In this document: positions 1 through 64,000 of the stretch, piece by piece
Layout: every line of letters begins with the position of its first letter
How positions within the stretch are numbered: position 1 is the first letter of the stretch
Source: Polyangiales bacterium
GTDB lineage: Bacteria; Myxococcota_A; Polyangia; Polyangiales; Ga0077539
Direction of reading: 5' to 3'
NCBI GenBank assembly: GCA_044229975.1
Contig: JBGARZ010000001.1
Location: 256,001 to 320,000 of the forward strand
DNA: 64,000 bases
The notes under the pieces: model-generated
The model's input: the letters and a program-made list of their open reading frames with translations, nothing else
The model's database searches: none
Told to the model about the DNA's origin: nothing
Program-made: the position numbers and the translations under genes

Positions 1-275
1 TAGTCGGTCTCGCCAGGTGGGATGCGCTCACCGCCCGCGATCTTGGCCTCGGCGTCGAGGGCCGCGAGGATCTTCGCCTCGGCCGCCTCCCACTGCGCCG
101 CCGAGCGGTCTCGCGTCGGCCACGCGCGCAGCCTGCGGTCGTCGGCCCGGAGGGCCTGCGCGTACGCCTTGGCCGCGGGGTCGCGCGACAGCGCCTTGGA
201 CAGCCCGCGGTCGGACGCGGAGTCCGCCGGGCGGTCGAGCGAGGCAAGGATCTTCTCTCTAAGAACGTCGTCCAC
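1..275 (-). CDS. Putative anti-sigma factor, 5' part (runs off the window start)
   Basis: Read by hand: GTG at 275 preceded by GGAGG, open frame VDDVLREKILASLDRPADS...AQWEAAEAKILAALD to the edge. It overlaps the 3' end of the ECF sigma gene, the usual sigma/anti-sigma layout. Function is inferred from position only. Confidence 0.5.
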   Translation of the reverse strand, partial: MDDVLREKILASLDRPADSASDRGLSKALSRDPAAKAYAQALRADDRRLRAWPTRDRSAAQWEAAEAKILAALDAEAKIAGGERIPPGETD

Positions 276-855
276 GTTCGCCTCCGGCAGTCACTGCATG
301 GTCGTCGGGCGCTGCGGCGGGCAGGGCGTCCCGGAGCCGCCGTCGCGCTTCGTGGACTCGCCACGCGACGGTGCCTTCACTACAACCCAGGACCTCGGCG
401 ATTTCTTTGTAGGGGAGTGACTCCACGCAGGCGAGCACGAGGGTGGTGCGCAACGACTCGGACAAGCCGTCCACGGCTGCGGCGAGCGAGCGCCACGACT
501 CCGCCTGGTCGGCGCTCTCGGAGGGATCGCTCCCTTCGGCGATGGGCTCTGGCACCCGCGGGTCGTCGAGGTCGGCCACCACGCGGCGCTGACGGCGGCG
601 CTGGTTGAGCGAGACGTTGACGCAGATGCGGTAGAGCCACGTGAAGATGTCGGCGCGCCCGTCGAAGCGCTCGATGGCGCGGAAGGCGCGGAGGAAGGAC
701 TCCTGCACCACGTCGTCGGCGTCACCCGAAGAGCCCGTGAGGTGCAGCGCGAGGCGGTGCAGGCGCTTGTGGTGCTGGCGGACGATCTGGCCGAACGCCG
801 CGCGATCGCCGCCGCGGGCGCGCTCCAGCCACTGGGCTTCTTCGGGGGTGCTCAT
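259..855 (-). CDS. ECF-type RNA polymerase sigma-70 factor
   Basis: C-terminal 198 aa of ORF 259..1857: region 2 (ARGGDRAAFGQIV...DADDVVQESFLRAF...FTWLYRICVN) and region 4 HTH (LPYKEIAEVLGCSEGTVAWRVHEARRRLR). ATG at 855 chosen; the upstream part of the ORF is antisense to nadA. Confidence 0.92.
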   Translation of the reverse strand: MSTPEEAQWLERARGGDRAAFGQIVRQHHKRLHRLALHLTGSSGDADDVVQESFLRAFRAIERFDGRADIFTWLYRICVNVSLNQRRRQRRVVADLDDPRVPEPIAEGSDPSESADQAESWRSLAAAVDGLSESLRTTLVLACVESLPYKEIAEVLGCSEGTVAWRVHEARRRLRDALPAAAPDDHAVTAGGERGRRS

Positions 856-1023
856 TCGTCGTACAGACGCGGGGGTAGCGTCGAAGGCGCGCGGACGATA
901 GTCGAAGCACCCCACGCAAACAACAACGCTGCGCGGCGCCCGCGAGTGACTTCCCGGGGGTGTGGCACTAGGGTCCGAGCGCGCGGCCGGAACGCGATCC
1001 CGAGCGCGCAGGAGTGATGAACG

Positions 1024-1956
1024 ATGGCAGTGGTTGACGACCTCACGGCGGACATCCAGCGGCTGAAGCGCGAGCGCAACGCCGTGGTTCTGGCCCACTA
1101 CTACGTGGACGGCGAGGTGCAGGACGCGGCGGATTTCGTGGGCGACTCGCTGCAGCTCTCCCAGGCGGCGGCCAAGACCACGGCCGACGTGATCGTGTTC
1201 GCGGGCGTTCACTTCATGGCCGAGACCGCGAAGATCTTGAACCCCACCCGCAAGGTCGTGTTGCCCGACATGGACGCGGGCTGCTCGCTCGCCTCGGGTT
1301 GCCCGGCCGACCGCTTCGCGGACTTCACCGCGCGGCACCCCGACCACTACGTCATCTCGTACATCAACTGCTCGGCCGGGGTGAAGGCGCTCTCGGACTG
1401 CATCGTCACCAGCTCCAACGCCGTTCGCATCGTGCAGAGCGTGCCGGCCGACCGACCCATCCTCTTCGCGCCCGACCGCAACCTTGGGGCCTACGTCGCG
1501 AAGCAGACGGGCCGCGATATGCTGCTCTGGCGGGGGAGCTGCATCGTCCACGAGACCTTCTCGGAGAAGAAGCTCATCGGCATCAAGGTGCGGCACCCCG
1601 ACGCGAAGGTGGTCGCGCACCCGGAGTGCGAACCCCAGCTCCTCGCGCTCGCGGACTTCATCGGGTCGACCAGCGCGTTGCTCAAGTACACGAAGGAGTC
1701 GAGCGCGCGGGAGTTCATCGTGGTGACCGAGAGCGGCATCCTCCACCAGATGCGGCGCGACTCGCCCGACAAGGAGTTCATCCCCGCGCCGCCCGACGCC
1801 GACTGCGCCTGCAACGACTGCCCCTTCATGAAGAAGAACTCCCTCGAAGCCGTGCACCGCGCGCTCGACACCCTGGAGCCCGAGATCACCCTCCCCGAAG
1901 ACCTCCGGGTGAAGGCCCTGCGCCCCATCGAGCGCATGCTCGAACTCAGCGTCTGA
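1024..1956 (+). CDS. nadA: Quinolinate synthase A
   Basis: [50 protein letters not shown] and CPFMK motifs with three Fe-S cysteines; AGGAG RBS upstream. Confidence 0.97.
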
Positions 1957-1965
1957 GCGCGTCTC

Positions 1966-4473
1966 TCAGCGACACGTCGAGTCGTCGAGGCGGATGCCAC
2001 CCGGGCAGATGATCTGTCCGAGGTTTCGCACGCAGCACGCCGGGCTCACCATCCGAACGGGACGACAGCACACCGCCGTGTCCCCACCGACGACCGTCGA
2101 GCAGACGTTGTTGCAGCTCCCGCAGTGCGTCGTGTCGAAGAGCGACTGCTCGCACCCGTTGCTCACGTCGTTGTCGCAGTCGGCCCAGTTGGTGTCGCAG
2201 GTGAGCATGCACCGCCCCTCGGTGCAGGCCGAGGCCGTGAGGTGGAGGCGCAGCGTGCTCGCCGCCGGGCACACCTGATTGCACCCGCCGCAGTGGGCCA
2301 TGCTGGTCTCAAACGCCGCCTCGCATCCGTTCGAGCTGTTGCCGTCGCAGTCGCCGTAGGTGCGCTGGCAGAGGTACCCGCAGGTGCCGTTGTCGCAGTA
2401 GCCCGCCGCGTTGGGAGGATTCTCGCAGCTCACCCGGCACTCGCCGCAGTGGGTGCTGTCGGTCGGGAGATGGACCTCGCAGCCGTTGGCGGGGCTGTTG
2501 TCGCAGTCCGCGTAGTTGTCCTCGCAGCGTCGCACGCAGGTCCCGCTCGCGCACCCCGCGGTCTGGTGGGCGCCCGCGGTGCACACGTTGCCGCACGCGC
2601 GGCAGTGGTTGACGTTGGTGTTGAGGTCGACGCAGGCGCCCGCGCACACCGTCTGCCCCGGCGGGCACGAGAGCACGCAGGTTCCGTTGCTGCAGATGTT
2701 GCCCGCCGCACACGCGCGCCCGCACGCGCCGCAGTGGGCGCCGCTCGACCGCGTGTCGGTCTCGCAGCCGTTGGCGGGGTTGTTGTCGCAGTTGCCGTAG
2801 TTCGTCGCGCACACCCCGAGCCCGCACGCTCCGCCCGTGCACGTCGCCGTCGCGTTGGCGAAGGAGCACGCCTGCCCGCACCCGCCGCAGTGCGAGGTGT
2901 TCGCGCGGGTGTCGGTCTCGCACCCGTTGCCCGCCACGCCGTCGCAGTTGGCGTATCCCGCGGAGCACGCCCCGAGCACGCACGCCCCGCCCGCGCAGGA
3001 CGACGCGGCGTTGGCGAAGGCGCAATAACTCCCGCAGCGCCCACAGTTGAGCGGGTCGGTGTTGACGTTGACCTCGCAGCCGTTGGGCCCGTTGTCGTCG
3101 CAGTCGCGGAAGCCCGGCGCGCAGCTCGCGATGCCGCAGCGCCCCGCAGAACACACGGGCACCACGTTGGGCGCCGCGCACGCCTGGCCGCACCCGCCGC
3201 AGTGGCTGAGGCTGGTGCGTGAGTCGACCTCGCAGCCGTTGGCCACCAGCCCGTCGCAGTCGAGGAAGCCCTCGTTGCACGAGTCGATGTGACACGACCC
3301 GCCGCGACAAAACGGCGTCCCGTTGGGAGCGGCGCACACGTTGCCGCACGCCCCGCAGTTCATCAGGTCGTTGGCGACGCGGCGCTCACAGCCGTTGGCC
3401 GCCACGGCGTCGCAGTCGAAGAAGCCGGGGAGGCATGCGTCGAGTCGGCAGGTCCCGCTCTCGCAAACTGCCAGCGCGTTGGCGAAGGCGCAGGTGCGGC
3501 CGCACGCGCCGCAGTTGGTGACGCTGGTGTTCGTCGAGGTCTCGCACGCCGGGTCGCCGGGGACGCACTCGGCCGTGCCGGGGAGACAGGCCGACGCCAC
3601 GCACACGCTCGCCTCACACGCCTGCATCGTCCCGCACGCGCGGTTGCAGGCGCCGCAGTGGCCGCGGTCGCGGGCGAGGTCGACCTCGCAGCCGTTGGCC
3701 GCCATGCCGTCGCAGTTGGCGAAGCCCGGGTTGCATGTGCCGAGGGTGCAGGCTCCGGCTTCGCAGCGGCCCGCCGCGCGGTTGGGCGCGCACGCCTGCC
3801 CGCAGGCGCCGCAGTGGGCCGCCGACGTACGCGTGTCGGTCTCACAGCCGTTGGTGGGGTTGTTGTCGCAGTCGTCGAAGCCGACCTGACAGCTCACCTG
3901 ACAAGCCCCCGCCCGGCAGCGGCTCAAGGTGTTGACGCCGGTGGGCGCGCAGGCCCGACCGCACGCGCCGCAGTTCAGCGAGTCCTCCTGCAGGTTGACG
4001 CACCGGCTGTCGCAGACCGCCGCCGAGGCCGGGCAGTCGGCCACGCACGATCCGCCGACGCACCTCTGACCATCCGCGCACGCGGCGCCGCACGACCCGC
4101 AATGGCGGCCGCTGGTCTGGAGGTCGACGCAGGCGTTGCCGCACGCGAAGAGCGCCCCCGGGCAGCGCGCGCAGTAGCCCTCCGAGCACACCAGCCCCGC
4201 CGTGCAGAACGCCCCGCGCATGGCATCCGCGCAGCAACGATCGCCGGGCTCGCGGCAACCCGGAACGGGAACGTCGACCGGCGGCGTGTCCGTCGGCACA
4301 TCGTCGGGCGCGTCCATCGCAGGGCCCGCGTCGGCGCCCTGATCGACGGCGACGCCGCGGTCGGTCGGCACGTCGGCCGGGCGCGTCTGGAGCTCGAAGC
4401 CCGTGGTGCACCCCGCGACGAGCAGCGACACCCACGCGATGACCCAGAGACCGACCTGCACGTCACGACGCAT
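1966..4473 (-). CDS. Cys-rich repeat lipoprotein (myxobacterial DCDxxxxNGCE / HCGxCG repeats)
   Basis: Lipobox LVAGC, Asp/Pro-rich linker, ten NGCE-containing repeats plus variants. ATG at 4473 has a GGAGG RBS; the alternative TTG is at 4491. Confidence 0.85.
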   Translation of the reverse strand: MRRDVQVGLWVIAWVSLLVAGCTTGFELQTRPADVPTDRGVAVDQGADAGPAMDAPDDVPTDTPPVDVPVPGCREPGDRCCADAMRGAFCTAGLVCSEGYCARCPGALFACGNACVDLQTSGRHCGSCGAACADGQRCVGGSCVADCPASAAVCDSRCVNLQEDSLNCGACGRACAPTGVNTLSRCRAGACQVSCQVGFDDCDNNPTNGCETDTRTSAAHCGACGQACAPNRAAGRCEAGACTLGTCNPGFANCDGMAANGCEVDLARDRGHCGACNRACGTMQACEASVCVASACLPGTAECVPGDPACETSTNTSVTNCGACGRTCAFANALAVCESGTCRLDACLPGFFDCDAVAANGCERRVANDLMNCGACGNVCAAPNGTPFCRGGSCHIDSCNEGFLDCDGLVANGCEVDSRTSLSHCGGCGQACAAPNVVPVCSAGRCGIASCAPGFRDCDDNGPNGCEVNVNTDPLNCGRCGSYCAFANAASSCAGGACVLGACSAGYANCDGVAGNGCETDTRANTSHCGGCGQACSFANATATCTGGACGLGVCATNYGNCDNNPANGCETDTRSSGAHCGACGRACAAGNICSNGTCVLSCPPGQTVCAGACVDLNTNVNHCRACGNVCTAGAHQTAGCASGTCVRRCEDNYADCDNSPANGCEVHLPTDSTHCGECRVSCENPPNAAGYCDNGTCGYLCQRTYGDCDGNSSNGCEAAFETSMAHCGGCNQVCPAASTLRLHLTASACTEGRCMLTCDTNWADCDNDVSNGCEQSLFDTTHCGSCNNVCSTVVGGDTAVCCRPVRMVSPACCVRNLGQIICPGGIRLDDSTCR

Positions 4474-4487
4474 CGCCAGCCTCCTCG

Positions 4488-5594
4488 TCAAAACCGCAGC
4501 CCGATGCCGCCGGGCCCCGCGGCGACCTCGACGGAGGTCCGGCCACCACCGAAGCGCGTCTGCGTGACGAGCACGACCGACGCCACGCCCAGCGCGGCAG
4601 CTACGCCGAAGGCCACGTTGGTGATCGTTCGCAGGCTCTCGCCGCGCGCCGCGAGGTCACGATCGTCCGCGCTGTCGGCATAGCGTGGGGCGGCGTCGAA
4701 GTCCTGCCCCGCCGACGCCGTGAGCCCGCCGAAGACCCCGCCCAGCACCAGGGCCACCCCGGTGCCCGCCGCCGCCGCGATGAACCACCCCGGCGCCACC
4801 CCCGTCGGCCGCGCCATGTGCGCCGTGAGCACCCGCGACCGCTGCGGCTCGATGAGCACCTCGGCCCGCCACGACGCGAAGCCCGGCGCGCTCAGCTCGA
4901 CCCGATGGGTCCGCACCGCGAGCTGCGCGGGCGACCGCACCACCGCCCCGTCGACCCGCAGCACCGCGCCCGCTGGGGCGTTGCGCAGCACGAGGGTTCC
5001 CGTCGTCCCGGCGGGCGGACTCGCCACTCCAGGGAGCATCGCGAGCACCACGTCGCGCGTCTCGCCCGACGCGATGATGACGGCCTCCGAGCGCGTCGCG
5101 AAGCCCGCTCGCTGCGCCACGACGACGTGCCGGCCGGGCCCTACCGCGAGCTCCGCCGCGAGGTGCGCGGGCGTCACGGCTTCGCCGTCGAGCGTCACCG
5201 CCGCGTCGGCCGGCGTCACGCGCACCCGCAGGTGGGCGATGAAGCCCCGCAGCGTCGTGAGCACGCGAGTCACCTCCTGGCGACGCTCGGCGGAGAGGTC
5301 GCTCGCGAGCCGGAGGTACTCCTCGATGGCCGTCGCCGCCTCGGGGTAGCGCGCCATCGCCTGGTAGGCGCGGCCGATGTTGAAGAGCAGGTCGACGCGC
5401 CCCGACAGCGCCAGCGACCGCCGAAACTCCGCCACCGCCCCCTCGTAGTTGCGCGCCGTGTAGAGCGCCACGCCGCGCTCGTAGCGCACCTCCGCCTCGC
5501 TACGCTCCTGCGCGCCCGCCGTGGCCCCCGCGGCGGTGACGATGGTTGCAACGAAGATGGCGCCCACGCGCCCGCCACGAGTCCGACCCTTCAC
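4488..5594 (-). CDS. TPR + PEGA domain secreted protein
   Basis: Signal peptide, TPR helices (YERGVALY...YEGAVAEF...LLFNIGRAYQ), two PEGA-like beta domains (VTLDG...VGPGRHVV; LRVDG...HRVELSAPGF), hydrophobic C-terminus ending GLRF. Confidence 0.85.
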   Translation of the reverse strand: MKGRTRGGRVGAIFVATIVTAAGATAGAQERSEAEVRYERGVALYTARNYEGAVAEFRRSLALSGRVDLLFNIGRAYQAMARYPEAATAIEEYLRLASDLSAERRQEVTRVLTTLRGFIAHLRVRVTPADAAVTLDGEAVTPAHLAAELAVGPGRHVVVAQRAGFATRSEAVIIASGETRDVVLAMLPGVASPPAGTTGTLVLRNAPAGAVLRVDGAVVRSPAQLAVRTHRVELSAPGFASWRAEVLIEPQRSRVLTAHMARPTGVAPGWFIAAAAGTGVALVLGGVFGGLTASAGQDFDAAPRYADSADDRDLAARGESLRTITNVAFGVAAALGVASVVLVTQTRFGGGRTSVEVAAGPGGIGLRF

Positions 5595-5619
5595 CCCGTC
5601 ACTAAACCACAGCGGCGCC

Positions 5620-6186
5620 TCAACGGCGACGCGTCACCGCGGCCCGCGTCACTGCCACGTCGGGGTTGGCCAGGATCTCCGTCGCCACCACGAACGCATC
5701 CGTCGCAGCCTCTTCGCCCGCCGCCACCGCGGCCTCGACGTCTTCGAGCGAGCCCGTGAACACCACCGTCCCCTTGCCGCCGATGCCACGGCCAAGGTGC
5801 AGGTCGACGAGGCTCACGGCCGCACACTTCAACGCGGCATCCGCCGCCCGCACCGCCGAGGAGAGGGACGACAGCTCGATGACCCCGATGGCGTCGTCGG
5901 GCGCGCCCTGACGGACACCGCCGCCCGCGGCGACGGCCGCCATCAGCGCGGGGTGCGCGTACGGCAACAGCACATGGTCGACGCGGTGACCGCCCGTCGC
6001 TTCGAGGCCCGCCACCAGCGCCTCGTCGAGCTCGGCTTCGCCGCCGTGGAGGGCGATCCAGTACTTGCCCGGGGTGATGGGCTCGGCGTGGAGCACCCCG
6101 ACCACCGCGCGCTTGGCCATCGCGTCGAGGGCCACGTAGCCGCGCGCGATGGACCCCAACTCCAGCAGCAGCAGCGCAGGGCCCAT
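5620..6186 (-). CDS. Tandem BMC-domain shell protein (PduT-like BMC-T)
   Basis: Two BMC repeats: LELGSIARGYVALDAMAK...PGKY...G and AIGVIE...AVRAADAALK...LGRGIGGKG...TGSLEDVEAAV...NP. Confidence 0.85.
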   Translation of the reverse strand: MGPALLLLELGSIARGYVALDAMAKRAVVGVLHAEPITPGKYWIALHGGEAELDEALVAGLEATGGHRVDHVLLPYAHPALMAAVAAGGGVRQGAPDDAIGVIELSSLSSAVRAADAALKCAAVSLVDLHLGRGIGGKGTVVFTGSLEDVEAAVAAGEEAATDAFVVATEILANPDVAVTRAAVTRRR

Positions 6187-6273
6187 CGAGTGACAGCGGA
6201 GGGACTACCACCCCACGCGCGAGCGGGACAAGCGTTGCCCGCGCGGTGGTACCGTCGGCGCCGCCGTCGCCCG

Positions 6274-6771
6274 ATGCACACCCGCTGCCCGCGCTGCCAG
6301 TTCGACTTCGACGCCGCCGCCCCATGGGTGCACTGCCCCCGCTGCGCGCATCCCTTCGCCGCGACGGCCCTATCCCCCCCCGGCGTCATCGGAACGCAGG
6401 CCCTCGACCCCGCGGTGCTCGCCAACGTGCAACGCGCCTCGGCCACTCCGCAGCCCGCGCCCTACGCCCAGCCCAACGCGTGGCAGCCGCCGCGCCCCGC
6501 GACGCCGTCCTTCGTCCCCGACGAAGACCTGGCGGGCCGCGCCGTCGTCTCCACGGTGCTGTCGATGGTGAGCCTCGTCGGTGGGTGCAACCCCGTCGGT
6601 CTCGTCGGCGTCACGCTCGGGCTCATGGCCTACGCCGCCGCCAACGATCAGCGCATCGCGCTCGCCCAGTCGCGCGGCCGGACGGCCCGCCGCGTCGCGT
6701 GGGTGTCGATGCTCCTCACGGTCATCGTCTGGGTCGTGGTGGTGCTGTCGCTCTTCTACGAGTTTGCGTAG
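6274..6771 (+). CDS. Zinc-ribbon + Pro-rich linker + two-TM (CD225/DUF4190-like) membrane protein
   Basis: ATG at 6274 in ORF 5521..6771: CPRC...CPRC, Pro/Gln linker, then two hydrophobic segments separated by AQSRGRTARR. Confidence 0.7.
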   Translation: MHTRCPRCQFDFDAAAPWVHCPRCAHPFAATALSPPGVIGTQALDPAVLANVQRASATPQPAPYAQPNAWQPPRPATPSFVPDEDLAGRAVVSTVLSMVSLVGGCNPVGLVGVTLGLMAYAAANDQRIALAQSRGRTARRVAWVSMLLTVIVWVVVVLSLFYEFA

Positions 6772-8543
6772 TCGTCGGCCGCCGCGGGCAGGTCGACCCA
6801 GAAGCGCGAACCCCGACCCAGCGTGCTCTCCACACCTGCGGCGCCGCCCATCGCTTCGGCCAGGTGCTTGACGATGGCGAGCCCGAGCCCCGTCCCGCCC
6901 ACCTGCCGCGAGCGCCCCGCGTCCACCCGGTAGAAGCGCTCGAACAACCGCGGCAGGTGCCGCGCCTCGATGCCCGCCCCGTTGTCCTCCACCACCATGC
7001 GAACCACCTCGCCGCGGCGCTCGGCGCGCACCTTCACCCGCGACCCCTCCGGCGAATACTTCACGGCGTTTTCGAGGAGGTTGGTGAGCACGTGTTCGAG
7101 CGCCGTCCGGTCGGCCATCACCGTCAGCGCGCCGTCGACCTCGACGACCACCGTGGCGCGGCGCGAGCGTGCGGCGATGGCGAGCAGGTCGCGCGCACGC
7201 TCGACCTCGGCGACGAGCGGAAGGGGCTTGAGGTCGATGCGCAGCTCGCGGGCCTCGATGCGCGACAGCTCCAACAGGTCTTCGACGAGGCGGTGCAGGC
7301 GCTCGGCGTGGCGGTCGATCATCGTGGCGAACTCCAGCGCCGTCTCCGCCTTCTGCGCGCCGCCCAGGATGAGCGTCTCGGCCGCACCACGGATGGCGGC
7401 GACGGGCGTTCGCAGCTCGTGCGAGACGTTGGCGACGAAGTCCCTTCTCACCGTCTCCAGTCGTCGCAGCTCGGTGATGTCCGAGAGCACCGCGACCGCT
7501 CCCGCACCGGCCTGCTCGACGGGCGCCACGCGGGCCATCACCCGCCGCGGCCGAACGCCCTCGATGGAGAGCTCCCGCGTGGTGGGCTCACCGGCCTTGC
7601 GCGCCGCCGCGAAGAGCTCGTGCAGCTCGGCGTTGCGCACCACCTCGATGGGCTCCCTGCCCTCCACCTCGCCGCCCAGCAGGAACATCTCCCGCAACGC
7701 CCGGTTGGCCAGCACGAGCTGACCGCGCGCGTCGGTGACGAGCACGCCCTCGGCCATCGATTCGAGGATGGCGCCGAGGCGGTCGCGCTCGCGTTCGAGC
7801 TTGGTGAGGGTGCTGGCGAGGTTGTCGGCGAGGTTGTCGAGCGCCCCGGCGAGCGCGCCCACGTCGTCGTCGTCGTCGATGCGGGTGCGCACCGAGAGGT
7901 CGAGGGTCATGGCGCGGGCCGTCTCGGTGAGGCGGCGCAGCGGGCGCGCGGCGAGGGCGACGGCGAGCCAGGACATGCCCGCGGCGACGAGCAGGCCGAG
8001 GCCACCACCGATGGCGAGAACACGCTGGGCGGCGGCGCGGGTGGTGCGTTCGAGGTCGGACGAGACGGCGACGCGGAGCACCCACGGACCACCGGGACCT
8101 TCGATGCGGGTGGCAGCGTAGGTGAGGTCGCGGTGGATGGTTCCGCTCTGGCGCTGGGCGACGCCGCGGCCGGTGCGGCGGGCGGCGACGACCTCGGGGC
8201 GGGCGCCGTGGTTCTCCAGGCGATCGAGGCGAAAGGGAGGGACGGCGGAGTCGGCGACGACGTGGCCGTCGGGCGCGATGAGGGTGACGCGGTCGTGGAC
8301 GCGCGCGGCGAGCTCGCGCACCAGCGGATCAGCCGTGGTGGTGTCCCAGGCGTGGACCGCGCTCACGGCCGCGGCGATGAGCGACGACTCGGTGAGGCGC
8401 TGGTCGCGGGCGCGGGCGCGGAGGTTCTGGTCGAGGGCGCTGGAGACGAACCACTGGGCGAGCAGGAGCCCCACCGCGACGAGTGCGATGGAGATGAACA
8501 GGAGCCGCGCGCGGAGGCCCAGGGTGGTGCTGCGCCGGGGCAT
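6756..8543 (-). CDS. phoR: Phosphate regulon sensor histidine kinase
   Basis: Two TM segments with an extracytoplasmic domain (ENHGARPEV), HAMP, PAS, H-box [14 protein letters not shown]-box [24 protein letters not shown]...GGTGLGL; adjacent to phoB, pst and phoU. Confidence 0.92.
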
Positions 8544-8554
8544 CGGGCGGGCGA

Positions 8555-9262
<708 letters not shown>

Positions 9263-9286
9263 GGCGGCAACGACTATCCCACGACG

Positions 9287-9304
9287 GTTACAGTCTCGAA
9301 ACAG
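9287..9304 (-). promoter_or_regulatory. Candidate Pho box upstream of phoB
   Basis: Minus strand reads CTGTTTC-GAGA-CTGTAAC, two 7-mers at 11-nt period resembling CTGTCAT-N4-CTGT(C/A)A(C/T), followed by a GATAGT -10-like hexamer. Confidence 0.55.
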
Positions 9305-9363
9305 GCCCGCGGAGGGAGAGGGGAGTTTCGACGCTCGCCCGACCAGGCGCGCCACCACCGACA

Positions 9364-9381
9364 GTTCACCAACCCGTCACC
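9364..9381 (+). promoter_or_regulatory. Candidate Pho box upstream of pstB
   Basis: GTTCACC-AACC-CGTCACC direct repeat with 11-nt period; a further CTGTCAC half-site at 9409-9415. Confidence 0.45.
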
Positions 9382-9427
9382 CGCCGCCCGTTGCGCGCGC
9401 CGCGCAAGCTGTCACCGTGCCCTCTCC

Positions 9428-10239
9428 GTGGCGGGCTCCCTCCCCGACTCCCGCGTCCTCCCCTTCCCCGCGCCCGACGCCGCGGTCGCGCCCAAGCTCG
9501 CCGTCCGCGGCCTGAGCTGCTTCTACGACGATCGCCAGGTGCTCTTCGACGTCGACCTCGACCTCGCACCCGCCCGCGTCACCGCCCTCATCGGCGCGTC
9601 GGGCTGCGGCAAGAGCACGCTGCTGCGCGCCCTCAACCGCCTTGACGAGATGCGCCCCGGCACCCGCACCACCGGCACCGTCACGCTCGACGGCGAGGAC
9701 ATCCACCGCCCCGACACCGACCTGCGCCGCCTGCGCCGCCGCGTCGGGATGGTCTTCTCGCAGCCGCGTGTCTTCCCGGGGTCCATCTTCGACAACGTCG
9801 CCTATGGTCTGCGCGCCGCCGGCCTCGACGAGCGCCGCGCCCTCGCTGATCGCGTCGAGACCGCCCTGCGCCGCGCCGCCCTCTGGGACGACCTCCGCGA
9901 CCGCCTTGCCGCCGACGCGCGCACCCTCGGACCCGGTGCCGCGCAGCAGCTCTGCATCGCCCGCGCGCTTGCCGTCGGCCCCGAGGCGCTGCTCCTCGAC
10001 GACCCCACCGGCGCCCTCGACCCCATCGCCACCGCCCGCATCGAAGAACTCCTCGCCGAGCTCCGCGAGGCCCTCACCCTCGTCGTCGTCACGCACGCCC
10101 CGCAGCAGGCCGCCCGCGTCTCGCAGCGCACCGCCCTCTTCCACGAGGGTCGCCTGGTTGAGGTCGGCGACACCCGCGTGATCTTCACCCGACCCCGCGA
10201 GCGGCTCACCCAGGACTACCTCACCGGGCGCTACGGCTG

Positions 10240-10240
<1 letters not shown>
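9428..10240 (+). CDS. pstB: Phosphate ABC transporter ATP-binding protein (degenerate motifs)
   Basis: C-terminal part of ORF 8612..10240: VTALIGASGCGKSTLLRALNR, LRRRVGMVF, SIFDNVAYG, LCIARALAV, ALDPIATARIEEL, VTH..QQAARVS, TQDYLTGRYG. The GTG start is approximate. Confidence 0.88.
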
Positions 10241-10931
<691 letters not shown>

Positions 10932-10935
<4 letters not shown>

Positions 10936-11582
10936 CCAGCCTCCTCCCCGCCATCCTCGCCACCCTCGCCTGCGCTGCCGTCGCCACCCTCCTCGGCGCG
11001 CTGCCCGGCCTCGCCGTCGCCGTCTACCTCTCCGAGCTCGCTCCGCCCGCGTGGCGCGCCCGCGTCACTCGCCTCCTCGAAGTCGCCGCCGCCCTGCCCG
11101 GTGTCGTGCTCGGCTTCGCCGCGGTGCGCCTGCTCCCCTCGCGCGGCAGCACCCTCGCGACCGGTGCCGTGCTCGCGGTGATGATCCTGCCGACCGTCGC
11201 GCTGCTCTCCCTCGCCGCGCTTCGTGGTGCGCCCGAGTCGTTGCGCGAAGCCAGCGAAGCCCTCGGCGCGTCGTCGTGGCAGACCGCCTGGCGCATCGTC
11301 GTCCCCTCGCGCTGGCGCAACCTCGCCGCCGCTGCGTGCACCGGGTTCGCCCGCGCCGCGGGGGAGACCGTCGCCGTCCTCCTGCTCGCCGATCGCGCCG
11401 GCGGTCCGCGCACCCTCACCGCCCGCCTCATCGAGGCCCTCCCCCGCACGCCCACCCCATGGAACCACCCCTCCCTCCTCGCGATGTCCCTGGTGCTGCT
11501 CGTCCTCTCGACGGGGGTGGTGCTGCTCTCTCGTCCACCCGATCGGGGGAACGCCTCGGCCACGCCCTCCTCGCTGCACTGA
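10932..11582 (+). CDS. pstC: Phosphate ABC permease PstC-like (short)
   Basis: GTGA overlap with the phoU stop; AVYLSELAP, LEVAAALPGVVLG, VLAVMILPT, EAA loop LREASEALGASSWQT, ARAAGETVAV. Confidence 0.8.
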
Positions 11583-12283
11583 CCGCCGCCGTCGTCGTGG
11601 CCCTCTTCTCGCTCCTCGGCTGGCTCGCCGTGCGCGCCGCCGTCGAGCTCACCGCTCACCCCGCCGCCCTCGCTCCGTCTCTGCGCGCGCTCGCCCGCTC
11701 GCTGCGCCTCGGCTCTCTCGCCACCGCCCTCGCGCTCCCGCCCGGTCTCGCGCTCGGCCTCTGGCTCGCCCGCTCCACCGACGACTCCCGCGTCTCGCGC
11801 GCCGTCCGCAGCACCATCGACGCCGCTGCCGCGCTGCCCGCGGTGCTCTTCGGCGTCGTCGCGTGGGCGCTCCTCGTCGCCGCGCTGGGCCTGCGCGGAA
11901 CCACCCTCCCGCTCGCCCTCGTCCTCGCCGCGCTCAACCTCCCCGCCCTCTCCGCGCTCTGCGAGCGCTCGCTGCGCGCCGTCCCCCACGAGCTTGAAGA
12001 AGCCTCCCTCGCCCTCGGCGCATCACGCTCGCAAACCACTCTTCGGGTGAGCCTGCCGCTCGCCTCGCGCGGCATCATCGCCGCCGCGGTGCTCTGCCTC
12101 GGCCGCTGCTTCGCCGAGTGCGCGCCGTTGCTGTGCCTCGCTCCCGACGACGCCCACGCGCCGCTCACGGTCACGCTCTGGCGCTCTGCCACCAGCTCAC
12201 CCGAGGCAGCCGTTGGTGCCGCGCTGCTCGCCGCGCTCGCCCTCGCGACGAGCTCCCTCGGTCGTCGATTGCGAACGCATTGA
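11579..12283 (+). CDS. pstA: Phosphate ABC permease PstA-like (start uncertain)
   Basis: C-terminal part of ORF 11051..12283: AALPAVLFG, LRAVPHELEEASLALGASRSQTTLRVSLP, GRCFAECAPLL. PstA-like sequence seems to begin near 11530 without a canonical start codon. Confidence 0.72.
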   Translation: MTAAVVVALFSLLGWLAVRAAVELTAHPAALAPSLRALARSLRLGSLATALALPPGLALGLWLARSTDDSRVSRAVRSTIDAAAALPAVLFGVVAWALLVAALGLRGTTLPLALVLAALNLPALSALCERSLRAVPHELEEASLALGASRSQTTLRVSLPLASRGIIAAAVLCLGRCFAECAPLLCLAPDDAHAPLTVTLWRSATSSPEAAVGAALLAALALATSSLGRRLRTH

Positions 12284-12359
12284 ATGGCGTCGCGGACCGT
12301 TGCGTCCGCGGCCGAACGCGTAGAGCCTGCACCGGGTCTTCGCGCCGGAGCTCTGAGCC

Positions 12360-13175
12360 ATGGATCTCGATTTTCTCCTCCCCTGGTCGGCTCCTCTCGA
12401 AGCGGGTCGGCTGCTACGCCGCTACCACCGCTTCCTCGCCGACGTCGCGCTCGACGACGGCCGCAACGTCACCGCCCACTGCGTCAACAGCGGAACCATG
12501 GAGGGCCTCGTCCGCCCCGGCGCCCGCGTCTGGGTCTGCCCCGCCGCCGACCCCAACCGCAAGCTCCCGTACACGTGGTGCGCGATGGAGCTCGATGGCG
12601 TTCGGGTCGGCGTCGACACGGTGCTCCCCAACCGGCTCGTGAAGGCGATGCTCGAAGCGCACGCCATCCCGCGCATGGGCCCCTACGACAACGTGCGACC
12701 CGAGTACCCCCACGTCGCCAACAGCCGCGTGGACTTCCGTCTCACCGCGCCCGGCGTCGTCCACGACGTCGAGGTGAAGAACTGCCACCTCGTCTACCCC
12801 GATCGCCGCGGGTACTTCCCCGACTCGGTCAGCGTGCGCGCCACCAAGCACCTCCAGGCTCTCGTGAAGGAGAAGCGACGCGGCATCGAGGCGACGGTGA
12901 TCTTCGTGGTGCAGCGCGAGGACGCGAAGTGTGTGCGACCGAGCGACGCGCACGACCCGGCGTTTGGTGTCGCGGCGCGCAAGGCCGCCGCGGCGGGAGT
13001 GAACTTCCGTGCGCTGCGCGCGACGCCCACCGACGAGGGCGTGCGGGTGCTCGGAACCATCCCCGTCGACCTCGGCGAGTACAACGCCGACCGGCACATC
13101 AAGTGGCGCGCCGAGCTGCGACCCCACTCCGGGTGGGAGCGACCGAAGCGCTCTGATCCGCCACCCCCGGCCTGA
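12360..13175 (+). CDS. sfsA: DNA/RNA nuclease SfsA
   Basis: RRYHRFLADV, AHCVNSGTMEGL, RKLPYTW, SRVDFRL, VEVKN, FPDSVSVRATKHL, FVVQR. Confidence 0.93.
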   Translation: MDLDFLLPWSAPLEAGRLLRRYHRFLADVALDDGRNVTAHCVNSGTMEGLVRPGARVWVCPAADPNRKLPYTWCAMELDGVRVGVDTVLPNRLVKAMLEAHAIPRMGPYDNVRPEYPHVANSRVDFRLTAPGVVHDVEVKNCHLVYPDRRGYFPDSVSVRATKHLQALVKEKRRGIEATVIFVVQREDAKCVRPSDAHDPAFGVAARKAAAAGVNFRALRATPTDEGVRVLGTIPVDLGEYNADRHIKWRAELRPHSGWERPKRSDPPPPA

Positions 13176-13178
13176 GGC

Positions 13179-13925
13179 TCAACGCCAGGCGCGCACCTGC
13201 TCCGCGAGCCACGGACCGTCGTCGACGGCGAGGTCGTGACCCGCGGCCGGGTGCATCGCCAACGGGACGTCGAGGTGCTTCGCGAGGCGCTCACCGCACA
13301 CCGGATGGGCGAGCACGTCGCGCGCGGCGGCCACCACCAGGGTCTTCGGCGCGAGCCTCTTCGGTGAGCGGAAGCGCGTGCCCGCCACGAGCTGTCGCAC
13401 CAGCGTCGAGATCGGGGTCGGGCGGTCTTGGCGGAAACGGGACCAGTCGCGCGCGATGAGGTCGAGGTCGGGCGCGAGGCGCGTGGTGAAACCCAGCACG
13501 ATGCGCTCGCGGAGCACGTCGTCGTCGGTGCGCGCGGCGGCGACGATCTGCGGGACGATGGCGAGGTCCATGCGTTCCCAGGGCTTCGCGAGGTCACCGG
13601 CGGAGGTGTTGACCAGCACCACGCGGTTGAAGTCGTCGGGGTGGTCGGAGGCCCACTGCATCGAGATCATGCCGCCGAGGGAGATGCCGAGGAGGTTCCA
13701 GTCGCCGGGGTGCTCGTCGCGGAGGCGCAGCCAGCGCTCGCGGGTGTCCTCCATGATGGCCCGGATGGTGGCGGGCGACCTGCGCGCATACTCGGTGCCG
13801 ACGCCGGGGTAGTCGATGCCATGCGTGGTGACGTCGCCGAGGGTCTCGGCGAAGACGGCGGGGAAGCGATGCCAGTGACGTTGCTCGCGGGCGAGGCCGC
13901 GGAGGAGGAGCCAGCGTTGTTGCAT
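13179..13925 (-). CDS. Alpha/beta-fold hydrolase
   Basis: LLRGLAREQRHW oxyanion region, nucleophile elbow GISLGG, Asp (ARDVL) and His (AGHDL). Confidence 0.88.
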   Translation of the reverse strand: MQQRWLLLRGLAREQRHWHRFPAVFAETLGDVTTHGIDYPGVGTEYARRSPATIRAIMEDTRERWLRLRDEHPGDWNLLGISLGGMISMQWASDHPDDFNRVVLVNTSAGDLAKPWERMDLAIVPQIVAAARTDDDVLRERIVLGFTTRLAPDLDLIARDWSRFRQDRPTPISTLVRQLVAGTRFRSPKRLAPKTLVVAAARDVLAHPVCGERLAKHLDVPLAMHPAAGHDLAVDDGPWLAEQVRAWR

Positions 13926-13934
13926 CGGCGGGTC

Positions 13935-14465
13935 TTAGCGACGGGGGGAGGCGGTCGGCCCGGTGGGGGGAGTGGGCGGAACGGCGCGGACGGCACCGCC
14001 GACCTCCATGCGCGGGTCATTGTGACCGAGCGGTGCGGGAGGTGGCGGTGGTGGCGCTGGGGTCGGGTCGACGTTCATGGGACCGCCCGCGGTGTGCGGC
14101 GGTTGCGCGGGTGGCGGCTGCGGGAGCACCGGCGCGACGCCACCGCTGGGCGCGATGGGCTGCTCTGGTGGCGGCGGCGGCACCTGCGGATTGACCACCG
14201 GCATGGCGCCCGCGGGAACGAGGTCGACAGGAGCGGGCGCGTCGATGAGCCCGAGGCCGATGCCGACTTCCCGCAGCGCATCACCGAAGCGGCCGTTGCC
14301 CACGGCGCGGGCGGCGTTGTGGCCGTGCGACGAGAGGCGATCACCGCGGGCGACGCTGCCGTCCTGTGGGCCGCATCCCTCGACGGCGACGCCGCTTGCG
14401 AGGAGGGCCGCGAGGCTGGGGAGCGCGGAGCTGCGGAGGGCGGTGCGGGGTCGGCGTTGGTTCAT
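13935..14465 (-). CDS. Pro-rich putative lipoprotein, paralog A
   Basis: MNQRRPRTALRSSALPSLAALLASGVAVEGC signal, IGIGLGL motif, Pro-rich tail; clear paralog at 14980..15528. Confidence 0.7.
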   Translation of the reverse strand: MNQRRPRTALRSSALPSLAALLASGVAVEGCGPQDGSVARGDRLSSHGHNAARAVGNGRFGDALREVGIGLGLIDAPAPVDLVPAGAMPVVNPQVPPPPPEQPIAPSGGVAPVLPQPPPAQPPHTAGGPMNVDPTPAPPPPPPAPLGHNDPRMEVGGAVRAVPPTPPTGPTASPRR

Positions 14466-14478
14466 GGCGGTGTCACCC

Positions 14479-14509
14479 TTCGACGCAGGACGGAGGCGTC
14501 GATCTTGGC
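14479..14509 (-). promoter_or_regulatory. Conserved upstream element, ECF-promoter-like (copy A)
   Basis: Minus strand GCCAAGATC-N16-GTCGAA; the same bipartite motif lies upstream of paralog B. Confidence 0.45.
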
Positions 14510-14549
14510 GCCACTCGGGGGCCGGTGGCAATCGCGGCCGGGGTCGAAC

Positions 14550-14951
14550 TCACCCGAAGCGGGCGCCCATGGACTCGGCGCGGCTGAGGATGCCGGCCTC
14601 GTCGGACGGTTCCCACCCGAGGCCGATGACCCTTCGCTCGGCCCACGCGTCCCACACCTCCGCGGGGACCTCCACGCTGCCGCGGTTGCCTCCGACCTCG
14701 ATGGCCCGCGGGCCCGCGAAGGAGATGACGTCACCGAGCAGGTCGGCGTCTTCGTCGAGGGCCGAGCGGGGGATGGAGACGTAGTCGGCGATGGCGTTGG
14801 TGGTCGGGTCGATGGAGCGCACACGCGGCAGCTCGAAGGCTTCGGCCGCGGTGAGGTCGCGCACGCGCGGTTCGAGCGAGCCGTCGCTCCAACGCCAGCC
14901 GTCGGGGTGGCGAACGAGCAGGCCGCCCATCGCGCTCAGGGGAGGTGCCAT
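14550..14951 (-). CDS. Hypothetical protein
   Basis: 133-aa ORF with protein-like composition filling the gap between the two paralogs; no family recognised. Confidence 0.6.
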   Translation of the reverse strand: MAPPLSAMGGLLVRHPDGWRWSDGSLEPRVRDLTAAEAFELPRVRSIDPTTNAIADYVSIPRSALDEDADLLGDVISFAGPRAIEVGGNRGSVEVPAEVWDAWAERRVIGLGWEPSDEAGILSRAESMGARFG

Positions 14952-14979
14952 GTGAAGTCTCGGTGGGTCGGTTGGGGGT

Positions 14980-15528
14980 TCAGAGCGGGTCGTCGTGGTC
15001 GGGGCGTACGGCGGTCATGCCACCGCGCGGGTTGATGCGCGGAGGGGGCTGATGCGGCGTGCGCGGAGGCGGAGGCGGTGTGACCTGAGTGGGCATCGGC
15101 GCACCCGCGGGAGCAATCGGCGGAGGGGGTGGCGTCGGAGGCGTCGGGTCGACGTGGCGGATGCCGCCATCGACCTCCTGCGAGCGCGGGTCAGGGGGCT
15201 CCGGGGTCACCGGCGCGGGGGCGCCACCCATGGGCATCGCCACGGGCTCGGTGCGCACGACGGGCGCCTCACCCGGCGCCTGGATGCGCGTCTCCGTGGG
15301 CTCGCGCACAAGGCCCAGCCCGATGCCGATGTGCGTCGCGGCCTCGCCCGGTCGCCGACCGTCGAACTCCCGCGCGGCCCGCTGCCCCTCGTCGGTGAGC
15401 CGTCGTTGGCGCTGGGCGCTCTTCGCGGCGTCGTCGCAGCCGTCGAGGGCCACGCCGCTCGCGAGGAGCGCCGCGAGGCTGGGGAGTGCGGTGCTCTGGG
15501 CGGCGGTGCGAGGACGACGGGGTGTCAT
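14980..15528 (-). CDS. Pro-rich putative lipoprotein, paralog B
   Basis: MTPRRPRTAAQSTALPSLAALLASGVALDGC signal, IGIGLGL motif, Pro-rich tail. Confidence 0.7.
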   Translation of the reverse strand: MTPRRPRTAAQSTALPSLAALLASGVALDGCDDAAKSAQRQRRLTDEGQRAAREFDGRRPGEAATHIGIGLGLVREPTETRIQAPGEAPVVRTEPVAMPMGGAPAPVTPEPPDPRSQEVDGGIRHVDPTPPTPPPPPIAPAGAPMPTQVTPPPPPRTPHQPPPRINPRGGMTAVRPDHDDPL

Positions 15529-15539
15529 GGGGAGTGCCT

Positions 15540-15569
15540 TTCGACCGGCGGGCCGAGGGCGATCCTGGC
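15540..15569 (-). promoter_or_regulatory. Conserved upstream element, ECF-promoter-like (copy B)
   Basis: Minus strand GCCAGGATC-N15-GTCGAA. Confidence 0.45.
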
Positions 15570-15595
15570 CCGGTCTGCGGGCCTTGGCAATCGGG

Positions 15596-16879
15596 TCAGC
15601 GCGGTCGGTACATGCGCCCGATGCGCCGCTCGGGGTCGTCGCGGTCGAGCAGCACCAGCGTCGCGTAGAACGCCCACTCCAGCGGCTTCATCGCGAGGTA
15701 CACGGCGTCGGCCATCCACACGCGGGTGATGTACCGGCTCACGGGCAAACCGAGGCGGTCGTAGACCCGGCGCGCGAGGCGACCGAAGCGCGGCCAGCGC
15801 GTGTGCAGCAGGTCTTCGAAGGCGTTGGCGACGGCGAGCTGGCGGTTGACCACGATGGGGTGACCGTTGCGTTCGCCGAGGCGCTCGGGGCGGACGAGGC
15901 CGGGCGTTCCGCGGGCGGCGACGGTGCAGAGGTAGTGGCAATCGTTGACGACGATGTGCTCGACGGGGAGGCGCGAGAGCGCGTGGCCGCAGGTCTCGGT
16001 GAACACGTCGAGGGCGGCCGCGGGACGACGATGCACGACGGCCATCACGACGGCATAGGCGCCCGCGACCACGGGCGCGGTGAACAGCCCCGCGAGAAAG
16101 GTCGGCACGTGCACCGGGGCGTCGGCGGTGGCCGGGACGTCGAGGTCGGGCGCGGTGCGATAGACGGCCTCCGGCGCGACGGCGGCCTTGGTGAGCGCGT
16201 CGGCGCCACGGCGACGCAGGCGATCGATGAGCTCGCGGAGGTAGAGGGCGACGGTGACGAAGGGCGCGACGAGCGGCAGCGTGACGGGGAAGACCAGGAG
16301 CCCCCAGAGCAGGTCGGCGGTCTGCACCACGATGACGCCCTGAAGCGCGATGCCGACGAAGAGCAACCCATGAACGAGCGCCTCGGCCGGCGCAGGGAGC
16401 TTCTCGGGTCGGTTGCGCGACGCCGCGAAGGCGAGGGCCGTGAGCGCGTGCAGCGCCACGAAGGCGACGATGCCGCGCGCCCCGAACACCCTGAACAACT
16501 CGGGACTCGGGTCGCAGCTCGTGGTGCGGCACTCCGCGCCGAGCGTCTGGTTGAGCCCGAGGCCCCACACCGGAAGCACCGCGAGCGCGAGCACCTGGAG
16601 CGCGACGAGAAACTTCCGCCGACCGTGGTCGCGGACATGCTGATAGCCGCGCAGGGTGAGCACGACCCACGTCACGAAGACCGCGATCGCGGTCAGCAGG
16701 CCAATGAGGCCCGTGACATCGCGCATGACGGGCCGGCCCATGCCCGCGGCGGTGCCCAGCATCGTGACACCGGCGACCAGGGCGATGCCGATGGGCGCGC
16801 CGTAGCCGGTCGTGACCAGTGCCGCGATGCCGAGGTCGACGGCGCTCGCCCATGCCCCGCGCGATGATCGCTCGCTCAT
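15596..16879 (-). CDS. DUF6688-like membrane protein
   Basis: About seven TM segments plus a C-terminal DCHYLCTVAARG...VNRQLAVANAFEDLL...RRVYDRLG...YLAMKPLEW domain. ATG at 16879 is preceded by a TACCGT -10-like hexamer. Confidence 0.75.
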   Translation of the reverse strand: MSERSSRGAWASAVDLGIAALVTTGYGAPIGIALVAGVTMLGTAAGMGRPVMRDVTGLIGLLTAIAVFVTWVVLTLRGYQHVRDHGRRKFLVALQVLALAVLPVWGLGLNQTLGAECRTTSCDPSPELFRVFGARGIVAFVALHALTALAFAASRNRPEKLPAPAEALVHGLLFVGIALQGVIVVQTADLLWGLLVFPVTLPLVAPFVTVALYLRELIDRLRRRGADALTKAAVAPEAVYRTAPDLDVPATADAPVHVPTFLAGLFTAPVVAGAYAVVMAVVHRRPAAALDVFTETCGHALSRLPVEHIVVNDCHYLCTVAARGTPGLVRPERLGERNGHPIVVNRQLAVANAFEDLLHTRWPRFGRLARRVYDRLGLPVSRYITRVWMADAVYLAMKPLEWAFYATLVLLDRDDPERRIGRMYRPR

Positions 16880-16934
16880 GGGGACACGGTACGCCGAGAA
16901 GGGCACTGAGTTCATCTCCGAGGACGGTCGATGG

Positions 16935-18578
16935 TCAGGGGAGCAGACCGAGCGGTCGTCGCGGGTCGATGGCCGGTGGGCTCTCGGGGCCCGCCGCGAG
17001 CGGGGTCGCCACGCCATAGTTGCGGTCGATCTGGTTGCGGAGGCGCTGCTCCGCCCGGTACCAGGCGCGGCGCGTGGGGTCGTCGGTGCAGGTCGCGAGC
17101 TCGGGGCTCCCGGCGGGCGCGCCCCAGCGCAGCTCGACGCACTGGTACGGGTCGAAGGACAGCGCGAAGAGGCGGTCGAGCACCGTCGCGAGCGGTAGCG
17201 TGACGGCCGCGCCCGAGGTGCTCACGTAGCGGGTCACGCAGCCGGGGCGAGCGCTCTCTTCGTTCCAGGCGGCGCGCAGATTCTCCATCAGCGAGGCGTC
17301 GGTCGTGCGAGCCGCGATGGTGTCGTGGAGCTCGCGCACGGCGGCCTTGAGTCGGGCGTCGCGCGACGGCGTCGACCAGGTCTCCCAGTCGCCGGTGGTG
17401 CCGTAGATGTTCCAGGGGAGCGCGGGCGGATGTGGACGTTGATGGATGCCCGCGGTGATGGCCGCATCGACGGCTTCGGCGCGATCGGCCACGTCGCGAC
17501 AGAGGGACGCCACCTGCTCGCGGAGCTCGCGCACGGGGTCGATGACAGCGTCCGCGGCGGCGAGGCGCTGGCGCACCCACTGGTGATACGTGACGCGGGA
17601 CACTCCACCGTCGGCGGGGACGGCGGGCTGCCAGGCCGAGCGGTTCCATTGGGAGTCGCCGTCGAAGCGAGGGAGCTCGGCGTTGGTGGCGCGCGTGAGA
17701 TGGGCGCCGTCCCAGCGCTGCGGGCGGAAGTCCTGAAAGCCGCCGCCGAGGCGACGCGTCCCGATGGCGAAGGCTTCGCCGAAGCGCTTGTAGGTGAGCG
17801 ACCCGTCGGGGTGTCCATCGATGAGGTACACGGCGCCGTCGGCGCGCACCTCGATGACCACCAGCACATGTCCGTTGGGGTCGTAGTAGGCGGCGCCGGG
17901 GCGAACGCCCGCGCGATCGATGACGGGCGGATAGAGGTCGCCGCCGACCACGTCGGGTGCGACGCGGTACATGCCCGAGTGGATGTCGTCGACCATGGCG
18001 TTCATGACGGCGCGGGGGGTGCGAAACTCCGTCCACGCGCGCCAGCGATCGGGTCGCACGCGCAGCATGTAGCGGGGGTCGTCGCCGTAGCCGCGCACCC
18101 GCGCGACGTAGCCGAAGGGCAGCCGACGCTTGAAGGCGAAGTACGCACGCAGGATGAACGGCAGGTCGGCGCAGTCGACGGTGAGCGCGAGGCGACGGTC
18201 GGCCGAGGCGTCGAAGAGGGTGTTGATGGCGGGGTCGCGGAGGCACTGGTCGAGGCGACGACAGCGGCGCTCGGCGATGGCGGCGCCGAGGCGCGCGACG
18301 AAGGCGGAGTACTCGTCCTCCATGCGGTCGTTCCAGGTGTTGACCGCGGGCCAGACGTCGCGAATCGGGAGGTCGAGGGTGGAGCGGCCCGGCGGGGGTT
18401 CCGGGGCAGCCGCGACATCGGGAAGTGCGGGCTCGGGGAGGTCTTCGACGGCGGCGTCGGGCGGGTCGTCGACGAGCGTGACGTCGGGCAGCGAGAGGTC
18501 GAGGGGCGACTCGTTGACCACGCGAGGGCGCTGACAGGCAACCAGGGCGAGCGACAACAGCAGGGCGTACGGCTTCAC
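16935..18578 (-). CDS. Conserved hypothetical lipoprotein with possible Cys-His-Asp (papain/NlpC-like) triad
   Basis: Lipobox LVAC after a GTG start; motifs VDCADL, NGHVLVV, YLIDGHPD; C-terminal WETWSTPSRDARLK and LSFDPYQCVELRWG. Confidence 0.7.
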   Translation of the reverse strand: MKPYALLLSLALVACQRPRVVNESPLDLSLPDVTLVDDPPDAAVEDLPEPALPDVAAAPEPPPGRSTLDLPIRDVWPAVNTWNDRMEDEYSAFVARLGAAIAERRCRRLDQCLRDPAINTLFDASADRRLALTVDCADLPFILRAYFAFKRRLPFGYVARVRGYGDDPRYMLRVRPDRWRAWTEFRTPRAVMNAMVDDIHSGMYRVAPDVVGGDLYPPVIDRAGVRPGAAYYDPNGHVLVVIEVRADGAVYLIDGHPDGSLTYKRFGEAFAIGTRRLGGGFQDFRPQRWDGAHLTRATNAELPRFDGDSQWNRSAWQPAVPADGGVSRVTYHQWVRQRLAAADAVIDPVRELREQVASLCRDVADRAEAVDAAITAGIHQRPHPPALPWNIYGTTGDWETWSTPSRDARLKAAVRELHDTIAARTTDASLMENLRAAWNEESARPGCVTRYVSTSGAAVTLPLATVLDRLFALSFDPYQCVELRWGAPAGSPELATCTDDPTRRAWYRAEQRLRNQIDRNYGVATPLAAGPESPPAIDPRRPLGLLP

Positions 18579-18613
18579 TTGCCTGGAAGGCCCGTCTGTT
18601 TTAGTGAAGGCCC

Positions 18614-19528
18614 GTGGAGATTGATCGCTCACGTTGGACCCACCTGAAGGCGCTGGAGGCGGAGAGCATCCACATCATCCGGGAGGTGGCGGCGGAGTTC
18701 GCCAACCCGGTGATGCTCTACTCCATCGGCAAGGACTCGGCCGTGATGTTGCGGCTGGCGCTCAAGGCCTTCCACCCCGCGCCGCTGCCGTTCCCGCTCC
18801 TGCACGTCGACACCACGTGGAAGTTCCGCGCGATGATCGAGTTTCGCGATCGGTTCACCAAGGAGCTCGGGCTCGACCTGCGCGTCCACACGAACCAGCT
18901 CGGCGTCGCGCAGGGGATCAACCCCTTCGACCACGGCAGCAACAAGTACACGACCATCATGAAGACCCACGCGCTGCTCCAGGCGCTCGAAGCCGGCGGC
19001 TTCGACGCGGCCTTCGGCGGGGCGCGGCGCGACGAGGAGAAGTCGCGCGCCAAGGAGCGGGTGTATTCGTTCAGAGACTCGCACGGGCAGTGGGACCCGA
19101 AGAGCCAGCGCCCCGAGCTGTGGAACCTCTACAACGGCCGCGTGAAGAAGGGCGAAAGCATCCGCGCGTTTCCCCTCTCCAACTGGACCGAGCTCGACGT
19201 CTGGCAATACATCTACCTGGAGGGCATCCCGATCGTTCCGTTGTACTTCGCGGCCGAGCGGCCGGTGGTGGAGCGGGAGGGCGCGCTCATCATGGTCGAC
19301 GACGACCGGATGCGGCTGCGGCCCGGCGAGAAGCCCGTGATGCGGAGCGTGCGGTTTCGCACGCTGGGCTGCTACCCGTTGAGCGGCGCGGTGCCGTCGA
19401 CGGCGACGACGCTCCCCGAGATCATTCAAGAGATGCTGCTCGCGCGGAGCTCGGAGCGGCAGGGGCGCCTCATCGATCATGATGAAGAAGCGTCCATGGA
19501 ACTGAAGAAGCGCGAAGGCTACTTCTGA
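18614..19528 (+). CDS. cysD: Sulfate adenylyltransferase subunit 2
   Basis: [63 protein letters not shown]. Confidence 0.97.
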
Positions 19529-19529
19529 C

Positions 19530-21218
19530 ATGAGCAGCGAAGAGACGGAGATCGCGCGCGACGTCGAGGGTTGGCTCGCGCGGCACGAGCGCAAGCAGCT
19601 CCTGCGGTTTGTGACCGTGGGCTCGGTGGACGACGGCAAGAGCACGCTCATCGGGCGCCTGCTGCACGACGCCAACGGCGTGTACGACGACCAGCTCGCG
19701 GCGGTGAAGCGCGCGAGCGCGAAGGGCGCCATCCACGACGGCAGCGCCGAGGCGGCCGACGACGACGGGGCGGAGATCGACTTCTCGCTCTTCACCGACG
19801 GGCTCAAGGCCGAGCGTGAGCAGGGCATCACCATCGACGTGGCCTACCGGTACTTCACCACGCCGAAGCGGAAGTACATCCTCGCCGACACGCCGGGGCA
19901 CGTGCAGTACACGCGCAACATGGCGACCGGGGCGTCGACCGCGGACGTGGCGCTCATCCTCCTCGACGCGCGCCTCGGGGTGCTCCCGCAGAGCCGACGG
20001 CACGCGTACATCGCGGCGCTGCTGGGCATCCCCAACCTGCTCGTGTGCGTCAACAAGATGGACCTCGTCGCCTTCGACGCGGCGGTGTTCGCGCGGCTGG
20101 CGGAGGAGTTCGGGGGCTTCGCGCGGCGGCTGGGCTTCCGCGACGTGAGCACGCTGCCGGTGAGCGCGCGGCGCGGCGACAACGTGGTGCGGCGCTCGGC
20201 GAAGAGCCCGTGGTACGGCGGTCCGACGCTGCTGGAGTACCTGGAAGCGGTGCCCATCGCGGCGGCGGTGGACGTGGCGCCGATGCGCTTTCCCGTGCAG
20301 CTCGTGCTGCGGCCGCACCTCGACTACCGCGGCTTCGCGGGGCAGGTCGCGTCGGGCGTGTTGAAGCCCGGCGATCGGGTGCGGGTGCTGCCGTCGCGGC
20401 GCGAGAGCACCGTGAAGGCCATCGACACGTACGCAGGCGAGATCGACGTGGCGCACGCGCCGATGAGCGTGACGGTGCGGCTCACGGACGAAGTGGACGT
20501 CTCGCGCGGCGACATGCTGGTGCACGTCGGGGCCGAGCCGAGGGTGGTGCAGCGCGCGGTGGCCGACCTCGTGTGGATGAGCGAGCGGGCCCTCGACGCC
20601 AGCCGCAGCTACCTGGTGAAGCACACGACGAAGGTGGTTCCGGCGCGCATCGAGCGGGTGCTGGGGCGCACCGATCTGGAGACGCTGGAGACGGTCGCGA
20701 CCGAAGGGATGGCGCTCAACGACATCGGGCGCGTGGTGGTGGCGTGCGCGCGGCCGCTCTTCCTCGATGGGTACGCGAGCAACCGGGTGACCGGGGCGTT
20801 CATCGTCATCGACGCGCTGACCAACGACACGGTGGCGGCGGGGATGTTCCGCGACGACTCGGTGCCGGAGGCGGAGGGCGCGGGCGTCGCGAAGGCGGTC
20901 TCGCGCATCGGCGCCGACGAGCGGCGGCAGCGGTACCACCACGCGGGCGCGGCGCTGTGGGGCGCGGGCGACGACGCGGCGGCCGTCGAGCGGGCGCTGT
21001 GGGACGCGGGCCTGCACGTGGCGCTGGTCGAGGGCGACGCGGGTGTGGTCGCGGTGGCGGCGCGGGCGCTGGTGGCGGCGGGCGCGATCGCGGTGTGCGT
21101 GGCGACGGACGAGACGACGGCGGACGCGGTGCGGCTCGCGGTGGGCGACGATGCCTTCGTGACGCTAGAGCGGGCGGACGCGGCGCTGGCGACGTTGCAG
21201 GCGCGCGGGCTCGCGTAG
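19530..21218 (+). CDS. cysN: Sulfate adenylyltransferase subunit 1 (GTPase) with vestigial APS-kinase-like tail
   Basis: GSVDDGKSTLIGRLL, EREQGITIDVAYRYF, DTPGHVQYTRNM, VNKMD, NDIGRV, TGAFIVID...TVAAG; the tail has no P-loop. Confidence 0.95.
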   Translation: MSSEETEIARDVEGWLARHERKQLLRFVTVGSVDDGKSTLIGRLLHDANGVYDDQLAAVKRASAKGAIHDGSAEAADDDGAEIDFSLFTDGLKAEREQGITIDVAYRYFTTPKRKYILADTPGHVQYTRNMATGASTADVALILLDARLGVLPQSRRHAYIAALLGIPNLLVCVNKMDLVAFDAAVFARLAEEFGGFARRLGFRDVSTLPVSARRGDNVVRRSAKSPWYGGPTLLEYLEAVPIAAAVDVAPMRFPVQLVLRPHLDYRGFAGQVASGVLKPGDRVRVLPSRRESTVKAIDTYAGEIDVAHAPMSVTVRLTDEVDVSRGDMLVHVGAEPRVVQRAVADLVWMSERALDASRSYLVKHTTKVVPARIERVLGRTDLETLETVATEGMALNDIGRVVVACARPLFLDGYASNRVTGAFIVIDALTNDTVAAGMFRDDSVPEAEGAGVAKAVSRIGADERRQRYHHAGAALWGAGDDAAAVERALWDAGLHVALVEGDAGVVAVAARALVAAGAIAVCVATDETTADAVRLAVGDDAFVTLERADAALATLQARGLA

Positions 21219-21222
21219 CCCG

Positions 21223-22143
<921 letters not shown>

Positions 22144-22150
22144 CGCCCGC

Positions 22151-23191
22151 TCAGTCCCCCGCGAGCGGCCAGTGCGCCCACGCGCCGAACACCCCGTCGC
22201 CCAACAGCGCGCCGACGTAGCCCGCCTCGGCGCACTCCTCTGCGTCGTCGACCCCGTAGGCGTTGCCGACCATGTCCGCGCAGATGCGCAGCCCCAGGCC
22301 CGAGCCCGTCGTCGAGTACGTTCCCTCGAAGAGCTGGCCGAGCTCGTCGCCAAACCTCCGTTGCAGCGCCCCTGCCTCGCCTGCGTCGACGCGGTTGGCC
22401 ACCGCCACGTGCAGGCTGGTCGGCGCGCCCGCCGGCACCGCCGAGAGCACCACGTGCACGCCGCCGTCGCTGGCGTGGCGCAGGGCGTTGTTGATCAGGT
22501 TGTAGATCACGCGGTCGAGCGCCGTGAACTCGATGCAGCTCTCGCAGACCGTCCCCTCGAAGCGCTGGTCGAGCCGCACGCGCACGTCCCCCTCGCCCCG
22601 CGCGCTCGCCACCGGAACCATCGCCTCCGACCACTTCTCCGTCAGCAACCCCACGTCGTGCCGCTTCAGCGTCTGGTCGCGCTCGCGGCCCGCGTCGTCG
22701 ATGCCCAGCAGCGCCGCGCGCATGATCTTCCGGTGGTCGCGCACGCGGTAGTGGACGCGCAGCAGATCGTCCGGCCCGACGCGGCCCGTCTCCACCATCT
22801 GCAACAGGAGCAGCAGCGACGTGAGCGGACCGCCCCGGACGTCGTGCACCACCTTGGCGACCAGCGAGCCTTCGTCGCGCGCGGGCGTCGCGTGCCCGAA
22901 GGACTGCATCGCCCGCAGGTGCGGACGCGTCGGGTGCGCGGCGAGGTGGGACCGCAAGGCGTCGGTCACGGGCAGCGCACCGGGCGTCGAGGCCGTGACC
23001 GCCTCGATGGCGCCGAGCCAGTCGTAGAGCGCGCGGGCGATGGCACGGTCGGCCTCGCCCAGCGCCGAGAGCGGGAGGCGAAGCGCCTCGCCGCGGAAGC
23101 GTTCGACCCGATGGTTGTCGACGACCTCAGGCATCGCCCGCGCGAGGAGCGCGTCGGTCCAGATCGCCGGGAGTGCAGCGCGATGATCCAT
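22151..23191 (-). CDS. Atypical cytoplasmic histidine kinase-like protein
   Basis: H-box-like VVHDVRGGPLTSL, N-box YNLINNALRHA, G2 YSTTGSGLGLRIC; no TM segment and no DxGxG box. ATG at 23191 is preceded by TACAAT. Confidence 0.75.
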   Translation of the reverse strand: MDHRAALPAIWTDALLARAMPEVVDNHRVERFRGEALRLPLSALGEADRAIARALYDWLGAIEAVTASTPGALPVTDALRSHLAAHPTRPHLRAMQSFGHATPARDEGSLVAKVVHDVRGGPLTSLLLLLQMVETGRVGPDDLLRVHYRVRDHRKIMRAALLGIDDAGRERDQTLKRHDVGLLTEKWSEAMVPVASARGEGDVRVRLDQRFEGTVCESCIEFTALDRVIYNLINNALRHASDGGVHVVLSAVPAGAPTSLHVAVANRVDAGEAGALQRRFGDELGQLFEGTYSTTGSGLGLRICADMVGNAYGVDDAEECAEAGYVGALLGDGVFGAWAHWPLAGD

Positions 23192-23228
23192 GGCGGGCGC
23201 GGATTGTATCCGACGCGCCGCGCCCTCG

Positions 23229-24797
23229 TCAGCGCACGAAGAGGTACGCGAACACCCGCGTGTCGCGGTCGCCGTTTTCCGGTGAGCACGAGGCCGAGTT
23301 GCCCGCCGAGTTGCCCGCCGACGAGGGGAGGCACGCGTTGTCCTGGCCGCCCAGCCCGATGCGCGAGTCGGGCGAGCCGCAGTCGTTCTCCTGGTTGGAC
23401 ACCATCCCGAGGCGCACGCGGGTGTAGCCCGCGACGGCGTTGTTGAAGCCCTCGCGGTTGCAGTTGGGCTGGAGCGAGCCCGACGCCATGAGCCCGAGCC
23501 AACCCGCCCGGCTGATGCTGGTCGCCTCGTAGTTCTCCGTCGCAAACACCGTCATCAACGAGGTCGCGCTGCGAAACGGGATCACCACCGCGCGGCTCGT
23601 CCCACCGTCCACGAAGGCGAGGCGCACGCTCGTGAAGGCCACCGTCGAGAAGGCCGCGGACTTCATCTCGATGGGGTCGACGTTGGTCGACGAGGCGTTG
23701 AGCGTGGCGTTGTTGGTCCAGAGCGCGCTGTCGTAGAGGAAGGTCGGCTGCAACCCGTCGGCCTTGAGCGCGAGCGTCCAGCCGCCGCCGTCGCTCGCCA
23801 TGTCGCAATAGACGCTGAAAGGCGCCGCTCCGCCGGTGCCATCAGGGTCGATGGTATACGCCCCGCTCGCGAGTGAGGAACGCGCCGCGTGAAGCTCCGC
23901 GCAGCTCCGCATCGCCGCGCACGCGCCCGCCACGCACACCTCGGAAGCGCCGCACGCGTTGCCGCAGGTGCCGCAGTTCGCGGGGTCCGTCGCGGTGGTC
24001 ACCTCGCAGCCATTGGCGGCCAGCCCGTCGCAGTTGTTGTGGCCCGCCTCGCACGACGCCACGCCGCAGAGCCCATCGACGCAGGCGCCCGTCGCCGACG
24101 CGGGCGCGCAGGCCATGCCGCAGCCGCCGCAGTGCGCGACGGTCGTCCGTGTGTCGGTCTCGCAGCCGTTGGCGGCCATTCCGTCGCAGTTGGCGTACGG
24201 GGCGGCGCACACCGCGACGGCGCACGCGCCTGCCACGCACGATGCGGTGGCGTGATCGAGCGCGCAGGCGGCGTCGCACGCTCCGCAGTGGGAGGTGGTG
24301 GTGCGGAGGTCGACGCACGCCCCGCCGCAGCAGGTGGCGCCCGTCGCACACCCGCGCGTCGCGGTGCACCCGGGAGCGCATCGACGGTCCATGCACACGT
24401 TGCCGAGGGGGCAGTGCTCGCTCGTGAGGCAGGTGACGCAGGCGTGGGCGACGGGGTCGCAGCGCAGGGACACCGTTCCGCCGTCGACGGAGAGCGCGGG
24501 GCAGCCTTCGTCCGAGTGGCACCCGGAGACGCACGCGCGCGTGGCGGTGTCGCAGTGCTGCGCCGCGGGGCAGGCGTCATCCGACGCGCAGCCGGTGTCG
24601 ATGGGAACGTCCGCGACGTCGACGCCCGCGTCCATCGGGCGCACCACGGGGACGTCCATGGACTCGCCGACGTCGACGGCCTTCACGTCCTCGGGCTTGA
24701 ACCCGGCGTCGTCGGTCGTCGCAGGCGCTTCGTCGAAGCAGCCGGTCAGCGCCGCCGCGAGCGCCAGCGTTCTCCATCGGGTCGTCGCGGTGATCAC
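23229..24797 (-). CDS. Cys-rich repeat lipoprotein with C-terminal fibrinogen-related domain
   Basis: Lipobox LTGC, DCDG..ANGCE/HCGxC repeats, then RSCAEL...SGAYTIDPDG...VYCDMASDGGGWTL (YCDxxxxGGGW) and QPNCNREGFN...RLG...NQENDCGSPDSRIGLG. Confidence 0.85.
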   Translation of the reverse strand: MITATTRWRTLALAAALTGCFDEAPATTDDAGFKPEDVKAVDVGESMDVPVVRPMDAGVDVADVPIDTGCASDDACPAAQHCDTATRACVSGCHSDEGCPALSVDGGTVSLRCDPVAHACVTCLTSEHCPLGNVCMDRRCAPGCTATRGCATGATCCGGACVDLRTTTSHCGACDAACALDHATASCVAGACAVAVCAAPYANCDGMAANGCETDTRTTVAHCGGCGMACAPASATGACVDGLCGVASCEAGHNNCDGLAANGCEVTTATDPANCGTCGNACGASEVCVAGACAAMRSCAELHAARSSLASGAYTIDPDGTGGAAPFSVYCDMASDGGGWTLALKADGLQPTFLYDSALWTNNATLNASSTNVDPIEMKSAAFSTVAFTSVRLAFVDGGTSRAVVIPFRSATSLMTVFATENYEATSISRAGWLGLMASGSLQPNCNREGFNNAVAGYTRVRLGMVSNQENDCGSPDSRIGLGGQDNACLPSSAGNSAGNSASCSPENGDRDTRVFAYLFVR

Positions 24798-24939
24798 GGC
24801 GCGATCGTAGTGACCGGGCGGCGCTGCGGTCCAGCGCCGGATCGAGCCCACGTTGCCCAAGTTGAGCAACGTCGGCGCGACCCGCCGACCACAGCCGCTC
24901 AGCCGTCACGAAGCGGCTTGATTTTCAGCACATTCGCCG

Positions 24940-24955
24940 TGGCACACGGGCTGCT
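24940..24955 (+). promoter_or_regulatory. Candidate sigma54 -24/-12 promoter
   Basis: TGGCACACGGGCTGCT with exact GG-N10-GC spacing, preceded by an AT-rich tract (TTGATTTT, IHF-site-like). Confidence 0.6.
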
Positions 24956-24972
24956 CACGGGCTTTGCAACCC

Positions 24973-25764
24973 ATGCAAAGCCGCCCCTCGCTCGACCCGC
25001 CGGCTCCGCGCCGGAGCTTCCTTCCCTTCATCGCCGTGTCGCTCGACGCGGACGCCGCGACGCTGCGCCGCGAGCTCGAGACCATCCAGCGCTCGGCCCG
25101 CGATGCGTGGCGGTTGCGCCGCGAGCTCGCGGCCTTCTTCCTCGTGACGGTCGCCCTCTTCGGCATCGCGCAGGTGGTGCGCGAGCTCATCCACCCGCAG
25201 CTCTCGCCGCTCCGTCAGATGGGCTACTCGTGGGGCTTCCTGCTGCTGCTGCTCGGTCCCATCGGGTGGTTTGTTCGCCACCAGCCGCTGCCGCTGCGCG
25301 CGCTCGGGCTCACCACCGACGGCGCGCGCGAGAGCCTTCGCGAGGCCGCCGTCGTCGCGCTCGGCCTCGCCGCTGCCTGCGTCGCGCTGCGCGTCGGGCC
25401 CGTGCTGCGCGGTGAGCCGTGGCTCGTCTGGGGGTCGGTCGCCAGCTACTCGCGCGGCGAGTTCGCGCTCTTCCTCCTCGCGTACGGGCCGCACTGCTTC
25501 CTTCAGGAGTTCGTCGCGCGCGGCGTCATCCAGACCTCGCTCGAACGCCTGCTCCCCGCCGACGCCGGGCCGCTCGCCCCGGTGCTCGTGACGTCCGTGC
25601 TCTTCGGCGTCTTCCACCTCTACGTGTCGCCGAGCTTCGCGCTCATCACCTTCGTCGTCAGCGTCCTCTTCGGCCTCTTCTACGAGCGCCGCCGCACCCT
25701 CGTCGGCGTCACCGCGGTGCACGCCGCGCTCGGCCTCGCGAGCGTCGCCGTCGGCCTCAACTGA
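24973..25764 (+). CDS. CPBP/Abi-family intramembrane metalloprotease
   Basis: Multi-TM; LQEFVARG (variant of EExxxR), LFGVFH, LVGVTAVH. Confidence 0.8.
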   Translation: MQSRPSLDPPAPRRSFLPFIAVSLDADAATLRRELETIQRSARDAWRLRRELAAFFLVTVALFGIAQVVRELIHPQLSPLRQMGYSWGFLLLLLGPIGWFVRHQPLPLRALGLTTDGARESLREAAVVALGLAAACVALRVGPVLRGEPWLVWGSVASYSRGEFALFLLAYGPHCFLQEFVARGVIQTSLERLLPADAGPLAPVLVTSVLFGVFHLYVSPSFALITFVVSVLFGLFYERRRTLVGVTAVHAALGLASVAVGLN

Positions 25765-25793
25765 TCTCTCCCCTCCACGAAGTGAGGTCTCCC

Positions 25794-27269
25794 ATGCGCA
25801 TCGCCATCATCAGCACGTACACGCACCCCACCAGGCTCCCGAAGAAGGAGCGCTCCGTGATGCAGTCCTCCGTCCCCGAGCTGCTCGCGGGCCTGTGCCC
25901 CGCCGACGCCGAGATCGAGCTCTACAACGAGAAGGAGGTGGACGTTCCCCTCGACCGCGACTGGGACCTCGTCTTCTTCTCCTACCTCCACTCGTACTAC
26001 GAGCACACCAAGGTGCTCTCCGCGCTCTTCCGCCGGCGCGGCATCACCACCGTCGCGGGCGGCCGCCACGCGGGGCACTTCGTCGACGACGCGCTCCGCT
26101 ACTTCGACGCCGTCGTGGTGGGCGACCCCGAGGCCAACGTCCCCGTGCTCATCGCCGACTTCCAGCGGGGTGAGATGCAGCGCCGCTACGACCACGCCCC
26201 CGTCGCGCCCGTCCAGATTCGCGCGCCGCGCTACGACCTCATCGACTTCCGCAGCCCGGTGCGCGCGCCCGGGATCGAAGCGTCGCGGGGGTGTCCGTTC
26301 TCCTGCAACTTCTGCGTGCTCACGGGGCATGAGCGGTACCGCTACCGGCCGGTGGCCGACGTGGTGCGCGAGATCGAGACGAAGATGCGCTTCAACCGCA
26401 CGACCTTCAGCATCGTCGACGACGTGTTCACGTTTCTCGACAACAACCTGGGCGGGTCGCCGAAGTACCTGCGCGAGCTGTGCGAGGCGCTCATCCCCCT
26501 CAACAAGCAGTGGGGCTGCGCGCTCACCTGGAACATCCTCGAAGACGAGGAGCTGGTGAAGCTCATGTCGCGCGCCGGGTGCCGGTACATCTACACGGGC
26601 CTGGAGTCCTTCAACCCGGAGTCCATCGCCGCGGTCAACAAGGGGCAGAACAAGCTCGCCGACCTGCGCGCCGTGATGAAGCGCACCTACGAGCACGGCA
26701 TCCTCCTGTCGTTCGGACTGCTGGTGGGCACCGACGGCGACACCAACGAGTACCTCTCGCGCGTCCCCGAGTACCTCGACGAGCTGCGCTACGGCTCGGT
26801 GACCTTCCTCGGCATCGTGTGCCCGTACCCCGAGACGCCGTTTTTCGCGCAGGTCGCGGCCGAGGGTCGGCTGCTGCCCAACACCACCATCCGCGACTAC
26901 GACGGCTACACGCTCTGCCACCGGCCGAAGCACCTGCACCCCTCGGAGGCGGTCGAGCATTTCAAGCGCCTCTGCGGCGAGATCGGCAGCCTCCGCAACG
27001 TCGGGCGCCACCTGCTGCACAAGCTGCCGCTGAGCAACGCGCCCCGGTACAAGTCGGGCATCCTCCTGTCGGCGCCGGAGGTGCTCAGCATCCGCGCGCC
27101 GCTGGGCAACCCCGAGCGCCGCTACATCGCGGGCCAGGACCCCATCGAGGCGTGGGACGCGCGGATGATGCGCGAGCTCGGACTGGAGGTGCAGCGCATC
27201 GACGGCACCGAGAAGCTCGCGTCGGCCAAGGGGCTCGCGCGGACGAAGCGGCTCGCGCAGGCGGCGTGA
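25794..27269 (+). CDS. B12-binding domain radical SAM enzyme
   Basis: N-terminal cobalamin-binding-like domain (VAGGRH...DAVVVGDPE), SRGCPFSCNFC, FLDNNL, YTGLES, PYPETP. Confidence 0.9.
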   Translation: MRIAIISTYTHPTRLPKKERSVMQSSVPELLAGLCPADAEIELYNEKEVDVPLDRDWDLVFFSYLHSYYEHTKVLSALFRRRGITTVAGGRHAGHFVDDALRYFDAVVVGDPEANVPVLIADFQRGEMQRRYDHAPVAPVQIRAPRYDLIDFRSPVRAPGIEASRGCPFSCNFCVLTGHERYRYRPVADVVREIETKMRFNRTTFSIVDDVFTFLDNNLGGSPKYLRELCEALIPLNKQWGCALTWNILEDEELVKLMSRAGCRYIYTGLESFNPESIAAVNKGQNKLADLRAVMKRTYEHGILLSFGLLVGTDGDTNEYLSRVPEYLDELRYGSVTFLGIVCPYPETPFFAQVAAEGRLLPNTTIRDYDGYTLCHRPKHLHPSEAVEHFKRLCGEIGSLRNVGRHLLHKLPLSNAPRYKSGILLSAPEVLSIRAPLGNPERRYIAGQDPIEAWDARMMRELGLEVQRIDGTEKLASAKGLARTKRLAQAA

Positions 27270-27270
27270 G

Positions 27271-27885
27271 TCAGAGCGTGCGGCGGATGGTGTCGAGCAG
27301 CTGCTGTCGGTGGAAGAGCTCGGTCACGTAGTCGATGCGATCGGTCTCCAGCACCAGCGTGGGCGAGCGGTCGTAGCGGGTAAACCAGCCCTCGTAGAGC
27401 TCGTGGAGGGCCTTCAGGTACGGCGTCGGGATGGACTGTTCGTAGGCGCGGCCGCGCATCTGGATGCGCTTGCGGAGGGTCTTCACCTCGCAGCGCAGAT
27501 AGATCATCAGGTCGGGCGGACGGAGCTCGCTGCGCAGCGACGTGTAGAGGTCGGAGTACGTCGCCCAGTCGCGATCGTTGATGTGGCCCTGCTGGTGGAG
27601 GTACGCGGCGAAGACCTCGGCGTCCTCGTCGAGCGTGCGGTCCTGCACCACGCCGCGGCCCGAGGCTTCGAGCTCGCGGTGGATCTTGAAGCGCTTCACC
27701 AGGAAGAAGAGCTGGCTGTTGAAGGCCCACCGCGGCATGTCGCCGTAGAAGTCCGCGAGGTAGGGGTTTTCGTCGTGCGGCTCGAAGAAGGGCGTCAGCT
27801 CGAACTGCTGACACAGCCACTTCACCAGGCTCGATTTGCCAGAGCCCATGTTGCCCGCGACCGCGATGTAGCGAGGGGTTGCCAT
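27271..27885 (-). CDS. Deoxynucleoside kinase
   Basis: IAVAGNMGSGKSS P-loop, ENPYLADFY, WAFNSQLFFL, QDRTLDED, PDLMIYL, RIQMRGRAYE. Confidence 0.92.
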   Translation of the reverse strand: MATPRYIAVAGNMGSGKSSLVKWLCQQFELTPFFEPHDENPYLADFYGDMPRWAFNSQLFFLVKRFKIHRELEASGRGVVQDRTLDEDAEVFAAYLHQQGHINDRDWATYSDLYTSLRSELRPPDLMIYLRCEVKTLRKRIQMRGRAYEQSIPTPYLKALHELYEGWFTRYDRSPTLVLETDRIDYVTELFHRQQLLDTIRRTL

Positions 27886-27959
27886 CGGTGTCGCCGAGCG
27901 TAGTTCCGTCGCGGGCGCGGCGACAGTTTCCGCCGCGTCGTGCGGCGAGCGAGGGAGAG

Positions 27960-28108
27960 CCGCAAGGGCGCAGGGGTCGCAAGGATGAGGGGAGGGTTGC
28001 GCGAATGGTTCGCACTGCCTGCGTTGGCCCTCCCTCGCCTCGCGCACCCGTCACCGATGCATCTTTGAGAGACCTTTCTTCCCCCTTGCGACCCCTGCGC
28101 CCTTGCGG
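27960..28108. repeat. Intergenic 25-bp perfect inverted repeat (REP/MITE-like)
   Basis: CCGCAAGGGCGCAGGGGTCGCAAGG at 27960-27984 and its exact reverse complement at 28084-28108; each arm has three CGCA(A/G)GG units. Confidence 0.85.
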
Positions 28109-28162
28109 TTGCCTCTCTCTCGTTGAGCGCCCACTGCCGCTCGCGAATCAAGGAGACCCCCG

Positions 28163-28552
28163 ATGATCGACCACACCGGATACGACGTCAGCGACGCCGC
28201 GGTGAGCCGCCGCTTCTACGAAGCCGCGCTCGCCCCGCTCGGATACAAGGTCTTGATGGAGGTGCCGATCGAGTTCACGGGCGGCGCGGTCGTGCTGGGC
28301 CTCGGCGTCCCACCGAAGCCCGACTTCTGGCTGCACCAGGGCACGCCGCAGACGCCGCGGGTCCACATCGCGTTTCGTGGGGACACTCGCGCCGTGGTCG
28401 ATGCCTTCTACCGCGCGGCCCTCGCCGCAGGCGGCACCGACAACGGCCCGCCGGGTCTGCGCCCGCACTACCACCCGAACTACTACGGCGCCTTCGTGCG
28501 CGACCCCGACGGCTACAACGTCGAGGTCTGCTGTCACGACCCTGAGCCCTGA
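28163..28552 (+). CDS. VOC/glyoxalase family protein
   Basis: MIDHTG, SRRFYEAALAPLG, HIAF, VDAFYRAALAAGGTDNGPPGLRPHYHPNYYGAFVRDPDGYNVEVCCH; AAGGAG RBS. Confidence 0.93.
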   Translation: MIDHTGYDVSDAAVSRRFYEAALAPLGYKVLMEVPIEFTGGAVVLGLGVPPKPDFWLHQGTPQTPRVHIAFRGDTRAVVDAFYRAALAAGGTDNGPPGLRPHYHPNYYGAFVRDPDGYNVEVCCHDPEP

Positions 28553-29565
28553 TCCCGAGGCTCGCCCTCGTCGTCCGTCACCGCTTCGCCGACCGTTCCG
28601 TCGCTCTCCACCCGCTTGCGCCGCGATTGCGGGGCCTCGCGGCGCACCGCGCACTCCGGCGCCACCGCGCTCTCGACCTCCTCGCTGACCACCACCCGCG
28701 CCCCCGGTGCCCCGGTCACCGCGCGCGCCGTCATCACCGGGTGTCCGGTCGCTCCGACCGCCCCGCGCCGCGACGCCGCCCGCTGCTGCCACGCCCGCGC
28801 CAGCGACGGCATCACCGAGCCCCGCAGCGCCCGCATCAGCTCGTCGGGCATCGTCACCGCGTCGGAGCCGTCGTCGTGCAGGGGCGCCCCGAGGTCCCTC
28901 GCCCGTTGCAGCAGCTCCAGTGTTCGCACCACGGTCAGCTCACGCACCGCCGCCAGCTCGCCGACCTCGCAGCGCGCGCCCAGCACCGCCGCCGCCCGCA
29001 CGGTCATCAGCTCGTCGGGACCGAGCGCCCGCAGCGCCGCGCCCCAGTCCTCCTCCGGGGCCATCGGCTTCGGCTCTTCGGCGACGGTCACCTCCACCGC
29101 GCCGAGCTCGCGCGCCGTGTCGAAGAGCGCCTGCGCCTCGGGCAAGCGCACCTCGTCGGTGAAGCCCAGCACCACCGGCATCCGCAGCGAACCCGGCAGC
29201 GACAGCCACCGTCGCAAGGTCGCCAGCGTCTCCTGATCGGCCCGCTGCACGTCGTCGAGCAGCAGCGCGCACCCAGCGGGGTTCTTCGCCGCCAGCCGGT
29301 TGAGCGCTCGCGCGAGCGACTCGGCCTTCGCGCTCCCTCGCGCCACCCCGACGGCGTCGAGCGCGTGGTCTTCGCCCATCCACTGGAGCGCCCTCGCTGC
29401 CGCCTCACGCAACGGCGCCAGCGGCCGCGCGCCCGCCTCGCAGCGCACCCGCAGCGCCGACCAGCCCGGCGGGATGGGGAGCACCGCGGGGAGGTCGCCC
29501 AGCACCAGCACCGGGTGCCCTTCGGCGAGCGCGCGCTGCATGGCCATGGCCTGGTGGGGTTGCAT
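28534..29565 (-). CDS. Hypothetical protein, degenerate AAA/STAND-ATPase-like with winged helix
   Basis: LRVRCE...PLAPL, Walker-B-like ALLLDDVQRADQETL, C-terminal VRAAAVLG...ELAAV...LELLQRA; no Walker A visible. Confidence 0.6.
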   Translation of the reverse strand: MQPHQAMAMQRALAEGHPVLVLGDLPAVLPIPPGWSALRVRCEAGARPLAPLREAAARALQWMGEDHALDAVGVARGSAKAESLARALNRLAAKNPAGCALLLDDVQRADQETLATLRRWLSLPGSLRMPVVLGFTDEVRLPEAQALFDTARELGAVEVTVAEEPKPMAPEEDWGAALRALGPDELMTVRAAAVLGARCEVGELAAVRELTVVRTLELLQRARDLGAPLHDDGSDAVTMPDELMRALRGSVMPSLARAWQQRAASRRGAVGATGHPVMTARAVTGAPGARVVVSEEVESAVAPECAVRREAPQSRRKRVESDGTVGEAVTDDEGEPRDQGSGS

Positions 29566-29586
29566 GACCGCGAGCGTAGCGAAGAG

Positions 29587-31491
29587 TCAGCCGTCGCGCC
29601 GGAAGATGTAGCGGGGCGTGATCATCATGCCCGAGTAGTTGATGGTCTCCAGGCCCACCACGAGGCGCTCGCCGTCGACCTCGTACTGCACCCGCGACGG
29701 GACATCGCTCCCGTCGCCCGCGCACTCGCGCGTGAGCGAGAGCGGCGTCGAGGCCGTGCCGGTGTACGTCGACGTGAACTGGAGGTTCACCGGCTGCGAG
29801 TAGCGGGCGCCGATGGTCGACACGAGGTTCACCACGCTGTTGACGTCGGAGATGATGCGGCCCGTGTCGGTCCAGAGCTGGCCGCGGCCGCGGAGGTTGG
29901 TCTCGGTGCGGCTGATGGTGCCGAGGGGCGTGCGCTCGTTGTCGATCCAGTACTCGATGCCCGCGAGCTCCCAGTGGCCGTTGGGAATCGTCCCCCCGGC
30001 GAGCGCCGGAGGAGCGCCGATGCGGACGGGGCTCGTGACGAGCGGGAGCATGGTGGCCGCCCCGGGCGGCGCGCAGCGGCTGGGGGTGTAGGTCACGTCC
30101 GTCACGAGGCGGACGGCCTCGTCGCAGAAGCGAAACACCGGGACCGGCGTGACGTACGCGAAGTTGAAACACATCTCGTCGGTGGTGCGAACGCCCGAGT
30201 TCACCGACCGGCTGGAGGTGTTGTTGAAGGTGCAGCGGGTGATGATGCGGTCGCCCATCCCGAAGGTGACCGGGAGGTCGTAGAAGAGCTCGGTCTCGAA
30301 GCGCCAGCCCTGGAGCGAGATGAGCGGCTGTACGTCGCCCGACGAGCGCACGATGGTCTGCTCGAAGTCGGTGCCGATGGTGTGCATGTGCGGCATGCCC
30401 GCGAGCATGCGAGAGCCCGCGCCGAGGGTGCACGCGCTCTCCGCCGTCCCCGTGCTGCGCGGCGGGACGGAGAAGCCGTTGGGGCCGATGGCGACCATGC
30501 CCCACTCGGTTCCGCCGGGGGCCGAGTGGAAGACGCGCACGCCGGTGTGGTCGGTGATGTCGGGCAGCCGCGCGCCGTTGTTGTAATGGATCTGCATCAC
30601 GTAGCGCTCGCCCGGGTTGACGCGCAGGCCGCCCTCCGGGAACTGGAGCGCATCCTGCCCCGGCGCCCAGGCGTACGCGTACTCGCTGCCGTCGGGCATG
30701 TTGAAGCAGGAGTACGTGCTGTTGGGCGAGCGACGCATCGGGTCGCGGAGCAGCACGACGTGGTGCACGACCCTGGCCTGGTCGAGGCGGATCTCGAAGC
30801 GGCGGATGAAGCGCGACGCGGTGACCGGCGCATCGAACACGAAGCAGCGGTAGTCGTCCGTGACCGTCGGGCCCACCGGGTAGTTGTCGGCGAGGAGGTC
30901 GAAGTGTTCGAGGCCCGCGGGCGCCATCTCGGGCGAGCGGAACACCGGCGCCGACACGCGCAGCCCCGTCCCGGCTGGTGCCATCTGCGCGCCGCAGGTG
31001 GCCCACTGCACCATGGTGTTGCGGATGTCGTCGGTGGGCGCTGGCGTCCCGGCCGGGGGCATGCGGTTGGCGATGAGGTTGGCCGCGATGCGATCGACGT
31101 GACGCGCGCCGGGCTCGCCCGCGAGGTTGGCGTCGTAGTCGAGCAGCGAGAAGGGCGCGCCGTAGTTGGGCTCGGCGCCGTGACAGGTGCCGCACTGGCG
31201 CTGCACGTGACCGCGAATGGTCGAGTCCCACTGCGCACGATCGGGGATGCACGGCGCGGGTCCGGCGTCGGCCGCGACGACGGGGGTGTCCGTGGCGACG
31301 GCGGGGCCGTCCATGGGTGCGAGACCGAGGTCGCTCACCGCGGGCGCGTCGGCGCCGGGCGCGACGCCGACGTCGACCACGGTGGACGCGTCGACGGGCG
31401 CGGGGTTCGCCGCGCCGGAGTCACAGCCGACGAGCGCCGCGCTGGTGAGGAGCCCAAGAACGACTGAACCGAAGGCCGACGTCGATCGCAT
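29587..31491 (-). CDS. Lipoprotein: cytochrome c domain fused to a copper type II (PHM/DBH-like) monooxygenase
   Basis: Lipobox LVGC; heme motif CGTCH with distal RMPP; DDYRCFV, VVHHVVL, AWAPG, MQIHYNN, MPHMH, TDEMC. Confidence 0.85.
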   Translation of the reverse strand: MRSTSAFGSVVLGLLTSAALVGCDSGAANPAPVDASTVVDVGVAPGADAPAVSDLGLAPMDGPAVATDTPVVAADAGPAPCIPDRAQWDSTIRGHVQRQCGTCHGAEPNYGAPFSLLDYDANLAGEPGARHVDRIAANLIANRMPPAGTPAPTDDIRNTMVQWATCGAQMAPAGTGLRVSAPVFRSPEMAPAGLEHFDLLADNYPVGPTVTDDYRCFVFDAPVTASRFIRRFEIRLDQARVVHHVVLLRDPMRRSPNSTYSCFNMPDGSEYAYAWAPGQDALQFPEGGLRVNPGERYVMQIHYNNGARLPDITDHTGVRVFHSAPGGTEWGMVAIGPNGFSVPPRSTGTAESACTLGAGSRMLAGMPHMHTIGTDFEQTIVRSSGDVQPLISLQGWRFETELFYDLPVTFGMGDRIITRCTFNNTSSRSVNSGVRTTDEMCFNFAYVTPVPVFRFCDEAVRLVTDVTYTPSRCAPPGAATMLPLVTSPVRIGAPPALAGGTIPNGHWELAGIEYWIDNERTPLGTISRTETNLRGRGQLWTDTGRIISDVNSVVNLVSTIGARYSQPVNLQFTSTYTGTASTPLSLTRECAGDGSDVPSRVQYEVDGERLVVGLETINYSGMMITPRYIFRRDG

Positions 31492-31563
31492 CGGGCGCGG
31501 ACGTTACCGCGAAGCGACCGCGTGTCATGTGCGGCCCGCGTGTCGCGCGAGAAGCGGGAGCGG

Positions 31564-32118
31564 TCAGCGGATCTCGACCCAGCCGAGCTGTAGCTGCGTC
31601 GGCCGCGGCACGCGGAGGCGGACGTATCGCGCGCGCGCCTCGGGAAACACCGTGCGCCAGGTGTCGAAGGGCTCGACGCGCCGGGCGACCTCGGTCCATC
31701 GGGTGCGGTCGGTGGAGAGCTCGACCGCGAGGGGGACGGGCCAGTCGCGGCAGCAGTCGAGGCGGTTTTGGATCCAGACCATGGTCACACCGTGGGTGGC
31801 GCCGAGGTCGAACTCGATCCACGGCGCGGCCTCGTTGGTGGTCTGGAAGAACATGTTGGGCAGACCCTCGGAGGTCATGTCGAAGCCCCGCCCGGCCGCC
31901 TTCTCGGGAAACTGCGAGCTGCTCAGGCGCCACAGCGCCGTCTTGGCGAGCTCGGGCCGCAGCGCCAGGCGCAGCTCACGGCCGCCCAGGACAAACCCCG
32001 CCACGACGAGAACCGCCACCAGCCAGCGCCACGCGCGCTCACGCCAGAGCGCGAGCGGGCCGTCATCCTCGACGGCGTCGGGCCACAACCATCGCGCGAT
32101 CTGAACGGGGTTCGACAC
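31564..32118 (-). CDS. Membrane-anchored discoidin / F-type lectin-like domain protein
   Basis: One TM, then FFQTTNEAAPWIEFDLG, IQNRLDCC, VELSTD...W, ARYVRL. Confidence 0.75.
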   Translation of the reverse strand: MSNPVQIARWLWPDAVEDDGPLALWRERAWRWLVAVLVVAGFVLGGRELRLALRPELAKTALWRLSSSQFPEKAAGRGFDMTSEGLPNMFFQTTNEAAPWIEFDLGATHGVTMVWIQNRLDCCRDWPVPLAVELSTDRTRWTEVARRVEPFDTWRTVFPEARARYVRLRVPRPTQLQLGWVEIR

Positions 32119-32146
32119 GGCGGAGGGACTGATAGCGCACCGCGCG

Positions 32147-34132
32147 GTGTCACCGGAAGGGGCGTCGCTCGCCGAATGGGAGCTTGACGACGAAGGGCGC
32201 CTGCGGGTCTCTTCCGCCCGGAAAGGCGCGGTTTTCCCATTGGGCTGGATCGTCTGGTTGCTTGAGAGTGCCCTCTGTCTGGTCGCGAGCTACGCCGCAG
32301 CCGTCGCGGTGTACCCCGACCGCTCGGTGCTCGACCGCTTCATCCTCACGATGGTCGTCGACACGGGGCTCATCCTGCTGGCGATCCACCTGTGCGGCTT
32401 CGTCGACCAGCTCTACCCCGCGCCGCTCGCCGTCGTGGCCACGCTGCTCTGCGCCGCGGTGCTCTTCTTCGCGCGCCGTCACACGGCGCCCGGCGTCTTC
32501 GCCCAACGACTGAACGACGACCTCCGCGCGCCGGTCCGCTTCGTCGCCGACGTGGTGCGCGAGCGCGAGGTCGCGGTCGGTACGCTCGTCCCAGCGGCGC
32601 TCGCGACGGTCACCTGCGCGCTGATGGTCTGGTACTACCGCTCGTGGACGTGGGACCCGGTCTGGTACCACGTCCCCAAGACCTCGCTGGTCATCCAGGA
32701 GCACTCGCTCCGCTGGCTCGACATCCCCAACATCTGGACCCAGGGCAACCCCGCCCACCTCGAGCTCCTCGCGGTCTGGAACTGCATCTTCGCCCGCGAC
32801 AACCGCTTCGACGACAGCGCGCAGCTCCCCTTCCTCCTCCTCGGCGCCGCGGTCGTCGCCGCGTGGTGTCGTCGCGTCGGTGCATCACGCCCCTTGAGCG
32901 CCGCCCTCGGCGCCGTCTGGATCGCCCTCCCCCCGGTCTTCCTCCAGGCCCACTCCACCCACGCCGACGTCGCGTGGAACTCCCTCTTCACCGCCGCGAT
33001 CTACGTCACGCTCGGCAAGCCCGAGCGCCGCGACCGCTGGGTGGGCTTCCTCTGCTGGGGACTCTTCCTCGGCATGAAGTACACGGGCCTCTTCCACATC
33101 GGCCTGTGGGGTCCGTGGCTGCTCGGTCGCGCCGTCTTCGAGGTCGTCCACACCCCGCGCGGCGAGCGCCTGAAGCGCGTGCTCGACGTCATCGCGTCGG
33201 GCCTCTTCGCCATCGCCCTCGGCTGCTTCAAGTACATCCAGAACTTCATCCACGCCCACAACCCGATGTGGCCCTTCGACCTGAAGATCCGGTCGCTCGG
33301 CATCCACTTCCACGGCGAGAGCAACCCCGGCGTCGAGTACGGCTCCGGCCCCGACCAGAGCCCCACCTTCTTCGGCGCGCCCAACGCCCTCAACGACCTG
33401 CTCACGTCGTGGTTCAACGACCACCCGTTCTATGCGCCTGACGTGCGCTCCGGGGGCTTCGGCCCGGCCTTCCGCTGGCTGCTCCTGTGGTGCGTCGTGG
33501 TCGTCGCCTTCGACCTCCTCCGCGGCCGCAACTGGCGCCGCGGCCTGCTCCCGCTCGCGCTCTTCGTCGAGTGCCTCCAGGTGCCCGTCCCGTACATGAC
33601 CCGCTTCATCCTCGCGGCGGCCAGCGCGGCGCTCGTGTGCACCGCCATCGTCGCGTCGGAGATACGCTGGCGCCCGCTGAAGCTCGCCTTCTCGCTCGCC
33701 CTCGTGGGCCTCACCTGGCACGGCTACACCGAAGCCTACCGGGGGTTCATCGTGCACCCGCGCTACTTTGATCGCGCGCGCCGCCTCGACGCCGCCGGTC
33801 GCAACGCGCTGCAGCTCGACACCTTCCTCTGGCCCACCCACTGGGCGGAGCTGCGCGAGCGCGAGCTGCACGCGGGCGACGTCATCGCCTACGACGAGGG
33901 CGTCCACTTCCTCAACGACCTCTTCAACCACGACTTCGGCGCGCGCGTGGAGTTCGTCTCCAGTCGGGTTCCTGCCGAGCGCTACCTCGCTCGCGTGCGT
34001 GCGCTGCGCGCGAAGTGGGTCGGCGTCACGCGCGGAACCGCCGCCGAACAGGCCCTCATCACCGCGGGCGCGACCTTCCTCTTCCAGACCCCCGACTCGC
34101 CCATGGCGATGTACCGCATGCCCCGGCCGTGA
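32147..34132 (+). CDS. GT-C fold (ArnT/PMT-like) membrane glycosyltransferase
   Basis: Many TM segments; first loop WDPVWYHVP, AHSTHADV, GMKYTG, YIQNF...NPMWP. Confidence 0.7.
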   Translation: MSPEGASLAEWELDDEGRLRVSSARKGAVFPLGWIVWLLESALCLVASYAAAVAVYPDRSVLDRFILTMVVDTGLILLAIHLCGFVDQLYPAPLAVVATLLCAAVLFFARRHTAPGVFAQRLNDDLRAPVRFVADVVREREVAVGTLVPAALATVTCALMVWYYRSWTWDPVWYHVPKTSLVIQEHSLRWLDIPNIWTQGNPAHLELLAVWNCIFARDNRFDDSAQLPFLLLGAAVVAAWCRRVGASRPLSAALGAVWIALPPVFLQAHSTHADVAWNSLFTAAIYVTLGKPERRDRWVGFLCWGLFLGMKYTGLFHIGLWGPWLLGRAVFEVVHTPRGERLKRVLDVIASGLFAIALGCFKYIQNFIHAHNPMWPFDLKIRSLGIHFHGESNPGVEYGSGPDQSPTFFGAPNALNDLLTSWFNDHPFYAPDVRSGGFGPAFRWLLLWCVVVVAFDLLRGRNWRRGLLPLALFVECLQVPVPYMTRFILAAASAALVCTAIVASEIRWRPLKLAFSLALVGLTWHGYTEAYRGFIVHPRYFDRARRLDAAGRNALQLDTFLWPTHWAELRERELHAGDVIAYDEGVHFLNDLFNHDFGARVEFVSSRVPAERYLARVRALRAKWVGVTRGTAAEQALITAGATFLFQTPDSPMAMYRMPRP

Positions 34133-35283
34133 CCATCGGGCGCCCGCTCGCGCTTGGCCTCGGCCTCACGGTCGCCACCCGCCTCGCCGCCGCGGCCCTC
34201 TTCCCGACGCTCCCCCGCTGGGACGGGTTCTTCTACCACCGCTACGCCGAGCGCCTCGCCGCGGGCCTCGGCTACACCGACCTCGGAACCCACCGCCCCA
34301 CCGGCTTCTACCCGGTGGGCTACCCCTTCGCGCTCTCGCTCCCCTTGCGCCTCGGCTTCGGCCCCTTCGCCGCCGTCGTGGCCGTCAACCTGGTCGCGAG
34401 CCTCGTCACCACCACCGCCGTCGTGGTCGTCGCGGCCCGTCACCCCGAACCCCGCGTCGCCACCCGCGCCGCCCTCGCCGCCGCGCTCTACCCCGGCCTC
34501 GCGCTGTGGTCCTGCGCCGCCATGAGCGAGTCGCTCACCGCCGCCCTCCTCGTTGCCGCCCTCGCGCTCGTCACCACCGGCTCTTTGCGCGCTCGCCATC
34601 CACTCGGCGCGGGTGCGCTCCTCGGACTCGCTGCCCTCGTGCGCCCGCCGTCGCTGCTCGCGCTCGCTGCCGTCGCCGCGGCGGCGCCATCGGGTCGTCG
34701 CCTGCGCTCACTCGCGCTCGCTTGCGTCGCCGCCGTGTGCGTCGTGGCCCCGTGGACGATTCGCAACGCGCGCGCCCTCGACGCCCCCGCGCTCGTCAGC
34801 ACCAACGGCGGATCGAACCTCCTCATCGGCACCCTCGACGACGCCCGCGGCGGCTATCGACCTCCCGGCCCGCGGTGCGCCAATCTTCACGGCGAGGTCG
34901 AGCGCGACCGCTGCTTCGGCGCGACGGCCCGCGGGCGCATCGCCGAAGCGCCGCTTCGCTGGAGCGTCCTGGGCGTCGAGAAGCTCGCGCGCACCTTCGC
35001 GTGGGAGCACGACCCGGCGCGCCATCTCCGCGACGAGAAGATCCCGCTGCGCCGCGATGCGCGCGCCATCGCCCTCATCGCGTTGTGCACCGTCGCTTGG
35101 TGGGCGCTGCTGGTCCGCGCGTGGCGCGCCGCTCGCCGCGACGATTCGACAAGCCGCGCGGTAGCCGTCACCGCGGCCAGCATCGCCGCGACGCACTTCG
35201 TCTTCCTCGGCGCCGACCGGTACCATCTGGTGCTCGTTCCCACGCTGCTGCTGCTGCTCGCACCACGACCTCCCTCTGCATGA
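34129..35283 (+). CDS. GT-C membrane glycosyltransferase, paralog 1
   Basis: GTGA overlap; WDGFFY, TGFYPVGYP, MSE, LVRP, PWTIRN, STNGGSNLLIG, GADRYH. Confidence 0.78.
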   Translation: MTIGRPLALGLGLTVATRLAAAALFPTLPRWDGFFYHRYAERLAAGLGYTDLGTHRPTGFYPVGYPFALSLPLRLGFGPFAAVVAVNLVASLVTTTAVVVVAARHPEPRVATRAALAAALYPGLALWSCAAMSESLTAALLVAALALVTTGSLRARHPLGAGALLGLAALVRPPSLLALAAVAAAAPSGRRLRSLALACVAAVCVVAPWTIRNARALDAPALVSTNGGSNLLIGTLDDARGGYRPPGPRCANLHGEVERDRCFGATARGRIAEAPLRWSVLGVEKLARTFAWEHDPARHLRDEKIPLRRDARAIALIALCTVAWWALLVRAWRAARRDDSTSRAVAVTAASIAATHFVFLGADRYHLVLVPTLLLLLAPRPPSA

Positions 35284-35407
35284 GTTCATCTGTTCCACGG
35301 TCGTCGCAGCGAGTACCGGGGTGCGGGGCAACGCCCAAACCCCAGCCCCCCAGCGGCTTGCACCACGCTCCCGAAGCGCCGACGACGTCCCCGCTACGAG
35401 CCCTCCG

Positions 35408-36604
35408 ATGAGCGCCCTCGCCTGGACCCTGATCACCATCCTGGTGCGCCTCGCCTGGCTGCGCGCAGTGCCGCCCGCCATCGCCTGGGACGGCATCATC
35501 TACGCGCGCACGTCGCTCCGCATCGCGCAGGGTCTGGGCTTCGTCGACAACTACAACAACGTCCCGCCGTGGCCGCCCACCGCCTTCTACCCGGTGGGCT
35601 ACCCCGCGCTCCTCGGCCTCTTCCACGCGCTGCTCGGTCCCGGCACCTGGGTCGCCGGCGCGCTCAACGTCGTCGCCGCCGCCGTCACCACCGCCCTCGT
35701 CTTCACCCTCGCCCGGCGCGCCTGGGGAACGCCCTCCGCCCACCTCGCGGCCGCCCTCTACGCGCTCTCTCCCGGCGCGGTGCTCTACACGTCCACCCTG
35801 ATGACCGAGACCGTCTCGGCCGCCCTCCTCGTCGGCGCCGTCGCCCTCGCCGCGCGCCACGTTCGCACCGCCTCTCCGCACGCCGCCCTCGCCGCGGGAC
35901 TCGCCTTCGGCGTCGCCGGCCTCGTGCGCCCGCAGACCCTCCTGCTCGCCCCCATCGTCGCGCTCCTCGCCTCCCCGTCTCCCCACTGGAAGAAGCGCGT
36001 CCGCACCGTCGCCCTCGTCGGGGTCGCGTGTGCCGCGGTGGTGCTCCCGTGGACGGCCCGCAACTGCCGCGTCCTCGACGGCTGCGCGCTGGTCTCCGTC
36101 AACGGCGGCTCCAACCTCTTCATCGGAACCGACCCCGACGCCCACGGCAACTACCGCGCCCTTCGCCGCGGTGAAGGCTGCGACCGCGCCCCCCCGGAGG
36201 TCGCCAAGGACCGGTGCTTCGGCCACCTCGCCGTCGCCCGCATCCGCGCCCATCCGCTGCGTTGGATCGCGCTCATGCCCGCCAAGCTCCAGGCCCTCCT
36301 CGACTACGAGACGGCGCCCGCCAACTACCTCCGCGAAGCGGGTTCCCTCGCTGCGCCCGCCGCCGAGCGTCTCGGTCGCTGGCTCACCGCTGCGCACCGG
36401 CTCACCAGCTTCCTCGCGCTGCTGGTGCTGGTCGCGCGCCGACGTTCGCTGCCGCGCCCGGTCGCGCTCAGCGTCGGCGGTGTCGTCGGCTCCCTCGCCG
36501 TCCACGCCGTCTTCTTCGGCGGCGATCGCTACCACATGGTCTTTCTCCCGCTGCTCGCGATCATCGCAGGCGGCGTCCTCGCGCCGTCCACCAGGACCCC
36601 GTGA
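35408..36604 (+). CDS. GT-C membrane glycosyltransferase, paralog 2
   Basis: WDGIIY, TAFYPVGYP, MTE, LVRP, PWTARN, SVNGGSNLFIG, GGDRYH. Confidence 0.78.
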   Translation: MSALAWTLITILVRLAWLRAVPPAIAWDGIIYARTSLRIAQGLGFVDNYNNVPPWPPTAFYPVGYPALLGLFHALLGPGTWVAGALNVVAAAVTTALVFTLARRAWGTPSAHLAAALYALSPGAVLYTSTLMTETVSAALLVGAVALAARHVRTASPHAALAAGLAFGVAGLVRPQTLLLAPIVALLASPSPHWKKRVRTVALVGVACAAVVLPWTARNCRVLDGCALVSVNGGSNLFIGTDPDAHGNYRALRRGEGCDRAPPEVAKDRCFGHLAVARIRAHPLRWIALMPAKLQALLDYETAPANYLREAGSLAAPAAERLGRWLTAAHRLTSFLALLVLVARRRSLPRPVALSVGGVVGSLAVHAVFFGGDRYHMVFLPLLAIIAGGVLAPSTRTP

Positions 36605-37848
36605 CCCACCGCAGAAGCACCCTCGCGCTCTCGCTCGTCGCCCTCGTCGCGCGACTCGCCTGGGGCTTCTCGGTGCGGGTCCCGCCGGTGTGGGACGGCG
36701 AGCTCTACGAGCGCGGCGCGCGCGCCCTCGCGACGGGCCTCGGCTACTCCTGCTTCCTCTTCGGACCAGCCGCCGACCCGACCGTCCCGACCGCCTTCTA
36801 CCCCGTCGGCTACCCCGCCTTCCTCGGCGCCCTCTACCGGATCTTCGGCATCTCCGCGGCCGTCATCGTGGTCAGCGGCGCCCTGCTCGGCGCGGTCACC
36901 GTCGCCCTCACCCACCGCCTCGCGCTGCGCTGCGCGCCTCCGCTCGCGGCGCACGTCGCGGCGCTCGCCGTCGCGCTCTCTCCAGGCGCCGTCATCCTCT
37001 CCACGACGCCGATGAGCGAGACCCTCTGGGGCACCCTCGTCACCGCCGCGGTCTATGTGCTCACGCGTGCCCGTCTGCCGCGGGTTGAGCTCCTCCTCAC
37101 CGCCGTCCTCCTCGCTGCTGCCGTCTACGTGCGTCCGCAGGCGGTGCTCCTCGCGCCGCTGCTCCCCGCGCTCGTCCCCGGAACCCTCCGCCAACGCCTC
37201 GCCCGCGCCGCCGTCGTCACCGTCGCGGTGCTCGCGCTCGTCGCCCCGTGGACGGCCCGCAACTGCCGCTCGCTCGACGGCTGCGCCTTCGTGAGCACCA
37301 ACGGCGGCAGCAACCTCGCCATCGGCGCCATTCCCCGCGCGACAGGTCAGTACCTCCGCCTCACCGCCGACGACGGATGCCGCGGCGTGAAGGGCGAACG
37401 CGCCCGCGAGCGCTGCTGGCAGTCCGTCGCCATCGCCAGCATCCGCGCCAACCCCACCCGCTGGCTGCGCCTCGGCCTCACCAAGCTCCACGAGACCTGG
37501 CGCCACGAGTCGTACCCCGCGGGCTACCTCCGCACCGCGCGCCCCGACCTCGTCGACGCAAGCCGCGAAGAGTCCCTCCAACGATGGATGGCCCGCGCGT
37601 GGATGGCCCTCTGGCTCGTCGCCCTCCTCGGCCTCATCCCGCTCCCGTCGCGACGCCGCATGGCGCCCGCGGCGACGCTCTCCCTCGGAGCCATCGCGGC
37701 GGTGATGGCCACCCACGCGGTGGTCTTCGGCGGCGACCGCTATCACCTCCCGCTGGTCGGTCTCGTGGCCGTGCTCGCGGCCTCCGCGTTTCGCCAAAGC
37801 GCTGGAGATCTAAGCGCTCCCGCGACCGTCGACCCATCGCGTCGTTGA
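36601..37848 (+). CDS. GT-C membrane glycosyltransferase, paralog 3
   Basis: GTGA overlap; WDGELY, TAFYPVGYP, MSE, YVRP, PWTARN, STNGGSNLAIG, GGDRYH. Confidence 0.78.
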   Translation: MTHRRSTLALSLVALVARLAWGFSVRVPPVWDGELYERGARALATGLGYSCFLFGPAADPTVPTAFYPVGYPAFLGALYRIFGISAAVIVVSGALLGAVTVALTHRLALRCAPPLAAHVAALAVALSPGAVILSTTPMSETLWGTLVTAAVYVLTRARLPRVELLLTAVLLAAAVYVRPQAVLLAPLLPALVPGTLRQRLARAAVVTVAVLALVAPWTARNCRSLDGCAFVSTNGGSNLAIGAIPRATGQYLRLTADDGCRGVKGERARERCWQSVAIASIRANPTRWLRLGLTKLHETWRHESYPAGYLRTARPDLVDASREESLQRWMARAWMALWLVALLGLIPLPSRRRMAPAATLSLGAIAAVMATHAVVFGGDRYHLPLVGLVAVLAASAFRQSAGDLSAPATVDPSRR

Positions 37849-38004
37849 AAAGTTCGCCCCGCGCGAGACCGCGCATAGAGTCCGTTCACACCGCGGACAG
37901 GCGATGCAGGGGTGAGCGTCGGTCGTGTGGACTTCTCCGTCGTGGGAGACGTCCGCGCGCCCGTCGTCACACCCCCATCGACCTCACGCCGCGCCTGTGG
38001 ACGC

Positions 38005-40311
38005 ATGACCCCGATCGACCTGCTGATCCATCGCGCTCCGACCCGGTCCACCCGCAGCGAGCGTCTCGGCGGTGCGACCGCCGCCGACACCGTCGCGCTC
38101 AGCCTCGCGGAGGGCGCCCACCTCCTCGACCTCGACCTCGCCGGTCAGCGCTGCACCCTCGCTCAAGACGGCGAGAACGCCGCCTACCTCCTCCGCGACG
38201 TCGCCGCGGCGCTCGTCCCCGTCTTCGAGGGACGCGCCGCCAAGGCCCAGGTCGTCGCCCACGACACCCCTTGGGAGCTCTGCTTCGTCCCCGGCGACGC
38301 CGCCATCCTCGTCAGCGTCTTCCGCGGCGGCCCCGTCCCCGAAGTCCGCGCCCTCGACCGCGCCGTCGAGCCCACTGCGCTCCTCGCCGCCCTGCGCCGC
38401 GCCGCCGACGCGCTGCCCTTCCCCGCCGACGGCCTCGACGCCCTGCTCGACCGCCTCGACGCCGCCTCGCCGCATCACCTCGTGGCCCCCGCGCGCGGCC
38501 CCTCGATGATGCTCCAGTGGGCGAGCCGCGCGGGTGATCTCGGCGACGACGCCCTCTCGGTCACCTTCAACGCCCTCAGCCCCGGCGAGACCGCTGCGCG
38601 CCGCGAGAGCACCCAGTCCGACCTCCACGCGCTGCTCGTCCAGGGTCGCATCGGCATCAGCCTGCGCGGTCGTGGCGTCGAGCTCGCGCCGGGCTTCGTC
38701 GCCCTCCAGTTCGAGCGCCTCGTCGCGCTGTGTCGCCCGCTCCTCGAAGCGTGGGCCGCGCGTCGCCCGCTGCACCTCCGCATGCAGGTGTCCGACCTCT
38801 CGCTCGGCATCCGGCTCTCCACCGACGAGCGCCTCGCCCTCACCCTCACGCGCAACCCCGGCGGCTCCGTCACCCTGCCCGCGCTCGCCCCCGCGGCCTT
38901 CGTCGCCCCGGTGCTCGACGGCGCCCTCGCGCTCGCCGCCGCGCTCTCCCGCTGCGACCGCAGCCTCGCCCGCAACCTCCGCCTGCGCGCGCTCCGCAAC
39001 GAGGCCCGCGCCCTCCGCCGCTGGCTGCGCAACCTCGGCCGCAACGACCGCCGCACCAACCCCGACCCCACGCTCTACCAGGTGCCCGTCGAGGCCCCCG
39101 TCACGAGCGATGCGCTCGACCTGCGCGACGCCACGCGCCTCCGCTACTCGGTCCGCTGGCGCGCCGAGATCGAGGGCCTCGACCTCGCCGGAACCCTCCT
39201 CTGCGGCGACCGTCTCATCGTCCCCGGCGCGCGAGAGCTCCACGCCCTCGACCGCATGACCGGCGCGGCCGTCTGGTCGGTCCCGGTGCCGCGCGCGTCG
39301 ACCACGTTGGCAGGCGACGCCCTGCTCCGGCAGAGCCCCCGCGGCGAGGTCGAGCTGCGCGCAGCGTCGAGCGGCGAGGTGCTCTGGAGCACGCGCATCA
39401 CCCCCCGCGTCGGAACCCTCTGCCTCCCCCACGCCGTCACCGCGCCGGGCCTTCCCCGCCTCGTGGTCGTGGCCGAGGGCGAGCGCCGCCTCGTGGCCCT
39501 CGACCTGCGCACCGGCGAGCCCCGCTGGAGCTTCACCGCGCGCCACGCCGGAACCTTCCGCATGAAGCGCGCAGGTCGCCTGCTCGTGGTCGTGTCGGGC
39601 GACGCCACGGTCACGGCGCTCGACCTCGCGAGCGGCGAGGTGGTGTGGCGCTTCGGTGATCGCGTTCCGTTTCACACGACGCCGCTCTTGCACCGCGACC
39701 AGCTCTTCGCCGTCGCGGGCGAGGCCACGCGCGGGTCGGCCCGCCTCTACGCGCTCGACGCCTACGCGGGCGAGCCGCTGTGGTCGTGCGCCATCGACGC
39801 GAGCGTGTGCGCTCCGGCGTGCGTGACCAAGGACACCGTCGCCGTCCCGGTCGCGAGCCGCGAGGGCTTCTCCCTCGAAGGCCGCTCGGCCGCCGACGGA
39901 ACCGTCCTCTGGACCACCTCGCTCTCTGCCGTCCAGGGCTCCTCGTCGCGCCCCTCGGTGACGGCCTTCGACGACCTCTTCGTCGCCAACCTCCCGACGG
40001 GTCGCGTGCTCGCGGTCGACGCCGCCGACGGCTCCACCCGCTGGTCGCGCACCCTCCGCGCGCCCCTCGGCGACGACCTCCCGCGCCGCCTCGACGCCCA
40101 GCTCCGCGCGGGCGCCCTCTTCATCCCGCAGAGCGCGCTCGCGGTGCTGCGTCCACGCGACGGCGCCGTGCTCGCCGAGGTCGACGCCTGCGACCTCGTG
40201 CCCGACCTCGTGCGCGTCGACGAGCAGTGCGCCATCTACGTCGCCGAGGAGAGCGGCCACCTCGGCTGCTACGAGCCCGGCGCGCGCCTCCGGGTCATCC
40301 GCGCGGTCTGA
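38005..40311 (+). CDS. PQQ-like beta-propeller repeat protein with unknown N-terminal domain
   Basis: Repeated ALDxxTGxxxW blades (ALDRMTGAAVW, ALDLRTGEPRW, ALDLASGEVVW, ALDAYAGEPLW, AVDAADGSTRW); no signal peptide; alternative GTG start at 37912. Confidence 0.8.
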   Translation: MTPIDLLIHRAPTRSTRSERLGGATAADTVALSLAEGAHLLDLDLAGQRCTLAQDGENAAYLLRDVAAALVPVFEGRAAKAQVVAHDTPWELCFVPGDAAILVSVFRGGPVPEVRALDRAVEPTALLAALRRAADALPFPADGLDALLDRLDAASPHHLVAPARGPSMMLQWASRAGDLGDDALSVTFNALSPGETAARRESTQSDLHALLVQGRIGISLRGRGVELAPGFVALQFERLVALCRPLLEAWAARRPLHLRMQVSDLSLGIRLSTDERLALTLTRNPGGSVTLPALAPAAFVAPVLDGALALAAALSRCDRSLARNLRLRALRNEARALRRWLRNLGRNDRRTNPDPTLYQVPVEAPVTSDALDLRDATRLRYSVRWRAEIEGLDLAGTLLCGDRLIVPGARELHALDRMTGAAVWSVPVPRASTTLAGDALLRQSPRGEVELRAASSGEVLWSTRITPRVGTLCLPHAVTAPGLPRLVVVAEGERRLVALDLRTGEPRWSFTARHAGTFRMKRAGRLLVVVSGDATVTALDLASGEVVWRFGDRVPFHTTPLLHRDQLFAVAGEATRGSARLYALDAYAGEPLWSCAIDASVCAPACVTKDTVAVPVASREGFSLEGRSAADGTVLWTTSLSAVQGSSSRPSVTAFDDLFVANLPTGRVLAVDAADGSTRWSRTLRAPLGDDLPRRLDAQLRAGALFIPQSALAVLRPRDGAVLAEVDACDLVPDLVRVDEQCAIYVAEESGHLGCYEPGARLRVIRAV

Positions 40312-40318
40312 CCGACCG

Positions 40319-40807
40319 CTACGGCTCGGTGCACATCCAGTCGCGGCTCGTGCACTCCGTTCGGTTGTGGCAGCTGATGCAGCGGCTCACCCGGCCGTCT
40401 TCGAGCACCGCGCGGTCGCTCGCGCGCACCCGCTGCCAGTGCCAGTCGCCGTGCGCGGTGTCGTAGCCGGGCTCCTTCCGCATCACCGTCCACCCGATGA
40501 CCGTCGAGCACGAGCTGTCGGCGAACTCCTCCTTGATGACCAACGAGCCCGCCGGGAGCGTGCGCCCCTCGACCCGGTAGTTGGCCATCGCCTCGGGGCT
40601 CGCCACCACGCGGATGTTGCTGATCGACGGCGTCCCCGGGCCGTAGCTCGACGCATGCTCGATGGTGTTGCGACACCCGCGCACCTCGGGAAATCGTCGC
40701 GCGTAGTCCGTCGGAACGAGCGACGTCGCGGCGGGCGTTTCGTCCGGCCCGCACCCACCAGCGAGCACCACGAGCGAGAGGGCGACGGAGGCGACGACGC
40801 GGTTCAT
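40319..40807 (-). CDS. Cytochrome P460 / c'-beta family lipoprotein
   Basis: Lipobox AGGC; LPAGSLVIKE, VMRKEPGY...GDWHW, C-terminal CISCH...DW. Confidence 0.82.
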   Translation of the reverse strand: MNRVVASVALSLVVLAGGCGPDETPAATSLVPTDYARRFPEVRGCRNTIEHASSYGPGTPSISNIRVVASPEAMANYRVEGRTLPAGSLVIKEEFADSSCSTVIGWTVMRKEPGYDTAHGDWHWQRVRASDRAVLEDGRVSRCISCHNRTECTSRDWMCTEP

Positions 40808-40826
40808 CGCCCGCCATCGTAGCGCC

Positions 40827-42479
40827 TCAGCGTCGTCGAGAAACCCTGCGGCGCCGCGTCCCCAGCGCGACGAGCGCCAGCATCGACCACCCCGCCGACG
40901 CGCCTCCCGTTGTCGGCGCCGCGCGACAGCTCCCGTACAGCGTGCGGTCACCCTCGCCCGCGTCGCCCTCCACCACATCCTCCTTCGCCGTCCCCGCGTC
41001 CCCTGGCTCGCGACCGACGTCTTCCACCACTGCGACGTCCTCGACCGCCACCATCCCCGCGTCGCGCTCCATCGTCCCGACATCCACCAGCGCCGTCGTC
41101 CCCGCGTCGCGCGTCGCCATCCCCGCATCCACGGGCACCGCCGTCCCCGCGTCCACCGGGCACGCCACGACGTGAAACGACAACCACAGCTCCGGCCCGA
41201 ACCACTGCCGCAGCTCATCGACCAGTTGCCATCGCGTGCGCACCACCCCCGGCGTCGCGGGCGCCCTCCCCTCCATCCGAAACACCGTCCGCCGACACCC
41301 GTCGCGGTCGTTGCAGTCCGCGCCCGCGGGCGTGCCCATCGCCGATCGCACCACGTGGCTCGACGCCCGGTTGATGGACACCCGCCCCTCGCCCGTCAGC
41401 GGGTCGCCCGTGTCGTGCGGAACCGTCCCCAGCCGCACCGCGCCACCCGCCACCGCACCCGGCGTCGCAGAGTCCGTCCACGCCGCGGTGCCGACGTTCT
41501 CCACCTCGAAGGAGAAGCGCACCGCCTGCCCCGCGCACACGTGAAACTGCGCGCCGCTGTCGTCGGTCTCGGGCGCCGCGTCGCTGCCCTGGTTGACGAA
41601 GCGCGCATCGAGCGTGGGCTGCACGCGGGCCAGCGCGCGCAGGTCGTCGAGGGTTCCGTCGAAGACGTCCATGTCGACGGCCGACGAGCCGAAGGTTCCC
41701 GCTCCGCCGAGCGTCGACGCGATGGTGTTGTCGCCCGCGTACTGCCAGAACGTGTACCGCGGCCAGTGGTTGCTCACGTACCGCGCACACCCGCCGTTGG
41801 GCACCGGATCGGCCCACGATCGCCGCGTGCTGTAGTTGGGGTACTCCGCGTGGAAGAGCGGCAGCGACGCCCACTCCGACGACTGCACCCACGAGTCCCA
41901 GTAGTAGCCGCCCGTATAGATGATCGGGTCGCGACCGAGGCGCGCTCGCGCGGTGTCGATCCACTCGCGCAGCCGCGCCTGGTAGACGGCGGGCGTGACC
42001 GACGGGCGGTCGTTGGTGCCGTCGCCGTTGGAGTCGACGTTGGTGTACTCGACGTCGAGCATCGGCGGCAGATCGCCGGGCCCGAAGCCCCGCGCCTGGA
42101 GCTGGTCGAGGAAGAAGCTGGCCTGCGCCGTCCCGCTCTGCGTGGCGTTGAAATAGTGGTACGCGCCGCGCAGCACCCCGGCGCTCTGCGCGCCCGACCA
42201 GTTCTCGGCGAAGCGCGTGTCGAGGCTCATCCCATTGGACAGGCGGATGATCGCGAAGCGCACGCCCGCGCCCGGCAGGCGCGCCCACTGGATGGTCCCC
42301 TGCCACTGCGACACGTCGATGCCGCGCACCTCCGTGCGCGCCGCGCAGGACATGTGGATCGCCTCCACGGTCTGCCCGACACCCTCGGACGAGTCACCGC
42401 CGAGACAGCCCGGCGCCGCGGCCAGCGCGATCAGCCACCATGCGCGTCGCGGACCGCGGAGACGATCGTCGGCCCTCAT
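40827..42479 (-). CDS. GH25 lysozyme with Ig-like domain and MYXO-CTERM-like anchor
   Basis: GIDVSQWQG, GAYHYF, PPMLDVE, IIYTG, FWQY, VDMDVFDG; Ig-like FEVENVGTAAW...WQLV...WFG; DAG-repeat linker; GSCRAAP + TM + RRRR tail. Confidence 0.88.
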   Translation of the reverse strand: MRADDRLRGPRRAWWLIALAAAPGCLGGDSSEGVGQTVEAIHMSCAARTEVRGIDVSQWQGTIQWARLPGAGVRFAIIRLSNGMSLDTRFAENWSGAQSAGVLRGAYHYFNATQSGTAQASFFLDQLQARGFGPGDLPPMLDVEYTNVDSNGDGTNDRPSVTPAVYQARLREWIDTARARLGRDPIIYTGGYYWDSWVQSSEWASLPLFHAEYPNYSTRRSWADPVPNGGCARYVSNHWPRYTFWQYAGDNTIASTLGGAGTFGSSAVDMDVFDGTLDDLRALARVQPTLDARFVNQGSDAAPETDDSGAQFHVCAGQAVRFSFEVENVGTAAWTDSATPGAVAGGAVRLGTVPHDTGDPLTGEGRVSINRASSHVVRSAMGTPAGADCNDRDGCRRTVFRMEGRAPATPGVVRTRWQLVDELRQWFGPELWLSFHVVACPVDAGTAVPVDAGMATRDAGTTALVDVGTMERDAGMVAVEDVAVVEDVGREPGDAGTAKEDVVEGDAGEGDRTLYGSCRAAPTTGGASAGWSMLALVALGTRRRRVSRRR

Positions 42480-42524
42480 GACGACCGAGCGTCCCGACCC
42501 ACGGGGTGGGTGTCAAGGCGGGCG

Positions 42525-43976
42525 CTACTCGAGCTCGTTCTCGATGTGGATGGGATCGAGGGTGATGGTGCCGTCGCGGCCGACGTGGCCGGTGATGGAG
42601 TAGGTCGAGAGCGTTCCGTCGCCGTCGAGGTCGCCCTGCGCGCGCGCCGTGAAGGTCGTCCGCCCGTCGCTCTGCACGTCGTAGACGTAGCGGTGCGGCG
42701 CGTCGAGGTGGAACCCGAGCGCGCGCCACGGGACGGCGTCCCAGGTGCCGGCCGGGTCGGCGCGGGGCGACTCCGACGGCGCGAGCGGCGGGGTGCGCGG
42801 GATCGCCCCGATGAGGCGGCGACGGGGGCGCGGCTGGGCGTTCCAGTGGGCGACGATCGCATCGGCGATGCGCGGAACGTTGGTGGTGGCCTCGGTCGCC
42901 TGCGAGCGGTGGGTGTAGCGGGTGAAGGCAGGCGCCGCCGCGCCCGCGAGGGCGCCGAGGATGGCCGACGCGCTCATCGCATCGAAGTGCGACTCGTAGA
43001 CGAGGTCGGACCCCACCACCCGCGGCTGGAGCATCGACTCGACGAGCCGGGTGTACGCGCGCGACATGGCAGCGAGCATCTGGTCGCGGTGGGGGTGATC
43101 GGCGAACTCGTGCTCCAGCGCGCGCAGGACCATGCTGGGGAGCCCCCGTTCATTGAGGGCGCGCTGCGTGTCGAGGGCCTGCTGCGCGGCGACGGGCGTC
43201 GCGAAGTGGGTGGTCCAGCGGAGCAGGCTGCGGTCGGCGGACGCGTCGGCCACCTCGACGCGGAGCGATCGCGCCGAGAGGAGCTGCGGGCTGAGCTCCG
43301 CCAGCGGAAACTCACGGTCTTGAAACACCCCCGGAGAGCGCTCGCGCAGGGACGCGAGGTCGACCAGCAGCGTCGCGTGCGAGTCGCGCAGCGACGGGGT
43401 CATCCCCGCGAAGGGGGCGGACTCGCGCATCGAGGCGGAGCGCCCCAGCACCGTGGCCTCGACGTGCGTGAGAGCGCCCGGTGAGCCCGCGAGGACGAAG
43501 GTCGTCCCGCTCGGCGACGCGGCGGTTCGCGGAGTCGACGACGCCAGGCGCATCAAGGCCGCCGCGCAGGCGGCCCCGGTGGGGTCGGCGATGGGACCCG
43601 CCGCCAGCAACGCGGCCCCGGTGGGGTCGCGGGCGTCTTCGAAGGGGCCGACGGCGAGCGAGAGCTCCCGAACGGTGTCCCAGAGCTGCTCACCGCAGGC
43701 CGCGCGCACCGGGTCGAGCGCGGCGTGCCAGATGACGATCGGCCACAGCAGTTGGAGGACCTCCGAGCGCATGAGCGCCGCGACGTCCAGGCGCACCGCG
43801 ACGAGCGAGTCCGCGGGCACGCGCGCCCGCAGCGGATCGTCCTCCGTGGTGGGCAACGGCACCGTCGCCGCCGCAACCGTGGAGGCGACGGGGCTCGGGC
43901 AACGCTGCGGGGCGCCGCTGGTGGCGCAGGCGGTGAAGCAGGCCGCGGCGAAGAGGGAGGCGAGAGGTCGGGTCAA
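42525..43976 (-). CDS. Putative lipoprotein with C-terminal type IV pilin-like domain
   Basis: Lipobox FTAC; C-terminal AILGALAGAAAPAFTRYTHRSQATEATTNV...WRALGF...RYVY...FTARAQGDLDGDG. Confidence 0.7.
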   Translation of the reverse strand: MTRPLASLFAAACFTACATSGAPQRCPSPVASTVAAATVPLPTTEDDPLRARVPADSLVAVRLDVAALMRSEVLQLLWPIVIWHAALDPVRAACGEQLWDTVRELSLAVGPFEDARDPTGAALLAAGPIADPTGAACAAALMRLASSTPRTAASPSGTTFVLAGSPGALTHVEATVLGRSASMRESAPFAGMTPSLRDSHATLLVDLASLRERSPGVFQDREFPLAELSPQLLSARSLRVEVADASADRSLLRWTTHFATPVAAQQALDTQRALNERGLPSMVLRALEHEFADHPHRDQMLAAMSRAYTRLVESMLQPRVVGSDLVYESHFDAMSASAILGALAGAAAPAFTRYTHRSQATEATTNVPRIADAIVAHWNAQPRPRRRLIGAIPRTPPLAPSESPRADPAGTWDAVPWRALGFHLDAPHRYVYDVQSDGRTTFTARAQGDLDGDGTLSTYSITGHVGRDGTITLDPIHIENELE

Positions 43977-44098
43977 GGGAGTGGTCTCCGGGGACGTCGA
44001 GAGAAGCCCTGGACGCTACCCAACCGAAGGCCCCCATGGTGAGTTCGTTGCTCGCAGATTTTCGATGGTGTCCAATCGCACGCTGGACGGAGAAGTCG

Positions 44099-47000
44099 AT
44101 GACGCGATCACGGGGGAGTGTCGGGGGTTTCGGGTGGGTGGCGCTTCTCGCGGTCGCGTGCGTAGGCGGCGCAGCGCGGCGGCCGACGACGGGCGCGCTC
44201 TCCCCGGCGGAGCAGTTGCAAGCCTGGGAGCGCGGGTGCGCCGTCGGCGAGTCGGGCGACTGCCTGGCGCTCGGCGTGGCATACGCCGAGGGCGAAGGCG
44301 TGCGGGAGGACATGACCCGCGCGACGGCCCTCTTCCGCCGCGGCTGCGAGAGCGGAAACCTGCGGGCGTGCGCGCGGCTGGGGTCGATGTTCCAGGCGGG
44401 GCTCGTGGGCGGCGCGCGCGACGCGGCGATGGCGGAGACGCTGTACCGACGGGCGTGCGACGGCGGCGACACCTGGGGCTGCACCAACCTCGGGGCGATG
44501 CTGGTCGAGGGCGAAGACGTCCCGCGCGACCTCGTGCGCGGCTTCGCGCTCTACGAGCGGGCCTGCGACGGCGGTGACGGCGTCGCGTGCTCCAACCTCG
44601 CCAACAACTACCAGTCCGGGGAGGTCGTCGTGCGCGACGAGGCGCGGGCCCTCGGGTATTTCGAGCGGGCCTGCGCGGGCGACGGGTACGCGTCGTGTCG
44701 ATCGCTCGGGTGGCAGCACCTCGAAGGCCGCGGCATGACCGTCAACGTGCGCCGCGGCGTCGAGCTGCTGGAGCGCGCGTGCAGCCACGCCGTGCCCGAA
44801 GCCTGCACCGACCTCGGGTCGCTCTACCTCGACGGCCGCGTCGTCCCGCGCGACGAGGCCCTCGCGCGCCGATGGCTCCAGCGACGATGCGAGGTCGACC
44901 GCGCCAGCACCTGCGACGCGGCCGACCAGGTGCAGCGCGACGCCGAGGCGTTCGCCACCGCGCGCCAGCAGTGCGACGCCGGCCCGGCGACGGCGTGCGT
45001 GGCGCTCGGCATCGCGTACGTCCGCGGCGCGGGTACGGTCGTCGACGTGGCGCGGGCCGCCGAGATCCTCACGCGGGCCTGCGACGCGGGCGCGGTGGAG
45101 GCCTGCTCCGTACGAGCGGCGGCGCTCCACGACTCCGAAGCGCCCGGCGACCGCGCGACCGCGGTGCGCCTCTTCCAGCGGGCCTGCGACGGGGGTTGGA
45201 TCCCGGCCTGCAACGACCTCGGCGCGATGTACGACGCGGGCCGCGGCGTGCCGCGCGACTGGGTCCGCGCGATCGAGCTCTACCGCCACGTGTGCGACCG
45301 GGACGACGGCGCCGGGTGCGGCAACCTCGCGATCCATCTGGAGTCGGGCGAAGGCATCGCGCGCGACGACACGCAGGCCGCGCAGCTCCATCAGCGGGCC
45401 TGCCGGCTGGGGCAGTCGATCTCCTGCGCGCACCTCGGGCACATGCTCTTCGACGGCCGCGGCGTCACGCGCGACCTCGCGCAGGGCGTGCAGATGCTGG
45501 TGCGCGCGTGCGAGCTCGGGCACACCGCGACGTGCGATGGCCTCCGCGCGGTCACCGCCTCCCGCGCCTCGGCCGAGCGGGCCGCGCGCGCCTGCGAACG
45601 TCACGAGGCCCGCGGCTGCTACGACCTGGCGCAGCACCTCAGCGAGGGGCGCGGCATCGATCGCAACCCGGCGCGCGCGGCGGCGATGTTCCTGGTGGCC
45701 TGCGACGGGCGCTACCTCGCGGGCTGCAACGCGCTCGCGCGGATGTACCTGAGCGCGGAGGGCGTCGCGCGCGACTACGCAGGCGCGGCGGTGCTCGCGG
45801 GTCGCGCCTGCGACGGCGGGCACGCGCCGGCGTGCAGCACCCTGGGATGGATCCACTCGCGCGGGTACGGCGTGCCGCGCGACGAGGCGCGGGCGGCGAC
45901 GCTCTTTCGTCGGGCGTGCGACGGGCGCGACGCCGCGGGCTGCGAGGTGCTCGGGTGGATGTCGTCGCAGGGGCGCGGGATGCCGCGCGACGTCGTGCAG
46001 GCGACACGCTTCTACGGGCGGGCCTGCGAGCTGGGACACCGCGGGGGCTGCCTCTACCTGGGCTGGGCCTACGAGGTGGCGAGCGGCGTCGAGCGTGACG
46101 CCGCCCGTGCCGCGTCGCTCTACCGCCGCTCGTGTGAGGCGGGCGAAGCCGAGGCGTGCCGTCGCCTGGGCGGGTGCCTCGCGACCGGCTACGGGGTCGC
46201 GCAAAACGTCGCCGAGGCCCTGCGGCGCTACGAGCAGGCGTGTCGCGGCGGCGACGACGAAGGCTGCGTGAGCTGGGGCCTGTCGCTCGCCGTGGGCTTC
46301 GGCGGGCTGGAAGACCCGGCGCAGGCGATCGACCTGATGGGCGGCGCGTGCGACCGGGGAAACGCGGGCGCGTGCTTCAACACGGCCTCGCTCCTGGCGG
46401 GCGGGCGCGGCGCGGCGCGCGACGTCGCGAGGGCCGACGCGCGGTGGGCGCAGGCGGCGACCATCTACCGGCGCGAGTGCGACGGGGGCAACCGCGGCGC
46501 GAGCTGCGGCGAGCTGGGCAACATGCTTCGCCTCGGGCTGGGCGTCGATCGCGACGCGGCGCAGGCGCGAGACCTCCTCACGCGCGCCTGCACCACGCAT
46601 CCTGGGTACTGCATCGACCTCGCGGCGTCTCCCGCGGGCCAGCGAGACCCGCGGGCCGCGGGTTGGTTCGAGCGGGCGTGCGAGCAGAACGTCGCCGAAG
46701 GCTGCGTGCGCTTCGCCGAGCTGCTGGAGTCGGGCGTCGGGGTGACCCGTGACGCCGCGCGCGCCGTCGCCCTACGGCAGCGCGCCATCGAGATGCTGGA
46801 GGGCTCGCTGGAGACCTCCTTCGACGGCCACGTCGGGCTGGTGCTCGGTCGGCTGTACCTCGCCGGTCGCGGCGTCGCGCAGAACCCCACGCGCGCCGCG
46901 CTCGTGCTGCAAGGCGGGTGCGACCGCGGGTTGGGGGAGGCCTGCGGCGAGCTGTCACGGCTCTATGGCAGCGGCCTCGGCGTGACCCGCGACGCGGCGC

Positions 47001-47170
47001 GTGCGGCTTCGCTGCGAGCGGCGGCGTGTGCGTTGGGAGAGCTTCGGATGTGCCCGGCCGGGAGGCGGCCGAGGCCCGCGCGACCGACCACGACTCCGGC
47101 CCCGGCGGCGCCCCCGCGCGAGACCCCCGTGCTGGAGGTCCCGCTGCCCTGGGACGGCGCCATGACCTGA
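44099..47170 (+). CDS. Large Cys-rich Sel1-like repeat (Hcp-type) secreted protein
   Basis: Signal/lipobox AVAC; roughly 20 or more ~36-aa repeats of the form ACxxGxxxxCxxLGxxYxxGxGVxRDxxRA. Confidence 0.9.
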   Translation: MTRSRGSVGGFGWVALLAVACVGGAARRPTTGALSPAEQLQAWERGCAVGESGDCLALGVAYAEGEGVREDMTRATALFRRGCESGNLRACARLGSMFQAGLVGGARDAAMAETLYRRACDGGDTWGCTNLGAMLVEGEDVPRDLVRGFALYERACDGGDGVACSNLANNYQSGEVVVRDEARALGYFERACAGDGYASCRSLGWQHLEGRGMTVNVRRGVELLERACSHAVPEACTDLGSLYLDGRVVPRDEALARRWLQRRCEVDRASTCDAADQVQRDAEAFATARQQCDAGPATACVALGIAYVRGAGTVVDVARAAEILTRACDAGAVEACSVRAAALHDSEAPGDRATAVRLFQRACDGGWIPACNDLGAMYDAGRGVPRDWVRAIELYRHVCDRDDGAGCGNLAIHLESGEGIARDDTQAAQLHQRACRLGQSISCAHLGHMLFDGRGVTRDLAQGVQMLVRACELGHTATCDGLRAVTASRASAERAARACERHEARGCYDLAQHLSEGRGIDRNPARAAAMFLVACDGRYLAGCNALARMYLSAEGVARDYAGAAVLAGRACDGGHAPACSTLGWIHSRGYGVPRDEARAATLFRRACDGRDAAGCEVLGWMSSQGRGMPRDVVQATRFYGRACELGHRGGCLYLGWAYEVASGVERDAARAASLYRRSCEAGEAEACRRLGGCLATGYGVAQNVAEALRRYEQACRGGDDEGCVSWGLSLAVGFGGLEDPAQAIDLMGGACDRGNAGACFNTASLLAGGRGAARDVARADARWAQAATIYRRECDGGNRGASCGELGNMLRLGLGVDRDAAQARDLLTRACTTHPGYCIDLAASPAGQRDPRAAGWFERACEQNVAEGCVRFAELLESGVGVTRDAARAVALRQRAIEMLEGSLETSFDGHVGLVLGRLYLAGRGVAQNPTRAALVLQGGCDRGLGEACGELSRLYGSGLGVTRDAARAASLRAAACALGELRMCPAGRRPRPARPTTTPAPAAPPRETPVLEVPLPWDGAMT

Positions 47171-47177
47171 GGCGCGA

Positions 47178-48452
47178 TCAGCGCATCAGGACGACGCGGA
47201 TGCGCTGGTTGTACGTGTCGGCGATGAAGAGCCGGCCGCCGGTGTCGGTCTCGACGCCGTTGGGGCGATCGAGCAGGGCGAGCGTGGGAGAGCCGCCGTC
47301 GCCGTCGAAGCCGCGCATGCCGCAGCGGCCCGCGACGGTGCGGATGTTTCCGTCGGCGCCCACGGCGCGCACGCAGGAGTTCTGCGTGTCGGCGATGTAG
47401 ACGGTTCCGTCGGGGCCGACCTCGACGTCGGTGGGCTGGTTGAGCGTCGCCGCCGTGGCCGCGCCGCCGTCGCCCGTGGCGCCGACCATGCCCGTGCCCG
47501 CGAAGGTGGTGATCATGCCCGCGGTGGTGACCTTGCGGATGACGTTGTTGCCCGTGTCGGCGATGTAGAGGTTGCCGAGGCTGTCCATGTCGATGCGGCC
47601 CGCGGGGTTGGCCGCCTGACCGATGGGGTTGCGGAGCTGCGCCATCAGCGCCGGGCCGTTGTCCCCACTGAAGCCCGCCATGCCGTTGCCCACGACGGTG
47701 TTGATCATGCCGTTGCCGTCGACGCGGCGGATTCGCTGGTTGGCCTGGTCGGCGATGTACACGTCGCCCGTCGGCGCGATCACGATGCCCACCGGGAGGT
47801 CGAGGATCGCGTTGAGGGCCGGGCCGCCGTCGCCGCCGAAGCTGCGGCCGCCGGTGCCGCAGATGTCCTCGATCATCGAGTCGGCCATGCCGACGTTGGT
47901 CACGCGCTTGATGAGGCTGTTGTGCCACGCGGCGATGATCATCCGCCCCTGCGGGTCGAAGGCGATGTTGGTCGGGTGGTTGAGGCGGAAGCGCAGCGCG
48001 GGCGACGCCATGCGCGGAGTGCCCGGAGGGATGGGCGGGTCGACGCCGTCGGAGAGCTCACCCGTGCCGACCACCGTACGAACGGTGCCGTCGGAGGCCT
48101 GTTCGCGGACGACGTGGTTGTTCCAGTCGAGGAAGTAGAGTCGGCCGTTGGGGCCGAGGGTCATGTCCTGCGGGAGGTACGTGCGCGACGCGGTGCCCGC
48201 GACGTTGTTGGCGCCGACTCCTGCCTCACCGTTGCCGATGATGGTGCAGATGGTGCCCGCGCGCGGCGTGCACTGGGTGTTGGTGACCGGCGGCGGCGTG
48301 TCGAGGGTGGCGCCGCAGCTGCTGGCGAGCGCCTGGTCTTCGGTGAGCACGTCGGCGCAGGGGTCGTTGGTGCAGCTCACGGCGACGACCGCCAGGGTGA
48401 GCAGGGAGAGGTGGTGGTTTCGCGCGCGCATCGTTCGCTCCATGAGACTCAT
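47178..48452 (-). CDS. NHL-repeat beta-propeller lipoprotein
   Basis: Lipobox AVSC; repeats of GDGGPA...L..P.G...G..YIADxxNxxIR; ATGA coupling to the upstream gene. Confidence 0.88.
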   Translation of the reverse strand: MSLMERTMRARNHHLSLLTLAVVAVSCTNDPCADVLTEDQALASSCGATLDTPPPVTNTQCTPRAGTICTIIGNGEAGVGANNVAGTASRTYLPQDMTLGPNGRLYFLDWNNHVVREQASDGTVRTVVGTGELSDGVDPPIPPGTPRMASPALRFRLNHPTNIAFDPQGRMIIAAWHNSLIKRVTNVGMADSMIEDICGTGGRSFGGDGGPALNAILDLPVGIVIAPTGDVYIADQANQRIRRVDGNGMINTVVGNGMAGFSGDNGPALMAQLRNPIGQAANPAGRIDMDSLGNLYIADTGNNVIRKVTTAGMITTFAGTGMVGATGDGGAATAATLNQPTDVEVGPDGTVYIADTQNSCVRAVGADGNIRTVAGRCGMRGFDGDGGSPTLALLDRPNGVETDTGGRLFIADTYNQRIRVVLMR

Positions 48453-50593
48453 CGCCAGACCCGGCGCACGCGGTCGTTGAGCGTGTCGCAGATGAAGAGG
48501 TTGCCCTGGGCATCAAACGCGATGCCGTGCGGGCGGTAGAGGGAGGCCTGGAGTGCCGGGCCGCGGTCGCCGCCGTAGCCGCGCTGGCCGTTGCCCGCGA
48601 CGGTGGTGATGACGTTGGTGGTGAGGTCCACCGCGCGGATGCGGTGGTTGTTGGTGTCGGCGATGTAGAGCCGACCGTCGGGGCCGAACTCGATGTCCTG
48701 CGGCGAGTTGAGCTGCGCCATGAGGGCGGGGCCGTCGTCGCCCGCGTAGCCGAAGGTGCCGGTGCCCACCAGGGTGGTGATCATCCCGGTGGCAAGCTCG
48801 ACGCGCCGGATGCGGTGGTTGCCGGTGTCCGAGATGTAGAGGTTGCGCTCCTCGCGATCGAGCGCGATGCCGCCCTCGGGCTCGGGGTTCTCACCCGTCT
48901 GGAGGTTGAACGACGCCATCATCGCCGGGCCGTTGTCGCCGCCGTAGCGGCGCATGCCGTCGCCCGCGATGGTGGTGACCATCCCGCCGGCGATGTCGAT
49001 GCGACGCACGCGGACGTTGCCCTGGTCGAGCAGGTACATCGTGTTGCCGTCGCGGGTCATCGCGCCCTTGGAGGGTTGCTTGATGCGGGCCATCGCGAAG
49101 GGTCCGTCGATCCAGCCGGGGCCGCGGCCGAGCGGGACGAAGGTCATGCCCGTGGCCGGATCCCAGCGGCGGATCTTGTGGTTGTGCCAGGCCACCACGA
49201 ACAGCCGCCCGTCGGGGTGGAACATCAAATCGGTCGGGTGGTTGAGCGCCACGGTGTCGCCGGGCGCGCCGGGCTCGGTGAGGTCGGTGGGCATCGGCGG
49301 GCCGTCGCCAGGCTCCGCCGTCCCCATGATGGTCTCGAAGGTGTTGTTGGCCGTGACGCGGCGGATGCGGTGGTTGTTCCAGTCGAGGATGATGGGTCGC
49401 CCGTCGGGGGCGAACTCCATGTCCATCGGCCAGTACATCATCGACTCGCGGAGGGGGCGGTTGTCGCCGTTGAAGCCCGCGACGCCGGCGCCCGCGTACG
49501 TGCAGATGTTGCCCGCCGTCGGGTCGCAGCGGGTGATGGACTCCGGCGTCACGATGGTCGTGCGGGGAATCGCCTCGCCGAAGCGGTAGATGACACCGCG
49601 GGTGAGCGCGCTGGTCTGGAGGTCGCCGCCGACGGCCCACACGGCGCCCGTCGGGTCGACCCAGACGGCGTGGAAGTCGAGCTGCGTGCGCGGCGCGCGA
49701 GCGACCTCACGCCACGCCCCCGAGCGACGCTGGAAGAGCGCGCCCGAGTTGCCCACCGCGAGGGGCGAACCCTCCGCCGGGATGTACACACCGCTCAGCC
49801 GCGGGGCCGTCTCGACGGTGACCGCGCGCCACGGGCTGGTGCCCTCGGACTCCAGGATGATGCCCGACACATTGCCGCCCACGGCGTAGCGCTGCGTGCC
49901 GCGCTGATAGACCGTGAAGAGCGGGCCGCGGCCGCCCTCGGGGACGGCCTGCTGCTCCCACGCGGTACCGTTCCAGTGGATCAACGCGCCGTTGGTGCCG
50001 CAGACGGTGACGTCGTTGGCGGCGGTGCCGTTGACCTTGTACCAGACGGTGGTGGCGTTCATCCCGCCGGGCGCGGCCTGTGCCGACCACGCGGTGCCGT
50101 CGAAGTGCCAGAGCGCGCCGCCGCTGCTGCCGTTGGGGTCACCGCCCACCGCCCACACGTCGTTGGCGCTGGCGCCCCACACGCCGAAGAGCGTCGGGGT
50201 GCTGGCGGGCGTGGTCATGCGCTCGGTGGCGCCGGTGGCCGGGTTGTGGCGCAGCACGGTGCCGTCGCTGCCGACCATGAACACCAGCGTCGGCGAGATG
50301 CCCTGCACCCACCAGAGGCTGCCGTGGCCGAGCCGGGTGTCGATGCGCGTCCAGCGTGTGCCATCGAAGTGCAACGCTTGCGGACCTGTGCCGTCGTTGG
50401 CGTCAGCGCCGACGGCGTAGACGTCCTGCGCGGTGGTGCCCCAGATGGAGAGCATCGCGCCCGGCAGGTCGGCCTGCACCGCCTGCCATTGGAAGCTCGG
50501 CGGCATCTCATCGCTGCAACCGACGGCGGACGCACCGAGCGCCGCCACGACGAGCGTCAACACGCCCGGCCTCATTCCTGATCGCAGTGTCAT
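48449..50593 (-). CDS. Lipoprotein with two beta-propellers (WGxSxxDVWAVG repeats + NHL repeats)
   Basis: Lipobox AVGC; IWGTTAQDVYAVG and VWGASANDVWAVG...HFDGTAW repeats, then NHL repeats; GGAGG RBS before ATG 50593. Confidence 0.86.
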   Translation of the reverse strand: MTLRSGMRPGVLTLVVAALGASAVGCSDEMPPSFQWQAVQADLPGAMLSIWGTTAQDVYAVGADANDGTGPQALHFDGTRWTRIDTRLGHGSLWWVQGISPTLVFMVGSDGTVLRHNPATGATERMTTPASTPTLFGVWGASANDVWAVGGDPNGSSGGALWHFDGTAWSAQAAPGGMNATTVWYKVNGTAANDVTVCGTNGALIHWNGTAWEQQAVPEGGRGPLFTVYQRGTQRYAVGGNVSGIILESEGTSPWRAVTVETAPRLSGVYIPAEGSPLAVGNSGALFQRRSGAWREVARAPRTQLDFHAVWVDPTGAVWAVGGDLQTSALTRGVIYRFGEAIPRTTIVTPESITRCDPTAGNICTYAGAGVAGFNGDNRPLRESMMYWPMDMEFAPDGRPIILDWNNHRIRRVTANNTFETIMGTAEPGDGPPMPTDLTEPGAPGDTVALNHPTDLMFHPDGRLFVVAWHNHKIRRWDPATGMTFVPLGRGPGWIDGPFAMARIKQPSKGAMTRDGNTMYLLDQGNVRVRRIDIAGGMVTTIAGDGMRRYGGDNGPAMMASFNLQTGENPEPEGGIALDREERNLYISDTGNHRIRRVELATGMITTLVGTGTFGYAGDDGPALMAQLNSPQDIEFGPDGRLYIADTNNHRIRAVDLTTNVITTVAGNGQRGYGGDRGPALQASLYRPHGIAFDAQGNLFICDTLNDRVRRVWR

Positions 50594-50631
50594 CGACGTT
50601 CCTCCATGGGATGGGTCACGAGGCGATGCGG

Positions 50632-50647
50632 AGCACGGCCCGTTCCA
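50632..50647 (-). promoter_or_regulatory. Candidate sigma54 -24/-12 promoter of the NHL operon
   Basis: Minus strand TGGAACGGGCCGTGCT (GG-N10-GC), about 40 nt upstream of the ATG, leaving room for the RBS. Confidence 0.55.
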
Positions 50648-50720
50648 GCTCAACGTTGGTACCTGATGGGAGGTGCTTCGGGGAAGCCGCGGCACTGACC
50701 GGTGATAGCTTCGCGGCGCG

Positions 50721-51452
50721 ATGTTCTGCCGGGTGTTGCTGGCCTGCGGGTGGTGCGTGTTCTTCGGGTGTTCGAAGGACGCGGTGGTGGAGGTCGACGC
50801 GGGCCCGCTGCGGGTCGACCGCGGAGTGACGCAGGACTCCACGGTCGACCTCGGAAGCGAGCCGATGGACGCCGCGACGCTCGCGGATGGTCCGGCGGCG
50901 GACGTGCCCGTGGCGGCGGACGTGGCCGTCGACCGAGGGGCACCCAGGGACGTCGGGCCGCCGCGCACGCTGGCCTGCGGGGCGTTGGCGCGCACGGAAG
51001 ACCCGACGAGCGACACCGTGCTGCTGGGCAACGAAGCGGGCGGCCAGTTCACGCTGGTCATCGATGTGCCGGTGGTGAACGTCGGGATCATCGCGCGCGG
51101 GCCCGTCGACCTCGCGCTGGCGGGTGACTTCGTGGACCGCGTGCGCGTGGTGCACATCGTCGGCGAGGGGTCGATGGCGTCGACACTGTATGCGCCGGCT
51201 GCGGTGCGCTTCGAGCGAGCGGGAACGCCCGCGGCGCCGGTGGCGGACGTCACGGGCAACGCGACGATGACCTGCGCGAGCGACTGCGAGACGGGTCGCG
51301 TACCGGGCGACCGCGGGTGCAACTCGGCGACGCAGGTGCGAACGTATTTTCAGCGGTTTTTCGGGGAGAGCCGGCGGATGGTGCATCTGCAGACGAGCAC
51401 CTTCGACGGGCTGTTTGTGTTCGTCGGGCGCGGCGGGTGCTGCCTGCCGTAG
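50721..51452 (+). CDS. Hypothetical lipoprotein
   Basis: FFGC lipobox, Asp/Ala/Pro linker, Cys-containing C-terminal domain (DRGCNSATQVRTYF...GGCCLP). Confidence 0.65.
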   Translation: MFCRVLLACGWCVFFGCSKDAVVEVDAGPLRVDRGVTQDSTVDLGSEPMDAATLADGPAADVPVAADVAVDRGAPRDVGPPRTLACGALARTEDPTSDTVLLGNEAGGQFTLVIDVPVVNVGIIARGPVDLALAGDFVDRVRVVHIVGEGSMASTLYAPAAVRFERAGTPAAPVADVTGNATMTCASDCETGRVPGDRGCNSATQVRTYFQRFFGESRRMVHLQTSTFDGLFVFVGRGGCCLP

Positions 51453-51460
51453 CGGGCGGG

Positions 51461-51907
51461 TCAGCCGGTCTGCTTTACGGGCTCCGGATCGAGCAACGCG
51501 TTGAGCGACCGGCCCGCTTGTGGCGTTGCGAGGACTTCCTTGAGGGCCCCCACAAGTTCGGCCGAGTCTGATGCGAGTTGAAACCCGCCGTCGTAACGAA
51601 CCTTGACCGGGTAGCCAGCCGGGTCGGGCTCGAACTCGCAGAGCATCGTGGGCGCACGGCCTTGGCGTTCGAAGACGAGGGCTTGATAATGCCGCGTAGT
51701 CGATGCCTGTCTCACGTTGCCCGGAGGAACATACATCGTGATTACTGGTGGCCAGATGCGTTCGACCACACCGACCTCGCCGCCCGAGAGCAGTCGGATC
51801 TGAGCGTCGAGATCATCGACGATGGTCTTGATCTCGCGGAGGCGTGCGTCTGCATCGAGCGCTGCCTGTCTCCCCTGCTTCGCGGCCTCCAAGAAATTCT
51901 CACCCAT
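51461..51907 (-). CDS. Hypothetical protein coupled to the EEP nuclease gene
   Basis: 148 aa, 8-nt overlap with the EEP gene, GAGG RBS, lower GC; N-terminal helix then alpha/beta (AGYPVKVRY). Confidence 0.7.
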   Translation of the reverse strand: MGENFLEAAKQGRQAALDADARLREIKTIVDDLDAQIRLLSGGEVGVVERIWPPVITMYVPPGNVRQASTTRHYQALVFERQGRAPTMLCEFEPDPAGYPVKVRYDGGFQLASDSAELVGALKEVLATPQAGRSLNALLDPEPVKQTG

Positions 51908-52820
51908 CGTCTTCCCTCACTTCGGCAGCAGCTTGGTGAATGTACTCCAGCGTGACGACCAGCGGGAGGTGGTCGAGTTGCTCGTCCAGATACGCTCCAC
52001 GGCGACCGCGAAGGGAGTCGCCATGCCATGGAGCAGTCTCATCCTCGCGGAGTGTCCATCCCACTCCCTCGACGAGCGACGCCGACGCCAACACCTGATC
52101 GTAGGTTCGCCAACGGCTCTCGACGCCGCTTCGATAGAAGTGGGTCCCCGAGGATGTGGCACCGCGCAGGTGACCATCGAAAGGCACCCTCGCCCCGAGC
52201 CAACGCCAGGCTGCGTTGTAGAGCAGGTCCGAACGCTTGCGCACCTGGTCGATGTCCCTGGTTCCGTTGAGCAACGCCATGGGCGACTGAAAGGGTTCGG
52301 TGTTGAAGTCTCCCGCGATGAGAACGTGGTCGAACCGACGCTGCGATCCCACCTCAAGCGCGGCGCCCAGCATGATGGCAGCCTGACGCTGAAGGCGTCG
52401 CACATGGTCCTGGTCTCCCATCCCAATGGCCGGCCAGTGGCACAGTCCCAGTCCGAGGAGGTCCTTCGTCGGCAGACTCAACTCGACGACAAGCCCCGCG
52501 CAGATCTTGTGACGGCCGACCTCCGCCGGGACGAGTCGAGCTTGCTCCGCACTCACGACGCGGGTATCGAAGGCGATCACCAGATCGTGTGACACCTCGC
52601 CGCGCTGTCGCGGCACGAGAACGTCCCACTCGCCGTCCAGCCTCAGCCATCCCATCAGCATCCGCAGGGATGCGGCCGTCATCTCGCACAGGCCAATCAC
52701 CGAGCACTGCTCGTCGTCGATCAGCGCCCGCACGACTCTCGCGACCCCCGCGATCTGCGCCTCGGTCAGCTCGGTCCCACCGACGAACCCGGTGTTCCAC
52801 CACCCGAAGCGGAGCTTCAT
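51900..52820 (-). CDS. Endonuclease/exonuclease/phosphatase (EEP) family protein
   Basis: WWNT, IGLCEM, CHWP, AGDFNTEPF, YDQVLAS, DHLPL form a full EEP catalytic set; TATGAT lies 6 nt before the ATG. Confidence 0.88.
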   Translation of the reverse strand: MKLRFGWWNTGFVGGTELTEAQIAGVARVVRALIDDEQCSVIGLCEMTAASLRMLMGWLRLDGEWDVLVPRQRGEVSHDLVIAFDTRVVSAEQARLVPAEVGRHKICAGLVVELSLPTKDLLGLGLCHWPAIGMGDQDHVRRLQRQAAIMLGAALEVGSQRRFDHVLIAGDFNTEPFQSPMALLNGTRDIDQVRKRSDLLYNAAWRWLGARVPFDGHLRGATSSGTHFYRSGVESRWRTYDQVLASASLVEGVGWTLREDETAPWHGDSLRGRRGAYLDEQLDHLPLVVTLEYIHQAAAEVREDDG

Positions 52821-52905
52821 CTCGCGATCATACGGAAGCTCATCAACGAGACCCAGGCCGCAACCAGTCAACCTTCACGATGCGTGGCCGTCGTCCGGTG
52901 GCGGT

Positions 52906-55900
52906 TCAGCGCACGGCGCGCTCGTCCGCGATCTCCTCCAGTTCGACGGTGCACAGCCCGCTGCGCTCGGCCTTCACGTTGACCACCTTGAGCGCGGTGC
53001 CGGGCGCGAGCAGGTACTCCTCCTCGCCCGAAAACGCCGAGTACGCCCGCACGCCCACCGCCCGCGCCGGCTTCACCGCAAACAATGTCCGCTTGCCCTT
53101 CGCCCCCAGGAACGAGTGCGCCACCGACAGCTTCGCCGTGCACGACGACACGCCCCACCACGTCACCGTGCGGCCCGCCGGGTACTGCCCGCGCAGGTCC
53201 ATCGCGACGCCGCGCCACAAGGTCCCATCGAAGCGCTCGATCTTCTCCAGCGCCGCGAGCAGCAGCCGCAGGTACGGCCGAAACGCGTCGACGTTCGCGC
53301 GGTCGGGGTCGCGCAGCGCGGCGTTGACCTGCCGGTAGAAGCCCGAGTCGCAGGTGTACAGGTACAGCGCCGCCACCTCGTGCTCGTCGAGCGCTCCGGC
53401 GCCCGCGGCCAGCTTCCGACGCGCGAAGTCCGACGACTGCTGCGCGAAGTGACCGAGGCCCTTGATCTGCGCCGCAAGCGGGGCGACCGCATCGGCGAAG
53501 GCCACCGCTGCCATCGCGCGCACACCCGTCACCTCGGGCAGCGCCTGCTGCGGCTCCTCCTTCACCTCCTGGAGACGCTCCAGGTAGAGCTTGTGGAGGT
53601 CCATGGTGCGGGCGATGAAGTCACCCATGCGGTCGGCCTCGCCGGTCGACGATGTGGCCACGGCGGACTTGTTCCAGCCGACGCTCGGGAGCCAGTCGAT
53701 GGTCTCCATCGCGAGGCCCTTGAGGGCGGCGTTGACGGCGCCGAAGTGATCGCCGTCGCAGAAGATGTCGCCCTGCGCTGCGGGGTTGGGGTGGTCGATG
53801 TGACGCACCTTCACCGCGGGGTACTTCCGCTCCACGCGCTGCACCACCGACTTCAGCGCCTTCGCCGCCGTGCCCCACCACGCGAACACCACGCCCTTGT
53901 GCGCGGCATCACCGCTCCCCTGCTTGGCCTTGAGAATCTCCTCGACCACCTTCTCCACCACGGGTCGCCAGAACGCCGTGTGCCGCGCGATGGCGTCGGT
54001 GTCGCCGCGGCCCCCATCCGCACTCGCGGTGAGCGCCGCGTTGAGCAGCAGCACCCCCTGCGTCAGCATCGCCTGGAACCACTCCGGCGGCTGCACGGCC
54101 TTCTTCTTGTCGAGCAGCGCGCGGATGTCCGCGATGGGCGTCGCCTTGGGGATGCCGTACTTCGACATCACCGCCGCCTTGATGATGCAGCGGATGCTCG
54201 TGACCCTCCCGAACTGGCTGTCCTTCCAGTGGTTGAAGGTGTTGTCGAACATCGCGATGCCCGTCGCCGACTCCACCCGCGGATACGGGTTCTGCCCGAA
54301 CACCACGACCTTCCACTTCTCGGGGGGATTGGGCTTCAGCGCCTGGAACGTCAGCTCGCGCACCGGCACCACGTCGGGCCCACGCTTCGGACCGATGAAG
54401 TCCGCCGCGTCGCGCTGCGCCTCGATCACCGGCTTGAGCAGCGGCAGCCACGCCTCGCCGCCGCCCTCGAAGAGCTCGTCGAGCTGCAACCCCGACGACA
54501 CGCCCGGCGCGCTAGCCGCCTTCGCGAGGCGCTTGAGCGACCCGATCACCCGGTAGAAGGTCCCATGCGCGCTGAGCTGAACGTCGTCGGCGACGTAGCG
54601 CACGCCCGCCTCGCGCACCGCCCTCGGAACGAGCACCGGAACCGCTCCGTCGACGCGCTCACCATGCGCCGTCACGCGCAGCTTTCCGCCCTCGTGCTCG
54701 CAGGTGAGCAGCACGCCCGACCCGACCTCGGTGACCTCCGGCAGCGACTTCGCCGACCCGCCGCCCGCGCCGCGCGCGCTCAGGTCGGCGCGGCTGCGGG
54801 AGCGCCCCTGGTACGACTGATCACGCAGGATCTTCCGCGCGCTCCGGTCGAGGCCGCCGCCCTCCACGGCGTTGGCGAAGTGTTCGAGCTGCGAGACCTC
54901 CTCGGCGATCTCGTACTCCTCGTCCATCGCCCGCGCGCGCTGGTCGGCCGCCTCGCGTCGCAGCACCGCCGCAGCCTCCGCGCGCTCGCCCGCGTCCGAA
55001 CGTCGCACCGCGCGCTCCTTCGCGAGCGCCACGCGCAGGCGGCTCACGGCGCGCATCACGTTGGGGTCGGGCCGTTCGTCCCCGGCCGCCGTCACGGCCG
55101 CGCGCACGACGGCGTGCCCGGTGACTTCTCCCCGCTTCGCCTGCGCGGCCACGGGGTCGTACTCGTACTCGACGTCGAGGAGGTCGAAGTCGCCCGCCTC
55201 GTCGGGCGCGTGCACGGTGAGCGTGAGGGCGAGGTGGCGGTCTTCGCCGCCGTACACGTCACCTACGGGAACGGTCACCGATCCGTCGCTCTGCGGCACA
55301 AGCCCGCGCGCATCGAGGAGCTCGGTGATGGTCACGCCGCGGCGCGGGCGCAGCGTGACGAAGAGCCCCTGCGCTGCGACCGAGGTGATGCTCTCGCCCT
55401 CGATCATGAACACCTGCGTCGCGTCTTCGGGCGTCTCGATGAAGTAGAAGTTTCCGCGCCCGGCCTCGGCCATGCCGATGAGCAGGTCTTCGTTGAAGTC
55501 GAGGCCGAAGCCGAGGGTCGTCGTGACCACGCCGCGCACGGCTCGCGTCGCGGCCTGGGCGATGATGTCAGGCGTCGACGTGACGCCCACGTTGGCCTGC
55601 CCGTCGGTGAGGAGCAGCACGCGCTTGAGGTCGTCGGCCGCGTCGGGCCGCGAGAGCACGAGGTCGCACCCGCGGTCCCACCCGCCGTGCAGCGCCGTCG
55701 CGCCGCCGGGCCGCACCGCGCGGATCTTCTTGATGATGGCCTCCGGGTCGTCGACCTTCGTAGGCGCGACCAGCGTCTCGATGCGGTTGTCGTAGACCAC
55801 CACGGAGAGCGTGTCGGCGGGCGAGAGCTGCCGCACCAGCAGCCCCGCGGCCTCGGTGGCCTGCTTCAACGGCGCACCCGACATCGAGCCCGAGCGGTCG

Positions 55901-56040
55901 ATCACCACGCTCACCGACAGCGGCCGCCGACCGGGCCGTCGGGACGCGGCGTAGTCGCCGTGGAAGGTCAGGAGGAGGTCGACCGTGATGGTCTGGCCCG
56001 CGGGCAGCGCGGGGCGCGTGAGTCCGTACGAGAGCTCCAT
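52906..56040 (-). CDS. vWA + uracil-DNA-glycosylase-fold + ADP-ribosyltransferase fusion protein
   Basis: vWA MIDAS ([23 protein letters not shown]); UNG motifs ([42 protein letters not shown]...IDW); ART motifs (LYLYT...[28 protein letters not shown]). One uninterrupted ORF. Confidence 0.9.
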
Positions 56041-56177
56041 GCACGCTGGTGTATCGAAGCCCGGCGCACGCTGTCGAGAGGAGGCGTCGAGGGAGGTGTC
56101 AGGCAATGACCAGTTGATGGAGTACCGTGCGGCGATGACGAGAAGGTCCGCCACGTCACGATGACCCCGGTCGGTGC

Positions 56178-56456
56178 GTGGTCCGTACGTCCGCGCATCA
56201 GGTCGGCGGTCACGAAGGCGACAACCGCCTCATCGCGCAGACGGTGTTCGACGGGATGCCTGCGCACGTCGAGACCGTGGTGGCGCAGCCCGGGCTCGGC
56301 GTGATCCACGGCGCGCGGCTGCTGGAGAGCACTGCGCGCAGGCACCTCGTGGCCGCCGCCGCGACGATCAACGCGAAGCGCAAGGTGCCCTTCGAGCTGG
56401 TGATCCCACCGCCGCTTCGCGCGAAGCCGCCCAGGGCGAGGGCGACGAAGCGGTAG
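56178..56456 (+). CDS. Short hypothetical protein or gene remnant
   Basis: 92-aa ORF with high-GC codon pattern filling the gap between the ART fusion and the GH5 gene; no family recognised. Confidence 0.35.
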   Translation: MVRTSAHQVGGHEGDNRLIAQTVFDGMPAHVETVVAQPGLGVIHGARLLESTARRHLVAAAATINAKRKVPFELVIPPPLRAKPPRARATKR

Positions 56457-56496
56457 GGCGTCACGCGAGTGCTGCGAGCACCGTTGCACCCACTGG

Positions 56497-58113
56497 ATGA
56501 ACGGCCGCCTGTGGAAGCTTGCCGCCACGTTGGCCGTCGTCGTCGCGGTTGGCGTGGGCTCGCGGTTCACCGTCCGCCGCCCTCCTGACCGCGGCTTCAT
56601 CCACCGTGAGGGCAACCGCCTCGTCCTGCGCGGTCGCACCTTCCGCTTCGTCGGAACCAACGCCGACATCATGCACGGCCACCAGGAGCGCCGCGAAGCC
56701 ACGCGCGTGCTCGACGCGCTGACCGCCGACCGCATCACCGTCGTACGTCTCTGGGCGCTCGGCGAGACCGACGGCACCGAGGCGTGGCGCGACGACTACG
56801 CCTTCCGCCGCGGCCCCAACGGTTGGATCGCGGTCTCCTTCGCCCACCTCGATCGCATCCTCGTGGCGCTGCGATCGCGCGGCCTCCACGCCATCGTCGT
56901 CCTTGCCAACCGTCTGGGCGACTACGGTGGCTTCCCGCAGTACCTGCGCTGGGCGGGCGTCCGACCGCGCACCAACGTCCTTCGCGCTGGCGAGTTGCAC
57001 CGCGCGTATAGCGACCCAGCCGTCGAGTACGCGTGGCGCGAACACGTCCGGCGCATCGTGGGTCGCACCAACAGCGTCACCGGCGTGGCCTACCGCGACG
57101 ACCCCACCATCATGGCGTGGGAGCTGATGAACGAAGGCACGTCTCCCACCTGCGAAGTCGGTGATCGCATGGTGCGTTGGGTCGACCGGCAGGCGCGCTT
57201 CATCCACGGGCTCGACCCCAACCACCTCGTGAGCGCGGGTCACTTCGGCTACGCGAGCGTGCAGGGGCGCGCGATCTGGCAGCGGGTTCACGCCCTCGAC
57301 AGCGTCGACTACGCCGACCACCACGCCTACCTCGAAGCCACCGAGGCCGTGCTCGAACCTGCGGACCTCGCCCCCTGGTTGGCCGACCGCGTCGCGCTCG
57401 CCCGCGACACGCTGCACAAGCCGCTCGTCATCGGTGAGGTCGGCTTTGCGCGCGAGGACCACACGCGCGACGAACGCGGTCGATGGTACGGCGCCTTCTT
57501 CGACGCGGCGGAGCGCCTCGGCATCTCCGGCGTCGCCGTGTGGACCTATCAGCGCGGGACGGCGGGCGTCAGCGCCCACGGCATCTTCGGCTGGGGGCCG
57601 CTCGCCCAGGAGAACGAGCCCACCCGTGCCGCGCTTCGCGATGCCTCGGAGCGCTTGTCGCGCGCCACCGATGCACCGCCGCCGCCCTCGGCTCGCACAA
57701 CCACGCTGCTCCACGAACAGGGACCGATCTTCGCCCAGGACGCCTGGGTGGACGACGGCGACGGAGCGACCATGGGGCTCGATCCATGGACCTTCGAGGA
57801 GGCTTGCGCGCGGCCGCCGACGGCGTGGGTCGAGTTGCCGCTGTGGCTGCCTGCACGCCCCGTCACGACGCTGGAGCTCACGCTGACGTCGGCGTCGCTC
57901 GGACCGCTCGGCATCACGGTCGCGTTCGACGAGGTGGTGCTCGGTCGACTCGATGCGCCCGGCGTCACCATGCGATCCACGGTCGCGCCCGAGCGTCGGC
58001 ACGAGGTCCACTGGTTGCGGCTGTCGACGTCAGCGCCACGAGGCCGTGCTCTGCTCACCCGCTACAACGTCGAGCTCCCCAGCTCCGACCGCCTCACGCT
58101 GCACGCGCGGTGA
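56497..58113 (+). CDS. GH5 glycoside hydrolase (endo-beta-mannanase-like)
   Basis: N-terminal TM/signal; FRFVGTN, VVRLWA, DYGGFPQY, RTNSVTGVAYRDDPTIMAWELMNE (acid/base), HHAY, KPLVIGEVG (nucleophile). Confidence 0.88.
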   Translation: MNGRLWKLAATLAVVVAVGVGSRFTVRRPPDRGFIHREGNRLVLRGRTFRFVGTNADIMHGHQERREATRVLDALTADRITVVRLWALGETDGTEAWRDDYAFRRGPNGWIAVSFAHLDRILVALRSRGLHAIVVLANRLGDYGGFPQYLRWAGVRPRTNVLRAGELHRAYSDPAVEYAWREHVRRIVGRTNSVTGVAYRDDPTIMAWELMNEGTSPTCEVGDRMVRWVDRQARFIHGLDPNHLVSAGHFGYASVQGRAIWQRVHALDSVDYADHHAYLEATEAVLEPADLAPWLADRVALARDTLHKPLVIGEVGFAREDHTRDERGRWYGAFFDAAERLGISGVAVWTYQRGTAGVSAHGIFGWGPLAQENEPTRAALRDASERLSRATDAPPPPSARTTTLLHEQGPIFAQDAWVDDGDGATMGLDPWTFEEACARPPTAWVELPLWLPARPVTTLELTLTSASLGPLGITVAFDEVVLGRLDAPGVTMRSTVAPERRHEVHWLRLSTSAPRGRALLTRYNVELPSSDRLTLHAR

Positions 58114-58148
58114 CCCCAAACTCGTCGGAAGAGAAGCACCGCCCACGC

Positions 58149-59153
58149 TCACCGCCGCGGCGGCGGCCCTTCGACCCTCGGCGCCGTGCCCACGATCGGC
58201 AGCCGCCGGTGCCCCGCATGCGCCGCGCAGTGTCCGCGCACCACGTCGGCCATCAGCTCCACGAAGGCCGTCGCATCGTTGACCGCACCCGCGCGCTCCA
58301 TCACCAGCCCAACCTCGTCGCAGGTCTCCCTGAGCTCGTGGTCGAGGTCGTACAGCACCTCGACGTGGTCGCACACGAAGCCCAACGGCGACACCACCAC
58401 CGCCTCCAAGCCCTTGGCCCGCTCGGCCCGCGCGTACTCGTTGACGTCGGGACCCAGCCACGGGTCTTCCGGCCGCCCGCTCCGCGATTGAAACACCAGC
58501 GCGTAGTCCGTTCGCCCGAGCCGCTGCATCACCAGCCGCGCCGTCTCTTCGAGGTTGGCCACGTAGCGGCTCTCCGCCGCCATGCTCACCGGGATGCTGT
58601 GCGCCGTGAACACCACCCTCGCCCCCGCGCGCTTCTCCGCCGGCAGCCGCGCGAGCGCCGCCGCCACCCGCTGCGCGTTCGCCAGCACCAGGCCCTCGTG
58701 CGCGAACCAGTCGCCCACGAAGCTCACCTCGACGTCCGCCAGCCCTCGCGCCGCGAGCTCTCTCCGCGCATCGGCGACGTTCACCTTGTACTGCCCGCAG
58801 CTCGAATAACTCTTGTGCCCCGCGGTGATGAACCCCACCGCTCGCCGCACCCCGGCGCGCGACATCTCCGCCAGCGTGTCCGCCAGGAAGGGCCGCCAGT
58901 TTCGCATCCCCACGTAGACCGGCAGCGCCGGACCGTACGCCTTCAGGCGCTCTTCCAGCCCCTTGGCCTGCGCCATCGTCAGCGCCGTGATGGGCGACAC
59001 GCCACCGAACAACTCGTAGTGATGCGCGACCTCCGCCAGCCGCTCAGGGCTCACCCGTCGACCGCGCAGCACGTTGTCGAGAAATGGTCGGATCTCCTCC
59101 ATCCCCTGCGGACCACCGAAGGAGACCACCAGCACCGCGTCGAAGGGCTTCAT
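58149..59153 (-). CDS. hemH: Ferrochelatase
   Basis: VLVVSFGGP, HYELFGGVSPI, GMRNWRP, FTAHSIP, FQSRSG...PWLGPD, GFVCDHVEVLYDLD. Confidence 0.95.
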   Translation of the reverse strand: MKPFDAVLVVSFGGPQGMEEIRPFLDNVLRGRRVSPERLAEVAHHYELFGGVSPITALTMAQAKGLEERLKAYGPALPVYVGMRNWRPFLADTLAEMSRAGVRRAVGFITAGHKSYSSCGQYKVNVADARRELAARGLADVEVSFVGDWFAHEGLVLANAQRVAAALARLPAEKRAGARVVFTAHSIPVSMAAESRYVANLEETARLVMQRLGRTDYALVFQSRSGRPEDPWLGPDVNEYARAERAKGLEAVVVSPLGFVCDHVEVLYDLDHELRETCDEVGLVMERAGAVNDATAFVELMADVVRGHCAAHAGHRRLPIVGTAPRVEGPPPRR

Positions 59154-59170
59154 CGTCGCGGTTGAGATGC

Positions 59171-60094
59171 TCAGATGCCCGCGTCCGTCGCGCGCGTCCA
59201 ACCCGATCCCGCCATCATCACCGACCCGATGCGGCGCCACTGCCCGCGCACGATGTCCGTCAGCCCGAACGCCTCCAGCATCGAGCCCACCGTCTCGCCT
59301 TCGAGGTCCGCCGCTACCGCCGACAGCTCCTCCGCGATGCTCGTCCGCAACACCGGCCGCTGGACGTTGTGCGCCACGATCGCCGGCGTCATCGCGTCGA
59401 CCTCCGCCCACGCCACGCGCCGCCCCCGCTTCGCGCCGCCCGACTCCGTCCCCTCCAGCGCCTTCGCCACGCCGGCGCCCCAGCGCTTGCCGATGGCCTT
59501 CGCGGTGTCCTCGCTCTTCAGCCGCTCGGCGATGCGCTGCTGCACGCTCGTCATCGCGCCATCGACGAAGTCCCCGACCTTGTCCATGAGCTGCCGCTGG
59601 ATCTCCTCCCCGACGCCACCCAGCACCTTGCCCGCCGCCTTCGCGCCGAAGGACAGCGCGCCCCGCAGCATCCCGCCACCGACCGCCGCCGCCGCACCGC
59701 CGCCCGACCCCGCCTTCTGCACGAACGACGTCAGCGCCTCGGTGAGCGTCGCCTTCACGCCGTCGCGCACCTTCTCGCTCGCCACGAGCTCGTCGACCAC
59801 CTTCGGCGGCAACGGCCGCGGACGACTCGCGCGCTCGACGATCTTCGTCGCGACCTCTTCGGGCAGCCAGTCGCGGAGCTTCACCTCGCTCTTCGCCGCG
59901 CGGTCGAGGATGCGATCGCGGAGCGGGACCATCAGACGGGAGTTCCAGTGCGCGACGCGCTCGGGATCGGAGACGGCGTCGAGGGTGGCGAGGAAGGACT
60001 CCGGCTCGAAGAGCACCCCGACGGGCAACGCGCAGAGGCGGTCGAAGGAGTCGTCGAGGAGGGCGATGGTGGTGTCGTCGGCGAGGGCGCTCAT
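59171..60094 (-). CDS. Hypothetical all-helical protein
   Basis: Protein-like ORF 17 nt upstream of hemH on the same strand; amphipathic helices and a Gly-rich segment. Confidence 0.7.
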   Translation of the reverse strand: MSALADDTTIALLDDSFDRLCALPVGVLFEPESFLATLDAVSDPERVAHWNSRLMVPLRDRILDRAAKSEVKLRDWLPEEVATKIVERASRPRPLPPKVVDELVASEKVRDGVKATLTEALTSFVQKAGSGGGAAAAVGGGMLRGALSFGAKAAGKVLGGVGEEIQRQLMDKVGDFVDGAMTSVQQRIAERLKSEDTAKAIGKRWGAGVAKALEGTESGGAKRGRRVAWAEVDAMTPAIVAHNVQRPVLRTSIAEELSAVAADLEGETVGSMLEAFGLTDIVRGQWRRIGSVMMAGSGWTRATDAGI

Positions 60095-60119
60095 GGCCCG
60101 CGGTTGTACCGCAGGACCG

Positions 60120-60845
60120 CTACCGCGCGCGACGCACCTCTCCGCCGAACGCGTACCGCAGCCCCACCGTCGGCGCGACGATGAAGGCGTTGTTCGACGC
60201 GCTGTACCCGAGGAATACCGGCACATCGAGCAGCACGTCGAAGCGCTCGCTGGCGTGCACCGCGAAGCCGCCGTTGACGGCAAGGTACGCCGTCGTGAGG
60301 AAGCGCCGGTCCCCATCCCCCGTGAGCTCCGCACCCGCGGGCACCGCGAAGGGGACGCTCAGCGCCACCGCCGCACCCGCGTAGGGCTCGAAGACCCCGC
60401 TGCCCGGACGCCACGACGTGCGGAGGCCCACGTCGATGGTTCCGTACGAGAGGGCGTTGTTGCTGCCGCCGCCGCCGAGCCCGAAGGTGAGCGCCGTGCT
60501 CTCGGTGCCGCCGGGGTTGATCTGCGCGTGCAGCCGCCCCGCGTAGAGCGTACGCGGTGATGCCTGCACCGAGCTCGGGTTGGGGGTCGCGCCCGCGATG
60601 CCATCGACGCCCATCGCCACCGAGTCGCTGAGCCGGTGCGCGATGCGGGCGCCGCCGCCGAGCGAGGGCTCGATGAAGGGTCCGCCCATGACACCACCGA
60701 AGGCCGTGACCGCCGTACCGCCGATGGGCCCCTGCGACGCGCCGCCCAACCCCATGAGCGACGGCGGAGGCGAGACCGTCGCACAGCCTGCGAGCGGAGC
60801 GAGGAGCAGCCACGCAGAACCGAGAGATCGCTTCGAGGTGTTCAT
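60120..60845 (-). CDS. Putative outer-membrane beta-barrel lipoprotein
   Basis: Lipobox LAGC; alternating amphipathic beta strands ending PTVGLRYAF. Confidence 0.7.
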   Translation of the reverse strand: MNTSKRSLGSAWLLLAPLAGCATVSPPPSLMGLGGASQGPIGGTAVTAFGGVMGGPFIEPSLGGGARIAHRLSDSVAMGVDGIAGATPNPSSVQASPRTLYAGRLHAQINPGGTESTALTFGLGGGGSNNALSYGTIDVGLRTSWRPGSGVFEPYAGAAVALSVPFAVPAGAELTGDGDRRFLTTAYLAVNGGFAVHASERFDVLLDVPVFLGYSASNNAFIVAPTVGLRYAFGGEVRRAR

Positions 60846-60859
60846 GGGAGACCTCCCAT

Positions 60860-60875
60860 CGCAACGCATGTGCCG
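60860..60875 (-). promoter_or_regulatory. Candidate sigma54 -24/-12 promoter
   Basis: Minus strand CGGCACATGCGTTGCG (GG-N10-GC with GGCAC and TTGC); it lies very close to the ATG at 60845. Confidence 0.5.
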
Positions 60876-60994
60876 CACGCCGAAGGCCGCACCACCCGAC
60901 GCTTCTCCCGTGTGGTCACCGGCCACTCAGACCGCCAGTCGGCCAGCGCGCGAGCCTGCGACGACACCCGCGCAGTGCGTAGCCCGCGAGGCGG

Positions 60995-62299
60995 TCAGCC
61001 GTGTAGTTCTTTTGCGCGCAGGGCGAGGCCGCTTGCCACGCTGGTGAGCTCGTCGCCCGCCCGCAGCCGGTCTTCGCCGAAGCGGTCGACGAAGATCTTC
61101 CGCACCGCCGGCACCATGGACGTGCCGCCGGTGAGAAACACCCGGTCGATCTCCGCGGCCTTCACCCCGGTGCTCGCCAACAACCGATCGATGCACCCGC
61201 GCAGCAGGTCGAGGTCGCCGCGAATCCATCGCTCGAAGTCCGCGCGCGCCACCGGCACCTCGATGTCCACGGGCGCGTCGACGAAGCGCAACGCGACCTG
61301 GTCCTCGCGCGAGAGCTTCACCTTGGTCCCTTCGACGACGCGGTGCAGGTCGAAGCCGAGGTCGTCTTCCACGAGGTGCAGCAGCGCCGAGAGCGCCGTC
61401 CGATCGGGGCTCTGGTCCCGCATCTCCTGGATGAACCGCAGCGTCTCGCGGCTCCGCAGAAACGACAGGTGGTGCCACCGCCGCACGCGCTCGTAGAGCC
61501 ACGAGGGCACCGCGATGTCCTTGCCGTCGAGGTACGAGCGATACATCGACCCCTTGCCGAGCCGCGGCGACACCACGGCGTCGACGATCTCGCCGTCGAA
61601 CACATCCCCCGCGAGCCCGACGCCCTCCGTCCCGAGGATGCGCGACGCCGACGCGGTCTTCTTCGCGCCGGGCCCCACGCGTACGAGACAGAAGTCGCTC
61701 GTGCCGCCGCCGAAGTCCCCGATGAGCACGAGCTCGTCGTGGTCGAGGCGCGACTCGTAGAAGTACGCCGCGCCCACGGGCTCGTACTCGAAGACGACAT
61801 CCTCCAGGCCCGCGAGCGCCAGCGACGCGCGCAGCCGATCGAGCGCCCGCGCCTCGTCCTCGGGCGTGTCGGCGTTGGAGAACTTCACCGGACGCCCCAC
61901 CACCACGCCGCGCACCACCGACGTCGGGTCACCCAGCGCCGTCCCGCACTGCTGCCGGATGCCGCGGAGGATGAGCGCGATGAGCGCTTCGAGCGTGTAG
62001 CTCTTCTCGAAGACCACGGTCGATCGCAGGAGGTCGGTCGCGAGGTACGACTTCAACGACTGGATGAGCCGCCCCGGCGAGACCGCGTCGCGATAGCGCT
62101 CCAGCGCCTGGGGCCCGGCGTGGGCGCGAACGCCCGACTTCGGATCGAGGTCCGTCGGGTCGAAGAAGAGCACCGAGCGGAAGGTGCTGCTCGGCCCCTC
62201 CCGCGTCTCGAAGCGAACGAGCTCCGACTGCCCGTCACGACCGGCGAGGGCGAGTGCGCTGTTGGTGGTTCCGAAATCGAGGCCGATGAAGCGCTCCAT
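60995..62299 (-). CDS. yegD: Hsp70-family protein, YegD-like
   Basis: IGLDFGTTNS, GRLIQSLKSYL, VVGRPVKF, FEYEPVGAA, IGDFGGGTSDF, FLTGGTS, SVASGLA; ATPase domain only. Confidence 0.88.
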   Translation of the reverse strand: MERFIGLDFGTTNSALALAGRDGQSELVRFETREGPSSTFRSVLFFDPTDLDPKSGVRAHAGPQALERYRDAVSPGRLIQSLKSYLATDLLRSTVVFEKSYTLEALIALILRGIRQQCGTALGDPTSVVRGVVVGRPVKFSNADTPEDEARALDRLRASLALAGLEDVVFEYEPVGAAYFYESRLDHDELVLIGDFGGGTSDFCLVRVGPGAKKTASASRILGTEGVGLAGDVFDGEIVDAVVSPRLGKGSMYRSYLDGKDIAVPSWLYERVRRWHHLSFLRSRETLRFIQEMRDQSPDRTALSALLHLVEDDLGFDLHRVVEGTKVKLSREDQVALRFVDAPVDIEVPVARADFERWIRGDLDLLRGCIDRLLASTGVKAAEIDRVFLTGGTSMVPAVRKIFVDRFGEDRLRAGDELTSVASGLALRAKELHG

Positions 62300-62433
62300 G
62301 GGGGTGATCGCTCTCCTTCGCGTGCTCTCGTCACGTCCCGTCGTGACGGTAGGGGGCGGGCGGGATAGCCCAAGCGCCCCGCGGTGGGCAACACCCCGCG
62401 TCGTGATGTGCGCTACCTTCGCCGACCTCCGTC

Positions 62434-62778
62434 ATGCGCCTGCGCTCCGTCACCCTCAGCTTCGGTTGTTGCCTCGCGGGCGCCCTCGTCGCGCTCCAAC
62501 CCTCCGGCGTCGACGCGCAGCACTCCGGCGGCAGCTTCGGCGGATCACGTTGGGGCAGCGGCTCCACCGCCCCGACACCCCCGCCGCGCCCCACCAAGAC
62601 CTGGGGGCAGAAGACCGGCGGCGTGTCGCGACCGACCCCCTACGGGAGCACCTACGACCCCAACCGCAACCGCCCCGCGAGCGGCGGCGGTGAGTGCGCG
62701 GCCTCCCTCGCGATGATCACCATGGGCCTCGTCGGCGGCCTCGTCGCCACCCGACGAGCGCGCAATCGACGACCCTGA
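62434..62778 (+). CDS. Small secreted or membrane-anchored hypothetical protein
   Basis: Signal peptide (VDA-QHSGGSFGGSRW), Pro/Thr linker, GGGEC + hydrophobic segment + RRARNRR tail. Confidence 0.55.
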   Translation: MRLRSVTLSFGCCLAGALVALQPSGVDAQHSGGSFGGSRWGSGSTAPTPPPRPTKTWGQKTGGVSRPTPYGSTYDPNRNRPASGGGECAASLAMITMGLVGGLVATRRARNRRP

Positions 62779-62801
62779 CCATCGACCCCATCGTCACCGC
62801 C

Positions 62802-63416
62802 GTGAGCATCACCCTCGACCGCGTCGCCCGCGCCCTCCACAGCCCCACCGACCGCTGGACCTACGAGGGCGAGGTTCGCTGGCGCGCCGCCGTCGCGGTG
62901 ATCCTGCGCGAGCGATCGGGCGTCGTGGAGGTGCTGGTGATCCGCCGCGCCGAGCGCGCAGGAGACCGCTGGTCGGGTCAGGCCGCGCTGCCCGGCGGCA
63001 AGGTCGACGCGGCCGACGCGACCATCGACGACACGGCCGTCCGCGAGACCTTCGAGGAGGTGGGCCTCGACCTGCGTGCGCTCGGCGCCCGCCGCCTCGG
63101 GCAGCTCAACGACCACCCCGGGCTCAAGCAACGGAGCTGGGCGCGGTTCACCGTCGTCCCGGTCGTCTACGCCATCGAGGGTGACCCCGCGATGACCCTC
63201 AACGGGCGCGAGGTCGCCGAGGCGATGTGGGTGCCGCTCGACGAGGTGCAGCGCACGCAGGGCTCGATGCTGTGGTGGTTTCGGCCGGTGAAGGCCATCC
63301 CGGTGAAGCTCCCGATGCGGCTGCCGCGCTGGCAGTGGCGCGGGCTCACCATCTGGGGCCTGACCTACGGGATGTTGCGGGAGCTGGTGGAGAGGGCGGA
63401 GGCCGCGGCGCCCTGA
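62802..63416 (+). CDS. Nudix hydrolase (CoA pyrophosphatase-like)
   Basis: RAAVAVIL, RRAERAGDRWSGQAALPGG, TAVRETFEEVG, EVAEAMWVPL, IWGLTYGML. Confidence 0.9.
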   Translation: MSITLDRVARALHSPTDRWTYEGEVRWRAAVAVILRERSGVVEVLVIRRAERAGDRWSGQAALPGGKVDAADATIDDTAVRETFEEVGLDLRALGARRLGQLNDHPGLKQRSWARFTVVPVVYAIEGDPAMTLNGREVAEAMWVPLDEVQRTQGSMLWWFRPVKAIPVKLPMRLPRWQWRGLTIWGLTYGMLRELVERAEAAAP

Positions 63417-63419
63417 GCC

Positions 63420-63435
63420 CCACCCGATCGGGTGG
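63420..63435. terminator. Palindrome between convergent genes, possible terminator
   Basis: Perfect 16-bp palindrome CCACCCGATCGGGTGG in the 44-nt gap; no U-tract. Confidence 0.4.
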
Positions 63436-63460
63436 AGCCCAGGTCAGCTCGCGAGGGTCG

Positions 63461-64000
63461 TCACTTCTTCGAGCGACGACGGCGGAGCGCGGGGATCGCC
63501 ACCGCGAGGGCGCCGAGCGCCAGCAGACCCAGGCCGTTGGCGTCGTTGGAGCCCGGGTTCACCGTGCACGAGAAGCCGTCGCCCTGGTAGCTGTACCGCG
63601 CGGCCACGGCGCCGCCGTCGGTGGCCACGCCCGCGTCACCGCGCGCCACGCACATCCCGATGGAGGTGTTGCACACCGGCAGGCCCGGCATCGTGCAGTT
63701 GGCGTCCGCGCTGGCCGACGGGAGCATCGCGTTGATGCGCGCCGCGCCATCTTCGCGCGGGTCGTTGTCGGGCACGCAGTCGTTGTCCGAGTCGCGGTCG
63801 AGGAAGTCCGGTCCGTCGCCGGTGGCCGTGCCGCCGTCGGTGTTGGCGGGCGTCATCGGGTTCGCGCCGGCTTCGTCGCGGTCGAGGTCCATGTCCCCAT
63901 CCGAGTCGAGGTCGCGGTACGACGGCAGGCCGTCCATGTCGGCATCATCGTCGGGCGTGGTGTCGAGCGTGCGCTCCACCGCCGTCGGGATGGTGTCGTT
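63461..64000 (-). CDS. C-terminus of a surface protein with Asp-rich (TSP3-like) Ca-binding repeats and MYXO-CTERM-like anchor (partial)
   Basis: DADMDGLPSYRDLDSDGD, DGPDFLDRDSDND, then GDGFSCTV + TM + RRRRSKK; the gene starts beyond the window end. Confidence 0.8.
   Translation of the reverse strand, partial: NDTIPTAVERTLDTTPDDDADMDGLPSYRDLDSDGDMDLDRDEAGANPMTPANTDGGTATGDGPDFLDRDSDNDCVPDNDPREDGAARINAMLPSASADANCTMPGLPVCNTSIGMCVARGDAGVATDGGAVAARYSYQGDGFSCTVNPGSNDANGLGLLALGALAVAIPALRRRRSKK

Follow-up and report, generated by a model that had tools for sequence, protein, structure and literature searches.

A myxobacterial fusion of an altered uracil-DNA glycosylase fold with an R-S-E ADP-ribosyltransferase, a candidate sensor of DNA damage

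Introduction

Herpetosiphon carries a WGR-PARP that is activated by DNA (PMC4245714), and endogenous ADP-ribosylation in Streptomyces and myxobacteria has been described as poorly understood (PMC8120803). The Streptomyces macrodomain gene SCO6735 is UV inducible and has a RecA-NDp promoter, and the passages on it name no cognate writer (PMC5087735). The arginine-specific mono-ADP-ribosyltransferases (ARTs) Vis (4XZJ), Tre1 (6DRE/6DRH), and ART2.2 (1GXY) have the PF01129 fold, an N-terminal helical lobe, the R-S-E residues, and an ExE signature. The atypical uracil-DNA glycosylase (UNG) of family 1 from Nitratifractor salsuginis (5X3G/5X3H) has a basic insertion, a PYPR-ESA-G segment, and an LLLN sequence, while ArnB/VWA2 (8S05, 5A8J), a Catenulispora vWA protein (4FX5), and the ITIH heavy chains have an Ig–vWA–Ig–helical layout with an intact MIDAS.

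The features of the last three groups recur together in one protein encoded in a 64,000-nt stretch of DNA from a Polyangiales bacterium, which is called the window here. In the openly searchable literature we found no description of a UDG-ART fusion, although a domain-architecture figure in a paper behind a subscription, a review, or a supplement may show one.

Results

The gene at window:52906-56040(-) yields a 1044-aa translation with zero internal stops. The original prediction read this ORF as four modules (vWA, a small β domain, UNG fold, and ART), and these are real, as judged from the uninterrupted translation, Pfam, PDB sequence matches, and fold matches to an AlphaFold model built from an 82-row alignment (pLDDT 89.2, pTM 0.72; a single-sequence fold reached pLDDT 38). 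VWA (residues 44-209) and ART PF01129 (residues 875-1040) both score above the Pfam cut-offs. As the N-terminus of the model is the first Ig strand, no signal peptide is evident there, consistent with the predicted lack of a secretion signal. An assembly chimera at the vWA/UDG junction, which had been raised as a concern, is ruled out by 39 full-length clusters besides the target's own (54-87% identity) and by a 2.6-kb contig from another public run, ~90% identical, that spans the vWA/β/UNG junction. What the original prediction overlooked, while reading the domains correctly, are the altered UNG active site, the pairing of the relatives with a Macro gene, and promoters of the DNA-damage type.

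The front end is an Ig–vWA–Ig–helical module (aa 1-425; 54766..56040, minus strand) resembling ArnB, the Sec23/24 core, and ITIH, as assigned from Pfam and fold. Its MIDAS DxSxS motif lies at 55885-55899 (minus strand), and D48-x-S50-x-S52, T115, and D146 are invariant in 37 full-length homologues. Model residues 1-415 match ArnB (8s05) with Z 35.1 and rmsd 4.5 over 372 aligned residues, which bears out the claim of an intact-MIDAS vWA domain with an Ig/helical extension. The small β domain (aa 430-505; 54526..54753, minus strand), recognized by sequence comparison and in the model, is duplicated in tandem in vWA proteins of the cyanobacterial type and is also found C-terminally in WGR-propeller proteins of Streptomyces. 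Unlike ArnB/VWA2, 4FX5, and ITIH, the window protein thus carries one β repeat after the vWA module and is fused to the UNG-like–ART half. A vWA domain is present in 8 of 80 UDG-ART loci; the vWA–β portion is a lineage-specific accessory add-on related to vWA–β–β proteins, and the UNG-like plus ART half is the core of the family.

The C-terminal domain is an R-S-E class ART (aa 846-1044; 52909..53505, minus strand), assigned by Pfam (PF01129 score 42.7 against a cut-off of 22.3 bits), fold, and residue alignment. The model matches ART2.2 (1gxy) with Z 19.0 and rmsd 3.0 over 206 aligned residues, and Tre1 (6drh) with Z 18.9. The motifs LWRGV (53206-53220), VSSCT (53137-53151), and GEEEY (53014-53028), all on the minus strand, hold the predicted R, S, and ExE; R943, S966, and E1006-x-E1008 are each invariant in 37 full-length homologues, with the E-x-E aligned to the E-A-E of Vis and Tre1. 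The ExE signature points to arginine as the acceptor, whereas the family's Macro partner, described below, argues otherwise. The window ART also differs from the arginine-specific enzymes in its setting. Pfam finds no delivery domain in the protein, the locus lacks a secretion or delivery context and a Tre1/Tri1-type pair, and no ARH-type immunity gene adjoins it, the four ARH genes of the host being on other contigs. Instead, the ART is fused to a UNG fold in a family that is paired with Macro and has DNA-damage promoters.

The UNG-like domain (aa 519-786; 53683..54486, minus strand) is of the Nitratifractor type by both sequence and fold. A PDB sequence search returned family-1 UNG over residues 519-786, with Nitratifractor UNG 5x3g as the best match (E 2e-13), and the model matches NsaUNG 5x3h with Z 21.0 and rmsd 2.8 over 238 aligned residues and 3ufm with Z 20.0. 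The predicted family-1 fold is therefore upheld. The domain differs from Nitratifractor UNG in its fusion to the ART and in two active-site residues. In motif A, at 54283-54297 (minus strand), residue alignment shows that GQDPY has become GQNPY, with the catalytic Asp replaced by N584. The uracil-stacking Phe, which we take to be equivalent to human F158, has become M597. N667 is kept, and motif B reads HPNPAA.

These replacements are a property of the clade. The catalytic Asp is found in 0/31 UDG-ART clade rows and 0/117 close homologues and in 17/18 stand-alone relatives; Asn occupies the position in 116/117 bacterial homologues, and the clade as a whole has N, S, A, M, or T there. Likewise, the stacking residue is F in all 18 stand-alone rows and in none of the 31 clade rows, every one of which has M, L, or H. 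The uracil-reading residues persist, namely N667 (Asn204) in 31/31, Q583 in 26/31, and Y586 in 29/31, along with the Ser of the Pro-Ser loop, the WG loop, and the basic NsaUNG-type insertion. The UNG-like domain has the highest median identity among 36 homologues (74%, against 58% for the ART and 50% for vWA).

A housekeeping UNG is ruled out by the lost catalytic residues, by scores below the curated cut-offs of TIGR00628 and PRK05254 (57.2 against 185.75 bits and 64.6 against 162, respectively), and by a separate canonical ung in all five actinomycete hosts tested. The source genome holds five UDG-superfamily genes elsewhere. From these residue patterns, the domain is likely a binder and not a cutter.

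Two other uses of this pocket were considered. An Asn at the motif-A position serves MUG, TDG, and SMUG1, and the domain could be a slow or respecified glycosylase that uses Asn584 and His750 to excise a base, after which the ART would cap the abasic site or nick or tag repair proteins. The nearly uniform Asn in bacteria and the retained Q583, Y586, and N667 would suit such an enzyme, as would an endonuclease III gene adjoining one relative's UDG-ART (locus L107, which also has a WGR-PARP–Macro–HEAT operon beside it). The register of the motif-B His (HPSPLS) cuts both ways, since it falls gap-free on H750 against canonical UNG profiles but on N752 against the nearest stand-alone relatives. Moreover, His750 is present in only 20/31 clade rows, the motif-A position varies, and the aromatic lost throughout the clade is Phe or Tyr across UDGs (PMC10776899). 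We consider this explanation quite unlikely. Alternatively, the former uracil pocket might read no lesion and bind a ligand of the NAD+ pathway (nicotinamide, ADP-ribose, or an ADP-ribosylated base), tuning the ART within a PARP/Macro network. The degenerate clade does recur with ART, Macro, WWE, PBZ, and zf-PARP domains, and its amide-binding Asn is invariant while the catalytic residues are gone; however, those loops and the basic insertion are retained, fusion to SAP and zf-PARP suggests DNA binding, and we regard this proposal as improbable.

The UNG-like plus ART core is likewise present in Actinomycetota and among eukaryote-like proteins, and distant members of the degenerate clade carry WWE, SAP, zf-PARP, FHA, and PBZ domains. 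UDG-ART proteins do exist in actinobacteria, as the original prediction stated, but they are not truly stand-alone, since each of the 72 actinomycete loci has a gene for a Macro hydrolase, either divergent (71/72) or fused (1/72). Among the Streptomyces-type matches listed, Macro is fused in 74/77. This partner is MacroD-like (N..GGVD), with zero PDB sequence matches. MacroD/TARG1 enzymes have no reported cleavage of Arg-ADPr (PMC8120803), and the Macro partner therefore clashes with the ExE signature. Macro is the only neighbor that recurs across 80 loci. In the source genome it is present in trans only, within a PARP operon; it follows PARP in 16/16 loci of the host's family and, among same-genus genomes without UDG-ART, 6/8 have it, and thus the source-genome Macro need not serve the window ART. 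The EEP and 148-aa genes were rejected as partners because their GC3 of 0.70-0.76 departs from that of the target gene (0.94), another such pair, paralogous to this one, exists elsewhere in the genome, and the pair does not recur beside the gene across the 80 loci. One relative's contig (run X5) may have EEP adjoining the UDG-ART gene.

The promoters of the family point to DNA damage. The PafBC/RecA-NDp motif, quoted as tGTCgg-N10-tA-N3-T in PMC8635444, is present in 66 of 71 spacers shared by UDG-ART and Macro (in 63 it is directed toward Macro and in 31 toward UDG-ART; 40/71 loci have no strict motif directed toward UDG-ART), at 3.2/kb compared with 0.006/kb in the flanks. Versions with a spacing of 8, 9, 11, 12, or 13 occur in 0/71 spacers. 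As a positive control, the main recA has the motif in front of it in 3/3 actinomycete hosts. The consensus actinomycete LexA box gave no signal (10/71 spacers against 6.9 in shuffles).

In the window, an imperfect operator-like palindrome, GTGTCAGGCAATGACCA (56096..56112, plus strand), lies 72 nt upstream of the ATG, as identified by motif comparison. It is found at the same position in six orthologues and, in the source genome, before recA, ssb, ruvA/B, gyrA, radA, recN, a WYL regulator, and the PARP–Macro operon; 12 repair or topology genes plus the WYL regulator are among the genes that the top 60 sites there precede, and the site is strong before the main recA in 4/5 relatives. With a matrix from repair-gene sites only, the six orthologue promoters score 13-20 and the window gene 10.4. 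The window copy ranks in the top 1.6-2.1% of 4173 upstream regions, and on these scores (10-12, top ~2%) it is a weak site that could serve the divergent side. The palindrome was not found at the vWA-type loci L012, L103, and L102, at L241, L242, and L107, or at any of seven stand-alone myxobacterial paralogues.

These promoters bear on whether the protein is instead an anti-phage sensor-effector, whose pocket would read phage U/hmU DNA or phage-induced damage, whose ART would poison the cell or drain NAD+, and whose Macro partner would be a safety catch. A DNA-damage promoter could also fire in infection, and defense loci can be under WYL regulators, as reported for BrxR (PMC9122589). The ART is nearest to Vis and Tre1, and the writer/eraser pairing resembles DarTG. 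Presence is patchy (0/8 same-genus and 11/30 same-family genomes), and the window gene sits in a 6.7-kb insertion, as defense genes often do, that is missing with the flanks joined in 5/8 same-genus genomes. However, the family shares its promoter motifs with recA, ssb, and ruvAB, and the sensor is highly conserved, not fast-evolving. PADLOC 2.0 gave zero matches for P0001 and P0047, and of 120 flanking ORFs (32 loci) 13 match, 12 of them generic (kinase, HTH, hydrolase, TPR, or desaturase) and one defense-like; a defense-island context was thus not found. In phages, INPHARED gave matches to ordinary UNG only and IMG/VR none, and the whole module is in four PLSDB records, some chromosome-sized. 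We judge the anti-phage explanation unlikely. Of the outcomes first proposed, abortive infection against U/hmU phages is accordingly less favored, and damage signaling gains from the Macro pairing and from orthologue promoter motifs shared with recA.

Discussion

Our preferred explanation, which on balance we think somewhat probable, is that the gene encodes a DNA-damage-induced lesion sensor in which an altered UNG fold directs an intact R-S-E ART toward reversible mono-ADP-ribosylation. The loss of the cutting residues, the fusion to an ART, and damage-type promoters in two phyla suggest that the protein likely senses damaged DNA and marks the DNA or nearby proteins. The proposed sensor-effector logic is strengthened by the intact ART and by a UNG fold that lacks the catalytic Asp and stacking Phe and yet is the most conserved part of the protein. 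As the promoter motifs suggest, DNA damage would induce the gene via an activator of the WYL type. In actinomycetes this would be PafBC, and in the source genome the HTH-WYL-WCX protein at G000:C38:976059 probably has that role. Since Gln583, Tyr586, and Asn667 are kept while the catalytic Asp and stacking Phe are lost, the pocket may flip a lesion out of the helix and keep it there uncut, whether it is uracil, some other damaged base, or an abasic site. Binding would then localize the ART or activate it. The enzyme would use NAD+ to attach a single ADP-ribose to arginine if the ExE signature is the guide, or to an acidic residue or a DNA end or base, or yield free ADP-ribose, if the Macro partner is. 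Erasing or reading the mark would fall to the co-regulated MacroD-like protein, and the vWA–β front end likely docks partner proteins.

A bolder version, which we hold tentatively as a possibility, is an independently invented second DNA-damage alarm of bacteria and protists, in which a base-excision glycosylase turned non-cutting lesion clamp activates a cholera-toxin-class ART by allostery, perhaps with the damaged DNA itself as its target, a co-induced Macro erases the mark, and the module has joined unrelated regulons of WYL activators in Actinomycetota and Myxococcota. If this were true, the family would be a strong candidate for the writer behind the endogenous, unexplained ADP-ribosylation seen in Streptomyces and its relatives, and would show base-lesion sensing coupled to R-S-E ADP-ribosylation in parallel to PARP1. 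The family is in any case a concrete candidate writer that contains its own lesion-reader fold and comes with a cognate eraser and a predicted inducing signal, and it reveals a pseudo-glycosylase clade that, in eukaryote-like proteins, is associated with ADP-ribose domains. A by-product is a DNA-damage regulon motif for the host's myxobacterial family, along with a candidate WYL regulator.

Among known systems, SCO6735 has the same promoter type as the family's Macro gene, but it is TARG1/ALC1-like, whereas the partner here belongs to a different, MacroD-like clade. DarTG likewise pairs an ART with a macrodomain in a link to DNA. It differs in that the UDG-ART and Macro genes are divergent or fused and do not form a toxin-antitoxin operon, the Macro is MacroD-like, and a UNG-like sensor is added; a Pfam scan of the protein to E 0.1 gave PF01129 only and no DarT-family domain. 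The predicted logic is most like that of PARP1 and the bacterial WGR-PARPs, namely a DNA sensor, an NAD+-dependent writer, and a macrodomain eraser. The host's own WGR-PARP operon has the same Macro clade and operator motif as the UDG-ART family, and the vWA plus ART pairing recalls PARP4. The PARP catalytic domain PF00644 (H-Y-E) is absent from the window protein and present in the host as a separate PARP. The UDG-ART gene is likely a PARP-like alarm assembled from components unrelated to those of PARP, and not chiefly a suicide switch against phages. Its writer is of the ARTC (R-S-E) and not the ARTD (H-Y-E) class, probably adding mono-ADP-ribose, and its sensor is a base-flipping glycosylase fold in place of a WGR domain or zinc finger.

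Results

The UNG-like and ART domains form the core of a conserved family

The minus-strand ORF at window 52906–56040 encodes, by translation, a 1044-aa protein in which Pfam places vWA and ART domains, both above the cut-off, and whose family-1 UNG region best matches the UNG of Nitratifractor. An alignment-based structure model, which is confident (pLDDT 89.2, pTM 0.72), predicts an N-terminal Ig–vWA–Ig–helical module resembling ArnB and Sec23/24 in fold comparison (Z 35.1), a UNG fold (Z 21.0), a small β domain resolved between the two, and an ART similar to ART2.2 and Tre1 (Z 19.0 and 18.9, respectively). The original prediction of a vWA–UDG fusion is borne out by independent data, wherein a separate contig bridges the vWA/UNG junction. 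GC3 is 0.93–0.94 in both halves of the gene. A homologue search gave 277 matches; among the 120 listed are at least 40 full-length clusters (54–87% identity), including the protein's own and that of the planctomycete Urbifossiella, and the named loci nearest to it carry Polyangiales/Myxococcota labels, so that the host probably belongs there too. The vWA–UNG-like–ART gene is real and conserved. At one locus (L001:6478–9608), a frameshift, either real or an assembly error, splits the gene just ahead of the UNG-like domain.

The best 80 of 146 GTDB loci comprise eight of the vWA type (seven in frame, plus the frameshifted L001) and 72 from actinomycetes. A gene for a MacroD-like macrodomain protein (Macro) lies head-to-head with the UNG-like–ART gene (UDG-ART), 60–555 nt away, in 71 of these 72 and is fused to it in one, and no other neighbor recurs outside close kin in the 80 loci. 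Macro fusions also account for 74 of the 77 Streptomyces-type proteins among the matches listed. The core of the family is the UNG-like domain plus the ART. Cyanobacterial-type vWA–β–β proteins are similar to the vWA–β half, whose β domain is also found at the end of Streptomyces WGR-propeller proteins; vWA–β is thus an accessory front end.

A second, stand-alone UDG-ART paralogue clade (L093, L096–L101; ∼50% identity) occurs in the host's family, entirely without the damage motif described below. L093 retains GQNPY and LLLNAS; L096–L101 carry GQSPY, LLVDAS (Asn to Asp) and HWHPA. Two further stand-alone genes (L241, L242) lie, by eye, near a gene for an RRM-like RNA-binding protein, with no Macro within ∼1.5 kb.

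The glycosylase active site is altered

A distant-relative search over 50%-identity representatives (150 of 768 matches listed) provided, after a coverage filter and together with 10 proteins from the homologue search, the 62 rows of a UNG-like tree, built by a fast procedure in which SH-aLRT values are the sole branch support. In this tree, 31 rows form a clade (support 98); 24 of them have an ART and seven, mostly shorter proteins, have no ART match. The motif-A Asp and the stacking Phe are each present in 0 of the 31 rows; Asn204, Tyr/Phe147 and Gln144 (human UNG numbering) are retained in 31, 31 and 26, respectively. Eighteen stand-alone relatives keep the Asp in 17 cases and the Phe and motif-B His in all 18. 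The His equivalent is of ambiguous register, aligning as H750 against 67 canonical UNGs and as N752 against the nearest relatives. Conservation within the target protein is highest in the UNG-like domain, and its residues suggest a glycosylase disarmed though conserved. A canonical ung is also present in all five actinomycete hosts examined.

Several of 53 distant proteins scanned combine the UDG-ART module with WWE, SAP or SAM, and in a neighboring group a degenerate UNG is joined to zf-PARP, FHA and PBZ, or to kinases. Eleven proteins (P0197, P0200, P0208, P0210, P0216, P0230, P0236, P0250, P0266, P0158, P0162) have a fully degenerate UNG with zf-PARP, FHA and/or PBZ, or a protein kinase. 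Passages of PMC4245714 describe PBZ as eukaryote-restricted, and these proteins, whose sequences bear no taxon label, appear to be a eukaryote-like, further pseudo-glycosylase group.

Damage-type promoter motifs precede the genes in two phyla

The sequence TGTC(A/G)G-N10-TA-N3-T occurs in the UDG-ART/Macro spacer of 66 of 71 actinomycete loci, facing Macro in 63 and UDG-ART in 31 (65 and 33 by a relaxed count). Macro-facing copies mostly lie 37–44 nt ahead of the Macro start, and altered spacings (8, 9, 11–13) were found at none of the 71 loci. The rate is 3.2/kb in spacers versus 0.006/kb in 2 Mb of flanks; at two fused loci (L078, L106) the motif lies upstream of the fusion gene, and it precedes the main recA in all three actinomycete hosts examined. 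By sequence, this motif corresponds to the PafBC consensus, tGTCgg(N10)tA(N3)T in the portion consulted of PMC8635444, which a section of PMC8223512 equates with RecA-NDp.

The host's family has a different motif, a palindrome of about GACA-N5-TGTC, ahead of vWA-type orthologues, of PARP–Macro operons and of a second copy of Macro. Fourteen of these upstream regions, all from relatives, supplied a matrix for a scan of the host genome (G000), where top sites adjoin recA (C11:417059), ssb (C11:672209), ruvA, ruvB, gyrA, topB, priA, recQ, yoaA/dinG, radA, recN, top6B and an HTH-WYL-WCX gene (L224; C38:975988). These 13 genes were chosen by eye among the top 60 sites; 20 were annotated, and the seven beyond those 13 gave one SWIM match and six blanks. 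The main recA scores 21–23 in four of five relatives and 9.8 in the fifth, and the palindrome is missing at three second recA copies. Before the target gene, the matrix scan places it at window 56096–56112 (position −72) with a score of 12.3 (10.4 with a matrix from repair-gene sites alone), in the top 1.6–2.1% of 4173 G000 upstream regions. Six orthologues carry it at the same position (scores 13–20); the scan finds none at L012, L103, L102, L107 or the seven stand-alone paralogues.

PafBC and DriD are among the WYL activators described as ssDNA-responsive in parts of PMC7617703 and PMC9186387. We infer that the host WYL protein may bind the palindrome, which within this myxobacterial family probably marks a DNA-damage regulon under WYL control. 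Judged by upstream sequence, UDG-ART genes in two phyla lie behind DNA-damage-type promoter motifs. The candidate regulon also takes in unannotated genes (L225, with the SWIM match, and L226–L231).

The Macro partner is linked to a PARP operon

In the host, the actinomycete Macro has an orthologue at 54% identity, which resides on another contig in a WGR–PARP–Macro–HEAT–SWIM operon (L081:8550–15068, G000:C38) with the damage palindrome upstream. PARP immediately precedes Macro in 16 of 16 loci checked. This Macro is present in all 11 relatives with UDG-ART and also in six of eight same-genus genomes, all of which are without UDG-ART. At a metagenome locus (L107), a PARP–Macro–HEAT operon diverges from endonuclease III and UDG-ART genes, a layout that would become the actinomycete one on removal of the two middle genes.

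The gene lies in a variable insertion

The original prediction offered abortive infection alongside damage signaling, and it is possible that UDG-ART is a defence gene. Its distribution is patchy (0/8 same-genus, 11/30 same-family and 4/300 other genomes in a wider sample), and the target gene sits in a 6.7-kb insertion (window ∼51455–58152) whose flanks are joined within 15–46 bp in five of eight same-genus genomes. However, PADLOC finds no match in the target protein. At 32 of the 63 full-length actinomycete loci, 120 flanking ORFs, called by a crude method, gave 13 PADLOC matches, of which only one (Mrr-like) is defence-like.

The insertion also holds a GH5 gene (window 56497–58113), an unannotated 92-aa ORF (window 56178–56456) and a low-GC3 two-gene cassette (window 51461–52871, −) for an EEP-family nuclease/phosphatase and a 148-aa protein of no assigned family. 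This cassette, possibly a mobile defence-like pair, has no PADLOC match; a second copy lies at G000:C32:406726–408187. Two same-genus genomes (G001, G008) carry other inserts of ∼2.4 kb at the same site. Elsewhere, window 44036–50581 encodes, by eye, a protein of 1044 aa made up of Cys-rich repeats that look Sel1-like (44036–47170, −), with two NHL-like repeat proteins upstream of it.

Discussion

The analysis establishes how the family's domains are arranged, which active-site residues are kept or lost, the link to Macro and the motifs at the promoters. As a proposed mechanism, DNA damage would induce UDG-ART, the UNG-like domain would bind a lesion without excising it, the ART would then be activated, and Macro would erase or read the ADP-ribose mark.

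The ExE motif of the ART suggests an arginine acceptor. According to sections of PMC8120803, arginine linkages are cleaved by DraG/ARH enzymes, while MacroD/TARG1 enzymes act on linkages to acidic residues and to nucleic-acid ends. Four ARH genes lie in trans in the host genome, and no clear palindrome site precedes any of them. A portion of PMC13617354 reports RNA modification by some bacterial ART effectors. As a rough estimate, protein arginine is the leading candidate at somewhat under even chances, nucleic acid is a credible second, and NAD+ hydrolysis is rather unlikely.

No description of a UNG-like–ART fusion was found in the literature searched, and keyword look-ups in the accessible parts of PMC9503650, PMC8120803, PMC4245714 and bioRxiv 10.64898/2026.10.17.759577 returned neither uracil nor glycosylase, and PMC6264785 had no bearing on the fusion; the family is apparently undescribed so far. 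Its UNG-like domain differs from a bona fide UNG. The predicted working of UDG-ART is likely similar to that of PARP/PARG and of DarTG, but the family is a member of neither. The closest regulatory precedent, from the part consulted of PMC5087735, is SCO6735, and to such systems the family adds a variant form of damage-linked ADP-ribosylation.

Follow-up and report, generated by a model that had tools for sequence, protein, structure and literature searches.

Gene layout and domain architecture

The window (the whole stretch of 64,000 nucleotides that was analyzed) carries on its minus strand a gene in which an Ig-like/vWA/helical module is followed by a small beta domain, a uracil-DNA glycosylase (UDG)-like domain, a helix and an ADP-ribosyltransferase (ART) domain. 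The gene and its parts are as follows.

56040 (ATG) to 52906 (stop), minus strand: whole gene, 1044 aa (ORF list and Pfam)
54781..56040, minus strand: N-terminal beta-sandwich/vWA/helical module (Pfam VWA, E 1e-13; model pLDDT 88)
54505..54759, minus strand: small conserved beta domain (CxREGGKL...PRAVRE...GTFYR)
53674..54489, minus strand: UDG-like domain, family-1 fold of the insertion type, residues 518-789
53557..53646, minus strand: conserved long helix RMGxFIxxTxxLHxxYLERL, residues 799-828, between the UDG-like and ART folds
52909..53562, minus strand: ART domain, mono-ART of the R-S-E (cholera-toxin-like) clade (Pfam ART, E 5.6e-11)

The ATG at 56040 is supported as the start by a putative promoter 7 nt upstream and by the starts of the homologues. 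The vWA core at 55414-55911 carries DxSGS on the minus strand, and the modeled N-terminal half appears similar by Foldseek to the vWA modules of 4FX5, ArnB, ITIH1 and Sec23/24. This vWA module is a lineage-specific add-on in the lineage of the window. Family searches gave no match for the small beta domain, and the helix at residues 799-828 is a candidate element for coupling the UDG-like domain to the ART. The neighboring EEP gene and an ORF of 148 aa were considered as parts of the same system and rejected, being conserved beside none of 80 homologues.

Fold and class of the UDG-like domain

The two-domain core of 529 residues was modeled with AlphaFold2 at a pLDDT of 90.4 and a pTM of 0.80. 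In comparisons of this model with solved structures, the predicted core resembled family-1 uracil-DNA glycosylases (UNGs) with a VIA Z of about 20 (Z 20.6, rmsd 2.9 and 233 aligned for PDB 5X3G) as well as ARTs, with a VIA Z of 18.7 to Tre1 (6DRH) and 18.2 to ART2.2. The closest solved relative of the UDG-like domain is the Nitratifractor UNG 5X3G (E 3.6e-14 with the single sequence, 4.8e-41 with the profile), and the PDB matches listed for the domain are family-1 enzymes.

The domain thus has the alpha/beta fold of family-1 UNGs but lacks the Asp of GQDPY, the stacking Phe and the HPSPLS loop by which this family is recognized. The best NCBIfam UNG model reached 70.4 bits, far under its cut-off of 162, and Pfam matched the vWA and ART parts of the whole protein and no UDG family. 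With the MUG, TDG and SMUG1 enzymes the domain shares an Asn in motif A (N584), but not their open C5 pocket, as it has Y586 where they have Gly; for SMUG1, this Gly in place of the pocket Tyr of UNG is described in a passage of PMC1919486. Of the Nitratifractor-type hallmarks, the helical insertion and the PRxES motif are present and the GQDPYP and HPYN motifs absent. The domain is therefore derived from the family-1 UNG fold yet stands outside family-1 UNG by its defining motifs.

Active-site residues and their conservation

As judged from the alignments, three active-site elements, those for catalysis (Asp), uracil stacking (Phe) and intercalation (Leu), appear altered. The positions concerned are listed below.

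54280-54297, minus strand: motif A GQNPYP, residues 582-587
54289-54291, minus strand: N584, in place of the catalytic Asp (alignment)
Residues 594-598, minus strand: GIAMF
54250..54252, minus strand: M597, where UNGs have the uracil-stacking Phe (sequence alignments only)
54100-54180, minus strand: helical insertion KAAVMSK...KKK, residues 621-647
Residues 662-667, minus strand: GVLLLN
54040..54042, minus strand: N667, retained pocket Asn (Asp in a paralogous subtype)
53776..53793, minus strand: motif B HPNPAA, residues 750-755, with the His retained, Ser changed to Asn and Leu to Ala
53779-53781, minus strand: A754, aligned with the intercalating Leu

A preliminary description of this DNA had quoted the motifs GQNPYP, HPNPAA and GVLLLN, and all three are present inside the family-1 fold. 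It had also reported an Asn for the catalytic Asp and the absence of the intercalating Leu, which is borne out by the alignment of N584 with the Asp and by A754 in the place of the Leu. On the other hand, its statement that the uracil pocket element GIAMF is kept has to be corrected, since in alignments with UNGs (GLAF) and with 5X3G (GYAFID) the stacking Phe falls opposite Met597 rather than Phe598; the residue equivalences, including that of M597, were drawn from these alignments and not from model coordinates. The Lys-rich insertion noted there does exist (residues 621-647), but it is not peculiar to this protein and aligns with the insertion of 5X3G. The pocket residues Q583, Y586, N667 and H750 are retained.

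Residue counts were made over distinct family matches (310 sequences of at least 38% identity). The position of the catalytic Asp is held by N in 241 sequences, S in 18, T in four, A in three and other residues in three, and by D in none of the 269, while the stacking-Phe position is Met in 257 of 274 sequences and Phe in a single one. Conservation of the Asn and of PAA among homologues, raised in the preliminary description, was thus complete for the Ala at the intercalating-Leu position (267 of 267), whereas the motif-A position is never Asp but is Asn only in the 241 sequences given above. Retention was high for the pocket residues Y586 (263/267), N667 (273/279) and H750 (261/269), and S615 and G723, two positions of DNA-backbone contact, are largely retained across the family. 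A paralogous subtype of four sequences has the pocket Asn changed to Asp, S or T in motif A and a His in motif B.

GQNPYP together with HxNPAAQGD was found in all 80 related genome loci (the best 80 of at least 560 GTDB relatives), so that the motif changes are due neither to chance nor to assembly error. The lost Asp and the lost Phe are the distinctive changes; the missing Leu is a weak sign of inactivity, being absent from 5X3G and from many phage UNGs as well.

The ART domain

The ART fold of the C-terminal domain is accompanied by the Arg, S-x-S-like and ExE elements of an R-S-E (ARTC-like) mono-ART at the following positions.

53212-53214, minus strand: R943
53140-53148, minus strand: SSC, residues 965-967
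53017-53025, minus strand: EEE, residues 1006-1008

The R/SS/ExE residues are retained in 79 of 81 sequences. Arg in proteins is the putative target, as suggested by analogy from the ExE motif and from Tre1 and ART2.2 as the closest folds. Column invariance was higher in the UDG part (45% versus 30% of columns), a comparison biased by the choice of loci through their UDG domain.

Distribution and phylogeny of the family

The core of UDG-like domain and ART was found in Actinomycetota, Myxococcota, Planctomycetota and protists. A search among proteins of 574-1827 aa gave 300 matches, and the best 120 of these contained 117 GQNPYP motifs. Among the 119 non-query homologues in this best 120, 87 had the architecture macro-UDG-ART, 26 vWA-UDG-ART and five UDG-ART only, and one lacked the ART, which puts the ART fusion at 118 of 119 long homologues. 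Among the shorter matches are protist entries such as Salpingoeca and Prymnesium, and further homologues, apparently of protists, bear SAP or WWE domains. The databases give members no label beyond 'ADP-ribosyltransferase domain-containing', 'macro domain-containing' or 'uracil-DNA glycosylase'.

UDG-ART carriers made up seven of 41 relatives of the window's genome (none of eight congeners), five of 301 genomes in a phylum sample and 36 of 201 Streptomyces genomes (about 18%). The domain of the window is 72-78% identical to those of all 36 Streptomyces carriers, and the spread of the family is patchy and apparently horizontal. In a quick IQ-TREE run, which left out five partial family rows and used 24 of the 61 rows from outside the family, the family formed one clade (SH-aLRT 99) with short branches across phyla, which lay on a long branch within the Asp-bearing insertion-type UNGs (SH-aLRT 97) and apart from canonical UNG. 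Some relatives of the Nitratifractor type have a Gly in place of the Asp (L220, L242). On viral contigs, no family member was present among the best 80 of 389 relatives. Identity did not exceed 29% in these 80, and the viral representatives inspected bear canonical-type motifs. Matches in the atlas stayed under 0.9 (UDG clusters) or were lacking; in sequencing runs the best share was 0.28, and one RNA run (0.07) held just short pieces resembling relatives.

The macrodomain partner

A macrodomain gene adjoins UDG-ART in 73 of the 80 loci, divergently in 70 and on the same strand in three, two of which are fusions. The seven loci without an adjoining macrodomain gene are all vWA-fused. In Streptomyces, the identical 36 of 201 genomes hold both the macrodomain and UDG-ART, and among the 41 relatives of the window's genome all seven UDG-ART carriers have the macrodomain, which occurs without UDG-ART in ten more. 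UDG-ART without the macrodomain was found in none of 43 carrier genomes. In the genome of the window, the macrodomain homologue lies elsewhere, behind a WGR-PARP_reg-PARP gene and not adjoining UDG-ART.

Compared with solved structures, the macrodomain has no close relative (best E 4.7e-5). Co-inherited with the ART, it is the likely eraser of the ART product. The weak point of this assignment is that reversal of Arg-ADP-ribose by a macrodomain would be atypical, since the usual reversing enzymes, as named in a section of PMC8120803, are those of the ARH/DraG type rather than macrodomains.

Promoters and putative DNA-damage control

The PafBC/RecA-NDp consensus is given in an excerpt of PMC8635444 as tGTCgg(N10)tA(N3)T. 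Of the 70 divergent actinobacterial loci, 66 have a strict match to this motif that points toward the macrodomain gene, with almost constant spacing, and 22 have one toward UDG-ART; the flanks yielded three in 803 kb (0.07 expected). Both fused genes are preceded by the motif as well. Under a relaxed rule, chosen after seeing the data, the counts rise to 70 of 70 for the macrodomain gene and 51 of 70 for UDG-ART (0.14 expected), and 19 of the latter sites lie 5-9 nt before a leaderless, in-frame UDG-ART start. The remaining 19 of the 70 loci have no PafBC motif on the UDG-ART side even by the relaxed rule. Counted by named genera, kin not being independent, relaxed sites were directed to the macrodomain in 11 of 11 and to UDG-ART in nine. 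In a control Streptomyces genome, 56 PafBC matches were found versus one for the reversed motif; the 24 downstream ORFs scanned among the first 30 sites include recA, pcrA, dnaX and nth, and the motif also precedes the non-repair genes RimO, MurB, S6 and an ABC transporter. A passage of PMC5087735 describes the macrodomain SCO6735, of the RecA-NDp promoter class, as UV-inducible.

The gene of the window is preceded by a different element.

56048..56077, minus strand: putative SigmaA-like promoter, TCGACA (56077-56072)-N18-TACACC (56053-56048)

Its 18-nt spacing is conserved in the close relatives L002-L005 and L175, and the pattern has nine matches in the genome, seven of them just ahead of ORFs. 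Neither a PafBC nor a LexA-type motif occurs upstream of the window gene. As far as motifs indicate, DNA-damage control would apply to the actinobacterial relatives, while the promoter of the copy in the window appears housekeeping-like.

Proposed function and alternative readings

The partner macrodomain and the DNA-damage promoters, neither of them noted in the preliminary description, together indicate a role in DNA damage. The gene likely encodes a signaling switch triggered by DNA lesions; that it serves in repair or lures phage inhibitors is less likely. The sensor or slow glycosylase tied to the ART that the preliminary description had envisaged fits the loss of the Asp, the ART fusion and the presence of a separate UNG in the genome, but its suggestion of a decoy for Ugi, p56 or SAUGI found no support. 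The form of the model that we would give about an even chance joins a lesion-binding sensor that cuts slowly or not at all to an Arg-type mono-ART, with the macrodomain as its likely eraser, in analogy to PARP signaling. The UDG-like domain would bind a flipped pyrimidine (uracil-like) or abasic DNA lesion and, having little turnover, would stay on it; the bound domain, acting via the conserved helix 799-828, would recruit or switch on the ART; an Arg on a protein would be the site that the ExE ART modifies, and the co-inherited macrodomain would reverse or clear the product within the DNA-damage response. DNA binding is suggested by the retained residues S615, G723, R588, R617, K621 and H750. 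In reported precedents, as far as the relevant passages go, human UNG D145N retains 0.04% activity (PMC1919486), and an engineered UNG D145N/H268N still binds uracil-DNA and serves as a uracil sensor (PMC4756853). Counting against the model are the Gly that L220 and L242 have for the Asp, the absence of a PafBC motif from the window gene, the non-repair genes among the control sites, the 19 loci without a motif on the UDG-ART side and the ten relatives with the macrodomain alone.

A more far-reaching version, which we put forward tentatively and rate somewhat below even, holds that a 'dead-UNG' lesion reader directly activates the mono-ART, that it has its own macrodomain eraser and that both are PafBC-induced. 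It would amount to a base-damage ADP-ribosylation circuit of separate origin from PARPs and common to bacteria and protists, with paralogues retuned to another base by the change of the pocket Asn to Asp.

The rival that survives best is a working glycosylase that either uses its Asn in the manner of SMUG/MUG or has another base specificity, and whose ART would label the abasic product or proteins close by, so that one bifunctional enzyme would both repair and signal; we consider it rather improbable, though the strongest of the alternatives. The His, the pocket Asn, the Tyr and the Gln are retained in nearly all members, and the Nitratifractor UNG, entered in the PDB as a uracil-DNA glycosylase despite having no Leu, reportedly excises uracil. 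Real turnover is possible because H750, N667 and Y586 are retained and SMUG1, according to a passage of PMC1919486, uses an Asn productively at the motif-A position, its Asn85 coordinating water. The change of Asn to Asp in the paralogous subtype of four sequences recalls the cytosine-excising N204D (PMC11162499). What argues against such an enzyme is that the motif-A residue, unlike a catalytic Asn, varies between N, S, T, A and C, with Asp in no sequence, that the stacking Phe is lost and the His replaced in eight of 269 sequences, and that the same genome has a canonical, intact UNG (GQDPYH/HPSPLS) in addition to a family-4-type UDG.

An anti-phage or toxin-antitoxin system, in which U or hmU in invading DNA would be sensed, with the ART halting the cell and the macrodomain serving as antitoxin, appears unlikely. 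The scattered occurrence of the family (in none of eight congeners and in 18% of Streptomyces), apparently horizontal and with short branches across phyla, also fits a conflict system, and so does the ART never being found without the macrodomain in the 43 genomes. ART and macrodomain genes are linked in a DarTG-like manner in 73 of 80 loci, though not adjoining in the window, and PafBC responds to ssDNA, a possible product of infection. However, PADLOC gave no match to the protein, and a convincing defense neighbor (DpdF) was seen in one of 26 loci, in a scan with no matched control in which 14 of 137 neighboring proteins had any match, all but DpdF generic. The genes are mostly divergent rather than operonic, and the 72-78% identity between the domains of the window and Streptomyces is unlike an arms race.

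That the pocket takes a free small ligand (uracil, a nucleotide, nicotinamide or an ADP-ribose derivative) for metabolic control of the ART and does not read DNA is very improbable: the base-flipping wedge is lost and all conserved partner domains found (ART, macro, WWE) are tied to NAD or ADP-ribose, but the backbone-contact positions S615 and G723 and basic residues are retained, a SAP fusion exists and the promoters carry DNA-damage motifs.

The least credible reading, to which we give next to no weight, is the decoy whose binding by Ugi, p56 or SAUGI triggers the ART: its family-1 fold is like that of UNGs solved with these inhibitors and its architecture is that of a sensor and effector, but every one of 267 sequences has Ala at the Leu position, protist members exist and the Nitratifractor UNG is said to be Ugi-insensitive. 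Predicted complexes between the UDG-like domain and Ugi scored 0.62, 0.29 and 0.01 in separate runs (mark 0.32) and weigh neither way. In passages of PMC3794593 and PMC10303552, all three inhibitor types are described as trapping the apical Leu (or Phe), absent here, in a hydrophobic pocket, and loop variation as confounding inhibition.

Whether bacteria draw on ADP-ribosylation of their own when their DNA is damaged, and by what route, is an open question; macrodomains induced by damage, SCO6735 among them, have been described, but their writers are unclear according to a passage of PMC5087735. To this question the family offers a concrete candidate writer-eraser pair with DNA-damage promoter motifs, present in about 18% of sampled Streptomyces and with a built-in candidate sensor. 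If the lesion-triggered switch is true, a repair-enzyme fold has been reused as an allosteric lesion sensor, and the protein would be a natural labeling enzyme activated by uracil or AP sites. In the openly accessible main texts searched, no description of a UDG-like-ART fusion was found; the words 'uracil' and 'glycosylase' are absent from PMC8120803 and PMC9503650, as is 'glycosylase' from PMC13036486 and PMC12945103, and passages of PMC11377751 dealt with other matters.

Comparison with known systems

The Nitratifractor salsuginis UNG (5X3G/5X3H) shares with the UDG-like domain the fold, the PRxESA motif, SxRxxxK, the helical insertion and a motif B without Leu. It differs in keeping the Asp (GQDPYP) and the Phe (GYAF), in having HPYNHTF and in standing alone without an ART fusion, at about 25% identity. 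Canonical family-1 UNGs (E. coli Ung, human UNG) have in common with the domain the fold and the pocket Gln, Tyr, Asn and His, whereas in the family described here Asp is changed to Asn, Phe to Met and HPSPLS to HxNPAA.

On the side of the effector, the Arg-specific ARTs Tre1 (6DRH), rat ART2.2 and Vis show the same ART fold and the same R, S-x-x and ExE residues, at 15-23% identity, but the ART of the window is fused to a UDG-like domain and no secretion or delivery domain was seen. DarT2-DarG and ScARP-NADAR likewise pair an ART with a macrodomain, and the macrodomain SCO6735 belongs to the same promoter class, as far as described in PMC5087735. From DarT2-DarG and ScARP-NADAR the present genes differ by another ART class and motif (ExE), by the additional UDG-like domain and by their mostly divergent arrangement.

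There is a likeness in logic to PARP1 and the bacterial WGR-PARPs with their macrodomain erasers, which also combine a DNA-binding domain, a helical segment and an ART with a macrodomain. Here the sensor is a glycosylase fold rather than a WGR domain or Zn finger, the ART is of the R-S-E mono-type rather than H-Y-E, and activation by DNA is putative. By this analogy, the UDG-ART protein and its macrodomain would work as a PARP-type circuit of sensor, writer and eraser built from different parts.

Sequence features within and around the gene

In the window gene, the conserved beta domain that separates the vWA module from the UDG-like domain gave no match in Pfam, PHROG or Atlas:

54505-54759 (-), conserved beta domain, 85 aa

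Immediately downstream of the window gene (51461-52871, minus strand) is a gene for an endonuclease/exonuclease/phosphatase protein, accompanied by a 148-aa ORF, and a second copy of this pair is present elsewhere in the same genome (G000:C32:406804-408184). Across the 80 homologue loci, the pair exhibited no linkage to homologues of the window gene. A short inverted repeat, GTCA-N5-TGAC, was noted at 56098-56110, just upstream of the -35 element of the window gene, and similar, not identical, palindromes occur in the related loci L003-L005. Apparent frameshifts were observed in two homologues, one separating the vWA part from the UDG part in a single metagenome-assembled genome (L002/L177) and one inside the ART of a Streptomyces draft (L012).

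Genomic context of the macrodomain family

In the genome of the window, an operon-like run comprises genes for a WGR-PARP_reg-PARP protein, a macrodomain protein of the same family as the UDG-ART partner, a putative HEAT-repeat protein (weak match), a protein with a SWIM zinc finger, and a reverse transcriptase:

L178:4944-13759 (G000:C38, ~252-261 kb), operon-like run with WGR-PARP_reg-PARP and macro genes

Two Nocardia loci have a DNA polymerase A-family gene adjoining the macro gene (L020:4404-6104 and L037:4473-6152).

Variants of the UDG-like domain

Outside the main architecture, we observed two tandem UDG-like domains with SAP (P0003), UDG-like domains combined with WWE (P0170 and P0173), and a canonical UNG fused to WGR-PARP, OB and SAM domains in Pelomyxa (P0248). 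In the stand-alone Nitratifractor-type UNGs at L220 and L242 the motifs read GEGPYP, where Gly stands in place of the Asp, and HPYNLSF. Among the viral contigs L081-L160, many phage UNGs lack the intercalating Leu (HPAAESY, HPAS, HPAY) yet retain GQDPY.

Subtype II (L171, L172, L173 and P0189), which is paralogous to subtype I and lacks the vWA module, is found alongside subtype I in four genomes. Its motif A reads GQS/TPYP, the pocket Asn is replaced by Asp (LVDASLT) and HWHPA[AS]RD is present, the three changes going together. The Asn-to-Asp replacement in the pocket resembles the cytosine-excising human N204D variant (PMC11162499).
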